Positions 1 to 64,000 of a stretch of DNA of 64,000 nucleotides are shown in pieces. The position numbers and the translations under genes are program-made. The notes beneath the pieces were generated by a model. The model ran no database searches, had not been told where the DNA came from, and saw nothing but the letters and a program-made list of their open reading frames with translations. Source of the DNA: Entomortierella parvispora E1425 (lineage: Eukaryota; Fungi; Mortierellomycota); the NCBI GenBank assembly GCA_020891255.1, contig BQFW01000002.1:1364001-1428000 (forward strand). The letters are read 5' to 3'. Position 1 is the stretch's first letter, and the number at the start of each line of letters is the position of its first letter.

Positions 1-1120
1 GCCGTGCCAAATGAACGCCAGAACCACCCTGCTATTGTAGTTTTTCCAGGAGATTTGAATCCACGATCGTTTAGAAAGATCGACTTGATTAATTGGTCTT
101 AAGGATGTCCCGGATACTGGGTCCATCTCTCCACGCAACTCCGGCCATGGCTTACAGCAGCACTGACCGAGGTCATTGGAGGCCAATGCTCTCTGCTTGC
201 TCGCCGTTATCTTTTATATAAGCCGAGACCACTAGAGATGAGCAAGTTTGTGAGTGGGACAGACATGCGAAAGTGGATTGAGACACTAATAATTAACGGC
301 AGAAAACAGGTGTTCGGTTTCTTGCTGCACGGAATCTCCATAGTGCTGCAATCCGACAGTGGCAAAGGGATCTCCGCCAAGGCCGGCGTTCATGTTGGGG
401 AAAGGAGTGGGCGTACAAGCTAGAGGACATGGACAATAAATAGACATAAGACTATGTCGTAGGGATACAAAGAGGCAGAGACTCGTACCGTTGAGGTAGG
501 AGATTGACTGCAGACACACTTGCATCCATCTAAAAACACTCGACCCAAGTACAAGGTCCAGACTCGGCAGATCCTTTCCGCCTTCCAATCAATCGGATGG
601 ACGAGATGGAGTGTGCTTTTGGGCTTGGACAAGGCGCCGCCCTGGCGGATGCCAGTGGACGACTTGGAAAGTCGGCCATGGGCCAACCACAAGAGAAAGA
701 AAACGAGGGACAGAGAGAGAGAGAGAGATTGAAGGATAGGGGCCTCTCCGGCAGAAAAGCAGCAGCGGCAGATCCTCAAAGATGCTCACTTTTCTGATAA
801 AAATAATTGTCCTTGTTTCTCGTCGTTCGATCGACTTCATTTTTTTCTTCTTTTTAGGTCTTGTTCTGTGACCATGTTGTGGATACCGAGAATTAACGTT
901 TTCTTTCTTTTTCTTTCACAGCTGCTCTCAAAGGTCAATAGGCTAACGAAGAAAGTCTTTTCCCTCCTTCTCTTCACGGCTGTTGTTGCCCTGACACGCT
1001 CAAATGGCCAGCGCCCAACACTAAAGTACTGTAATTTTTACTCGGAGGCACCTGTTGCAGGAGGAATGAATACCCATTCCTCAAGGTTGTCAGTCAATCA
1101 AGAAGAACCTGTCATGTTTG

Positions 1121-1127
1121 TATAAAA
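1121..1127 (+). promoter_or_regulatory. Putative TATA box of the secreted His-brace gene
   Basis: TATAAAA about 190 bp upstream of ATG 1318, followed by a pyrimidine-rich leader. Confidence 0.5.
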
Positions 1128-1317
1128 GCTGGCAATGTCGCCAGGCACGCGCGTCTTTCTTTTCTTTTTTCCCCTTGTCAATCCCCCTTCCCCCACACTT
1201 TACCCCTCACGCTACTCGTCTTAGCATACCCACCTCCTCTCACCTCGCCTTCATATCTCACGACCTCCCTCTCATCCCCTCCTCTGCCACCTACCCAAAA
1301 CTCGCGCACAACTCATC

Positions 1318-2034
1318 ATGGTTCTCAAGTCCACCTTCACTTTTATCGCTGTGGCCGCTTTGGCCATCTTCACCGCTGCCCCCCAGCAGGCGGATGCTCA
1401 CTCTTGGGCTGACTGCATTGACTGGAAGTTCAAAAACTCCAAGAACGGCGTTGCTGGCAAGCAGGGCCAGGACTGGAGTGACAATCAGGGCAAGTGCCAG
1501 GGTTACGCTCGTCGTTACCCCTTGAACAAGGCCTTTGGCTCCTTGGACTCTGCCTACCCCAGCCGTCATTACCAGCAGGTCAACAAGAACCCCGACAGCG
1601 CCCTCCCTTGCTCCAACCGCAAGGCCGGTAAGGAGCCCGGTTCGGACGAGACCCGTGCCAACCCCGTCTCCAAGGCCTATGGTGGCAAGTTTGGTCGCAT
1701 GACCGTCACCACCGTCGGTGACACCCTCTGCGTTCGCTGGCCCGCCAAGAACCACGCGGCCAAGAACGAGAAGAACCTCCCTGTTTACATCAACCTGTCC
1801 AAGGTCCGCAACGGCAAGGACATTAGCCAGAAGGAGTTGCTCAAGAACAACATTGCCAAGCTTCCTTACAAGAACTGCCGTCCCGGAAAGAACGAGGACC
1901 GTCGTGCCTGCGGTGGATGCTTCAAGGTCCCCGTCCGTGCCGCCGGTGTCTACTTGCTTCAGTGGCGCTGGATGTTGAACAAGAACGAGTGGTACACTTC
2001 TTGCGCTGATATTCAGATTGGAAAGAAGAAGTAA
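1318..2034 (+). CDS. Secreted 238-aa LPMO-like (histidine-brace) protein, single exon
   Basis: Signal peptide ends A-D-A|H28. Second His in WPAKNH146A. C-terminal LQWRW...EWY226TSCADIQI. Eight Cys. Strong C-ending codon bias. Confidence 0.85.
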   Translation: MVLKSTFTFIAVAALAIFTAAPQQADAHSWADCIDWKFKNSKNGVAGKQGQDWSDNQGKCQGYARRYPLNKAFGSLDSAYPSRHYQQVNKNPDSALPCSNRKAGKEPGSDETRANPVSKAYGGKFGRMTVTTVGDTLCVRWPAKNHAAKNEKNLPVYINLSKVRNGKDISQKELLKNNIAKLPYKNCRPGKNEDRRACGGCFKVPVRAAGVYLLQWRWMLNKNEWYTSCADIQIGKKK

Positions 2035-2644
2035 AGAGCTTCGCTACCCTTTCTTTTTCTCAATCGAAAAAAAAAAAAAACTGAAAAAAAAGGACCATGC
2101 AGGAGAATTTAGGTCTACTATAGTGTTATAGTGTATTAGATTCTCGCTTGTTTCTGTTCCTTGCATCGCCTTTTTTTCCTGTTCTCTTTCGTCAATAACA
2201 TCCATCCCTCCTACTGTCCTGCGATTGCTGGTTCAAAAGCGGACTTTGGCGGTTTGAAAAAAAAAAAAGAGAAAAAGTCTTTAAATATCGGTGCTAATGA
2301 CAACATACGACATGCGATCGACCTTTATTTGCGGAATGAATGTCTGACAACTCTATCATGATCAATCATGGCGTGTTCTGGAGGCAAAGACCTTTTTGAT
2401 GGCAAAGACCTTTTTTATAGCGAAGAAAGTTTGGGTCTGCGAGAGCCACATTGATCTCCCAGAGTCTTTGATAACACTCCACACCTACTCTACGCCCACG
2501 GTTCCTTGCGCCACAATGACTGCAAGACTGGTTCCTTACGCCATTGCATGTCATCCTTGTCTTTATTACTGAAACTTTTTGGTATAATTGCCGCGGTGAA
2601 AGAGATTGGGCAATGGAAGTCGAAAGAAAGACATGTTAAAAAGA

Positions 2645-3811
2645 TTAGTGACGGGAAGATGAGGCCGCCCGTAGCAAAAGATCTTTGTAATGTGCTTGGA
2701 CACTGTCCAGGTGCGTTTCCAGATAATCGACCATTTCTATCGAGGTCGGTCAAAAGACAAGAGTTGTGTTAGGCCAACAATACTGGTATCACATAACAGA
2801 GCATGAAAATAAAAAATAAATACCTTGCTTTGACATCTCTTGGTCAACTATCAGCATGCCTTTTGCTGAGGGCTCATTTGGGCCCTGGGATGTAGATCGT
2901 GCAAGTACTTCTTTCCGCTCATGGGCAGTAGCTAAGACCATAACGGGTACCTTCCGCCACCAGTGGCCAAGTCGGAATGGCTTTTGGCTCTCTCCCAAAT
3001 CTTCCTCCTGCCAATGGATCCACCTCCGCACGAGTTTGCTTAGCTTGGCCTTTGACATGTCAGGACTCTTGAACAGCAAAGGGTTCGACCGAATCATTGA
3101 TTGAGCATCCAGCACTGGCACAGAACCTGCCATTTTCCCAAGATTCGCCTGCGTAGAGATATCATCCAAAGTCGATCGCGCCCCGACATGTCCAGCCGAT
3201 CCCGAGAATGAGTTTTGGAGCTCCTCCTGGAAGATTTCTCCGAGTGGTTTCTGAGGTACGCGTCCCCTTGCGTGGCTCTTTTTCGTTGCTTCCTTGGATT
3301 CCTGTACAAGTCGATCAATCTCTTCCTGATCCGAGCCTTTGATGGGCACGCCTACTTTTTGGCAGAGTCCTAGAAATGATTGGACCATCTCCCAGGACTT
3401 TAGTTCGCGCTCCAGAGCTTCGGCCTTTACATTCCCGCTAGACTCCTGGTCAGTTGATATCTTGGTGTTGATCAGGGGCAATGTGTGCTCGACGGCCACA
3501 AGTTCGGCGGACGTTGATTTTGATGAGTCGGTGGCGGAAGGAGCCATCTTCTCCCTGTAGTAAAATAGGAGCTTCGCTGTGTTCGAGTCTGCTTTTGATG
3601 TAGAAGGACGAGCAGGGTTCAAAGACGGGTCCTTGACGGCATGGACGAGCGGCAGCAGGTCCTGTAGAGAGTTGCTGTTCTGGAGCTGCTCCTTTGGGTG
3701 GTGCTGGAACAGATCGGGATGGACCCTGCGAAGGAATAGCTTGAGGTATTGCTGCAGATACACCTGGCGGATCTCTCCGGCCGATTGCTTGAGCAGCTGA
3801 GGTGCACGCAT
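2645..3811 (-). CDS. DUF4460 (TCAIM-like, J-domain-related N-terminus) mitochondrial-type protein; exons about 3811-2823 and 2736-2645
   Basis: N-terminal LKLFLRRVHPDLFQHHPKEQLQNSNSLQDL motif. GT-AG intron gives C-terminus MSKQ|EMVDYLETHLDSVQAHYKDLLLRAASSSRH*. Confidence 0.7.
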
Positions 3812-3847
3812 GGTCCGATGAATGTCACTGTGAGAATGAACAAAGTG

Positions 3848-3931
3848 GAATGAATGAATGAATGAATGAATGAATGAATGAATGAATGAATGAATGAATG
3901 AATGAATGAATGAATGAATGAATGAATGAAT
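3848..3931. repeat. (GAAT)21 perfect microsatellite
   Basis: 84 bp of uninterrupted GAAT, about 36 bp upstream of the DUF4460 start codon. Confidence 0.95.
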
Positions 3932-4233
3932 TCAAAGAAAAAAGAAACGGAAATGAGTTTGGTGGCAACTCGCAGCACGTGCGATCGGGATCCTTCCAGT
4001 GCGCTTTTCTTTTTTTTTTTCTTTTTTTTCTTTTTCGGCTTTGCCCATTGCTGCATGCATGCATGTCGCTTTTTTTATTCTTCATTCCTTTCTTTCTTGC
4101 TTCTTGCTACCTGCTATCTGCTACTTCGCACCTCACCTTCCCGTCTACTGGACCTGAAACGCAACACGCGCGGATAGATACCCCCAGACTAGCCCACAAG
4201 GGACCCCCAAACGGAACTCCACCCGCACCCCAA

Positions 4234-4548
4234 ATGCTCGGTCTCCTCGGACTTGGAACCGGCAAAGGCACTTCGACTCCCTTCTTTGACCTCTTCAGGT
4301 TCACGACAAAGGCCACTGAGCGCTTTTCTTTCCAGTCGCTGTTCCTGACCCTCGCCAAAGTCCTACCTCGACCTTCGACTGTCATTGTCATTGCCGTCCT
4401 CGCCTTTATCGTCTTTGACTTTGATTTCGAGGTCGTGTGGGAAGACGGTGAAGACGACAACGACAACGACCGCGATCAACTAGACCCAGGCGACTTTGCT
4501 GGCACAGACCATCTAGAGTTTGAACCGCAGTGGGATTATCGTGTATAA
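4234..4548 (+). CDS. Possible 104-aa single-pass membrane microprotein with acidic tail
   Basis: ATG 4234; hydrophobic TVIVIAVLAFIVFDFDFEVVW followed by EDGEDDNDNDRD. No homology recognised. Confidence 0.3.
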   Translation: MLGLLGLGTGKGTSTPFFDLFRFTTKATERFSFQSLFLTLAKVLPRPSTVIVIAVLAFIVFDFDFEVVWEDGEDDNDNDRDQLDPGDFAGTDHLEFEPQWDYRV

Positions 4549-4600
4549 CCCTTTGGAGACGACCTGGCCCTTCATGAATCCTCATACCCACAGAAACGAC

Positions 4601-7408
4601 ATGGCGGGCTCGCGTAAAATCTGGAGCAATGCCGTCAACACGCTGCTGAGCGGAATGGGTAAGAATGACTGACCGCTATCCGAGCGTCATGAAAAGCGCA
4701 GCCTTCCACTCACTAACATTCATCATTGTATTTTCAGAGAGCATCCTGTTGGATGAAGATCTTCAACCTCTTTGGACTCGTGAACATCAACGGGACGACC
4801 CCAAAAAGAAAAGTAAGGCAAAGCTGCGATCGATGTCTAACCATCAGTGATTGACGAACTTGAGAAATTAACCTGTCTGCGCTTTGCCACCATAGGTTTT
4901 TTGCCGACAACGCCAACGCTTCCCAACAGCCACGACCCAACCGTCTCATCACCTCTGAAACGGAAAAACGACCCGCTTCCTGCTTCGGACCGAAATATGA
5001 AATCTCAACGTATAGCGGACCATTTGTCGGCGAAACTCGCAACGACACTTCGAGTTAGTCCCTTGGCCAACAGTACTCGTAGCTCGTCCACAAAACATCA
5101 AACAGGCATGGAAAAGGTGCGAGGTTTCCATCGTGTTCAGCCGCTGCAGGACTCTAAGCACCCCAGTCGACCCGACCACACGGCTCTTGGACCTGTATTT
5201 GGTGGTATTTCGGAGCCAAGAAAGTACAAAAAGGCCGTCGGGAATCGATCCAACCCTACCACCCCAGTCAGTAGTCATCCACCCAGCCCTGGACACCATG
5301 GAGATGACCAAAGCTCCCCAGCGGGATCAAGCTTGGCGTTTGAATCTTTCACCAAAACCAGCGCTTCAGGGATCTTCTTGAACCCTCTCAATCCCTCAAA
5401 ACCCAACAGTCTGTTCATGAGACGAGAGAGCCGATCTAGCCAACGGTTGGCCAAGACACCCTCAAGTCACCATCTGGCCATGGCCACAAGACTGGCCCTC
5501 TTTCACAGGATCCATGCCACTACAAAACTTGCATCAGCGCAGACAAAAGACATGGATACTTGGATCATGGAACAGATGACAAGCCGTGGATTTTCAGATC
5601 GAGGCTCGTTTGAGGTAGAGCTGACAGCGCACGCTCAGATGGTCGCACAGTCATTGACATCCTTGGGAGAGGGACTTTCACAGACAATGCAACAGTCAAA
5701 GACAGCTCATCATTCTATGAGTGCGGAACAGGAATACACAATGTACACCGCCATCCAAACCACAGTGGACACTATGCTCGAAAACTCTCAATGGCTTTGT
5801 GGTCCCGAGTTTGCGATGGGGATCAACCGAATGGTCCCACCATGGTCGATGCACGAGGGTTCGATTGAGCAAATTGTTCATTACGTACAGGTAGTGGAGA
5901 GTATGCGCGAGACCCTCTCTGGTCAATTCCAACACCCTCAGGATTTGGCAGAGGATCTGATGAGATCACAAGAAGTTTTGGATTATCAACGGACGCTGTT
6001 TGGCGAGACACTACGGAACAATGGATTGGCATGGAAAGCGTTGGGACTGCCAGCGATGGAGGGTCTCATTCAGGGAACGCAAGAGTGGGTCCTGAACCTT
6101 GCCAAGACTCTGACCATCAAAATCCGCGCCGAGGTCAATTTGGCACTGGAAAGTATTCATCACTCCAACACCGCTGGCGGAATGGAAGAAGACGAGGAGC
6201 CTCATATGCGACACGCAATGAAGGATGTCATGGAGCTGGTACTTCAAGGCGCCCTCTTGTCCGCGTCCTGTTTGGAGCTTGTGGGCAAGCAATGCCCGAT
6301 GTTGGTAACAGCATGGATGGAGTTGACCAGCCAAAACTGTACATATTCGCTTGGAAAGATGAACGAACTAGTTCTCCGATCAGCTACGAAAAGCGCAGCT
6401 CTAGGCGCAATGGAGATTTTTAGATCGATACATCTCTCAAATTCTCAGCCATCTTCACGGCATCCTTCCACATCGACAGGAAAATCACGGGGTGTATATG
6501 TCAAGACGATGGAGATATTCGAGAGCATGCCTCGTCTTCTACAATGCGTTTCAGAGATGCGGGAGGAAGAAGAATTGGATGGTGGCGCTTTAGAATCTTT
6601 GGGTGATGGCTATGGTGGAGGACCAGACGAGGAGGACATGTTTCCAGGTATCAGTGCAACGTCAAGTGATCAGGACGATAATATGGACCTTGCCTCGTCG
6701 TCCTCTTCAACGTCCTTGGGAACGTCTTATTCTGTCCAGGGTCATCCTCTCACCCACCCGGACCATACGCAGCAACATCGGTCCACCCGTCCTCCCATGC
6801 AGTATGTGCAAAGGCGACTCCCAGTTGATCCACTGCTGGTTCAGAGATGGATCGCCATGGAGTCTCTGGCGTCAGTGCTTGTGGAGACCGGATTGGAACT
6901 TTGCAGCTCCTTGGCAGAAATCCTAGGTGCTGGATACAATCCGTCGTCCTCGACCTTCAATCCAGCTTTGGCACAACCATTTCGACCTGACTCTTCTGGT
7001 ACAGTGGATCACCCTATGGAGCACACTCAGGATGATCGACAGCTCCACCATCAACCTCATCCCTTCGCAGACATGTCTGCCTCTGCTCGTGCTCGCGCTG
7101 CTATTGCCTCCTTGACCAGCATTGCAGGCGGTGGGGCCATGGTCTCGGGTACGGGTGGCGTAGGCCTGATCTATGTCCAGTCTGTGGTCCGACTTTTGAG
7201 CAAGATTATCGAATTCTCTGGGCAGGATTCCCAACAAGAACAACGCCTTTTGGTATGGAAATGACCTTGACATATTTCTGTGAAGTGCAAGATTATAACG
7301 GTGGCTGCCAGCCACATAACGAACATGATATTAACTTTGATAATTATTCCTTTTTTCTAGAGAGTACATTCCAGCCTTCAAAACCTGGAGGCAGTCATGT
7401 CAGTATAG
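4601..7408 (+). CDS. Large hypothetical protein (about 850 aa), helical core with Ser-rich linkers; exons about 4601-4658, 4738-4813, 4848-7252, 7361-7408
   Basis: 805-aa ORF. Upstream and downstream GT-AG introns splice in frame (MAGSRKIWSNAVNTLLSGM...; ...RLL|RVHSSLQNLEAVMSV*). Confidence 0.7.
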
Positions 7409-7607
7409 AAAACCAATCCTCAAAAAGCCATAAAGTCAACTTTTTTTTCCTTTTTCTGCACTCTTTTTTAATCATTAAATTACTCGAACGAAAAAAAAAA
7501 TGTTGAGGTCAAAAAAAAGAAACGACAAAACATAGCTAAATGTCTTTCAAGAAAAGAGTTGGAACGGGGTCCAAGAAGGGGGGGAATGTGGGGGAAAGAC
7601 GATGCAT

Positions 7608-8210
7608 TTAAGCAGTCTCGCCCTCCTTCTTGAAGACGTAGGTCAGTCCGCAGCGTCCGCAGTACTGACGGTCGTGGTGCCAGGCCATGAAGACACCGGC
7701 GCCGCAGGTCTCGGAGGGGCACTCACGACGGAGACGGGTGATCTTGCCGTTACCATCGACCTGGTAGAACTTGAGGACGGCCAACTTGACCTTTCTCTTC
7801 TTGTGCTTGATCTTCTTGGGGGTGGTGTAGGTCTTCTTCTTACGCTTCTTTCCTCCTCCCAAAAGATCAACGTTCATGTCCAAGGTGGCCATGGCGGGGA
7901 TGGTGGCCAAAAGAGTCTCAGAGGAGAGAGTCTTTCCGTTGAAGGAGAGGCGCTGGGCAGCAGCGGCAACACCTGAAGATGTCAAAAAAAAAAAAAAAAA
8001 AAAAGGATATGTTGAGTCAGCTTGTCCCTGAAAAAAAAATAGAATCTCTACCCCAACGGTCTTGTCTCCGTAGAAGAGAGAGAAAAAAAAGGAAAGGCAC
8101 ACGTTACCCTCACGCTCCTGGATCATGGACTTGACATTGCTGATGCTGTCGCCGGCCTGGACGTTGACGGTCAAGGTCTTGCCGGTAAGGGACTTCACGA
8201 AGAACTGCAT
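7608..8210 (-). CDS. RPS31: Ubiquitin-like/40S ribosomal protein eS31 (S27a) fusion; exons 8210-8108 and 7972-7608
   Basis: [18 protein letters not shown]...[19 protein letters not shown] zinc-finger eS31, preceded by a 74-aa UBL ending LLGG. Confidence 0.95.
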
Positions 8211-9190
8211 GGTTGGATGGAACTTTTCAAAGTAACTAGATTGTTTTTCTCGGTTTGAAAAGGAATCTATTGCGCAGAAAAGAAACAATTTCTTTTGTTT
8301 TAGTCATTGATGAATCATAACAGACATCTTCATGCCTTCTCTAGAGCGCATTGACCCCTGCGTGGATCAAGGCATCCTGCTGGCACGCACCTTCCTCACT
8401 ACTTGAAAAGAATTGGGGAAATGGAGAGAAGGATCCATAAATGCATGCAGCATGGCGCTATATAAACAGCCGAGAATTTTTCGGTGGCTTGGTTCATCAC
8501 GTGACTGGTCTTGAGGATGGAGGATGGCCCGTGCACTTGGATCCCTCTTGCCAAAGGTACAGTACCCTGTTCCTTGTGCGAGGCTATGTGGACCTTGATC
8601 TAGCTCGATGCTGATTAGGATCACTAATGAGGTACAAACCAGGATTAATTGTCAGAATCTTGAAGGAAAAGGGACACTTATATTAGGCACTAGAGGCCAG
8701 CTCGACTTTGACGATCTTGGGTCTGGCGGCGCACCGCACAGGGACGAGAGGAACCCTGCAACTGTCCGAGGCGTTCAGGGTCAATTCAGGTCTAAAGGTC
8801 CTGGGGCACTTTCACTCAAAGTAGATTGGAGACAAAAAGATTCAAAAAGCTCTTCTAGTTACCAAAGACCTATTTGCCTCGGATCATCTTAACTCAAGGA
8901 CTAAGGTACTGGAAGTGGTCTGGCACTTCCTACTCAATGCTGATACTGTTCTGACTGTTCATCCTGATCAACAGGAAGGTGCCATCTGCGGACCAAACAC
9001 CTGACAAAAAAAAAAAAAGAAAAAAAAAGATAACGACGGAACCCCTTAAACGAAAAAAGAAAGAAAAAAAAGGAAACGAACGCGCCTTGCACATGCGTGC
9101 AGCACATATGTAGCACGTCGCGTTCCATTCACTCTCCCTCTTTCTTTTGTTTCTCTTCACCCCATTGCAATTGCTCCACCTTCAAGCACC

Positions 9191-11670
9191 ATGCATGTCC
9201 TGAACAGCATCGAGGTCCTGCATGAGAACCCCTACACGGGCGACAAGATTACAAAGGCAAAGATTGTCTCGATCGACAAGTCCATTCTACCTCCCGTTGA
9301 GAAATCCTCTGGTCATGAACCTCCATTGAATCAAGACTCGAAGGCTCATAAAGACGAAAACGAATCAAACGACGATACGCCCACCTCAGCTTCACTCCCT
9401 CGATATGTTGCTATCAAGTACTTGAGCGATTACCGGAAAAGACCCCAGCGCAAAAAATTGTCTCCTACTCGTGCTCCTGGTCATGGGTGGAGTAGTGACA
9501 GCAGCTATTGTAGCAGCGACAGCGAAGATGATGAACAAGAAGACAGAGCAGAGAACGACGGCATATTACTGGACGAAAAAGGCTCTCGTCTTGTTCCTCC
9601 TCTGGGTTTCTATCGTATACCAGACAGGATCCGATTCGGGATCAAGGCCAGGCGCGAAATAAAAGCGCTCAAAGCAGCTCAAGGGCATCCCAGTGTAGGT
9701 GGTCCAAGAAATTCACTTCAGACTATATTTTACAAAGGGCTCAAGGAGAACCTTGGCGGATGTACTAACAAAGAGCGGTTTTTTGGGATTCGAATGGATT
9801 TAGATTATTAAATTCCTTGGATTTACCAACGATCCAGTCGAGAACCCTCTCAAGGCGGCAACTGAACAAAAGTACGATCTGCAGCAGCGACGACGAAGCA
9901 CCTCTCTTCCCGCACCCAGTGATCTTTTCACCCATTCAAGAGACTCCCTAAGAGAATCGGCGCCACCGGGATCGTCTGCTGCTCTTGGGAGAAGTTTGTT
10001 CGCGGATGATGGTCCAGTAGCTCCATCTGACTCTGTCCTGGCCGCGCCACCATCTAGTCTCAGAGATTTGCAAGGAAGTGCAAGCAACGACAACAATAGC
10101 TCTCTTGACGTGACTATCAACTGGAAATCACGATTCGACAGTGACAGCGAATATGATAGCTGTAATAACGGCAGCTCCAGTTCAGATGAGGATGGCCCGC
10201 CGAGCGGAAAGGATCAAGGAGCAACCGTCAGCAATGTACCGATGAAAAGGAAGAAGAAGGAAACAAACTGGAGCAGAGTCTTTTCTCGGCAGCCTAGAAT
10301 CGGTGGGATTCTACTGCCGTACCTCCCTTTGACATTGCAGGATCTGATCAGGATTGGCTGGACAAAAAGTAGGCCGTTACTAGTCGAAACTTGCATGCGT
10401 CAGGTCTTGGAAGGGCTTGCTTGGATCCATGATGAAGCTGGTCTGATCCACAGGGATATATCCCCTGGTAATATTATGGTGGGGATGAGCAGCCCCGTCG
10501 GATCGAACGAAGAAGGCTGGGTGCAGTGTATGATTTCTGATTTTGGATGTGCGACGTTTCACCCGCTGAAATCAGACACCGAGAACGATGCCTCGAAGCA
10601 GGATCAACAGGAAGTAAAAGAATCAGAGCCTGCCAAGGAGGAGCAACAACCGATTAGCCACCTTGAGCAACTGCAACAACACCAACAACCTGGATTGACG
10701 TTTGAGGTCGGAACTCGAGCTTATCGCGCTCCCGAACTTCTCTTTTCCTCTGGCGACTACACTCACGCAGTGGATCTTTGGTCGGCGGGAGTTATCTTTG
10801 CAGAAATGTACCTTGGCAAGACCCTTTTTGAAGCCGAATCAGATATCGGTCAAGTTTGTGCTATTGTCAAGGTGTTGGGCACACCCAACGAGGAGAACTG
10901 GCCGGTAAGTGCTGTTCAATATAGAATAACCCCCCTTTTTTTTCTTACTTTTGCACAATTGTAGCAAGGATTCACTAACATTTGACAAACATCTCCATTA
11001 TTAGGAATATACATCGATGCCAGATCACGGAAAGTTGGTCTTTACAGTCAAAAAGACGGACCCACTCTCGGAACACCTCCTTGGTGCGGATTACCCCCAA
11101 GCTCCAACAGCGGATGTGGAAGGCGATAATGGACCTACCAGTCATTCTTCTGACGGGCAGAATTCAGAGGAGGCCACTAATGACCACTGCCTGCCATCTC
11201 CACCCTCGTCCCCTCCGACATTAATCTCGAGAACCGCCTTTGACCTGATCGATCGCCTGATTGTCTACTCTGCTTCTGCAAGATTGACCGCAACAGAGGC
11301 ACTGGCTTTCAAGGATCATTATTTGGATAGGACGAATACTTCCAAAGAGGGAGTAGATAAGAATCCATTGTACCTACAGCTCAAGGAGCAATGTGCGTTC
11401 GACTCCCGACAAATGTTGTTAGCGAAGGAGCAGCTGAAACAACAGCTAGAAGAAGAGGGCGATGAATATGGCTACGAACATGGATTTGAGAGTGGCCAGG
11501 GCGAAGACAGCCCTCAAGAGGATGACGATGATGGTGAGCCTGGCTACAGGCCGCAGCCCGTGGGTCGAGGATTGGCTGTTGAAGCAGGACAGCAGGACTA
11601 TGGCTTGCATCCAGGTCTCTCGTTTGGCAGGAGTATCTGGGAGGAAGCCGATGAAGAAGACGATGTCTAG
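9191..11670 (+). CDS. CDK-related Ser/Thr kinase (CDK20/Csk1/Cak1-like) with large insertions; exons 9191-9694, 9804-10904, 11005-11670
   Basis: VAIK, REIKAL, HRDISPGN, SDFG, GTRAYRAPELL, DLWSAG, LGTP..ENWP motifs, kept in frame across GT-AG introns. Confidence 0.85.
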
Positions 11671-13341
11671 AAAGAGCTGACACGCATATGAATAAACGCC
11701 ACCAACTTTGACCGTAGAATACTCCGAGAAGGCACGATGAAGAAGAAACGAGAAGGATCTGATTGTTTTGAATCTAAAAACTCGCTCTAGGGTTGTTCCC
11801 AGGCTATCTTGAAACCGTTGCCGCATTCCAAAATCTTCATCGATGTGGGGTGGACACATGATTTAGATCCAGGAAAAAGACGAGCGATTCACATATGACC
11901 CCGCAGGCATCATCTGTTGCTATTGACCTCCCATGGCAGACGGAGGTGAGGGGTATATTGATCCAGTGCGATCGCACGGCCAAGAGTGACGATCACCCGA
12001 CAATTGGGACGTTCGCAACGCGAAAGAGAGGCGAGCATCTGCATGGACCTCCAGAGCAGAGATGGGTGTGGCATAGCTCAGGCTCCAAGTGTGTCATGAC
12101 AAGATCTGATATGCTTGAGAAAGTGGTTTCCTTTTACTGTTCCCCGTTCTTTCTCTCGCTTTGCTGGCTTCCTTCGTGAAATGAAGGTTCTTTTTGTTCT
12201 TAGAAAAGATTATTTTTTTTAAAAAAAAAACTGATGTCCAATCACTAAGCTTGTGTAGGTGGGAATTGAACCCTCGGTATATTTTTCAACTCCAGGCACC
12301 AGTCTGGCGACGAGTACACAAGGGGGGAAGGGACGATGTTCATCGAGTTTAATAGATGTTATCAGGACATCGATTTCAAAACACGGAGACAGCTTGATAG
12401 GCGTGTTTTGACCTTGAGAGAGGACAAGAAAACAAAAAACAGAAAAACGAAAGTAGGAACTCCAAAAAAAATCTTGCAGAGAATCGGGGTCTGAGCAGCA
12501 AAGGGCGTTCATTATTTATCTCTCTCTCTCTCTTTCTCTCTCTCTCTAGTCACTCGAGGCGATCTTCATCAAGTCAGTGTCGAAATCCCAGCTCAGAACA
12601 TGAGAGCCTGATCGTTTCCCTGGACAAGCGGACGCGGCAATCACCTGGACTTGGAAAAGATGTATTTGTGGACAAGTAAATGTTCGCACTAGAAGTAACT
12701 CTGATTAACTGCAATTGAAATGCGCTCCCCACGTCTAATCAACTCTCAGAGCGTTCGAGGGAGAGGGAAAATAAGCAAGAGATCATGCTCCACAACATGG
12801 GTCGAACAAGATGCGTGGGGATAGCAAGCGGGGAAAAGATATTTTAATAACAGGGGTCGAAAGATTCAATGCCAGCTCTCAAGTTGGCAACCAGGGACAG
12901 GGTAGTCAGGGCCAGAAAGCAAAAAAAAATCCCCAGGGAGCCAAAGACGAGTGGACCATTCACAGTGAGAGGATTGTGCAGGAGAGGAAGAAGAGAACGG
13001 GGACAGGGTTGCAGAAGCAGGGAATGCGGTTGTGCTCGGCGATGAAAATAGAACGTTGCAACTCTGTTCCTCGTGCCGACATCTGTCGATCGGTTGAGTT
13101 CATTATCTCTTCCTTCAATCTCTCGATCTCGTTCCTTTTGTTTCTCTCTTCCTCTCTTCCATTCTCTCTTTACACTCTTCTCTCCATCCTCTCTCCACCT
13201 CTCTTTTTCTCCCCTTCGCAATCCTCTTTCTCTTCCTTCATTACGCCTGTAGATCAATCGTGGTCCCCATCACACTCTACCTACGACCATACTCTAAATT
13301 ATACCTCGACGACAGATCTCCCAGCACGCAATCGATAAGGC

Positions 13342-16289
13342 ATGGACGCTTCCAACCCAGACACTGCAGCGACAGCTTCGGACTTGCGTCAAGGATCAAC
13401 GGACAACCAGGCACCCACCAAGTTGACTGTAGAGGATCAATCCTCTCTAACCACTACTTCTGATTCAGATGCGCGTCAAAAACAGCATTCGCCACAGCCC
13501 TTGGACACCTCCGCTGTCCCGCATCATGAAGATTCTCATTCCTATCAGCCCCCCACCCCAGGCGAGGAGATGACCTTTGATGGAGGTCGTCTCTATGTCA
13601 CCCGAGCAAACGCGCCTCCAATGCCCAGGAATAATTCTTATCCAGAACAGGGTACACAACCACATATCAGAGCAGCACCACAACAACTTCTTCATCCACA
13701 GCATCACCCATTGGATCCCAACGGACGTCCGCATAGTCATTACCACTACCAACCCACAGCCAGTTCATCAGCATCGTCCTCTTCGATTGCCGAAAGTCGA
13801 TCTGTCCCCATTCATCTCCCTTCAGAAGTGCAACAACAACAATACCAGCAGCAGCAGCAGCAGCAGCAGCAAAGAGGACCCTATCTGAGCTCACCTGGAC
13901 AGCCTGCACCGCAAGGATCTCGGTCAACAAGCTCCTTGAATGGATCTCCACACGACATGCCCACCTCTCGATCCAATCCATCTCTTTATCGACAGTTCAA
14001 CAACAACGGTAGCAATAGCAACCTCTCTAGCAGACCGTATACCCACTATTCCACCCCTCGATCTGCTCTTCGACCAGATTCCGTATGCTCGTACCCAGAT
14101 TCTTCTCCACTGATGGCTCCCAATGTCTTGGCTGCCATGGAGGCGCGTTTGAGAGCCAGTGCCAGTAATAGCTCCCTCAACAGTAACCGGACCACCGGAC
14201 AGGGGGCCAATGGACTCACCCCCCACAGTACTGGTGCCGGTGCGTGTGCCTCCCCTCGTTCGCTCCAGAACGGGTTCGCGCGCAGTGTCCACTCGAGGGC
14301 CTCCAGTGTGATGATGGGAACCGGGACCCTCTCACCCCCCACCGTGACGCATCATCAGGTCCTGGAGACTTCAGACGCGATCAAGAGTCGTGAACAGCTG
14401 TACGATCTCTTGAATAAAGACGACGATAATGTGGGCGACATGGACATGGACAATGATGAAACAGCGTATTACGATAGCGCTTTTCATTTGGGGAAGCCAA
14501 ACCCCAAATTCAGGGCTGGATCTGCCATGTCTTCCAGGAGAAGCTCAATGACAATGGCGTCCAGTGCTGGCGGTGGAAGTGACATCGAGTTGAACGTGAC
14601 CAAGAAATGTAATGCAAGGAACAGTGTGGCAGCAGCAGCAGCAGCAGCCGGCATCGTTGCAGGAGCTGATGCCGCCATCAGACCTCCATCTCGTACAACC
14701 ACGCCTCTGTCTTCGGCAGCAGCGGCTAGAGACTTTGATGAGAAGGACTTTATAGAGCCGATCGCGGCCGCGCCCAAGAGTGCCTGGCTCAAGAGCAAGA
14801 GCAGGAACAGTCGCAAGTGGAAGGGGGTTTGCTGCGTGGTCGGCATCTTGGCCCTTGTGGCAGTCGTCGCGGGTATTGCCTTGGGCTTTGTTCTTCGTAA
14901 GGGCAAGGTCGATGGACTTGCACGTCCTCCAGAGTAAGGATGCTTATTGTTTGTCACGTTCACCTGAATGAATCAAACTTGCCAAAAGGACATTGTTTAA
15001 CATGCTTTTCTTTTCATTAGGGATCCAACCAACCCCACGAGCCCAGGAGGCGGTGGCAATGGAGGAGGTGGTGGTGGTCGTCCAGTGCCACCACTCATTA
15101 CCCAATTCCCTCCAGACCCCAACTTGAGCAAGGCCTTTTATGGAGTGGCTTACAACCCTGCCAAGGTCTTGATGCCTTGGTGTGGTGCAGACCTGCAGTC
15201 GATCATCAACGATATTAACCTTATGTCGCAGATCACCAAACGGATCCGACTGTATGGCATGGATTGTGGACAGGCCGACTTGACCTTCCAGGCCATCAAG
15301 ATCCTGAAGGTGCAAATGGAGGTCGTGTTGACGATCTGGGTCGATAACAACAGCACGACCTATCAGCGACAGAAGGATACACTCTTCAAGGTCCTAGATA
15401 CCTATGGCACGGACATGTTGACGGGTGTCAGTGTCGGAAACGAGGTCCTCTTTAGAAAAGATATGGACCTGACCACTCTTGGAGGGCTGATGTCGGTAAG
15501 CGTCTGCTTCTTTAAACGAGCCTCGCGCGACCTGTGCCATTCTGTTGATCTGTTCCTAATGTATCTACGATCCCTTTTTCTTTTCAAAAACCAGAGCGTT
15601 CGCTCTGAACTCAAGACGAGATACAACAAGGCGATCCCAGTCTTCACCTCTGATGTAGGATCAGACATGACACCAGCGTTGGCTTCGTATTCCGACATGT
15701 TGCAGGGCAACTTGCATCCTTACTTCAGTGGCACCACCGCGGCCATGGCGGCCAACTGGACTTTTACCCAGTACGAAGAAAAGATTGTCGAGAATCCTGT
15801 TAGCTCCGGCACTGCTGGTGTCATCTCGGAAGTTGGTTGGCCATCAGCACCTTCTTCGGCTGTCTATCGTAAGTTGAAAACAGAAAAAAAAAAAAAGGAT
15901 TCTTGTCTCAATTGGCTAAACGAACATTCGATTTCCTTTTTCCCTTTCCTTCATGTTCTCTAGTCAACGGTTCCATCCCCGGATTAGCCAATTTGCAAAC
16001 TGTTGTCGACACATTTGTCTGCCAGGCCAACACCAAAGGCATCCCCTGTAAGTCCCTCGTTGATGGTTGCTGTTTCCCCTTCTCCTTCTCCTTCTCCTTG
16101 ATAAGAAGTTACGACCATGGAACACGTAGGCTAACCCGAATTTTGTTGCTCATTTCTCCAGATTACTGGTTTGAATTCAAGGACGAGCCCTGGAAGATCG
16201 ATCCCGATGTTCCCGTAGAGCCCTACTGGGGAATCTTTGACAAGGATGGAAAACTCAAGATCAAGATCCCGGATTGTATTGCACCTTGA
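13342..16289 (+). CDS. Type II membrane GH17 beta-1,3-glucanase/glucanosyltransferase (BtgC-like); 5 exons
   Basis: Long low-complexity cytoplasmic N-terminus, TM helix GVCCVVGILALVAVVAGIALGFVL, RIRLYGMDC, catalytic VGNEVLF and ISEVGWPS, YWFE..DEPWK and EPYWG. Confidence 0.9.
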
Positions 16290-16465
16290 GCCCCTTTCTT
16301 CTTCCACCTTGACCTCCATTGACCTCTGCCTCAAAAGACAATTGTCAATAATAAAAGCTCAAGGACATTAAAAAAAAACTTTGTATGGTATGCTTTTAAT
16401 GAAAGATGCTACAATGGAATGGGGAGAGATGCAAAAAAAATTGAAAGAGTGGAGGAGATATCTGT

Positions 16466-19400
16466 CTACCGGTTGGCCTTTCGACTGATCTGAATCTTCT
16501 TGGCAGTGACCTCGGCCTTGGTCATGGGCACCAAACGTGCACCCTCGCGCTTCTGCCATACCTCCACTGCGGGCAAAGGCCAGTAATGAGGTCCGTAAGT
16601 GATATCAGTAATGGACTTTTGAGTCTTGTCATCGATTTTGCTAAAAAAAAAAAAAAAAAAAAAAATAGGGTTAAAGAACATGTCAAACCTCTGGCAGTCC
16701 GAAACAAGAGAGCAATATATAAACATACATAATACGATCCTTGGAGGCGCGGACAAGACCCGTTCCATTTGCAAGTGTGGCCATCCATTTGGGATCGACA
16801 ACTGTCAAGCCCTTGAGGTAAATCTTGGAGGGCTTGGACTCAGTCTCAGTCTCCTTCACCGTCCGCTGCAGATCCTGGTACACGACCATTTGCGGAGCCT
16901 TATCCATGCTGAAGCCAAACAATCCTGAGCTTGGGTGAATGTACACCTTCTCCTTGGACCACATTGTCACATAGGGCACAGACTTTGCCTTCTTGGAGTA
17001 ATTGGGCTCCACAGTGCCGACGAGATCCTGTCGGATTGCGACCTGATCCATGAAAGCACAGGCAACAATTTGACGAATCGCCGTCAACTGACGCGTCGTT
17101 GGCTTTTCCATGTATGGGTCGAAAGTGAGGGAGGCCACACTTGGGCTGGAAGCAAAGTTGTTCTGGACCATTCGGGTAAGCTGTCCACGCAATTGGTGGA
17201 TTTCCTGCATTGCCTTGTATCTCACAAAGTTCTCTGTGCAGAATTGTTCCTTGTTGGTCTCCCGAGCGTATGCACCAACCACGTTCAAGACCTTAGCCAT
17301 ATCATTCAAAGGATCCAAAGCCTCGTGGATAGACTGAGACTTGTAAAACTTGGAGCGAGTCAACTTTCTCTTTTGCTTCTTCTTCTCCTTCTCGCTCTTG
17401 ATATGAGCCAGTTCCATCTCCTCAAAGCTGTCCAGCTGGTACCGCTTGTTGGACTCCTCGTCATCGTCCTCGCTCTCGTCATCGGTCTCGCCGGGTCGGG
17501 AGATGTCCAATTGGAACTCTTTGATGAAGATCTCACCTACAGACAAAGCCGCAACGATCGCAATAACGTAGGGGAAGCAGTTCTCCTGATGGGCCAGTGT
17601 CAACCTATATGTTATTAATTATAGAGTCAATTAGTGCTTTAAAAAGAAGGATCATTCAACATACAAGATATTACTTTGAGAACTTACATTTTTGCAAGAC
17701 GGGGAACAAGAGGGAAGATAGACATGGTCTTTCCGAGCTCCGTGATACTCTTCTTGTTCGAGTTTTCAAGAGCGTTCAAGTAGACCAGACGCTGCTCTGC
17801 TTGCTTGAGATCATCCCGGTTAGGAGGCGTAGGGAAGGGAAAGTTGACGACATTGTCGATGAACATGCTCTTCATCTGCAAGACCACACCATCAATTGGC
17901 ATCTTTTGGATCTCGGCCTCGGACGCAGTGACAAACTGACTCTCATAGACCTCCGAACTGAACAAGCGGTAACAGTGACCATGACCAGTACGACCAGCAC
18001 GACCAGCGCGCTGGGTCGCACTTGCCTTGGACGTCCAACCGACCTGGAATGTCTGGATGCCTGTCTCCTTGTCGTAGTGACGCTCCTTGGATTTACCGCT
18101 ATCGACAACATACTTGATGTTGGGAATGGTAATCGAAGTTTCGGCAACGTTGGTGGCAACCACACAGAGTCGCGATCCAGGTGGTGGCGGCTCAAAGACG
18201 CGCATCTGATCCTCGGTCTTCAGCAGAGAGTAGAGTGGCAAGACATGAAGGGGGGCAGATCCTGCATCAGGGCTCTCCTCCAAGACTTCATCACCCTCAA
18301 ACAACTCTTCCTCAGAGTCATCATCCAAGTTGAAAGCCTCGTCGTCTTCCTCTGGGCCGTTTCCATTGTCAACGACCTCGGCGTCACCAATGGCCATATC
18401 CTCTAGCTCTACATCCTCGTTCCTGGGGTCCAGCTCCTGGTTGGATGCGGATTCATCCTCCTTCTTTTCGTCCTCCTTCTTTTCGCTTTCCTTCTTCTCG
18501 CCAACAATGTTGCCCTTCTGGGTGCGCTTAGGAGCATCCACAGTCTTGGAAGCAGCGGCTGTGTCAGGGAATGGGAATTTCCTCCGTAATTTCCGTACAA
18601 GGTCCATAATCTCGGCCTGTCCAGCAAGGAAAACCAAAATGGCACCCTCTGGCAATTTGGAGTGAATCTTTGAGACCTTCTTGAACGCCTCGCCAACGTA
18701 ATCCTGCTCGGGTGTCCTCTTGTTGAAATGCATCGTCACTCCATAAACCTTCTTGACATCCACACCCACGACAGGAACCAAATCCTTAGGCGCCTGGTCT
18801 TCCTCAGCATCAGCCGACTTCATTTCCTCGTCCTCGTCATCGCTGTCCTTCTTGTTCGTGATCTTCTTTTGAGCAAGATGTCCAAAGAGTCGCTCGTTCC
18901 TGGTGAATTCTTCGATAACAAGGGTGGCGGACATGATAATCAACTTGAGAGGCTTTGTGTTTTCCCGGTCCTTCTTGCTCTCCTCCCGACGCAAACGGAC
19001 AATACGACTCAGGGCTCCGATGAGGATATCCGTGTTCAAACTACGCTCGTGAGCCTCATCAATGATGATGGCAGAGTACTTTCTCAGCAAGAAATCCGAG
19101 TTCAATTCACGAAGCAACACACCATCGGTCATGAACTTCATCACGGTGTCGGGCGAGGTCGTCGCATCGTAGCGAATCTGATGAGACACCTTGGAGGCAG
19201 GCAAGTTCAATTCCTTGGCGACACGTCCTGCCATGGACACAGCAGCAACACGACGAGGCTGTGTGATTCCAATCATGCCAGGGTTGGGACTGTTGGGATT
19301 ACCGTATCCAGCCTCGTACAAGAACTGAGGGACCTGGGTTGTCTTTCCTGAACCAGTCTCTCCCTTGACGAGGATCACGTCGTTGTAGATGATCATTTCC

Positions 19401-20864
19401 ATGATGTGCTGTTCCTCGGCGCAGACAGGGAGTTTCAAACGCTGCTCCTGAATCTCTGGATCTCTGTCGACATGGACATGGAAGGCCTCTCCGATTTCGC
19501 CCTCCTCCAGCTGCTTCATCTTTTCGACAAGGTTGCCCAAAAGATCAGTCTTTGGCTCCACACGGCTCGAGATGTATTCTCCTGTCCTCTCTGGAAGACT
19601 GTCGATATTGGAAATGATCGTTTCTTCCTCGTCGCCTTCCTCGTTGGTCGCCAATCCACCCAGGTTGGTCATCCAGCCACGACGCTTCTTTTTGGCAGGC
19701 TCCTGGCTCTCGTCTTCGCTTCCGCTGTGCTTCTTGTGTTCGTCTTCTTCATCTGAAGATGAATCGTATTCAGAGTTGGAGCTGTCGAATGAACTTTCCC
19801 GCTCCTTTTGCTTGGCGGCTTCCTTCTGCGCACGCAGCAATGCAAGACGGGTCTAGAGATGCACATCAAAATGAATTTGTTGAGTTTCCAATCCTTTTTC
19901 AGTAATCATGCCGATCCTTTTTCGAGATATTATAGAGATCGGTAGACCTACAGGCTTCTTGGCGGTGGATTTCTTCACAAGAATCGAGCTTCCGACTTTG
20001 AGGGCACTTCCGGCAACGATCGGTGCCGGCTCAGGCTTTGTCTCAGTGGCGGTAGTTGCTGAGCTAGAGTTGTTGGATTTCATGCCTTGACCATCGTCGT
20101 CTGAACCAGAGTCATCCTCATCGTCCTCATCGTCTTCTTCATCATCGTCATAGTCGTTGTTGGATTTGACAAAGAGGGGTACGTTCTTGTCAGACTGCTC
20201 CAATCCCTGTCGCTGTTCGGTCAAGGCTCTCCGGAGTTTTTGTTTCATGGTTTCCTTGTTTTGTCCAAGAGTTCTACTTGATTTCAAAAGATCCGAAGAC
20301 CATGCCTGCTCCTCCAGTTTCTTGAACAGGTCTCCTCGCGCCTCCTTTTTCATTTTTTTCTCCTGCAGCGTTCAAAATATTGAGAATGATATATAGTGTC
20401 AGTGATCTGTCAAACCATGGAGTATGACGTCCGAACACATTAAAAGATGGATCCAGGTGCACTTTACAATGTATTTGTCGAGTCTCTTCTTCTTTTTGCT
20501 GCTCATCTTTGGTTGCTCAGCCTCTTCGTTGAATTGGATCGCAGATACGTCGACTTGTCCAGGAACAAGGATTTCAGCATTGGGATCAGCACTGCGGGTT
20601 GGGTAGGAAAATGACAATGTTAGAGAGACACAAGCAATGATTTCCAGTAACCTCCAGCTGGCGGCAAGGATGCAGTATCCTTTCCATCGCCCGCGAAGGT
20701 AAGGTCAACAGTAGAACACAGCATAGAGAATAAGAGCATTACGGTTGCAAGAGGGTTGGCTTGGTGGCTTTTCTTCCTCCATCGCGAGCATTGGGATGAG
20801 GTCTGGAAGACTTGTTGCTCGACTGGCGAGCACGCTCGTTGTATCTTGGCCTATTTTTACCCAT
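16466..20864 (-). CDS. DHR1: DEAH-box RNA helicase Dhr1/DHX37 (SSU processome), multi-exon
   Basis: MGKNRPRYNERAR start, GETGSGKTTQVPQFLYEAGY, DEAH, SAT, QRAGRAGR, HA2/OB C-terminal exons. Confidence 0.92.
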
Positions 20865-21157
20865 GACAAAAGATGTGGATGGGAGGAATGGAATGGAGAC
20901 AACAGAACAAACAAAGCTTGACCATGCCAGCGTTGCATGTTTAAAAAAAAGAAAAAAGTTGTGTTGATTTTGTGACTGTCATTTCCATGACCGACCTCGA
21001 AATTTAGGCTCTTTGGCCGCCTGGTGTGCCTGTTGGAGTGATCTGTCTGCCTTACTTTCTGAACTGCAGGCCAAGGAGGACAGCACCCATGCTGATGATC
21101 TGATCCAAGAAGGAGAACAAGGCAACGTCAATGAAGAGTAGGCTCATTGTCTTTATT

Positions 21158-21210
21158 TAGAGAGAGAGAAGAGAGAGAAAAGAGAGAAGAGAGAGAAGAG
21201 AGAGAAGAGA
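21158..21210. repeat. AG-rich simple repeat (AGAGAGAA-type)
   Basis: Visible purine repeat between the DHR1 and SNO genes. Confidence 0.8.
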
Positions 21211-21610
21211 GGACAGACACAGGGACAGGCACAGGGACAGAAAGAGCAGACAAGAAAGAAAGAGAGTGTGATCAAGCGAGAGCGTCGAAGGTACATCCCC
21301 CGTGGGAAGAATGCGGGCGTGCTCGGATGCAGCGCTGCCAATGACGCCCCATCGGACGGCGAAGTCGTGTGCACATCCCTGCAAGCAAAAGAGTCAGACA
21401 AGAAGGAACTATACATAAGTACATACAGTGTACCAGTAAGGCAGGCACACCCCGCAAAAAATATTTCAAATCGATCCCCGACCTCTGCACTGCGCTGTGT
21501 ATGTAAAAGAGTCTCCCTTCCTACGTACTTGCCTGCATCTCTTTTTTCTTTCTCTTTCATTCTCTCCTCTTTCAACTTTCAACAACCTCCATTCAACTAA
21601 TCTCCCAACC

Positions 21611-22405
21611 ATGGCACAGGAACAGCAGGAACACAAGCAGATCAGAGTCGGTGTCTTGGGTACGCATGGACTTTCATCTTCAACTCTTCAGCAGCAGACT
21701 CAATTCATTCATTCGACCCTGATCAGATGAGACTAATCTCCCATTGTTGAACTCCTTTCTTCCCTATCCGCACAAACAGCCCTCCAAGGCGCCTTCTCAG
21801 AGCACATCATCCTCCTCAACACCCTCCCTCAGGTCTCCGAGGCCGTTGCTGTTCGTAATGCCAAGGAGATTGCCGAGGTCGATGCCCTCGTCATCCCCGG
21901 AGGTGAATCCACCACTATGGCTTTGATCGCCGAGCGTTCCGGATTCTGGCCCGCTCTTCAAGAGTTTGTTCATACCCGCCCTACCTGGGGTACCTGCGCC
22001 GGCTTGATCTTGCTTTCGGAGAAGGTTACTTCCGGAGGCACTCTCAAGGGCGACCAAAAGCTGCTTCAGGGACTGAGCATCAGCATCAAGCGTAACGCTT
22101 TTGGCACCCAGAAGGAGAGTTTCGAGGCTGGTTTGCACGTCGAGGGCTTGGAGGCGGCCGAGAGACTGTTCCCCGGTGTCTTCATTCGTGCTCCCGTCAT
22201 CGATGAGATCTTGGATACGGAAAAGGTTCAGGTCGTTGCGCAATTGGAGCGGGACTACGGCATGACCCCCAAGGGCACCATCGTTGCTGTTCGTCAGGGA
22301 CACATCTTGGGATCTGCTTTCCACCCAGAGTTGACCAGGGACAACAGAATGCACTTGCTCTTTGTCAAGATGGCCCAGGAATGGATCGCTAAGCAGGACA
22401 AGTAG
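21611..22405 (+). CDS. SNO1: PLP synthase glutaminase subunit (Sno/PdxT); exons about 21611-21659 and 21780-22405
   Basis: VGVL|ALQGAF, IPGGESTT, GTCAGLI (catalytic Cys), RNAFG, FIRAP and FHPEL motifs. Confidence 0.95.
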
Positions 22406-22736
22406 AAGGACATGCTGTGTAGACCGTCTGTGTGTAAACAGAGCTGTTGACATTGTCATCGTGACTCAGACTAGAATAGAGCTTGGCCATTTGTATTGTG
22501 CTGGGCCCATGTAAATTAAAAATTCATCATAGACAAACCAAACACGAGCACTTCATACCCAAAACAAAACAAAATGCCAGGAGTACTTGTGGCAACGGTT
22601 CTTTTCCAGGGGAGACAACACTCTTGCCACTGCCGCAGTTTTTATCCGTGATACGATTGAACGACCATCGTTTTTATTTGATTTTCCATTGATTTGATAC
22701 ATCCACATTGCCCATCGATTCTATGTCCAGCGATAT

Positions 22737-22945
22737 TTAATCCTAAAAAGAAAAGGCAAAATGTAAGGCTTGCGAACAACTTTGGTAGTATTGAGACTCC
22801 ACGGATATAGAAGTAGAGCTGCCAACATACCTGGCGAGATCGAAGAGTACGCGTAATAATCTTTTCGGGGGTACTGATAATAAAAAAGATGATAGCATTG
22901 ATAGTTAGTCTTCAAAGTAGAGAGACAAAGTCAGCAGCCCTTCCT

Positions 22946-22994
<49 letters not shown>

Positions 22995-24002
22995 TCGTAC
23001 ATGATGGTAACCTCAGCTCCCCAACCACTCAAGCAATCACGATCGACAGCGTTCATCAATGATTGAGAAATGGTCTCGAACAACTCCTCGGGTTCCTATT
23101 GAATATCAAACGATATCCAGAGTGTTAGATCAGACCATGGACTGTCCTGAAAATTAGAGCCATACAAATATCCGTAGTAAAAGCCAACGCACCAGATCAG
23201 GCTCCCAGAGAGACTCGCACATTCCGTAAAGCTGGTTTGAAGTCGTTCCTGAGACGACAAAGTCCTTTGCAAAGTTGATGCATCCGATCAGGTCTGTTGA
23301 GCAGATGAAGGGGCGATTCTCCTTGTCCAATCCTGCAATCACTGGCTCCACGAACCAAGGGCCGAATCTAAGAGGTCATTCAAAGCACTGAATTAGTTCT
23401 CCTGTCGAAAAATACCGATGCCTGTCTTTTCTTTCTTCAATTCCATGAATTCCTTGACATCCACGATGGTAGAATCATTACCGGCGCTCATAGAGGGTAG
23501 AGGACACCAAGTGAGCAAGGGTTCTAGGCTCAATCTCACGCTCCTCCTTCAGTCTGTACATGTTGACCTTGAATCGGAACTTTTCTGCCCTAAATATCAA
23601 TAAAGACGCAATATCCTCCCGTATGTGAGTAAACTGTTTCCAATGACCCTATTCTTCAACGAGACCGGTCCTGAAAGTGTGGCTGCTTACAAAGTCTGGA
23701 CATCAGTGGCGAGGCCGGGAAGTCCGATATATGTCTTTGGTGTAGCCTGGAAGGTCTTTTTGAATTCTGTGGAGATGGTCATGGCCTGCACACCGAGACG
23801 CTTATCACATGCGATGGCGACACAGTTCTTGCCGACCATTGCCACCACCGCTCCTCCGTTGTATTCCATGATAGACTATTTCAAGAATGAGAAAAAAGAA
23901 AAGAAAAGAATGAAAACGAAACTGGGTCAGCCTGTGGATGCAGTGCATGCACGCGAATCACATGGGATGGGAGCCAGGCAGGCAGTGTTGAAGGGGTACC
24001 AT
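22737..24002 (-). CDS. PUP3: 20S proteasome subunit beta-3, multi-exon
   Basis: M|[75 protein letters not shown]|D*. Confidence 0.95.
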
Positions 24003-24449
24003 GATGGGTAAAAGTCGTCGGCTACGAGGGTCGAGGGTAAGTAGGTGTAGGGGAGGGAGATATGAAGAAGAGAAAGAGAGAGAGAGAGAGAGGGTGCAAG
24101 GGTGTTGAAAGAGAGGATGCAGAGAGGATGCAGAGAGACAGACCAGGAGACAGCGGTCGTTTCGTTCGTGTTTCCTCTCGAGAGGGGACGAGTGGGCGGT
24201 CCCTCGCCGCGTAAGAGGGATCGCGCGCGTCCCTGCTAATCGCGGGCGAATATGATGCTTGGGAGATAATGCGATCGCATGTGCTGCATCGCCCCACGTG
24301 ACTGTGGCGAAGTACTGTAAAGTAGGCCGAGCAAGCGTGAGCATGGTCCACTCCACTCCACTCCCACTCTGTTGTCAGGCGGGCCAAGGCACCTCTTCCC
24401 TTCCACTTGGACCTGACCTTTTGTTCTCCGCCATTCACTCATCTCCACC

Positions 24450-27400
24450 ATGTCGCGACAGAAAGTGTCTGTCAACCTTACTCATTTACCCCCTGCGGAC
24501 CCCGCCTTCCTCGACCTCCTTCGTCGCAATGGCCTCCTGCCCGCCAGGACACCCGAGACTCCGCGCGTTCTGCCGCCCAGTCCCAAGGAACAGGACCTTG
24601 TCGCGCGCCAAAGCTTCGAGCATGCCTTTTCTTCCCTCACCCTCACCGAGGAACAGTGGGCGTATCTAGACGAGGAGGTCCCTCTCTCGCCGCCCGCGGC
24701 TTTGCCACCCCCCGTGGACACCGGAGCTCCAACACTGCAGGCAGCACTCTCTTCTCGCCTGGATGTCACAAAAGAGACGGGTCCTCGCGTATTCAAATTC
24801 TCCCCGTCGGTACTTGCTCATCATGCCAATACCGCGTGTGAAAAGATGCTTCATCTTAAGGGGAAACAGCTCTACCTTGAGTCACTGGCGCCAAAGTCGG
24901 ACGATGGTGCTTCTGCTGATCCTGCCGTGATAGAGCCAGAGTCAATTTCCGAGGCGACGATGGCGCGTGGTATCGTCTTTGAGGCTCAGCTGCAGGCCAG
25001 TATCCCCAACCAAGTCGATTGCAAGAAAGAAGGCGACACGGACTCTCTCTTCAGATTATCAACAGAACCAGAGGGCACGACCCTTTGCCAGGCCATCTTT
25101 TCTCTTGGTCCTGAATTTTATACCCCGGCCATGAAAGAGGCTGGCATCATCTTTGGACATTTCCTCCCTGATTTTATTCAGATATTGCCTGGCTCGCCTC
25201 TGCCAGATGGAACCCGAAAGAAGAGGATTTTCATTATCGATGCAAAGTCCTCCTCCCATGTCAAGATTAGCCATCAGGTATGGAATACGTCGTGAACGTC
25301 TCACACAAGTCCCTTTGCATTGAATCTGACAAAAGCTACTTGCCTATAGTTTCAAGTCACTTTATACGCAATCTTTCTGGAGCATCTACTTCGAGTCAAT
25401 CATCAAGACCATCTCGTTGAAATTGATCCTCAGGGCGGTGTTTGGCTACCAGGCCATGAAGAACCAAAGACATTCTCGCTTGTATTCATGCAACCTCTTG
25501 TCGAGAACTTTTTGTTCCACGAACTTCCCGAGATCTTGTCAAAACCACTCAAGGAAGCGATATGGCATATCGACTACCCGTGCCTCCAGTGTGAATTTCT
25601 ACCACAGTGCAAGGAAGATGCACGGGAGCAGATGACGCTTTCCCTCATCCCACTCTTGTCAAAAAAGTCGGCCATGTGGATTAAAGCCCTGTTCAAATCA
25701 CCTTCGACAAACTCATCAGAGATCTGTGACCTGGAGGATTTGGTCCGCGACCATGACCACTTGACAGATGTCAGGAAATCAGCTTTTCGGAAGGTTATGA
25801 AGGTGGACAATCACGGGAAGAGTCTTATGGTCGCTGCATATCGCGAACAGAATGTGAAGGTACTTGTTTCCTGCAAAAACCAACTGAACAGTGAGAGCAA
25901 AATGATGAACCTAATTGCTGGTATCGCTCTTCTCTTCGTAGGTCATTGCCTCCCAAACCATGGATCTTCCCAGACTCTTTCAAGATCGACTTCTTATCAA
26001 CCTTGCAATCGATCCCATGACCCTTTTGCCCTACGCATATTCCCTGGATTTGTTCAAAGATAACCAACTGGATGCCAACAAGTCAGCATCGGACGTGATT
26101 GATTACTCTCCACACGACTCGGATGATCGGATGTCGGATCACAACCGACTGACCACAGAATTTATAGACACTCTGCATGAATGGCTCGTTCTGGTGTCCG
26201 ATCTGCCTCGACCGCCTATTCTCTCAGTGTTTACATATGCTCAGTCTACTTTGGACGACCTCTATCATCTCCTGCTCAAGGTGATCGCTGCCGTCTCTGA
26301 TGTCTGGACGCCTGTGACAAAAGATCGAGCACTTTCCATCCTTGTCAATTTGTATCATGATCCTAGCTTCTTGACATTGACAGGGAGCGCAGGCGCAAAT
26401 GTGCAACTACCTGACTTCTTGGGCCTGACCCAAGGCTACAAAAACGTGAACCCGGTTTTCGACAAGCGGCTATTCTGCATTGAAAATGCGATCCAGTCCA
26501 TGCTCGTCATCCCGGTTATAGGAAAGCCCACCTTCAAAGATGTGATGGCTTACTTGGTTGATGTGGAATCTCCACTCATCATCGATGATAGGAATCGCGA
26601 CGACGAAGGTTTTCAGCTCACGGAAATCTACAAAGCATGGAGATTCGGCAGTCAAACAAGAGAAAGCTGTGAGTAGAAACCCACTCTTTGTCTGTTCTTG
26701 GGTTTTGATACTAGCCTAACACTGTTCCTTTCTTTTGCTAGTCAAAAGAGGATTCAAGAACTGGGCACAGCAACAGAGCTTGATTCTTGTCTCTCTCTAC
26801 GCCATCCTTAGGCGTGAAAACGGAGACCTGGGCTCGTTTCTTGTGGCTCCTCAGGCACCGTTCAAACTTCGTCTTCCCTTAAAGATCCATCGAACAGTCC
26901 TGGCACAATTTGCGTTCTTCCTTCAGTGGGAGGCCATCATGCGTGCAGAGAAACTCCGGACGATGCGGGTTTTCTCTACGAATGAAGAATCGTTCCAGAG
27001 ACAGTCCGCGTTTGAGATGCGTTTCATTGAACGGCATGTGGGTCCTTTACCTGGATCGTCCCCCAACTCACGAGTCTCGACCACACCCTTGACTTCGCGT
27101 ACCTCGGCTTACTATGCAAAGTTCGAGATCACAAGTCGACTCAATGCGGGAGTTTTTGATAATCAGGACTTTCCGAGCTGGATCATTAGTGCCAGTACAG
27201 CTGAGGTAAGTCTCTTTACTCTCTTTTTCACCTTGAATAGATAAATCTATCCTCTTTGTCGATCGTCACTAACAGAGAGCGCATTGATTATTTTGTTTTA
27301 GGGTGAAAAATCAAGGATGCGCTTTGATGATATAAATGCGATGCTGCGACCCTACGGTCGAGGAACACCATCTATCGTGTCCGTCCCATATTTTGACGTG

Positions 27401-29491
27401 GAAAACAAGATTGCGTATGTGAAGGGCACCTATGAAAACATGACAGAGGTCCTTCGACTGCAACCGGGCGACATGTATATTCTGGAAAAGCGCGAGTACA
27501 ACCCCACGCTTGTCAATTCCATGAACAAGCTGGTAGAGATGAACGATAACTGTCGGCTGTTCCTGGTAATGTTTTCACTTTTATCCGCCTCTTGTCGTGA
27601 CATTGCAGTATTTCCGAAAACTAATATTGCCCACTGCACCTTTGCTCTTGCTATGTTTTCCCCCTTCAAGAAACTAATGGCTGACCCTAATAAATGGGGC
27701 TTGAAGAATCCGACTGGCTTTGAAGATGTCTTCATTGAATCCATGTCCAGTCCTGCACGGACATATGATTTCACTCTTTCTCAGGACCAGGCATTCTCGC
27801 AAGTCATCAGGAACCGCCTTCAAATCATCTGGGGTCCTCCGGTATGAGCTCCAGCTGTGGCAATTTAATGCTCTTTTTTTTTTTTTTTTTTTTTTGGAAA
27901 CTCAATCAAAATTCCTCTTTATCGAATCAGGGATCTGGCAAAACGCACTTCCTCGCGTTGACAGTTCTACGGATGGTCGACATTCTGAATAGCTTGGCCA
28001 AGAAGGGCAAAGGTCAAGGTGTTCAAACCATCGTCCTGACCGCATTTACACATGCTGCGATCAACAACCTGGCTGCCCGCGTTGCCAAGCTGCATCAAGA
28101 GATTGCACCGAGACCCGGATCCGAGGATGTAGTCGGCCCATTGAAGATTTACCGTTTGGGATCAGCTACGACACCAAAGATGGATGAGCTACCGTTGATC
28201 GATCCAAAGGACTTGGGCAGATTAAGTATCTCCTCTTCCGACAACGTGGTGAGGATTATCTGCGGCACGGTGTGGCAGATCCGTAAGGTTTCACACCCCA
28301 CTACTGGCGTCAGTTACATGCAGAACGTTCAGATGCTTATGATTGACGAGGGCAGTCAGCTGCTATCTGCGGATGCAGTGCATGCGATCGAGTGCCTCGA
28401 CCCACATCGAGGACGATTGATTGTTGCTGGAGACCATCTTCAGCTTGGCCCTGTCATTTCTGGAGACTATCCAAAGCCTGAGCAGGGAGTTGATCCCACT
28501 GGCTCGATCATGAGGAACTTGATGCGAAAGAAGGATAACACCCCGATTTCGCTTCACTGGGTGGAAGGAGCCCCCATGGACGAAACACCTTGTACATGGC
28601 AGCTGAAGGATAACTTCCGAATGGTAAAGAGGACGAAAGGACGGAACGCCGCTCTCTTTATCTGGATAAACGCGGTGCCCTTGTTTGCTAATTGCTAATT
28701 CTTTATTATTTTTCTTTCTCTTTCTTTCATACCAGAACATGCAACTCGGCACATTCATGCAGAACATCTACGGCGCTGGGTATAAGATCATCAATCCGGG
28801 CAAGAGCTTGCCGTATAGTGGAACGTTTCTGGGCGCTTCATTGACGAAAGAAATCCGATACATCTTGGATCCTGAACGATCTGCAATCGCGGTCGAGCTT
28901 CAAATCGAGAGGGGAGCTTCCGGGCCCAACCTGACAAAGCTCAAGACGGATAGCCGAGCAGCGGCTTTCTTGGAGGCGGTGTTCGTTTCAGATATTGTCG
29001 AGGGCTACTTGAAGATGGTTGGGACACTGACAACCTCGAGCGTGTTTGTCGCGGTCCCTCATCATATCCAGAGACAAGCCATCCTGAACCAAATGAATGT
29101 AGCGGCTCTGATGGAGGAGTATCCGCTCATCAATCTTAAGGTGGACACGATTGAAAAGATGCAAGGGCAGGAGGCAGATCTGGTGGTGGTCTGCTTTGCG
29201 TTTTTCGACGAGTCTATGCTGGTGGGAGAGCTCGAGTATATGTACTCTGTCCATCGCTGGGTTGTGGCGTTGTCGCGGGCTCGGTGCAAGACTGTGCTCA
29301 TGATGACACCCGAGTTACGGGCGCCAAAACTCTTGGGTGGAACTAGTAAGGCCAAGGCGAGCAGCTTGGAGAGTCTGGACGGATGGGGACTCTTGCAGGC
29401 GTTTGAAAAGTACGCAGTGGGCCTCGGTGGCAAGCTGGAGTTGCCCATCAACGAGGATGTGCTTTGTGAGGCCGGGATGGATGCCTTCTAG
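24450..29491 (+). CDS. PD-(D/E)xK (Cas4/RecB-type, Fe-S) nuclease fused to a Upf1/Dna2-type SF1B helicase; about 7 exons
   Basis: PDFI...IIDAKSS...Q|FQVTLY; CLQCEFLPQC; spliced Walker A IWGPP|GSGKT; IDEGSQL, GDHLQLGP, DTIEKMQGQEAD, VALSRAR. Confidence 0.85.
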
Positions 29492-30483
29492 GACATCTGT
29501 CGATCAGCGCGTTACGTTGCTTTTGATGGGAGACTCAAAGTGGCATACAAAATAGAGTCGACTCAACTATAGAGTGCAGCACTCCACCCGAAAAAAAAAA
29601 AAAAAAAAAATGAAATTTTTGGATTTTTGGCCAAGGCTCAGAAATGGCTGTGCTGTTTCTGTGTCACCAAGGCTGAGCCTCATTTCGTACATGTTTGCCG
29701 AGTCGTTGATAAGAGGTTCGGTTTTATCAGAGCAGACGAGACATGCTCAATGGCCTCACTCTGAAGATAAGGCGGGGCTTGAAGGGAAGACCGTCGACTT
29801 GATCGACTGCCTCGCAGCCAATCACAAGGATGTCATTCCAGGCACACGATGGCTATTGAGGAGAGATGACCAAAGGAAGGTCAAGCAGATATGGAGTCCC
29901 ACCACCGAGATGCCGGCGGGGAGGGAGGCACTAGAGTACGAGCATGTCGACGCACTCTCAAAGGTCGGCCTTTTCCCTTCATCGTGCCCCCCTTCTTTGC
30001 AAGTCGAACATAGACCAAAGGACGTTCTGCCTAATGATGGGCCGAGTCGGCCCTTCGATCGGTCGGTCGTTTTGTTTGCAATGCGATGAGGTTGCGCAGG
30101 TTTCTCTGGCTGTGAATAAAAGGCCAAAGACGGTGTTATCTTTGCACCCCTCATCTCATGGCTCATCCTCCTGCCCCTCCGCCGCCAAAATACATACCCC
30201 GACATGACCCAACGGGCTTCTAGCAGGATCTATCTATGGCAATCTCTATCGATAGTAGATACCACGTTGCGCAACTTTTTTTTTTTTCCGTTGCAGATCT
30301 GTTACCCAGGTTGCCGATGACGAACGACTTCCAACAACAACAACAGAAAACAATCATAACAAAACCCCTCCTCTCACCTTTCTTTCTTTCCTTCTTTTCT
30401 CCTCTCCCCACAACAACAAAAACCAAAATCTTCCTTTACCACCACCCCTCCATCCACACAAACCACTCCTCCATACCAAAACC

Positions 30484-30753
30484 ATGATGTCCATGATCCG
30501 CAACACTTTCGCCAAGGTCGCCCCTGCCGCCACCCGCTCCATCTCCAACTCTTCAAAGACCAACAACGCTTCCGTCACCCTTGGCCACGTCGCCAACATG
30601 GCCTCCGAGTCTGCTTCCCCTGCCTCCTCTTCCTCTGCCAAGACCTTCAAGGCCGTCGCTTACACCGTTCTCGGAAGCACTGCCCTCGTCGCCGGTGTCT
30701 CTCACCTCTTGAAGGATGAGGTCGTCTACTGGACCCCTAACGTCCGCAAGTAA
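30484..30753 (+). CDS. 89-aa probable mitochondrial single-pass microprotein
   Basis: Basic/hydroxylated presequence-like N-terminus with no acidic residue until E42, C-terminal TM AVAYTVLGSTALVAGVSHLL, ribosomal-protein-like codon bias, CAA-rich leader. Confidence 0.75.
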   Translation: MMSMIRNTFAKVAPAATRSISNSSKTNNASVTLGHVANMASESASPASSSSAKTFKAVAYTVLGSTALVAGVSHLLKDEVVYWTPNVRK

Positions 30754-31163
30754 AACAGGAACTCGAACAGCTCCCTACTTTTGCATCCAGACACACATAC
30801 ATACATACAACACATACATACACAAACACACCTACATAGTCTACACGTACCATGTAAATATACCCTATCCAAAACATCATAGACAACCCTTTTTCTTGAA
30901 AAAGAACATTATAAAAAGCAGTGCCGATAGTATCGCGTGCAATACACAACCCACAAAAAAACTCGAACTCATGTGTCAATATATGAGTGAACTCTCTATG
31001 AGAGGGGGGAATGGTTGGAATACTCAACTCTTCATTATTATTAAGATCTTTGTTTGGCTCATTTTGTAGTGATTAGTGAATGGGTGATAAGGGAGAGCCT
31101 GGTCTGGTATTTTTTCGTAACAGGGACAGTTGTCAAGGATACAGAAAGGACGGGGGTTTTATT

Positions 31164-33431
31164 TTACTCTTGCTTTTCTTCCTTGAAGCTCTTGAGTCCA
31201 GGTCGAGCAGAGCGCAGCATGCTATCGACGTGGTTGGAGCACAGGAGGGCCACGATCATGACAAAGAGTTGGAGAGGGACGATCGAGAAGGAGGCGGTCC
31301 AGCTGGTGGTCAGCAGATCTCTCTCGTATTCTCTATACTTGTACTGACACCCTGGCAGGTTGATCATGGGAAAGCAGCGCAGATCGTACTCGCCGTTCGA
31401 AATGGGGCTGAGGAATCCACAGCATTTCAACTTTTGTCGAGAAAATAAACAAAACATGCACCGCCGGGGGGGCTGCGTTAGATACCAATGGTTGGAAAGA
31501 TAGGGCGCAAGAAAGAGAGACAGAGATAGAGAGGGGGGGCCGCAACCATATGGTCTTTTTTCTTACCTGACGCTGAATAAGAAGACGCTGATCCCGTGTG
31601 TAATCATGGATCCACTCTTCACGAAGATGCTGGCTGAGATGGTTCTTTTCCCGGCGGAAAGCGATATATCCCACAGAGACATACAACGCAAAGACGGCCC
31701 ACAGCAGGGTCGCATAGATAGTCAATAGACCCCGGTTCTCGCGAAAGATACCCACGTAACCGATGGCTGCACTGACAATGGCGACGATCGATCCTACCAA
31801 CGCCACTAAAAAAAAAAAAAAAAAAAAAAAAAAGGGATAAAAATAAAAAAGAAGGGGACAACATGAGGCAAAGTCAGTGCCACCTTCCTTGCAACCTTCC
31901 CAAGAATGTACGTATCCAATCGTTTTCCATGGTACCACCAACGTGGAAACCACAAGTGAAAATCCTTACAGATGATTAGATTGCTGTGGAACTCCATCAT
32001 GATCGCTGCGTGCTCGATCCCTGTAACAAAGATAGAAGTTGTTTTAGTGTCCAGTTGTACTTTCAGGAGACCTTCACCCTTTGCTTCCCCTTTGCTTCAC
32101 CAAGCAGGAACATCAATACACAAACAAACAAACAAACAAAATCCCTCTCCCCCCCCCTGTCGATCCATTGTTGGGTCCTTACGTTGCGTCAAATAACCGA
32201 GGGCGACCACCAGCACGGCAACAGAGTACGCCAAGAGGAGGGTGTTTGAGAGCAAGAGCATCCATTTGGATTTGGTCCATCGTCTGTAGAACGGATCCTC
32301 GCTATAATGTTTCTTCATCACGGCCTGGTACGCCTGCCACCGTTGCGCCAACGCCTCCAGTGTCAAGTCCGTCTGCGTCACGTTGTAATTAGTGTCGGTT
32401 CCGGCGCTAAAGTTCCTGGAGGACCGATGGGTGGAACTCAGACTGTTCGTCAGAGTCCCTCCGTCCGCTGACCCTGCAGAAGAAGGGCGCATCGCAAATG
32501 GGGAGGCTGGTCTGACCAATCCCTCAATTGAGAAGCTATTGTGATTGCTGTTGTTGAAAGAGGAAGGCGGTGGTGGTGGCGTGTAGTCATGGAGATTGTT
32601 GACTGGGGGCATTGGGAAGGGCGGTTGTAATGATGAAGAAGTCATGGGCGGGTAGGCTGCTTGCTGATATGGCTGTGATGATGCTTGAGATTGTGGTGGT
32701 GGTGGATGAAGTAGTGCAGAGGAGGGTCGGGTCGATGGTATTGATGGCGGCAAAGAGCTGTGCATGCTGGATGATGTCCGACTTTGGCTCTTCAGGATGG
32801 ATTTGGGGATAACAGGAGAAGAAAGAGTGGAAGAAGATCCGCCGCTGGAAGAGTTGTTGGTTCGTCTGCCAGAGGCTGAAGTGGGCGACCCCTGCTGTTG
32901 TGGCGGGGTACTGGGCGACAAGGTCGAGTTGCTTTGGAGGGTTTCCTTGCTCAGTGTCTCCTTGCTCCCGCGCTTGAACAGGTTGTTTAGGATGCGTTCC
33001 CGAGGCGATTGGGACAGGGTCGAGGACGATGCATTGGGCAGGTTTGACTGCTCGAGCGTTGGGCTCGAGATGACGCGATCCGGAAGGGACAGGTCCTGGT
33101 CTGTTGAGAATGACTGGTTGATGAACTCCAGGTAAGGAGACCCCGCTGTTGCCAAATCTCCTGTGGAGCTACGTTGTGAAATAAGTAAAACATATGCAGG
33201 ATGTTGTCAGTGGGGTGGTTTTGTTTTGATGCAATTTGATTCTCTGGTGCCCTGTTCGTCCCAGAGGGGTACTTTTAGCAGAGATCATTAAAGGGTTGGC
33301 CACGGTTCATTTATCGGGAACCTTCTTCTTTGACCCATTTTCCACTGCAGATCTCTCGGGCCTTACCTCTCCTGCCCATTAGCTGAGCTCTCACTTCTGT
33401 TGCCTCCGGTCTGGGTAGAGTTGTATGACAT
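31164..33431 (-). CDS. Tsp2-type fungal tetraspanin with long N-terminal cytoplasmic tail, multi-exon
   Basis: WTKSKWMLLLSNTLL TM1; four TM segments; EC2 with LKCCGF and RCFP...PGC; first exon MSYNSTQTGG at 33431. Confidence 0.85.
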
Positions 33432-35362
33432 TTCCGGGTACCGTCTGTTCCTGAGCAGTAGCTGTTGTATCCCAGTTAAAATAGCTATTCAAGGGTCCTT
33501 GCACCAATTTCAATATAAAAAAGTATCCTGTCGGTCGGGGAATCGAGGAGAGGGGGGGAGAGTGAGCAGCCGTTGAAGAAAAAAGGGAGGATAGTAGGAG
33601 ACAGACAGGATCAAGAATCGATGTCTGATTAATGCAGGAGTTATATCGGGCAGAATGCGAGTGAAGCAAGGGACGGTTGAGGTGTTTTGCTGAAAAAAAC
33701 AAAAGAAGGGAAAGGAGAGGAAAGAAAAAGAGAAACCGAGAGAGGACTTTCGATTCCCTTCTTCCTTCTTGGCTAATTACTGTAGCGAGCCACTGTCAAC
33801 AAAGTTACACGGTAATCAAACCAGACCACCAATTGCGACTTTGGGTTGCTGGGTTTGGCAGAACGTGCTTCAGTTTTTTCCCCTCGGCTCTTTTTAGTCC
33901 TTTGGAGATCTGGCCCGTTCTACAGAATTGTTTGCTGGAACCTGTTGCTCACGGTCCCGCAAAGGACACCAATCTTTTTGCACCCTGGAAGTCCCTCGTC
34001 TTTCGCGATGCCAATGGATCAGGGATCTTCTTCCTTCACAAAAGTCTCACGTTCGTTTATCACGGACAGTTTAATGATGTGCTCGTGTAGTCTTTTGGGG
34101 ATACAAAAGGGTGGCCGGTTCTGTACTGCTATCCTCATGTGAACACGAGGAACCAAAAGAAGGGACCGCCATTCATGTGCTGACCTCAGGTGTCTCTCTC
34201 TTTATCGTTTTCCATTTCTGTTTTCGGACTTGTTCTTTTAGTTATTTCCTTCTCACATCGAGAAACAATAATGCAAAACCCCAGCGGTTCTCGCTCCATC
34301 GCCGTCATGGACAGCGGTGTCACCTAAAAGGGAAATCACCCTAAAAGACACAGCAACAATGACCTCGACGACTCTTCAAAAGCGAACGACTGAACGCCGA
34401 TCCCTCGTGCTGGTGAATGGAGCACAACGGCGGGACTTTCTACTTTGTTTTCGAGCTAGCTACATCATTCCCGCAGAGATGGAGAGGTTTCGCCACCTTT
34501 CTACGCACCAATATTTCGCTCAGGTACATTGGGACACCAGAGAAGAGCACGCTCATATATCTTTAACAAAGAGCAGATAGCAACAGAGGTGGGGAGTGCA
34601 GCAGCGTGCATGGACTCTTCAGATAGGATCCAATTGTGCAATCACCTCTTTTTTCCAGGGCAATAGAACGCGCTTCTTTTCTCCTTGTCCCGGAGCTCTT
34701 TTTTTTTTTTTTTTTTTTTTGTTTTTTGTTTTTGAGCCACAGGAACAGCAGGCAAACAAAGCGAACCAGTTGAGGCAAAAGATAAAAGGGAACCTAACAA
34801 CAACGACTAGGGCATGCTCTCGTCCAGAATGGGTATCCTCAGACAAGGACGACTGTCGTCATCCAATGGACACCACATTGCACATAAAAAAAAAGGCGGC
34901 TATGAACAATCCTGTTTCTTTCAGGGACACTGGGTATTTTCGGACAGGAGCAATTAGACCTTGCGCTTAGCTTCCCCTGACCCGAGAAACGCTGCGGGCG
35001 CGATTTGTCGGTAACATGTGGTTGTCTGTCAGTCAGATCATAACAATAATAATATTGTTTAAAAAAAACGAGAGTGGTCAACTGCCCTTTCATATTATCC
35101 GGATCCTGAGAAGGAGTTGGGATTGAAAAAAAAAAGGTGAAGACGAGCATCGAATCTCGTTCTTTTGATTCTGTGCATTAAACCCCGTCGTCTTGTTTTT
35201 CCTCCAGAATAGCAAACAAGGTGTTGATGGACCGTCAGCAGCGAGCGGGCAGGAGGCAGCCACAGGGGAATGTGGCTCGTTTTGGAATATGGGAGCAGAG
35301 GCCTCGGCCACCTTCTAGGTGTTGCCTTTGCGTTGAGGGTTGGGTTTACCCATGTTTCCACC

Positions 35363-35398
35363 TTCTTTTGATTCTTTTGATTCTTTTGATTCTTTTGA
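35363..35398. repeat. (TTCTTTTGA)4 minisatellite
   Basis: Four perfect 9-bp units. Confidence 0.9.
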
Positions 35399-37215
35399 TT
35401 TGATATCGGGTCGGTCAGAGCTGCAATAAAATTGTTCCCGATCTCTTCTTTTCTCTCGATCAATGATGTCTACCCAGCTCAGCTGGGCTTCTTGTTCAAT
35501 CTGCGATGGAAATCTGTTGGAGTGGCGATTGGAGTACCGTGCCTTGGGTTGCCGAGACAGGCAGCCCAGGGTCAGCGGCCAATGGCGGGTTATCTGTGTT
35601 CATCAATCTGGTTTACCTGATTACCTACTCGTGCTCCCTCGGTGAAGTACATACAAGCGTCGCGGATCCGTCCACTAAATAAAAAAAAAAACACACTTGC
35701 GCTTGACATTCGAGAGAAAGAGCACACGATCTTTTCTACCCAGTGTGCCTTGTACACTGGTGAGGGCGAATAGTCGGGGACCAGTACCATGCACGTGTGG
35801 TGTCATTGTGATCCATGTCGACATGCCGGGTTCCTTTGGTGCGTTCCCATGTTTCTCCTCGGGCGTAGGGGGTCGCGTTAGCACCTTCCTGTCCTCACCG
35901 AGGCAAAGGGGAGTGTTTACCCAAGAGACAAAGAGGAAATTGGCTGCTATCGAAAAAGGACGTTTCCACAACGAACGGATGTCTCGTAGAAAAGAAACGG
36001 ATGGAAAGGGCATGCATTTCTGATCAAGATTTGTGGGCGTTGGGTTGGGGTCCCCGGGGTTCTAATGGGCTGCATGAATTTGGGAATGGGGACCGAGCTC
36101 GTGAGTGATGTCGCTACAGACAGTCAGGTATGTCACCTCTTTCCACATCGGCGCTCGTTACTACAGTAGGTACTATACCTTTCAGCCAAGTTGGGCAGCA
36201 AAGACGTCAGTTGGGGGTCAATGGGCCCTCATTTCCGTCTATCTTCAGGCTGGCTTCTATTTTTACACTCACACAATAGAAGCACCGCACACCACCACGC
36301 GCGGATGGACAGGGAATGAAGAGCAAAGAGTAATTAAGAGGCACAAAGGTCCGACGAGGCAGTGTTGCTTTGCCCTGGAGGGTTTTCTCAGGGGGGTCAA
36401 GTCAACAGAGCAGGCCAAGGGAAAGGATGTCAACGAGTGTGTTGCTGCCTGCAACGAGCCCCTGTCTGTTTGTTGTCTGTTGCCTGTTTGCTTCTTTCCC
36501 CTGCCCGCCTGCTGCTCTCTTCTGCAGGCACATCACACCCCCATCCTTCTTCTCTTTTCTGTCAAACTGCTTCCAAATCCGTCCTTGCTCTTTCCTCTTT
36601 TGTCGTCCTCCTTTTCCTTCTTCTTTCTTCTCCTTCTCCTTCCTGTCGACATCTCCATCTGCTTCCTCCCATTCCTGCATTGCTGCATCCCGATCGCACT
36701 CTTTCTCTCTTTTTCTCTTCTCTCCCTCTCTCTCCCTCTCTCTCTATCTCTCTCGCTCGCTCTTTATTTTTCTCTTTTTTTTTGTTTGCTCTCATTCGAT
36801 AATCGCACCTCTACAGAAAAAGAAGGCGAAACAGCAAACACTCCACCTCGTTTCTTTCTTTCCTTCTTTCCTTCCTTTCTGCTTTTCCTTGACCTTCCTC
36901 ATTCGCTCCTCATCACATTCGCCCCCTGTCGCGACATTGCCATCCGTGTTTGACTGATCCCATCCAGGTTCGAGACCTTCTGCTTTCCCGATCAGTCCTC
37001 TCTCGTTGGACCAGTCAAAAGGCGCCGTGCCTGAATCCCTTCCTCTGTCCGCTCCACTCACCGTTGTCCGCCTTGCTTTCTTTCCTCTTTTAGTACCCTC
37101 TTTCTTTGGCAGGACTGCAATTGCTTCGCGCCTTCTTGCCTTTGAACTAAAAACAACACTCCTTTGCGCCATAACGAAAACAAAAAGAGGATAAAACGAC
37201 ACTCCATCACCGGCC

Positions 37216-38997
37216 ATGCTGTACTTGACAAAGGACTTGTTCCCGGTCTTTGTACCGTTGGGTGTGGTAGGATTCTATCGCTACCTGTGGTTCACGATCA
37301 AGTTGCTGGCCTACTTTTTCTACAGACCCATGATGCCCAAGGAGAACCCCACTTATAGACCCGAGTACGACGTGACCATTATCGTGCCCACCATCGATGC
37401 CGGAGAAGAGTTCAAGGAAGCCGCACACTCGTGGCTGGTCAACAACCCAAAGGAGATCATCATCATCACAGAGACAAAGATGCGGGATGCTCTCCAGGAA
37501 CTCGCCAACTCGGTGGACCCTACCAGGATCCGCGTCTTGACCGTCCCCAAGGCCAACAAACGTCTACAGATGGTCGAGGGTATCCGCAACACCACCAGTG
37601 AAATCATTGTCTTTGCTGACGACGACGCTATCTGGCCCCCTACCGCACTGGAGTACATCCTTGCTTGCTTTGAGGACCCCAACATGGGCGGCGTGGGCAC
37701 ATCCCAGACTGTAAAGTCCGTGGGTCGTTACCAGACCGTGTGGGAGGTCCTAGCCGGCTTCCGTCTCACTATCCGAAATATCGAAATTGCAGCCTCCACC
37801 CATATCGACGGCGGCGTTTGTTGTCTGTCAGGACGTACAGCAGCCTACCGCACTTGTATCCTGCAGGACCCCGCCTTCCAATACGAATTCACACACGATT
37901 TCTGGCTGGGCAAGTACCCGCTCAATTCTGGAGACGACAAGTTCTTGACGCGCTGGATGGTCTTTCACGGCTGGAACACCTATGTGCAAGTCTGTAAAGA
38001 AGCCGAATTACTGTCAACGTTCAAGAACAACTGGCGTTTTGTCAAGCAAGTGCTGCGATGGACTCGAAACACCTGGCGATCCGATTTCCGGTCCCTTTTC
38101 ACAGAACGCAAGATCTGGAGCCGTCATCCTTATGTGGCCTTTACGATGGTCGACAAGATCTTTAACCCCATTACGCTGCTGTCAGGTCCCATCTCGGTCA
38201 TTGTCATGGCCAGTGAGGGCAAGTTCCATTTGCCGATCTGGGACATTGTCATTTCGTATGTTGTCTGGTTGATGTTGACAAGAATCGTCAAGCTGCTGCC
38301 TCACTTGTTCAAGCGACCCCAGGATATTATTTGGGTGCCTGCCTTTTTGATCTTTGGTTACTATTTCGCCATCATGAAGATTTACGCCCTCTTTACTTTG
38401 CACGAGGTTGGTTGGGGTACGCGTGCCGGTATTGACCAGACGCCTGCTGAATTGGCCGCTCAGGAGAAGGAGAGGAAGCTCAACGAACAACAAGACCAGG
38501 ACCAGGAAAAAGATGCGCTCGAGAGTCGGGAAGCTGCTACCCAGGCCGCCATTGCCGCCGCTGCCGCTGCCGCCACCCATTACGAAGCGCAGCAACAGGA
38601 ACAGCAGCTCTTGTCGCGGCCTTACTCTCAGGACATGGTCCCTCGACCGGATTCACCTGGCAGTGCCGATCTTATCCGTCATTTCAGTCGGCAACAAGAA
38701 CATCAAGCTCAGCTGCAATCTCAGCGACAACTACAGAGACAGGCTTCAAGGCGACTTCAAGACCTGGAAGAGGACGAGACAAACGATGGAGTGTACGAGT
38801 ACAACCAAGATGATGAGCTGGCTCAATACTTTGCACAGGCAGATGCGGCCATGCTTGCACTAGACCAACAACCGCAATATGAGGGCTACGGTGGACCCTC
38901 CATGTACAACTATGGCGGCGCAAGCTCGGCAATAGATGAGTACGGCCGGGATCCGAATGACTCGAGTCGCAAAGGACCTGGCGGAGGATACCGTTAA
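37216..38997 (+). CDS. Processive GT2 polysaccharide synthase, Cps1-like, intronless
   Basis: FADDDAIW (DxD), SGRTAAYR, SGDDKFLTRW, KQVLRW (QxxRW), N- and C-terminal TM helices. Confidence 0.88.
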   Translation: MLYLTKDLFPVFVPLGVVGFYRYLWFTIKLLAYFFYRPMMPKENPTYRPEYDVTIIVPTIDAGEEFKEAAHSWLVNNPKEIIIITETKMRDALQELANSVDPTRIRVLTVPKANKRLQMVEGIRNTTSEIIVFADDDAIWPPTALEYILACFEDPNMGGVGTSQTVKSVGRYQTVWEVLAGFRLTIRNIEIAASTHIDGGVCCLSGRTAAYRTCILQDPAFQYEFTHDFWLGKYPLNSGDDKFLTRWMVFHGWNTYVQVCKEAELLSTFKNNWRFVKQVLRWTRNTWRSDFRSLFTERKIWSRHPYVAFTMVDKIFNPITLLSGPISVIVMASEGKFHLPIWDIVISYVVWLMLTRIVKLLPHLFKRPQDIIWVPAFLIFGYYFAIMKIYALFTLHEVGWGTRAGIDQTPAELAAQEKERKLNEQQDQDQEKDALESREAATQAAIAAAAAAATHYEAQQQEQQLLSRPYSQDMVPRPDSPGSADLIRHFSRQQEHQAQLQSQRQLQRQASRRLQDLEEDETNDGVYEYNQDDELAQYFAQADAAMLALDQQPQYEGYGGPSMYNYGGASSAIDEYGRDPNDSSRKGPGGGYR

Positions 38998-39540
38998 GAA
39001 CCCCATCCCACATTATTTTTTTTTAAAAATACCATTGATTTTCCTCATTTATCTTTTTGCATGCTGCCTTTTCCCTAGTTCTTGTTACCTGTCAATCTAA
39101 CTTTGCACATACAGTAATACAATCTTGTCTAAAAACAAACATCGTACCTCCATGACAGTACACACTTTGCGGCGCATGCTAATTCGGTCTGTCATGTCCA
39201 AATCCATCGAAAGAGCAGGGTCATGATATTTTTCCGTGTGCCTGAGAAAATCCATAGACGCTAGGCACAACGCCACCAATTTCAGTCATGGGCCTTGTCA
39301 CCATTACCACAAGGGCCATCGCAAAAAAAAAAAAAAGACGAACAGTGCGCTTGTGCCCTCTGCTCGGATCCACGGGCCGTCCCTAACGTTGTCTGCCTTG
39401 TGTGTTTCTCTTTCCTTCTTTTCTTTCTTTTCTTTTTTCTTTTTCTTTCTCCTCATTCACCCATTCTTTCGACCTCATTCCAGGACCGAATCTCAAAGGA
39501 CAAGCAAAACAAGAACAGGAGCAGACAGGACGAATCTTGG

Positions 39541-41519
39541 ATGTTTGGCTCAATCAGAGGCCGTTTATTTCAGCCTTCACTCGCAGAAGTGCTTCTCAAC
39601 ATAAAACCACACGCCATCGGAACCGTCGCTTTTCCTAGCCCTCACACCCATGCAGTCAAAACAGCAAGCCAGGTGTGCGCGTCTGGCAGTAGTAAGGCCG
39701 GCCATTGGACACGTCGACTGGATGGATTCAAGACCGTCCCTGGCATCACGGAGGTTTCTCGGTCATTGAAAAATGCATCTCCCCTTCTGCCCTCCTTGCT
39801 GTCTGCGCCCAGAAACCGTTCATGGACACAGTGGCGGACCTTCACTGAGACTAGTTTATCCGCGGGCGCTGCCCGGCCCGTGTTTGCAGTGACACCAACG
39901 TTCGCAACAACAGTGTCGCGAGGGGGTCCAGGAAAGACGTTGGCTTTGATGGTCGGAGGAACTACTTCCCCTGCACGACGGTTCTTTTCTATCCAACCGA
40001 CGAAACCATGGCAGCAAAAGAATGGCAACGGCAACGGCAATGGTCACGGTCATGGTCATGAACATCGATATGATACATCCATCTTGACGGACGATCCTAC
40101 CCAGGCACTTCAGAAATCTTTGGCATCTGTTCCTCAATACGCTTCCAAGAATGAGATCAAGCTGCGGGTCACGGAGCTGGACATGTACGGCAACATCAAG
40201 ATGACGGCTGGCGAATTTTTGAAGACGGATCTCTGTCAACAGGTGAGTGAGTGTTACTTGTGGGAAGGTGGACCCGTACTTTACTGCTGTAAATGGTCTT
40301 TTTTTTTGTCCATGTGACTCTTGTACGAGGAGAGGAGGGATGAAGAGTGGATGCCGTCATTTTCGAGATGCTCACTGACATTTTGTTACCATGCTTTTTT
40401 TTTTTTTTTTTTTTTTGTTTTTTGACGCCAAGTTTGGATTGCACCCTCGAGACTTGAGAAAGATTGACGGAGGATTCAGTCAACAGATTCCTGTAGTTTT
40501 AGTGCGACCTGAGGTCATCCTGGTCAACCTGGGCAACATTCGGGCCTTGATCAAATCAGATCTAGTTTTGCTTTTTGATCTTCCGGACGAAAAGTCGCCG
40601 TATGAACCCTCATTGTTTGTCAAGGACCTGCAGGAAAAGCTGAAGAGTAACCCCGGAACATTTTTAGGGCAACCATTTGAGTTTAGGTAAGATTGAAAAA
40701 AAACAGAAAGGAGCACTCTTGGAGATGGCCTAAGCCATCGCGATCGCTAACCTGTTACTGTACTATTGTTGGACGGCGATCCAAAAGGGTCTTGGAATCC
40801 ATTTTTATCTCTGTCGTGGCGTCGCTCCATGCGGAAATGGAAGTGTTGGCCCACCTTGTGATGGGCTTGCTCGGTCATTTGGAAAACAAGGTCGACCAAA
40901 AAGAACTCAAGGAGCTACTCCTGTACACGAAAAAAGTGGGCCGGTTCGAGTCCAAGACACTGTTGATCAGGGATGTGTTTGAAGAATTGCTCGAAGCAGG
41001 TAAGTCCTTTCTTTTTTTTAAAAGAGGCGAAGACTTGGATGAAGGACCATGTTTGACTTTGTGAATCACTCACACTTACTTTGTATCAACGCATCTTGAA
41101 AAGACGAGGATCTGGCCGCCATGTACCTCACGGAAAAGAAGAGAGGCCACCCGCGACCCACTGACTCACATGACGAGATGGAAATCCTTTTGGAGGCATA
41201 TGTCAAACAGGTGGAAGAGATTGCCAATGTGGTTGCCCTCGTGAAGCATCAGATTCAGTCGACCGAGGACTATGTGAACGTGATGTTGGACGCGAAAAGA
41301 AACCAAATTCTGTTGTTTGAGTTGCGGATCGCCATGGGTACCTTGGGTATCTCCAGTGGAGCCATCATTGCTGGACTCTACGGAATGAACATGCCAAACT
41401 ATCTCGAGGAGGACCCTCACGCGTTCGCAATGGTCACCGCGTCAGTGGCCATGATTTGTGCAACAGTGTTTAGCACATGTGCCAGGAAGCTGAGGATACT
41501 GGCCAAGGGAACGACGTAA
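39541..41519 (+). CDS. MRS2: Mitochondrial Mg2+ channel Mrs2/Lpe10 (CorA family); 4 exons
   Basis: Long presequence; FGLHPRDLRKID, QPFEF, EDEDLAAMYLT, EILLEAY, LDAKRNQ, GLYGMN (GMN motif), two TM helices. Confidence 0.92.
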
Positions 41520-41573
41520 AAAATGGATGGGGGCCTGATTATTTTCAAGGAGGTAGAAAAAGAGAGAATACAT

Positions 41574-42539
41574 TTATTTTGCACTCTTCTTTCCTGGTTC
41601 CTCTTTTTTAATCTCGTTCGTCCTGTCGGTCCTTGATGACTGGACAAGGGATCGCGTCAGGAGGATGGATTGTCGATAGGCGTAAAGGTCAAGACCTTCC
41701 ATGGATCGAAACGTTCTAGCTTGCATGACCCAATGTCCTCGATCGTACATGATTTCGCCAATGAAATCAACAAGCCCTCCAACATCAGCTTTCCAGCTGC
41801 CCAAGAGACTTGTATCTATCCTCAAGATAATTCGAGGTCCTGGCTTCCCCCTCGTAGACAAAGATCTCGACTGCGGAGGTGACTCTGAAGGATCCCGCCT
41901 TTTTTCTGTGGTGTCGTTCCTGCTGTTATTTCCGTCCTCCTCGTCGGTGGACATTTCATCGTCTGTGGATGCCGCTGTGAGATCGATGGTGAACACGTCT
42001 ATGGCTTTGTTCTGAGGAGGATCATTGTCCAGCATGATGACATCCCCATCGCCGTCGTGTTCGTCTTCCCGATCACTATTGATTTCAATCGCATTGGATT
42101 GACAATTCTCCAAGGCTTTGGTACCACTTGCACTTTCCGTCCTATCGTGTGCCTCGTGAATGTTTTTCTTGCCAAGTTGTCCATGCTTGTGCGGACTGGA
42201 AAGGCGGCGATGCTGCTGCTTGGCAGAGGAGGAGGCTTTGGGCCTTGGAGGGGAAATGTGCTCGTGGTGGAAGCACGACTCTAGTCTTGCCTGTTCTGTC
42301 GCGGGGTCATAGTCCAGCAGCCTAAAGAGACAAAAGTCAGTTGTGTTGTCCTGGAGAACAGGGTCCTCTTTGTGTTCAAGAGATGCGGCAAGAGCAGCGT
42401 GGGAAGTTGGGGGACGTGTATCCTACCGTCCTAGCACTCGACAGAGACCAATGGACGTCTTCACTTTGGGATTGGTTCGCCTGAGAATGTCATGGACCTC
42501 ATTCAGAAAGAGGATCCTGTATTGTGGCGTCGCGTCCAT
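41574..42539 (-). CDS. TEN1: CST complex subunit Ten1 (OB fold) with long internal insertion; 2 exons
   Basis: MDATPQYRILFLNEV...CRVLG|RLLDYD and VGGLVDFIGEI...MQARTFRSMEGLDLYAYRQSI resemble the two halves of human TEN1 (RTFGRLCLYD; VGSLYIVLGEL...KARVLTCVEGMNLPLLEQAI), compared from memory. Confidence 0.75.
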
Positions 42540-43076
42540 CACTGATCCATGGCGATGGCGATGGTGATGTCAGGTAGGGATGCACGAGTGAGGAGGAACA
42601 GGATGGAATGATGGATGGAATGACGGAATGATGCACGGACTGACGACTGAGCAAAGTTGCAAAGTGAATGCAAAAAAAAAGAGATCAAAAAAAAAAAAAA
42701 AAAGAGATCAAAAAAAGAGAGAGATCCCGCCCAAAAGCAGTAGTGATGGTCACCCTTTGTGTCCACGAGGGAAACGGGCGGGGTTAAGGCTGTGTGTGCC
42801 TGCATGCATCCATGTGGCATGTTCATGTCTGATATCCTGTGTCCATATCTCTATCTCCATCTCGTAGGCACGCACGCATTGCTCTGCGCTGCGCTGCAGA
42901 CGACGCCAGACAGCCAGGCAGCTCTTCCCTCTTGCTGTTCACAGGATGTGTCTACCAGCTAGTCCTTTCCATTGCGTCTTCTGACCCCAGCCTCTAAAGC
43001 TTTTTCTGTCTCTACCTTACCGGCTCATTTCTTTGCTGTCCCACGGTCCATTCGGTCCATTGGCGTCGAGTATAAC

Positions 43077-43083
43077 TATAAAA
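43077..43083 (+). promoter_or_regulatory. Putative TATA box of the first GNAT gene
   Basis: TATAAAA about 97 bp upstream of ATG 43174, with a reverse CCAAT (ATTGG) about 15 bp upstream of it. Confidence 0.5.
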
Positions 43084-43173
43084 CCAGTTCCTCCTCTCTT
43101 TTCTTGCTACCGTACTCATTCTTACCCCATTCTCTCTCCATTCTCTCATTCATTCACTCATTCTCTTCTCCCC

Positions 43174-44910
43174 ATGACAGTTCAAAGCATCCACTTTGCC
43201 GCCACTTCGCGTGCGCCCGTCGACTTGGGCAACGGCCTCATCATGCGCTGGTCTTCCAGGGCAGACACAGCCAACGTCAGTGCCCTCGTTGGCGCGTCAT
43301 TCCGGGTAACTTGCAATTCTTTTCGCCCCACTCATCATGCATTCTCCGTGCAACCGCTCTTGCTTACTCAGCCCTCTTTTTTCTCTATTTCAATGTAGTG
43401 GATGACCTTTCATAATCCACCCGCTGACGGTGTGATCCCAGGACCTAACGAATTCTTTGCCGCTGGCGCTGTAAAAATCCATCTTGCATTCCCTTTCATG
43501 TTCATGTTTCGTTCAATCAGTCGTCCAAGGGATAAACTAATTCGTTTTCATGATATCCGACTGTAGAGACGCCTCTTGACCGGCAAGAATGCAACCATGA
43601 GCGAACACGATTACGCCCTGATCGAGGACACCAAGCGTGAAGAGGGCAAGAACCCCATCGTGGCCTGTGTCTCGCTCCACCGCTTGCGCGCCTTTTATGG
43701 ATCGGTTGATCTCTTTTTTGGAAAACCTGAATTGGTTGCTACAGACCCCGAATACCGCAACCAGGGGTTCGTCCGTAAACTGTTGAAGGAAATGATCCAC
43801 CCAGAGTCAGACGCCCGAGGCGACGTTCTGCAGCTCATCCCAGGCATCCCTCACTTTTACCGTCAGTTTGGATACGAGTACGCCTTGTGCTCGTTCAACT
43901 CGGGCAAGATCGAGGACGTTGAAAAGTTGCCAAAGCTGGGAAAGGATCAAAAAATGGAGCCTTATAGACTTCGCAAGGCTACGGAAGACGACATCCCGTA
44001 TCTAGTGAGCATGAGCACCAAGGACAGGGTCGACCCTTGCGCAGAGGTGGGACTGTACTATGGTCAAGAATACTGGCAGTGGACCGTCCATGACATTTAT
44101 CAGGTGCCACTGAACAAGAAAATCGACCGCAACCGAGACTCCCAGATCGTGGTCGATGCAGCGACCGGCGAGGATGTCGGCTTTACGGTGACCTCCCAGG
44201 CATTCGGATTGAAGATCGAGGTCTTTGTGGTGGACTCTAGCAAGGCCTTTATCAGCGAGGCGTTGTATCCTATCCTTCGTGGTCTGGCTGCGAATGAAAA
44301 GAAGCGACTCGAGGCGCTCAAGGCCGCAGAGACCGATGCGGAGGAGGCCGAGAAGATCAAGACAGAGGGTTTCTCCATGCTCGTTGGACTCCCTCAAGCA
44401 CACCCTGTCTGTCAACTCTTGGGACCTACCATGACGCCCCCTGGCAAACTCCCTGGGTTCAGATTCTTCACCCGTATTGCTGATTACGCAAAATTCATCA
44501 AGGCTGTACAGCCAGAGCTGGAGAAGCGATTGGCCAACTCGCCCATGGCAGGAACGACGGGTCGAGTGCAATTGGACTTTTACCGTATTGTAGAGGGCAA
44601 CAACGCCAAGGGACTCGAGATTGTGCTGGAGAAGGGCAAGATGGTCGAGATCCACCATTGGGCCAAGCCTTCATATGAGCAGAATGTGGAGCAGTTCTTG
44701 AAAGACCAAAAGGAAGGCAAGCCCAAGCCCAGGACTTTCAGAGCTGCATTTGCGCCTTTGACGTTTACAGCCTTGGTGACTGGCGAGCGTAGCTTTGAAG
44801 AGCTGCAGTTCAGCTATGGCGAGAACACCTGTGAAAGCGACGATGCGCGCTTGCTGCTGAACATTCTGTTCCCCAAGGTGACGCAGCACGTCGATACCTT
44901 CTACTGGTAG
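43174..44910 (+). CDS. Eis-like GNAT N-acetyltransferase, copy 1; exons 43174-43305, 43399-43470, 43567-44910
   Basis: ELVATDPEYRNQG (motif A), GIPHFYRQFGY (motif B), SCP2-like C-terminal region. Confidence 0.85.
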
Positions 44911-45142
44911 GGTTAGAGAATGAACCAAAACGTCCATATTTAGAGAATGAGCCAACAAATGAAAAAAAAAAAAAACCAGTTGCTGACTTGGCGTTGGGCT
45001 TAGAGGGTTTCTGTATTGCTGTATTGCCATGAAAATAATGGCTCCAACGAGTCCAAGCTGTTCCACAAGAACGGAATCAGCCTAGGTCATTGGGCATCCC
45101 GCTTCTTTCTTTCTTTCTCATTCATCCCCATTCATTCTAATC

Positions 45143-46890
45143 ATGACAAAAGACAGCATTCACTTTCGAGCTTCCTCAACTGCGCCTGTCGACCTCGGGA
45201 ACGGTCTGGTGATGCGATGGTCTACCAAGGACGACACTGACAACATTTGCTCGCTAGTCGGCGCGTCTTTTAAGGTACGGAGGATCGTGCAACTCAGCGC
45301 AGTAACAGAGAATGGCGCTTTGGGTCTCATCTGACCCATCTTTTCCCCTCTTGTCCGTATCCAGTGGATGACATTTCCAGGGCCTGTTTCAGAAGGTGTT
45401 TTCCCAGGTCCCAACGAGCTGTTGATCGCCAGTGTTGTAAGTTTTTTTTTTTTTTTTTTTTTGTCATTTTCCGTTTATTTACAAGGGACTTGATCCATGT
45501 ACAATTCCATGCAAAAATTCATTGACAATAGAGACGACTCATGAGTGGCAAGAATGCATCTATGAGTGAATATGACCATGCAGTGGTCGAGGACACTCAA
45601 AGAAGGAAACAACCAGGCCACGAGAACGCGAACCCCATTGTCGCCTGTGCGGGGCTCCATCGCGCTCGAGCCTTTTACGGCTGTGTCCCGCTCTTCTTTG
45701 GCAAACCCGAGCTGATCGCCACCGATGTCGAGTACAGGGGCCAAGGTCTTGTACGTCGACTGATGATGGAGATGATCCACCCGGAATCGGATGCTCGAGG
45801 GGATGCCCTCCTATTCATTGCTGGTTTACCCAACTTTTATCGACAGTACGGATACGAGTATGCCATCAGTCGATTCAACCCAGGAAAGATTGCCAATGTC
45901 GATAAATTCCCGGGCGTCGGAAAGGATCAACAGGAACCGTACAGACTGCGACGGGCGACCCAGGAGGACTTGCCCTTCTTGTTGAAGATGAGCGCCAAGG
46001 AACGTGTGGATCCTCATACAGAGATGGGCTTGGCCTATGGCCCAGAGTATTGGCAGTACACCGTCTGCGATAATACCCCGGAGAATGCCATGGACAAGCG
46101 ATTCGATGGCGATCGGGATACGCAGGTTGTGGTCGATAGTGCTACTGGAGAGGATGTAGGCTTTACGATTGTATCTCATATCAAGGGATTGAAGCTCGAG
46201 GCCCTGTCGCTCATGAACGAAAAGGTCTTTATCGGCGAAGCCATCTATCCAATCGTAAGGGCTCTAATCGCGAACGAAAAGAAGCTGCAAGAGAGACGGA
46301 AAGCAGAGGAGCTGGATCCAGTGGCGGCAGAAAAGATTCAAACGAGCGGATACCCTTTTGTCATCAACCTTCCATTGACTCATCCAGCGCGCCAGAACTT
46401 GGCTCCGGTGTTGGAGGCGCCCGACACAGCCCCCGGCTACCGTTTATATGCTCGCATCCCGGACTACGCAAAGCTTATCAAGCAGGTCCAACCCGAGCTC
46501 GAGAGACGATTGGCTCAATCGCCCATGGCGGGCATCACAGGCCGACTTCAGTTGGACTTTTATCGCGTCGTTGAAGGCAGCAACGCCAAGGGCCTTGAAA
46601 TCGTGTTCCAGAAGGGCCATATTGTCGAGGTGCAACATTGGGTCATGCCATCGCATGAGAAACAGCTCGAATTGTTTTTGAAAAACCAAAAGGAGGGTCT
46701 ACCCAAGACCCGGATCTTTGCAGCTGCCTTTGCGCCCTTGACGTTTACGACCTTGATCACAGGGGATCGAAGTTTGGAGGAGCTGCAGTTGAGCTATGGC
46801 GAGAACACATGTGCCGACGAGAGCACGCGCATGCTGTTGAACAGTTTGTTCCCAAAGGTGCTTCATCATATGGACACTTCCTTCATGTGA
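45143..46890 (+). CDS. Eis-like GNAT N-acetyltransferase, copy 2 (tandem paralog); exons 45143-45274, 45365-45436, 45532-46890
   Basis: ELIATDVEYRGQG and GLPNFYRQYGY; first two exon sizes (132 and 72 nt) identical to copy 1. Confidence 0.85.
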
Positions 46891-47011
46891 AGATTAGTTT
46901 TTTGTAGACATTTGCTGTCAATTTATTTACAATGCTTGTCATGCGTCTTTTTTTTTTGTTTTTTTTTATTCTTGCTTCTTGCTTCTTGTTTTTTCGGTAC
47001 TCTTTTGATCA

Positions 47012-49926
47012 TTATTGTGAAGCGTTGGTGGCCCGTCGCCATTCTCCGACCGCATCTCGGAGTCGACTCCTCTTTTCATCATGACCGACCATAATGGGGG
47101 CTGGCAAAGGGTTGGTGCGGTAGTGCATGTGCATGGCCTGATGTTTCGTTCCCGTGCCCGCGCTCACGTTCATAGCAGCAGACTTTTGTGTATTGACCTT
47201 CATCATTGTTGGGAAGGGGTAGACCTGCCCATTCAACGTCAGTGGGAAAGTCGGAGACGGTGTTGATGCCTGCGAGGATGAAGAGTGGCTGCTGGACCAT
47301 CCCGACAAAGTTGGGGTGGAAGATCGAACACTGCTCAACGTCGTCTCTGAAGGATGAGAAGACGACATGATCGAATTCGACGACGGGTAACGTTGAGGAC
47401 TCATAGGACGAAGATGCTGTTGTTGGAGGGGTTGAGGTCGGTTGCTCTCGGTTTGCTGAACCTGACTGACCGACTTTTTGCGGAGGACAGAGTTGAGGAA
47501 AAAGTCATCGTCGCAGTTCTCGTCAATGATGTAGGGTGAAAGTGGAGGCTCCTCCGCCGTCTTGGTCTGTGTATCGATCTTTAGACCTCCCTGTTTTCCT
47601 TTTTGTTGCTCTTCCTCTTGATCCGCTTCTTCTTCTTCAGCATCTTCTTCTTCCTCGTACTCGACCTCAAAATTATAGAGAGACACCTGCTGTTTCTCTG
47701 TCCCTGTCGAGGTGGCCTTCTTGGCTTCTGTTGTTGCGACCTTGTCAGAGGTGGATGAACAAGAGGATCGTCGAGCCTTCGACACCGTGTTGTCGGACTG
47801 GAGATTCCGTAGATACTCTGGATTGGTGGGGGTAGGTCCAAGGGCCGACATCTCAATTTCCATCACCTCCACAACTTCGACTTCCTCCTCTTCCTCCTCT
47901 TCTTCCTGTTCCTCCTCAACCTCGCTCACCTCTGGCAGGGGCAGGGACTCTTGTGATCCCTTGGTCGAAATGGGCGATGCGACCAAGTCCTCCACACTGC
48001 TGCAGCTGTCCGAGCTCAAGCCCTCTGCTTTGGACAGGGGGGTATGACTGCTTGTACTTCCAGATCGACTCGATCGTGTGGACGAAGGTGAGAGCTTGCC
48101 TCGCTCCGTCACTTGACCCGCCATTGTCGGTGAGAGGGACGTATGAAGGAATTTCGGAACCAATTTACCCAAAAACTTTGTGGACCGTTTCTTGTTCAGT
48201 TTGGAGGAAGTGGAAGAGAGTTGGGTGCTGTGGGATTTGATGCTGCTGGTGTCCGTGCTATCCTGGGTCGAGATCGAATGGACGACTTCACTGAAACTGC
48301 TCTTGCGGACGCCCATCTTGTGCAAGAAGGACCCCTTGACGGTGGCGGCGGAGGGCATGGTGGTTTTGGCAGCGGGGGAGGAGGCTGAAAAGGTTGAATC
48401 GTCTTTGGGGAGGGTGGAGGAGGGAGAGGACGCGGATTGTAGAGCAGAGGAGGAAGAGGATTCCTCATCAGCTGTGGTGGCCTTTATAGGGTCCTGCTCT
48501 TTGGATGGATCTGATACGGATTCATGCACAAGATGCGTAACGGTCGCATTCAGACAGTCAGGGGTTATTGCAGCGCCTGTTTGACCCTTGGCGTCGTCCT
48601 TGGAACCGTCCGCTCGAACATCCTGCGTCGTTTCATCTGTCACCGGGCCATCTTGACCCGATTTCACCTTGGGCGTTGGTGCATGATTGGGCGTGATTCC
48701 CTGAACAACAGATGAAGTGTAGAGAGAGCAAGAGAGGAGAAATAGAGAAAAAGGGAACCAATAAACAGTCAGTACCCATTTTTTTTTGGGCATTGAGGAG
48801 TATATGATGTATGTACATCAGGGGAACGGAGCTTCAGGGTCAAAGATGTCAAACAAATCGCACAGCGCGATAGACGCGTTTTCCCTTCAAAAAATGAAAA
48901 AAAAATAAGCAAAGAGCCATTGTTCCATGGACTCACCTCCTCATTTACCGACTTGCCTAGATCGCTGTCTAGATTGTTCGCGACAAAAGACGACGTCGTT
49001 GCCGTGGTCGCGACAGACGAGATGGTGGTGGTGTTACTGAGGGACAATGTTGTTCCCGCCGAGATCGATTCTTCTTTTGCGTCATCTTGATAAGGAGTGT
49101 CATTGGCCTTGGGGCGCACAATGGGCAAAATGGGCGAGTCAAGATCCGTCTGTTGACGTAGCACTGCCAAGATGCCGTAAACAAGGCTGCTCCCGCCGTT
49201 CTCGCTCTGATGCTTCCTGTGACAGTGGGGAGATGACAGCGTCTGAGGGTCGACTGTGAGCTTACCGTCGCCACCACTTGTCAGGGCCCTGGGTCGGGTT
49301 GAGAGCGTAGAGGGGGTGCAGGTCAATGCTGAAGGGGAAGAAGAAGAAGCAGCTAATGATGTTGATTCTGTCATCGAGGTCGCACAAGACAAAGAGTTTT
49401 GTTGAGCTCGGTGTGGATCGAGGAATGTGTCTGGACTGTGGTTCAAGTCTCTGTTAGGATGGGTGCTACTGCTGTTCTTGCTATCATCCTCCACGGGACT
49501 TTGGACAAGTGACATGGTCATGCCTGACGACGTTGTGGAGGTGGCTGTCGTCGTGGTAGTTGTGGAAATGGACAGGGGTTCAGTAATCACGGGCGTGATC
49601 CCAAGGAGGTCAGGTTGAAGACTGCCCGTTCTTGACACGGTATTAGAAGAAGAGGAGGTGGTGGTGGAGGGCCGCTTCTTGTGGTTGTGAGAAGATCGCC
49701 AATTGTTGGCAAGGGCATCGAATGAATTATGTTGACTTTGGTGAAGGGACGACAATGAGGAGGAAGATCGGGGACGGTAGCTCTCTTCACCCTCTGCGAA
49801 CGAGGTCGGAGGGTGTGTGCGCTCGAAAGCATTGCTGGAGAGTCGTCTGGCTCGGCTGAGGATGGCCTCTGCAGCGTGAGAAGATGGAGTGGATGCGGTC
49901 GATGGTGCTGAAGTGGATGCAAGCAT
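47012..49926 (-). CDS. Ser/Thr-rich, largely disordered hypothetical protein; exons about 49926-48937 and 48700-47012
   Basis: Two long ORFs joined by a GTGAGT...CAG intron in phase. Short helical C-terminal motif HDEKRSRLRDAVGEWRRA. Confidence 0.65.
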
Positions 49927-52561
49927 TGTGTGTGATACAGAAGAGGGATGAATGGGAACGCGTCGTGAGTGTTGCAGTCGTGGGGCTGGGGGGATATATG
50001 TTGCCGGGGACTGCAGGGATAGGCACAGCGAGTGAGAGTAAGGAGTGGAGTGGAATTAGCAATGAAGAGAACAAAGGAAGAAAAGGAAGAAACAAAGGGA
50101 AAAGGTCAAAGAAAGAAAAAGAAAAAAAGAAATGAAAGGGCCCAAGCCCATCCATGCGCGTTGACCTCTCTCGCGCCCTTCGTTTATTCTTTTGCTTCTG
50201 AAGTGCAATGGATGGATGCTGGCCCATGGTGGAATGACAATGCACTTCAATGCAGTTTTTTTTTTTCGTTGCATTGGCATCACTCTCATTAGCATTCGTG
50301 GCACCACCTCCTTGTTTGCACTGCTGCTGGTTGCAACGGCCGCTCTTTTATTATTCGGCATATGCAATGGTGCATTAATGGTCCATGACTCTGCTCCGTC
50401 CCAATTGCGTGCACTTTTCTGCTCTGTCTCCTTTTTTTTTCTCTTCTGTCTTTCCTTCTGTTTCTTTCAAATGCAGCCCATCGATGGAGGTCCTTCCCTT
50501 TCACTTATGGTCAGCACCTCCATCATCGCCGTCATCACAGGCTGATCCCTTTGTCTCCATTATAAGAAATGTGGTGTTCATCCTGATCAATTGCGTAAGG
50601 GGTGAGAGAGCGCAAAGTCGGAGACCCATCCGCCGACAATGTTTGCTCAGATAACAAAATGGACAAGGGTCCACCCCAACTGCGCGTCCGCCTTCGTTTC
50701 TGAGCGCCACAGCTCAACAGACAAAAACAACAAAACAAAACACAAAAAAAAACCAGCACGTCCTTCGAGGCGACAATCTACCCTTCATCTTTTTTTTTCT
50801 TTGTGTTCGTGCAACTCGTGTGTGTTTGCATCCAAGAATAGAGACGAGCGCAAAAGATTACACATAAACAGCAGGAGGGCTTTCCTTTTTCCTCTGTCCA
50901 GATCATAATGTCCCCCGTCGTTTGCTCCCTCGGGATTCCTCTTGGCCTTTGTCAATGCAGCCAAAAAGACAGCCCCGTCCCCCATAAGCTTATTTCCGTC
51001 ATTGCAGGTCTCGTTGGCCTTTTGGGCCTTGCTGCACTGCATGTCCTTCCATGTCCTTCTAAATTGCCGACAATAGGCGACAGAGATCGAAAGAGAATAA
51101 CAACAAAAAAAAAGGGACAACCCACACCCAGCATGATCCTGCATCCCGCCTGTCCTGTCCTTGTTACCTTCTCCTCCATCCCGCCATGATGGAAACTTGA
51201 CTGATGATCGGGTCCTTGATCAGAAAGGGCTATGTTCACATTCTTTGTTCGCCCCCTGCCGCGTCCCAGAAATAGAACAAGGGTTTTGTGTGCACACAAA
51301 AGAAAACGGCCCGTCGTTGACGGGCGGGTTCCTGTTTTTTTGCAACGTTTGGTCCCCCTTTCGATCGTAATCCAACCCTTCTTGCCATGTGGTAGGACCG
51401 AGAGGGTGCGCTTGGACCAAGGACAATTCTTTCCCTTGCTCAAAATACTTGACTAGCGTCTTTACCTTTTTCCACGGAACAATCTGCTCCTAGACGTGTG
51501 ATGGTTGACGTGATTGACGCCCATTTATTTACCAAGGATAGAAGCTCAGATTTTGGAGAAACCATGGTGTATGTACCTCTGCCAACAAGAATATCGCCAT
51601 GGCTGTTTGCTATTCTTGTCACGCCGATATGGCCACAGCTATTTTCTTTCTTGTCGCATTTGGCTCCATCCCAGGGAAACAGAACCGACAGAGAAGACAA
51701 GAAATAGAGGACAAGAAATAGAGGACAAGTGAAAGAAAAGAGAGCCAAAGGATAGTCTCACAAGTTCCATCGACAACAGACCAGACAGTGCGAGAGCTTA
51801 AGGCGTTCTCTAGGAATAAACGCGAGCAACATGGTGGTCTAGAGCTCATGAACAAGGCTGCCAGCGCGCCCCTTTCAGTTCTGGTGGTGGTTGGTACCAT
51901 TGCAATACGCCCAACAAGCATCCTAATAATGAACCTGACACACTCCAATTCTGGACAGCAGAAACCGAAATGTCGCGGTGTTGGGCGTACTGCTATTGTT
52001 CTGTTCTTGGGAGACAGAGAGAGAGAGGCTGAGGAAGAGGACTATGAAACTATTTTGGGCACTCATCGCTTCAATCGGCCCCCCGCATACATGTAGATGT
52101 AGATGGAACCCTGATTTTGCTGTCGCTATCACTGAACACGGTCTGTCTGGGCGTGGTCTCGTAGACAACTCTGGTGCCTGTTTATCTGGGGTCATCACAG
52201 CAGGAGAAGAGGGTTCCTTCAAGGATCTTGAGTGACCGACCTGGAAACGTTCTATAGGGCTCTCAAAGCGTGACGGTCACTGAGAAGAGTCACCCACCCT
52301 CGTTTTTGGTCGGACGGACGATCGACCCCTTTCATGCAAGAGAAGCATCTCCGAAAACGGCAGGACCCCGCCCCTCGGTGCAGATCAGGGACGGGCAGCC
52401 TGGCGGGCACCGAAAACACAAACAGGACATGAGACATTGTTGCAGCCATCGCGCTCGTTATAGTGCAGGTCAGCGCCCTTTCTTATTTTTGTCCAGTTCA
52501 ACATCATCATTTATTGATTACACCCAGACACAGGCACACGACTGGCGATAATGATGAAGGG

Positions 52562-52673
52562 AAGTCAATCCCCGGTAAACTGCCAAGGCTGCCAGCTTCC
52601 GTGCGTCGTCATATGAAAGAAAGTCAATCCCTGGTAAACTGCCAAGGCTGCCAGCTTCTGTGCGCCGTCATAT
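52562..52673. repeat. 59-bp-period direct duplication in the CotH promoter
   Basis: AAGTCAATCCCYGGTAAACTGCCAAGGCTGCCAGCTTCYGTGCGYCGTCATAT at 52562-52614 and 52621-52673; 3 mismatches in 53 bp. Confidence 0.95.
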
Positions 52674-52678
52674 AAATA
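52671..52678 (+). promoter_or_regulatory. TATA box of the CotH gene
   Basis: TATAAATA about 140 bp upstream of ATG 52812. Confidence 0.6.
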
Positions 52679-52811
52679 CAGGCCACGCCCTTCAAGTCAG
52701 AAACCTCCATCTCCGTTTTCTCTATTGACCCTCCCCTTTGCCCTATCATCGATTGTCCTTCCTCCTCTCTCCCCATCCCCCCTTTCTCTCACACGAATAC
52801 CCTCGTCAGCA

Positions 52812-54784
52812 ATGAAGATCCTTCTCGGTCTCGCTGCTTTGGCGTCTGTCGCCTACGCTGACAGTAAGTCCCTCTCTCCTTCCTTCCCCTCAGTCCTTTG
52901 CAGGATGATCACCTCAACGACACCCACCATTGCCACTGTTCATTTCCTATGAACCCTTCAATCCAACACCTTTCTTTGCCCCTTCTAGTCACATTCAACG
53001 TTGTCGGATACCCATCCACAGCCAACGGCGCCTTTGGTGTTTCCATTGGCGGCAAGGTTACACTCTTGAAAACCAACGAAACCATGTTCCCCGTCTGGTC
53101 GGGCGCCATCCCTGGCACCACCAGCGCCGTCGAATATTCCTATGTCGAGCTCGCTTCGTCCACATCCGACACCGTGGTCAAGACCGAACCTTTTGTCCGG
53201 AAACTTCAGGACCCCAAAGAGACCAGCACCGATAACGAGTTTTTTGAGCGTCAGACGACCGTCTGGGATCTCCCCAAGGTCCCCTATACCTACTTGGCTA
53301 CCTTCCCCTCAGCGTCCAAGGCCTTCAAGGAGAAGCAGATCGCCACGATCCACATCACAGCCCCCAAGGCCCAAATGGACGAGATGAACAAGAACACGCA
53401 GGGTCAGGAAGAGTACCAGGTCGATTTCCGTTTCATCAACGCAAAGACCATCCACTCCCAGCGCAACATCACGTTCAAGTTGTCGGGCAAGTCCTCCAGA
53501 GAGCATTCCAAACAGGCTTACAAGTTCAAGTTTGACACCACATCGGCCGAGACAGGGGGAGCCGACCAGAGCTTTTTCCATCGACCCAACATCAAGCTGC
53601 GATCCATGGTCATGGACCCGACTTGTATGCGCGAGAAGCTTTACATTGACATGTTGAACTCTGTGGGCGTTCCGACTCAACAGGGCGCCTGGGTTCGCTT
53701 GTTTGTGAACAATGAGCCCAGAGGTTTGTACCTGATGGTCGATGATATCAAAAAGTCCTTCTTGAAGCAGACCGTCCATGGAGGAAACGGCACCGTTGAG
53801 AGAGGCACGTTGATCCAAATGAACGCTTATGAAGAAGACAACGGCAAGGCCTTCAAGGCCGATCTTGTCTACAAGGGTCCTCTCTCGGCGGATTACCCCT
53901 CTTATGCCTATCTGGAGGGATATCTCGGCAAGAACAGCCCCTCGACCAAGGCGGAGCCCTTGAAGGAGATCATTGACTTTATGAAGGACCTTCAAGATTT
54001 CAACCCTCAGACAACTCCCAACCCTGTCGAGTACATAAACTCGCGTTTGGATCTTGATGGTTTCCTCCGCAACATGGCCTTGGAATACCTCGCTGGTGCT
54101 TTTGATAACTACTGGTTCTCGGCCTCCAACTACTTTATGTACAAGAACCCCACCTTGTCCGCTGCGGGCAAGTGGCAATGGCTTCCTACGGATTTCGACG
54201 GTACCTTTGGAAACGGCGCTCCCTCTTCGACTTTGGACAGCTACAAAAAGTGGAACGATGAACTCAACACTGGGAAAGCCGACCACCCTCTTGTCGGAAA
54301 GCTCATCCTCCAAAACAAGGAGATCAATGCCCAATTCGAAAAGATCCTGCAAGAGATTGTCCAGACCGCGTTCAAGCCCGAGGCGCTTTTGCCCCGAATC
54401 CAGGCCTACCACAAGATGTTGTACTTGGATGCCCAATGGGACTATTCGCTCAAGCGCGTCAGCCCTGGATTGGACAATGGCTATACCTTCGACGACTTTA
54501 AGAACAACTTGGATACTCGTACCAAGGATATGAGCTACTCGCTCAATGGTTGGGTCACGGACATGGCTGCTTTGGTCGCCAAGGAGCTCAACTTTGTTAT
54601 CCCCGCAGGTCTTGAGGACAGAGTCAAGCCTCCTCCCAAGAAGGACAACGAGGCTGGTAATGACCAGGAAGATTCTGGCAAGAAGGGAGAGTCCAAGGGA
54701 AAGGAGAACGCCGCCGGTGCGCTTCAGGTCAGCAGCGCGGCTTTCTCGGCTGCCGTGCTCGCTGTCGTTGCTCTTTTGATTTAA
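52812..54784 (+). CDS. cotH: Secreted GPI-anchored CotH-family kinase (spore coat/invasin-like); exons 52812-52864 and 52989-54784
   Basis: Signal peptide MKILLGLAALASVAYA; NIKLRS..MDPT.MREKL, GLYLMVD, DNYW..ASNYFMY, WLPTDFDGTFG; hydrophobic GPI signal tail. Confidence 0.92.
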
Positions 54785-55026
54785 ATGGGATTCCCTACCT
54801 TTCCCACCTTTTCGTAATCAACAATGCACCCTGCACGAAAAAAGGTCATCTTTGCATAATAAAAAAAAAAAAAAAACACCAAAACTATAACAAAGGAGAG
54901 ACTCGTTGTTCTTTGGAGAAGGGATACGGAAATATTATTTTGAATGTGTAAAAACTAAAAAAGGCCGAGCGATCAGGGAAGAGTAGGAGAGGATGGCTCT
55001 GGAGAGCAGATTAGGGCTTGAAGAAC

Positions 55027-56748
55027 TCACGCGTTTGTCGGGGTCGTCTCGATCGCAGCGGTCGTCGACGTGGTGGGGGGCGAGACTTGACCATCGCGCG
55101 TATAACGAAGAGAAGACTTTTGTGTCAAAGCAGGGGCCACGACGGTGGAGGGGGATCCGACAGAGGCCGTCGTTGCCGAGGTGGGCGAGGGGCTGTCCAA
55201 AACGGTGGACTCACGCGTGTGATAGTGGTCGCCCGTCATGTCGGTGTCCAAAGGGGTCAAACCTGAAGCTGAAGGATGGTGCAGGGCGTTGTTGTTGTTG
55301 TTGTTCAAGGAAGAGGAGGAGGAAAAAGTAGATGTCGTCTTGGCTGGCAGGGGAGCAGGTGAAACGGAAGAGGAAGAAGCAGTAACATCCAAGAGTTGGT
55401 CCTTCAAATCTTTGTTTTCCGATTCGAGATTGTTGACATATTCGGACGCCTGAGCGTGCTGCATTCGCAGGGCCTGGTACCGTGCCACCAGTTTCGGGTG
55501 CTCGACCGAGATGTCGTAACCCACACTGTTGATCGAGGAGGCCATCGAGGGGTGGCCACGGGTGATGGTGCTGGGCACACTTCTGCTGCCCAGACCATGC
55601 GCACTGGCCGTGTTGAAACTCTGGTTCGAGGTCGAGTTGGAGACTGTGTTGCCATTGGTGTCCTCGCCAGCCTTGTTTTCTGGATGGTCGCTGTTGTTGC
55701 TGCTAAACATGATCTTGTCACCATCGGCCATGGATGCGGCCGCGACTGCAGAGGCTGCTGCTGCTGCCACAATGGCGGATTCAGACGCCTCCTTGGCGCG
55801 TTGTTGTTCCAAATGGGCCAGGTTTGCCTGCAGTTTTTCCAGTTGCTGATGAAGGGACTGGATTTTCTCATCCTTGCGAGCATTCTCCTCCCTGAGCTCC
55901 TTCATTTGCGCCGTCGTGGTTTCTGAAGCGTGATGGTGGTTGTTGTGGTGGCCCCCTCCGCTACCAGAAGTGGAGCCCCCATCCTGAAGGATCGTCGAAG
56001 AGCGAACACTTTCCGTCAGCTCAGTGCTGCTGCGACTGTTCCTGAACCCACCCAAGGTGCTCCCCGTCAAGGGTCCACTGGCCCCGCCGGTGCTGCCACC
56101 GTTGCCGCCACTCAGGATCGACATGCGTCTGTAATCCATGATCTCATTCTCCAACAAATTGATGTGCTTCAACTTTGTCATTTGTTCTTTGGTCTGATAC
56201 TGCAGTTTGTTTTGCAAGGCCTCACATTCCGCCGTCTTGGCCAACAGATCGAATTCACACCGTTGGATATGTTGACCGAGCTCATGGATCTCGACCGCCT
56301 TGCGTTCCTGCGAGATCTTGGCCTCCAAGTTCTTGGCATGGATTTGTCGGTGTGCCAGAATGAGTTCTTCCTTCAACCCGGTGAGGTACCGTTCCAGCTC
56401 GACAATCTTGGCCCGCATGGTCACGTTGTCGGCATTCAGTTTTTTAGTGTTGCCAAAACTGGGGAACCTCTTCAGGCCACTGTCAGAATTGCTGGCGTTG
56501 CTACCGGTACTGTGGATCGGGCTGCGGCTGTGGCTGCTCAGATGATGGCCACCATAGAGCGCAGAGGTAGAGGTAGAACCGACGGCATGGTGGTAATGGT
56601 CCCTTCCGTTAAGATTGGGATGATAGAGTACACTGGAGCCCAGGGACGTGATTCTGTTGGAGCTGTTGCTGGTCGCGCCGAGCGATGGTGTGGTCGGTTC
56701 GTGTTGTGTGCCGGGGACAAGGATCGGCGCAGAGATGTGCTGCATCAT
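55027..56748 (-). CDS. 573-aa coiled-coil hypothetical protein
   Basis: Long ORF with three heptad-like segments (MRAKIVELERYLTGLKEEL..., QMKELREENARKDEKI..., LVARYQALRMQHAQASEYV...). Confidence 0.75.
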   Translation of the reverse strand: MMQHISAPILVPGTQHEPTTPSLGATSNSSNRITSLGSSVLYHPNLNGRDHYHHAVGSTSTSALYGGHHLSSHSRSPIHSTGSNASNSDSGLKRFPSFGNTKKLNADNVTMRAKIVELERYLTGLKEELILAHRQIHAKNLEAKISQERKAVEIHELGQHIQRCEFDLLAKTAECEALQNKLQYQTKEQMTKLKHINLLENEIMDYRRMSILSGGNGGSTGGASGPLTGSTLGGFRNSRSSTELTESVRSSTILQDGGSTSGSGGGHHNNHHHASETTTAQMKELREENARKDEKIQSLHQQLEKLQANLAHLEQQRAKEASESAIVAAAAASAVAAASMADGDKIMFSSNNSDHPENKAGEDTNGNTVSNSTSNQSFNTASAHGLGSRSVPSTITRGHPSMASSINSVGYDISVEHPKLVARYQALRMQHAQASEYVNNLESENKDLKDQLLDVTASSSSVSPAPLPAKTTSTFSSSSSLNNNNNNALHHPSASGLTPLDTDMTGDHYHTRESTVLDSPSPTSATTASVGSPSTVVAPALTQKSSLRYTRDGQVSPPTTSTTAAIETTPTNA

Positions 56749-57557
56749 TCTTTTTCCTATATCGCTCTCTCTCTTTTTGTTGAACGCAAGGTGGGTTAAT
56801 TAGACGGGATCAGGAACAAAATGAAGATACAGAAAAAATGAATGAAAGAGAGGGAAGAGAGAGTTCTAAGGGAGCAGGTCTCTACTAAAAAGAATAAAAG
56901 AAAAAAAGGGAGGAGGAAGAGGAAGAGGTAGAGGAGGAGAAGAAAGATCGGGAAATACTTGTAAATTATACAAAAGTGGTGTAGGTGTGGCGATGGTGGT
57001 GGTTATCTACGGTATGGGTAATGAATGAACGGTCCCCTTTTTTCTGGTTTTGACCAAGTCTGGATGGGGCCCTTTGTTGGACGGTGGATGGGGCCCAATA
57101 CAGAGAGCCGGAAGAGAGGAGGGGAGAGGAGGGGGTAGAAGGAGAAAGAAACGCGATCAGGATCAAGACGTACCAAAGAAAAAAAAAGGATGAAAGTGTC
57201 AAGAAAGGTTGCAGAGGGGCAGATGAAAAAAGAGGAAAAGGTTGTAAAGGTCGGCAACCTCTTACTGCACCCTTTAGCTGAGAACTTGCAGACGTTGTGG
57301 TCAATGGCCTGACACGACAGAGCCTCACACAAGACCCTTTTTGCGACAAGGATGAGTGAGATGAGAAGAAGGGACAAGTGCACAAAGCACGCAAACAACA
57401 TTGACGCCTGCACAGGCTCATGCATTTTAGTCAGTCAGTCAATCCTTCCTAATTGTCCTGTCGTCCTTTGCTCCTCCTGGTAAAAAAGGTCCAGGAGGTG
57501 GACTTCATTTCATCTGTGCTTTTTTTTTCTCCTTCTCACCTTCTCTTTACCACTTTT

Positions 57558-57560
<3 letters not shown>

Positions 57561-57600
<40 letters not shown>
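57561..57600. repeat. (CT)20 microsatellite
   Basis: Perfect dinucleotide run. Confidence 0.95.
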
Positions 57601-57608
<8 letters not shown>

Positions 57609-58721
57609 TCGCATTTCAGTCGACGCGTTTAGTCACCCGCTCCCTTTGCGAGCAATTGGGTATAGCTATTGTTTTGGGGGTGAATACAACAAACAACGTC
57701 AACATTGAAAACTGAGCCAACAAGAGCCAATTGGGCATGAGCCAAGTGAGTTGGTGTGGACAGAGGTCCGAGAGCCGTCAAAGTCAACAAACACACTGAA
57801 GCGAAGCCGCATGGTCTAACGAAAAAGAGCTGCCGAAATGCCCATTGCAGAAAAAAAAATGTTTGTGTCTTCCCGCGCAATGAACCACCACCATCCGTGC
57901 CCGGGTCGCGTTTCTTTTTTTTTTTTTTTTTTTTTTTTGACATGACTCCCAAACTCTGATCATCTCCGCGTTTCCCATATTCACCAACAAAGAGACATGT
58001 TCTACATTGGGCATTTCCTTTCCCTTCCTTTCTACCTTCCTTGCTTTCCTCCTTTCTTTCTTACTTTCTGTCTGTCTCACTTGCCCAACTCTTACTCATG
58101 CGTTCTCTCTACAGGAGCCGTGAATGGGAAACATGACATCAAAAACGCAAAAGACTCGCACCTCGTGGCACGCCTCATTTTGGACCAAGGAAATTAGGAA
58201 AACGGCAACAGCCCGAGAAAAGAGCATCACAAACAACAAACAACACAACAGGTCTTTCAGTTCACCTGCTGCTCTCTGCCAGAAAAAAACCGAAAAAAAA
58301 GGTCTCCTTTTTACCAGGAGATCACGTCCTGACGGGTCTCCATCCCAGCCATTCTCCTGCACTTCCTCCCCTTCCCTCTTGCTGTTTCTCTTCATCCTTC
58401 TCCTTCTGCTCAATCCCGCTGGCCAAATGAGAGAGAAAAAAGAAAAAGAAAAAGAGAAAGCACGTTGTTTGTCATCCTCTTCTAGTTCGTTGAAAGTCTC
58501 GCCCTCGGGTCTACATTCTCTTTTGTTCGCCATGAGCACCACAGCTGAATTACCAAATAATATAAAGCTTTATGGTGCGGATGGGGGGTGGGGGTGGTAG
58601 CTACAAACAAAACAAAACGATATTACGACGCCTCTTTTCGACTCATTCTAATGAAAATGTGTACTATGAACAACTTTTTTTTTCTTCTTCGTTAAATCCA
58701 ATCGATTTTCTTGACCTCCCT

Positions 58722-62503
<3,782 letters not shown>

Positions 62504-63033
62504 TGCAGTTGATCCGATGAAGAAGCGGAAATGAGCTCTAGAGGAATCCGGATCAGGACAAGGACGAGAGGGAGAGGGAGAGAGAGGGTGGAGGTTAGTT
62601 GGGGAAGGAAGCAAGCAAAAAGAAAGAAAGAGCGAAGGCGCCGCGCAGGTTGCCAGGTCGAGTCTGGTCGGTCGGAGGTTGGTCCGGTGTCTGGTGTGGT
62701 GTCGATGATGAATCAGATGATGGGGTCATCAGTCTCTCTCTCTCTCTCTTGCTTAGGGGAGATGACAGTGGACAGTGGCCAGTTACCTGAAAGAGACGGA
62801 ATCGATTCTGCGTTCTGGCTAGTGCAAGTAGGGCTTCGGGGAAAGAAGCGAGACTGGCAAGGACCAAGAAGGGAGAGGAAGGAAAGGACAAAGGAAGGGG
62901 ATGATGGAAAGAGATGGAAACAAGATGATGATGATGCGCGTCCCTTTTTTTTTTTTTTTTTTTTTTTTGGGTTCACATTCAACACAAAAAGAAATGCATT
63001 CAGCCTTCAGCCCAGCTTGCTTAGTTCTGTTCT

Positions 63034-63071
<38 letters not shown>

Positions 63072-63106
63072 GTCTCTCTCTGAATGAACCAGTTGCAGTG
63101 CACCAG

Positions 63107-63125
63107 CACATACACATACACATAC

Positions 63126-63156
<31 letters not shown>

Positions 63157-63169
63157 TACCCATACACAT
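63107..63169. repeat. Imperfect (CACATA)n hexanucleotide repeat within an SSR-rich promoter region
   Basis: About 10 units; neighbours (CT)n near 63040 and (TTC)n near 63350-63390. Confidence 0.85.
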
Positions 63170-63349
63170 GCACACAACACCCCCCGAGAAAGACCAGATC
63201 GGGATCACGTGATGCGTCCTTTTTGGCGAGTAGATGTGTGCCTGTGTGCCTGTGCCTGTTTGTGCGTGTCATCGTGGTGGTTGGTGCCTGGTCCTTTCGT
63301 TTCTTTTTTTCTTTTTTATTATTAGCCCATGCTGGCTGGCTTGCTTGCT

Positions 63350-63390
<41 letters not shown>

Positions 63391-64000
63391 TTGTATCGCA
63401 GTGCAGTAAGGACAGATCTCATCCTTTGACTCGGTCTCGACTCGGCTCTTCCACGCAACACCGTTCCCTTTCCTTTCCCTCATCTCTTCTCTTGTTCTCT
63501 GTTTTCTTGTTCTCCTTTCTTTTGTGCTCGCTGCCTGTGCTCTTGTAACCAGACCTGCTGCTGCCTCTCTTGTTCCAGCCCACTGGGCCCACGTTGCATT
63601 CGCTGAACTCAAAACGCTGACAAATGAGCGCTCTTCTTCTTTCGGGTCCAGTCCTTGCGCCCCCATGCTGTTTATTTCTTCATTTGTTGCTATCGACTTT
63701 ATATTTTTCAACGGCCGTCCGTTGTGTACCCATGGTGCTTGTGCGCAGAATCATTGTCCCTTGGTAAAGAAATTGCTTCTTTTTTCTTTTTTTTTTTCTA
63801 CTCATTTTTTTTTTTTTTTTTTTTTTTTTACCAGACATATCGCATGTCAATCAGCTCTGTCCTCAGTCTCTCGTCCAAACCCTCAAGCGGGGTTGGTGGC
63901 ACACTGCTCTCGAACGATTGCCGTGACAGACTCTGGCGAGCCTGACGAGCCGCCCTGGACTTTTGAACTTCCATTCGTCGGGCCATGTTGAACTGGTACT

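What the first reader, a model, noticed from the sequence alone, without database searches (positions are those of the whole stretch)
1318..2034. Secreted, strongly basic histidine-brace (LPMO-like) protein that may represent an unclassified family
Seen in sequence: signal peptide cleavage A-D-A|H makes His28 the mature N-terminus (H-S-W start). A second His lies in GDTLCVRWPAKNH146A, and the C-terminus reads LQWRW-x5-EWY226TSCADIQI. There are eight Cys, 39 K/R versus 17 D/E in the mature chain, and heavy codon bias. Established knowledge: copper LPMOs use His1, an internal His and an axial Tyr/Phe, and AA15/AA11/AA16 members end in WxW...E-x-[FY]-x-x-C-[AV]-D and carry an (A)NH or TAxH second-His motif. 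Inference: this is a copper metalloprotein with an LPMO fold whose HSW/WPAKNH signature does not match the usual HG starts of named families. The large net positive charge suggests an anionic substrate (polyglucuronate wall polymer, pectin, bacterial envelope) or a non-catalytic copper-binding role like Bim1/X325.
Basis: partly seen in the sequence, partly recalled or inferred. Interest (0 to 1): 0.8.

Follow-up and report, generated by a model that had tools for sequence, protein, structure and literature searches.

The report
Uncharacterised secreted LPMO-like copper protein family
This soil-fungus (Mortierellaceae) gene encodes a secreted, probably highly expressed protein with the fold and conserved copper-binding "histidine brace" residues of polysaccharide-cleaving LPMO enzymes. 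It belongs to a small eukaryotic family that nobody has characterised and that fits none of the LPMO families I could test.

Summary

The core interpretation also holds. Across about 150 cluster representatives, His28, His146 and Tyr226 are essentially invariant, and the His always follows a (-3,-1)-rule signal peptide. In 46 of 47 multidomain relatives the domain sits at the extreme N-terminus. An AlphaFold model (pLDDT 93) finds only LPMOs among its top 50 PDB neighbours, at low similarity (TM 0.59 or less, identity 20% or less).

A family profile significantly matches only the three AA11 structures, and only over the C-terminal hairpin. There E224 and Y226 align with AfAA11B's second-sphere Glu139 and axial Tyr141.

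The protein fails Pfam AA9 and LPMO_10 and sits at the edge of Pfam DUF7492. Relatives occur in Mortierellaceae (several paralogues per genome), Basidiobolus, all Dictyostelia examined, other amoebae, an apparent ichthyosporean (strain Nk52) and marine protists. Two lineages independently fused the domain to different GH5 endo-beta-1,4-glucanases.

The basic charge is specific to one clade, so the anionic-substrate idea has no support. This is probably a new LPMO family. Copper binding, catalysis, substrate and CAZy status remain untested.

The parts
1121..1127 (+). TATAAAA, a putative TATA box about 190 nt upstream of the ATG, followed by a CT-rich tract (about 1150-1310)
   Evidence: Read directly from the sequence. 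This is inference only; there are no transcript data.
1318..2034 (+). Complete single-exon CDS of 238 aa plus stop: precursor of the LPMO-like protein
   Evidence: ORF list and sequence. It aligns full-length at 84% identity with Entomortierella parvispora EMPS_10130 and with more than 100 Mortierellaceae homologues of the same length.
1318..1398 (+). Signal peptide (residues 1-27), predicted cleavage A-D-A|H
   Evidence: K4, a hydrophobic core and A at -3/-1. Family-wide, 83 leaders have median length 22 aa, with -1 = A/G/S in 81/83 and -3 small or aliphatic in 83/83.
1399..2031 (+). Mature LPMO-fold domain (211 aa, pI 9.8, 8 Cys)
   Evidence: AlphaFold model of residues 28-234: pLDDT 93, pTM 0.91. 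The Foldseek top 50 are all LPMOs.
1399..1401 (+). His28 = His1 of the mature protein, the proposed N-terminal histidine-brace ligand (amine + imidazole)
   Evidence: His in 97/98 aligned rows, always directly after the leader.
1738..1758 (+). W-P-A-K-N-H146-A motif carrying the proposed second histidine-brace ligand
   Evidence: His146 in 137/138, W141 in 128/139, P142 in 122/139 and N145 in 122/138 of rows with a residue there. Cys138, just upstream, co-varies with Cys201 (81 both present, 50 both lost, 1 single), which indicates a disulfide.
1960..2010 (+). C-terminal hairpin Q215-W-R-W-M-L-N-K-N-E224-W-Y226-T-S-C229-A-D231: proposed second-sphere Glu and axial Tyr
   Evidence: A profile of 61 family members matches AA11 structures 4mah, 9exj and 7p3u (E 3.5e-4 to 1.5e-3) here. 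E224 aligns with AfAA11B Glu139 and Y226 with Tyr141. Residue roles are taken from PMC12186267.

Best explanation
The gene encodes a secreted mono-copper protein of the LPMO (lytic polysaccharide monooxygenase) superfamily. It represents a sequence family distinct from the characterised AA families.

Proposed mechanism:
1. The 27-residue signal peptide is cleaved after Ala27, so His28 becomes residue 1.
2. Disulfides lock a beta-sandwich that carries a long, Cys-stabilised loop region.
3. The N-terminal amine and imidazole of His28, together with His146, bind one Cu in a histidine brace. Tyr226 sits axially, and Glu224 (two residues before it, as in AA11) acts as the second-sphere residue that positions H2O2/O2.
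4. After reduction to Cu(I), the enzyme oxidatively cleaves a beta-1,4-linked structural polysaccharide (cellulose or chitin).

Shown computationally: the secretion signal, residue conservation, the N-terminal positional constraint, the LPMO fold, and the AA11-type Glu/Tyr motif.

Inferred: copper binding, brace geometry, catalysis, substrate, and that the basic surface of this particular paralogue helps it adsorb to negatively charged walls or soil matrices. The strong codon bias suggests high expression.
For: - ORF and composition.
- Near-invariance of His28, Ser29, His146, Tyr226, W216, W218 and C229 across about 150 representatives clustered at 50% identity.
- Signal-peptidase (-3,-1) rule met in 81-83 of 83 leaders.
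- Domain at the extreme N-terminus in 46/47 proteins of 330 aa or more, as expected when the free N-terminal amine is a metal ligand.
- AlphaFold models: pLDDT 83, then 93.
- Foldseek: all top 50 PDB neighbours of the better model are LPMOs. The best is AA10 5ftz, E 1.5e-6, TM 0.50/0.59.
- The family profile hits only AA11 structures, and E224/Y226 align with the experimentally studied Glu139/Tyr141 of AfAA11B.
- Two independent fusions to different GH5 endo-beta-1,4-glucanases, in two different well-supported subclades.
- No hydrophobic GPI-type C-terminus: the chain ends GKKK.
- Nc 34.9 against about 59 in neighbouring ORFs.
Against: - No experimental data exist on any member. No paper mentions DUF7492 or PF24320, and none was found describing the family.
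- Structural similarity to every solved LPMO is low (TM 0.59 or less, identity 20% or less).
- Glu224 is not universal in the family (E 89, Q 17, D 9, others about 25).
- Histidine-brace proteins without polysaccharide activity exist, such as X325/Bim1 (review PMC13353379).
- The GH5 fusions are in protist subclades, not the fungal clade, so the fungal substrate may differ.
Confidence: 0.62

Rival explanations
1. It is a histidine-brace copper-binding protein that is not a polysaccharide oxidase. It would work in copper acquisition or homeostasis, or in cell-wall signalling, like Bim1/X325 proteins or bacterial PmoD/CopC/YcnI-type binders.
For: The His-brace residues alone do not predict LPMO activity (PMC13353379; PMC12186267). 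The very basic surface and the many paralogues have no demonstrated link to a polysaccharide.
Against: - There is no GPI-type hydrophobic C-terminus.
- No entry described as X325 or Bim1 appears in the Foldseek top 50 of either model.
- The family conserves the catalytic-type axial Tyr and, in most members, the Glu of AA11 enzymes.
- Two independent fusions to endoglucanases argue for carbohydrate chemistry.
Confidence: 0.17
2. It is simply a divergent member of an existing CAZy family (AA11, or AA10/AA15 as the UniRef label 'Chitin-binding type-4 domain' implies), so there is no new family.
For: Source records (UniRef) name several homologues 'Chitin-binding type-4 domain-containing protein'. 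The profile gives significant hits to AA11. Foldseek's best hits are AA10. dbCAN/CAZy could not be queried.
Against: - The window protein has no Pfam LPMO_10 or AA9 hit at E<=10.
- Ten proteins carrying the UniRef label have no LPMO_10 hit at E<=10 either.
- Similarity to AA11 covers only about 37 of about 200 residues.
- No AA15, AA14, AA13, AA16 or AA17 chain is found by profile search of all PDB sequences at E<=10.
- Pfam places relatives in a separate entry, DUF7492.
Confidence: 0.15
3. It is a non-metal, non-catalytic secreted protein, for example a cell-wall or adhesion protein or a basic antimicrobial/effector protein, that merely retains an LPMO-like beta-sandwich.
For: pI is 9.8, the protein is small, Cys-rich and secreted, and the family is expanded and tandemly duplicated in Mortierellaceae. 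These features are also typical of effectors.
Against: Near-absolute conservation of exactly the three metal-site residues, and of the N-terminal position of the domain, across very distant eukaryotes is hard to explain without a metal site. Basicity is not conserved in the family.
Confidence: 0.06

Closest known systems
AA11 LPMOs (AoAA11 4mah/4mai, AfAA11B 9exj, AfAA11A 7p3u; fungal, chitin-active)
   Same: These are the only solved proteins found by the family's sequence profile (E 3.5e-4 to 1.5e-3). They share the C-terminal hairpin G-x-Y-x-x-x-W-x-W...N..E-x-Y-x-x-C-A. The Glu-x-Tyr pair aligns with AfAA11B Glu139 and Tyr141, a Tyr+Glu combination that PMC12186267 describes as unique to AA11. 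Both groups are secreted with an N-terminal His.
   Different: Similarity is confined to about 37 residues. The N-terminal signature (H-S-W...C) and the His2 motif (W-P-[KR]-N-H-[AV]) gave no reported alignment to AA11. This family has a roughly 90-residue Cys-rich loop region between His1 and the core. The distribution is protists plus early-diverging fungi.
AA10 LPMOs (e.g. Streptomyces lividans SliLPMO10E 5ftz, CBP21 2bem, GbpA)
   Same: These are the best structural neighbours: E 1.5e-6, TM 0.50-0.59 over about 170 columns. They share the beta-sandwich and the N-terminal His after a signal peptide. Some source records (UniRef) label family members with the AA10-type domain name.
   Different: Identity in the Foldseek alignments is 8-18%. 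There is no Pfam LPMO_10 hit. The AA10s shown in PMC12186267 have an axial Phe, whereas this family has Tyr. According to the same paper, the Glu/Gln comes from a different position in AA10.
Pfam DUF7492 (PF24320)
   Same: This is the only Pfam family that recognises relatives: 22/31 Mortierellaceae and 21/61 wider members at weak to good E-values (best 2.9e-14). The Basidiobolus pair and P0180/P0197 pass the gathering threshold. The model seems to start at the conserved His: profile position 1 aligns 3 residues before the His of P0213.
   Different: The window protein scores 13.9 bits against a cut-off of 27, and only over its last 24 residues. DUF7492 carries no functional annotation and appears in no paper in the searched library.
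X325 / Bim1-like LPMO-like copper proteins
   Same: Both are secreted fungal histidine-brace proteins, and a non-catalytic copper role is conceivable.
   Different: According to the review PMC13353379, X325 proteins have an additional Asp ligand and a GPI anchor. This protein ends in hydrophilic GKKK, keeps the axial Tyr/Glu pair, and shows no X325 structure among its top Foldseek hits.

Membership tests
LPMO superfamily (histidine-brace copper oxygenases) | Signal peptide whose cleavage makes a His the first residue of the mature protein | tested here: met
   A-D-A|H28 with a hydrophobic core. Family-wide, -1 = A/G/S in 81/83 and -3 small or aliphatic in 83/83. This is rule-based; SignalP was not available.
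LPMO superfamily (histidine-brace copper oxygenases) | Second conserved His, and an axial Tyr/Phe near the C-terminus | tested here: met
   His146 in 137/138 and Tyr226 in 136/138 (plus 2 Phe). Tyr226 aligns with the axial Tyr141 of AfAA11B.
LPMO superfamily (histidine-brace copper oxygenases) | Immunoglobulin/fibronectin-like beta-sandwich LPMO fold | tested here: met
   Model pLDDT 93, pTM 0.91. All 50 top Foldseek PDB hits are LPMOs, with probability 1.00 and best E 1.5e-6, but TM is only 0.3-0.59.
LPMO superfamily (histidine-brace copper oxygenases) | Catalytic domain at the extreme N-terminus of multidomain proteins | tested here: met
   46 of 47 relatives of 330 aa or more have the domain directly after the leader, including the GH5, WW and TSP1/EGF fusions.
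LPMO superfamily (histidine-brace copper oxygenases) | T-shaped His-brace geometry around one Cu; Cu binding; oxidative cleavage of a polysaccharide | not testable with these tools
   Model coordinates are not exposed, and there is no biochemistry.
CAZy AA11 | Sequence similarity over the whole catalytic domain to AA11 members | tested here: not met
   Profile hits to 4mah, 9exj and 7p3u cover only profile positions 160-197 of 197. The single-sequence search finds nothing.
CAZy AA11 | Axial Tyr combined with a second-sphere Glu two residues upstream | tested here: met
   E224-W-Y226 aligns with E139-M-Y141 of AfAA11B. Glu is present in 89 of about 140 family rows, and Gln or Asp in 26.
CAZy AA10 / AA15 (Pfam LPMO_10, PF03067) | Match to the LPMO_10 model above its gathering score | tested here: not met
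   No hit at E<=10 for the window protein, nor for ten homologues named 'Chitin-binding type-4'. Only 4/61 distant members reach E 1.4e-3 at best. The profile search of all PDB chains at E<=10 returned no LPMO other than AA11, and no entry described as AA15 is in either Foldseek top 50.
CAZy AA9 (Pfam PF03443) | Match to the AA9 model | tested here: not met
   No hit for the window protein. One of 61 family members reaches E 1.1e-4. AA9 structures are only remote Foldseek neighbours.
Pfam DUF7492 (PF24320) | Score at or above the gathering threshold (27 bits) | tested here: inconclusive
   The window protein scores 13.9 bits over residues 214-237 only. Clear homologues pass: Basidiobolus 27.6 and 27.3, P0180 31.3, P0197 33.3, and P0015, P0075 and P0291 are precomputed as PF24320. 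The protein is a peripheral relative of the Pfam family.
X325 / Bim1-like | GPI-anchor signal and an extra Asp copper ligand; no axial Tyr/Glu catalytic pair | tested here: not met
   The C-terminus ...IQIGKKK is hydrophilic. The Tyr/Glu pair is conserved. No entry described as X325 is in the Foldseek top 50. The Asp ligand could not be assessed without coordinates.
CAZy AA families as curated (dbCAN/CAZy HMMs AA9-AA11, AA13-AA18) | Assignment by CAZy or dbCAN | not tested
   No CAZy or dbCAN library is available here. AA18 is named as the newest LPMO family (citing Santos et al. 2025) in PMC13431639. That AA18 is CelOCE, described in PMC13353379, and has an unrelated fold is my own reading.

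The most novel reading that the evidence does not exclude
The H-S-W ... W-P-K-N-H-A ... W-x-W..N..E-x-Y..C-x-D proteins would be a new CAZy-level family of catalytically active LPMOs. The family would be ancient in eukaryotes, spanning Amoebozoa, Ichthyosporea, early-diverging fungi and marine protists. It would have an AA11-like Tyr/Glu copper site on an AA10-like scaffold and act on cellulose or chitin. It would have been recruited for cell-wall remodelling in cellulose-building Dictyostelia and expanded for nutrition in Mortierellaceae. The strongly basic, highly expressed paralogue in this window would be specialised for charged matrices.
Probability: 0.4. Interest if true: 0.72.

Novelty: new variant of a known kind. 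Interest (0 to 1): 0.58.

Why it matters
Earlier additions to the LPMO family list, such as AA14 to AA17, each broadened ideas about which polysaccharides are attacked oxidatively and by which organisms.

This family is confined to lineages whose LPMO biology I found no literature on. These include Mortierellaceae (abundant soil saprotrophs and plant-associated fungi), Basidiobolus, social amoebae that build cellulose stalks, and marine protists.

The family combines an AA11-type Tyr/Glu second sphere with a different scaffold. That makes it a natural experiment for how the second sphere tunes copper reactivity.

The GH5 fusions give an immediately testable substrate hypothesis. The compact 211-residue, intron-less, apparently highly expressed Mortierellaceae gene is a convenient entry point for expression and structure work.

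If instead it proves non-catalytic, it adds to the growing list of histidine-brace proteins with other copper roles.

Tried and rejected
- **Single-sequence searches were uninformative.** Pfam gave only a sub-threshold DUF7492 hit, NCBIfam nothing, and PDB only a chance DsbA hit.
- **The Mortierellaceae-only profile against PDB** gave chance glutaminase-asparaginase hits above sub-threshold AA11 hits. Only the broader 61-sequence profile made AA11 significant.
- **BFVD viral structures:** nothing below E 1e-3, only weak fusolin-type hits.
- **Locus scans.** Mortierellaceae motifs found no relatives in 185k prokaryotic species genomes or in IMG/VR. This is a weak negative, because the motifs are clade-specific.
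- **Literature searches** found no description of the family. Terms tried were DUF7492, PF24320, Mortierella + LPMO, new-family/AA18, histidine brace + AlphaFold, Dictyostelium + LPMO, Mortierella + AA families, and protist terms. I read AA18 as CelOCE and treated it as irrelevant.
- **Genomic context gives no functional clue.** The neighbours are a DUF4460 protein and an 805-aa ORF with no domain, and there is no paralogue within the window.
- **The UniRef 'Chitin-binding type-4' label** was tested and is not reproducible with current Pfam.
- **The anionic-substrate idea** was considered and down-weighted, because the charge varies between paralogue clades.
- **The profile search of 5.8 billion proteins** with protist members returned mostly unnamed metagenome or metatranscriptome proteins and added little taxonomy.
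Full report
**1. The observation**

Window 1318-2034 (+) is an uninterrupted 238-codon ORF.

- The leader is MVLKSTFTFIAVAALAIFTAAPQQADA, followed by H28-S-W.
- The second His lies in GDTLCVRWPAKNH146A.
- The C-terminus reads LQWRW-MLNKN-EWY226TSCADIQIGKKK.
- The mature chain from His28 has 211 residues, 39 K/R, 17 D/E, 8 Cys and pI 9.82.
- Codon usage is strongly biased. Nc is 34.9, GC3 is 0.76, AAG outnumbers AAA 26 to 1 and AAC outnumbers AAT 18 to 1. The two neighbouring long ORFs have Nc 59.9 and 58.1.
- A TATAAAA at 1121-1127, a CT-rich tract upstream and an A-rich tract after the stop fit a strongly expressed fungal gene. This last point is read from the sequence and is inference.

**2. 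Source organism and close relatives**

All named close homologues are Mortierellaceae. The best is Entomortierella parvispora EMPS_10130 at 84% identity, with more than 100 others at 52-84%.

Genomes carry several paralogues, often as neighbours. Examples are BGX28_006494/5/6 on one contig and EDD11_010155/6 and EDD11_006256/7.

The window holds one copy. The gene lies only 1.3 kb from the left edge, so an upstream tandem copy cannot be excluded.

In 31 Mortierellaceae sequences H28, H84, H146, E224, W216, W218 and all eight Cys are invariant, and Y226 is nearly so.

**3. The wider family**

An exhaustive HMMER search of 1.84 billion cluster representatives found 175 representatives at E<=1e-3. 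I aligned 155 of them to the family HMM, with the query added as a 156th row. Counts below are among rows that have a residue at that position.

| Position | Conservation |
|---|---|
| His28 | 97/98 |
| Ser29 | 96/98 |
| Cys33 | 98/98 |
| His146 | 137/138 |
| Trp216 | 139/142 |
| Trp218 | 138/141 |
| Tyr226 | 136/138 (the other two are Phe) |
| Cys229 | 138/138 |
| Glu224 | E 89, Q 17, D 9, others about 25 |

His146 sits in the motif W-P-[KR]-N-H-[AV]. His84 is conserved only in the fungal clade, so it is not part of the core site.

Three further signals support an N-terminal metal site:

- **Signal peptide.** In 83 sequences with a Met start, the His is preceded by a leader of median 22 residues with a hydrophobic core. 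Position -1 is A/G/S in 81/83, and -3 is V/A/S/T/G/I/L in 83/83. This is the classical signal-peptidase rule.
- **N-terminal position.** 46 of 47 relatives of 330 aa or more keep the domain directly behind the leader, with the extra modules C-terminal. That is expected if the free alpha-amine is a ligand.
- **Disulfide.** Cys138 and Cys201 are both present in 81 rows, both lost in 50, and lost singly only once. This indicates a disulfide tying the His146 strand to the C-terminal sheet.

**4. Fold**

A first AlphaFold model built on the Mortierellaceae alignment had pLDDT 83. A second model of the mature domain, built on a 61-sequence diverse alignment, reached pLDDT 93 and pTM 0.91.

Foldseek against the PDB returned only LPMOs in the top 50 for the better model. 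They were AA10 and AA9; the best was SliLPMO10E 5ftz at E 1.5e-6 with TM 0.50/0.59.

The exception was PmoD, itself a copper-binding domain.

TM-scores (0.59 or less) and identities (20% or less) are low for every solved family. No entry described as AA13, AA14, AA15, AA17 or X325 is in either top 50.

Model coordinates are not exposed. This is the main gap.

**5. Sequence relationship to known families**

- The window protein has no Pfam hit to AA9 or LPMO_10 at E<=10, and none in NCBIfam.
- A profile of the 61 diverse domains, searched against all PDB chains, gave as its three best hits exactly the three solved AA11 LPMOs: 4mah/4mai (E 3.5e-4), 9exj (5.8e-4) and 7p3u (1.5e-3). The match is restricted to the last roughly 37 residues.
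- In that alignment the family's E-x-Y lines up with Glu139-Met-Tyr141 of AfAA11B. PMC12186267 identifies these as the second-sphere Glu, whose mutation changes redox potential and peroxygenase efficiency, and the axial Tyr. It calls the Tyr+Glu combination unique to AA11.
- The rest of the domain gave no reported alignment to AA11. So the family shares an active-site motif with AA11 but is not an AA11 member by sequence.
- The only Pfam family that recognises relatives is DUF7492 (PF24320). It matches 22/31 Mortierellaceae and 21/61 wider members, with best E 2.9e-14. The window protein itself scores 13.9 bits against a 27-bit cut-off.
- Some source records (UniRef) name homologues 'Chitin-binding type-4 domain-containing protein'. 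Ten such proteins give no LPMO_10 hit at E<=10 with the current Pfam.
- No paper in the searched library mentions DUF7492 or PF24320 or describes this family.
- PMC13431639 names AA18 as the newest LPMO family, citing Santos et al. 2025. PMC13353379 describes CelOCE, a metagenomic cellulose oxidase. That AA18 is CelOCE and has an unrelated fold is my own reading.

**6. Distribution and architecture**

Named members outside Mortierellaceae are:

- Basidiobolus meristosporus, a tandem pair ORX79461/ORX79462.
- All Dictyostelia examined: Heterostelium, Acytostelium, Tieghemostelium, Cavenderia, D. purpureum, D. cf. discoideum and D. citrinum.
- The amoebozoan Paradermamoeba levis, plus EukProt 'Nk52' gene models. 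To my knowledge these belong to the ichthyosporean Chromosphaera perkinsii.
- MMETSP and Tara marine sequences.

Two longer contigs carrying members are clearly eukaryotic, with RabGAP, Rad9, PP2C and C2 genes nearby.

A maximum-likelihood tree shows well-supported subgroups:

- a fungal clade, with Basidiobolus nested among Mortierellaceae (96/95), inside a larger environmental clade (100/99);
- a protist clade with WW-domain fusions and one GH5 fusion (100/98);
- another protist clade with the other GH5 fusion (98/98);
- an amoebozoan/ichthyosporean clade (96/80).

The two GH5 partners are different enzymes. P0241's resembles Thermoascus EGI and Xanthomonas cellulases (E about 1e-77 to 1e-83). 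P0198's resembles Bacillus Cel5A and a Cytophaga endoglucanase (E about 1e-71 to 6e-84). The domain was therefore fused to endo-beta-1,4-glucanases twice independently.

Motif scans found nothing in prokaryotic species genomes or in IMG/VR, but their sensitivity is low.

**7. Mechanism proposed**

The sequence-level and fold-level evidence supports a secreted mono-copper histidine-brace protein.

- The signal peptide is removed after Ala27.
- His28 (amine and imidazole) and His146 bind Cu.
- Tyr226 is the axial residue.
- Glu224 is the second-sphere residue that positions the oxygen co-substrate, as in AA11.

The conserved catalytic-type second sphere, the N-terminal constraint and the cellulase fusions make a genuine polysaccharide-oxidising LPMO the best explanation (confidence about 0.6). 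Cellulose or chitin is the likeliest substrate class.

Copper binding, catalysis and substrate are all inferred.

Close orthologues are basic (pI 8.9-9.8), but other Mortierellaceae paralogue clades have pI 5.4-6.3. Charge is therefore a paralogue-specific adaptation, perhaps for adsorption to negatively charged walls or soil particles, and not a property of the family.

**8. Rivals**

- **Non-catalytic copper-binding role (Bim1/X325-like, about 0.17).** Disfavoured by the hydrophilic C-terminus (no GPI signal), the Tyr/Glu pair and the GH5 fusions.
- **Divergent member of an existing CAZy family (about 0.15).** Cannot be closed without dbCAN/CAZy, but is contradicted by the Pfam and PDB-profile tests.
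- **Metal-free structural or effector protein (about 0.06).** Does not explain the conservation pattern.

**9. Novelty and score**

The fold class and chemistry are known. The family as such is catalogued only as a DUF and, by automatic labelling, as a 'chitin-binding' domain. No member has been characterised.

I rate it a new variant of a known kind, meaning a probable new LPMO family. Interest is 0.58. It is worthwhile and directly testable, but not conceptually surprising to an LPMO specialist.

Noticed in passing
window 3848-3931; 4004-4035: A perfect (GAAT)21 microsatellite and adjacent T-rich tracts lie in the region between the 340-aa minus-strand ORF and the next gene.
   Followed up: no
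window 1121-1310 and 2062-2090: TATAAAA followed by a roughly 150-nt CT-rich tract upstream of the ATG, and an A-rich tract just after the stop. Together with Nc 34.9, this looks like a highly expressed gene.
   Followed up: partly
window 2792-3811 (-) and 4847-7261 (+): The neighbouring ORFs are a DUF4460-domain protein (E 2.9e-12) and an 805-aa Ser/Pro-rich ORF with no Pfam domain. Neither has an apparent functional link to the LPMO-like gene.
   Followed up: partly
related proteins P0123 / P0335 (Basidiobolus meristosporus ORX79462 / ORX79461): A tandem pair in a Zoopagomycota fungus nests inside the Mortierellaceae clade (support 96/95). This suggests inter-phylum transfer or differential loss.
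   Followed up: partly
related proteins P0198 and the P0241 cluster (P0287, P0288): The LPMO-like domain is fused N-terminally to two different GH5 endo-beta-1,4-glucanase types in two separate subclades. There are also WW-domain fusions (P0175, P0192, P0197) and a TSP1 + EGF fusion (P0147).
   Followed up: yes
related proteins P0097, P0104, P0111 (Actinomortierella): An acidic paralogue clade (pI 5.4-6.3) carries a C-terminal extension ending ...STSLFAQLAE. This shows that the basic charge of the window protein is clade-specific.
   Followed up: partly
UniRef names of P0002, P0005, P0025, P0046, P0123, P0176, P0181, P0331: The automatic name 'Chitin-binding type-4 domain-containing protein' cannot be reproduced with the current Pfam LPMO_10 model: there is no hit at E<=10. 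It probably comes from an older model or another predictor.
   Followed up: yes
L001:2816-3823 (+) (ENA metagenome scaffold carrying family member P0230): A tyrosinase, another copper oxidase, lies about 4 kb upstream of the family member on a protist scaffold. This is probably coincidental.
   Followed up: no
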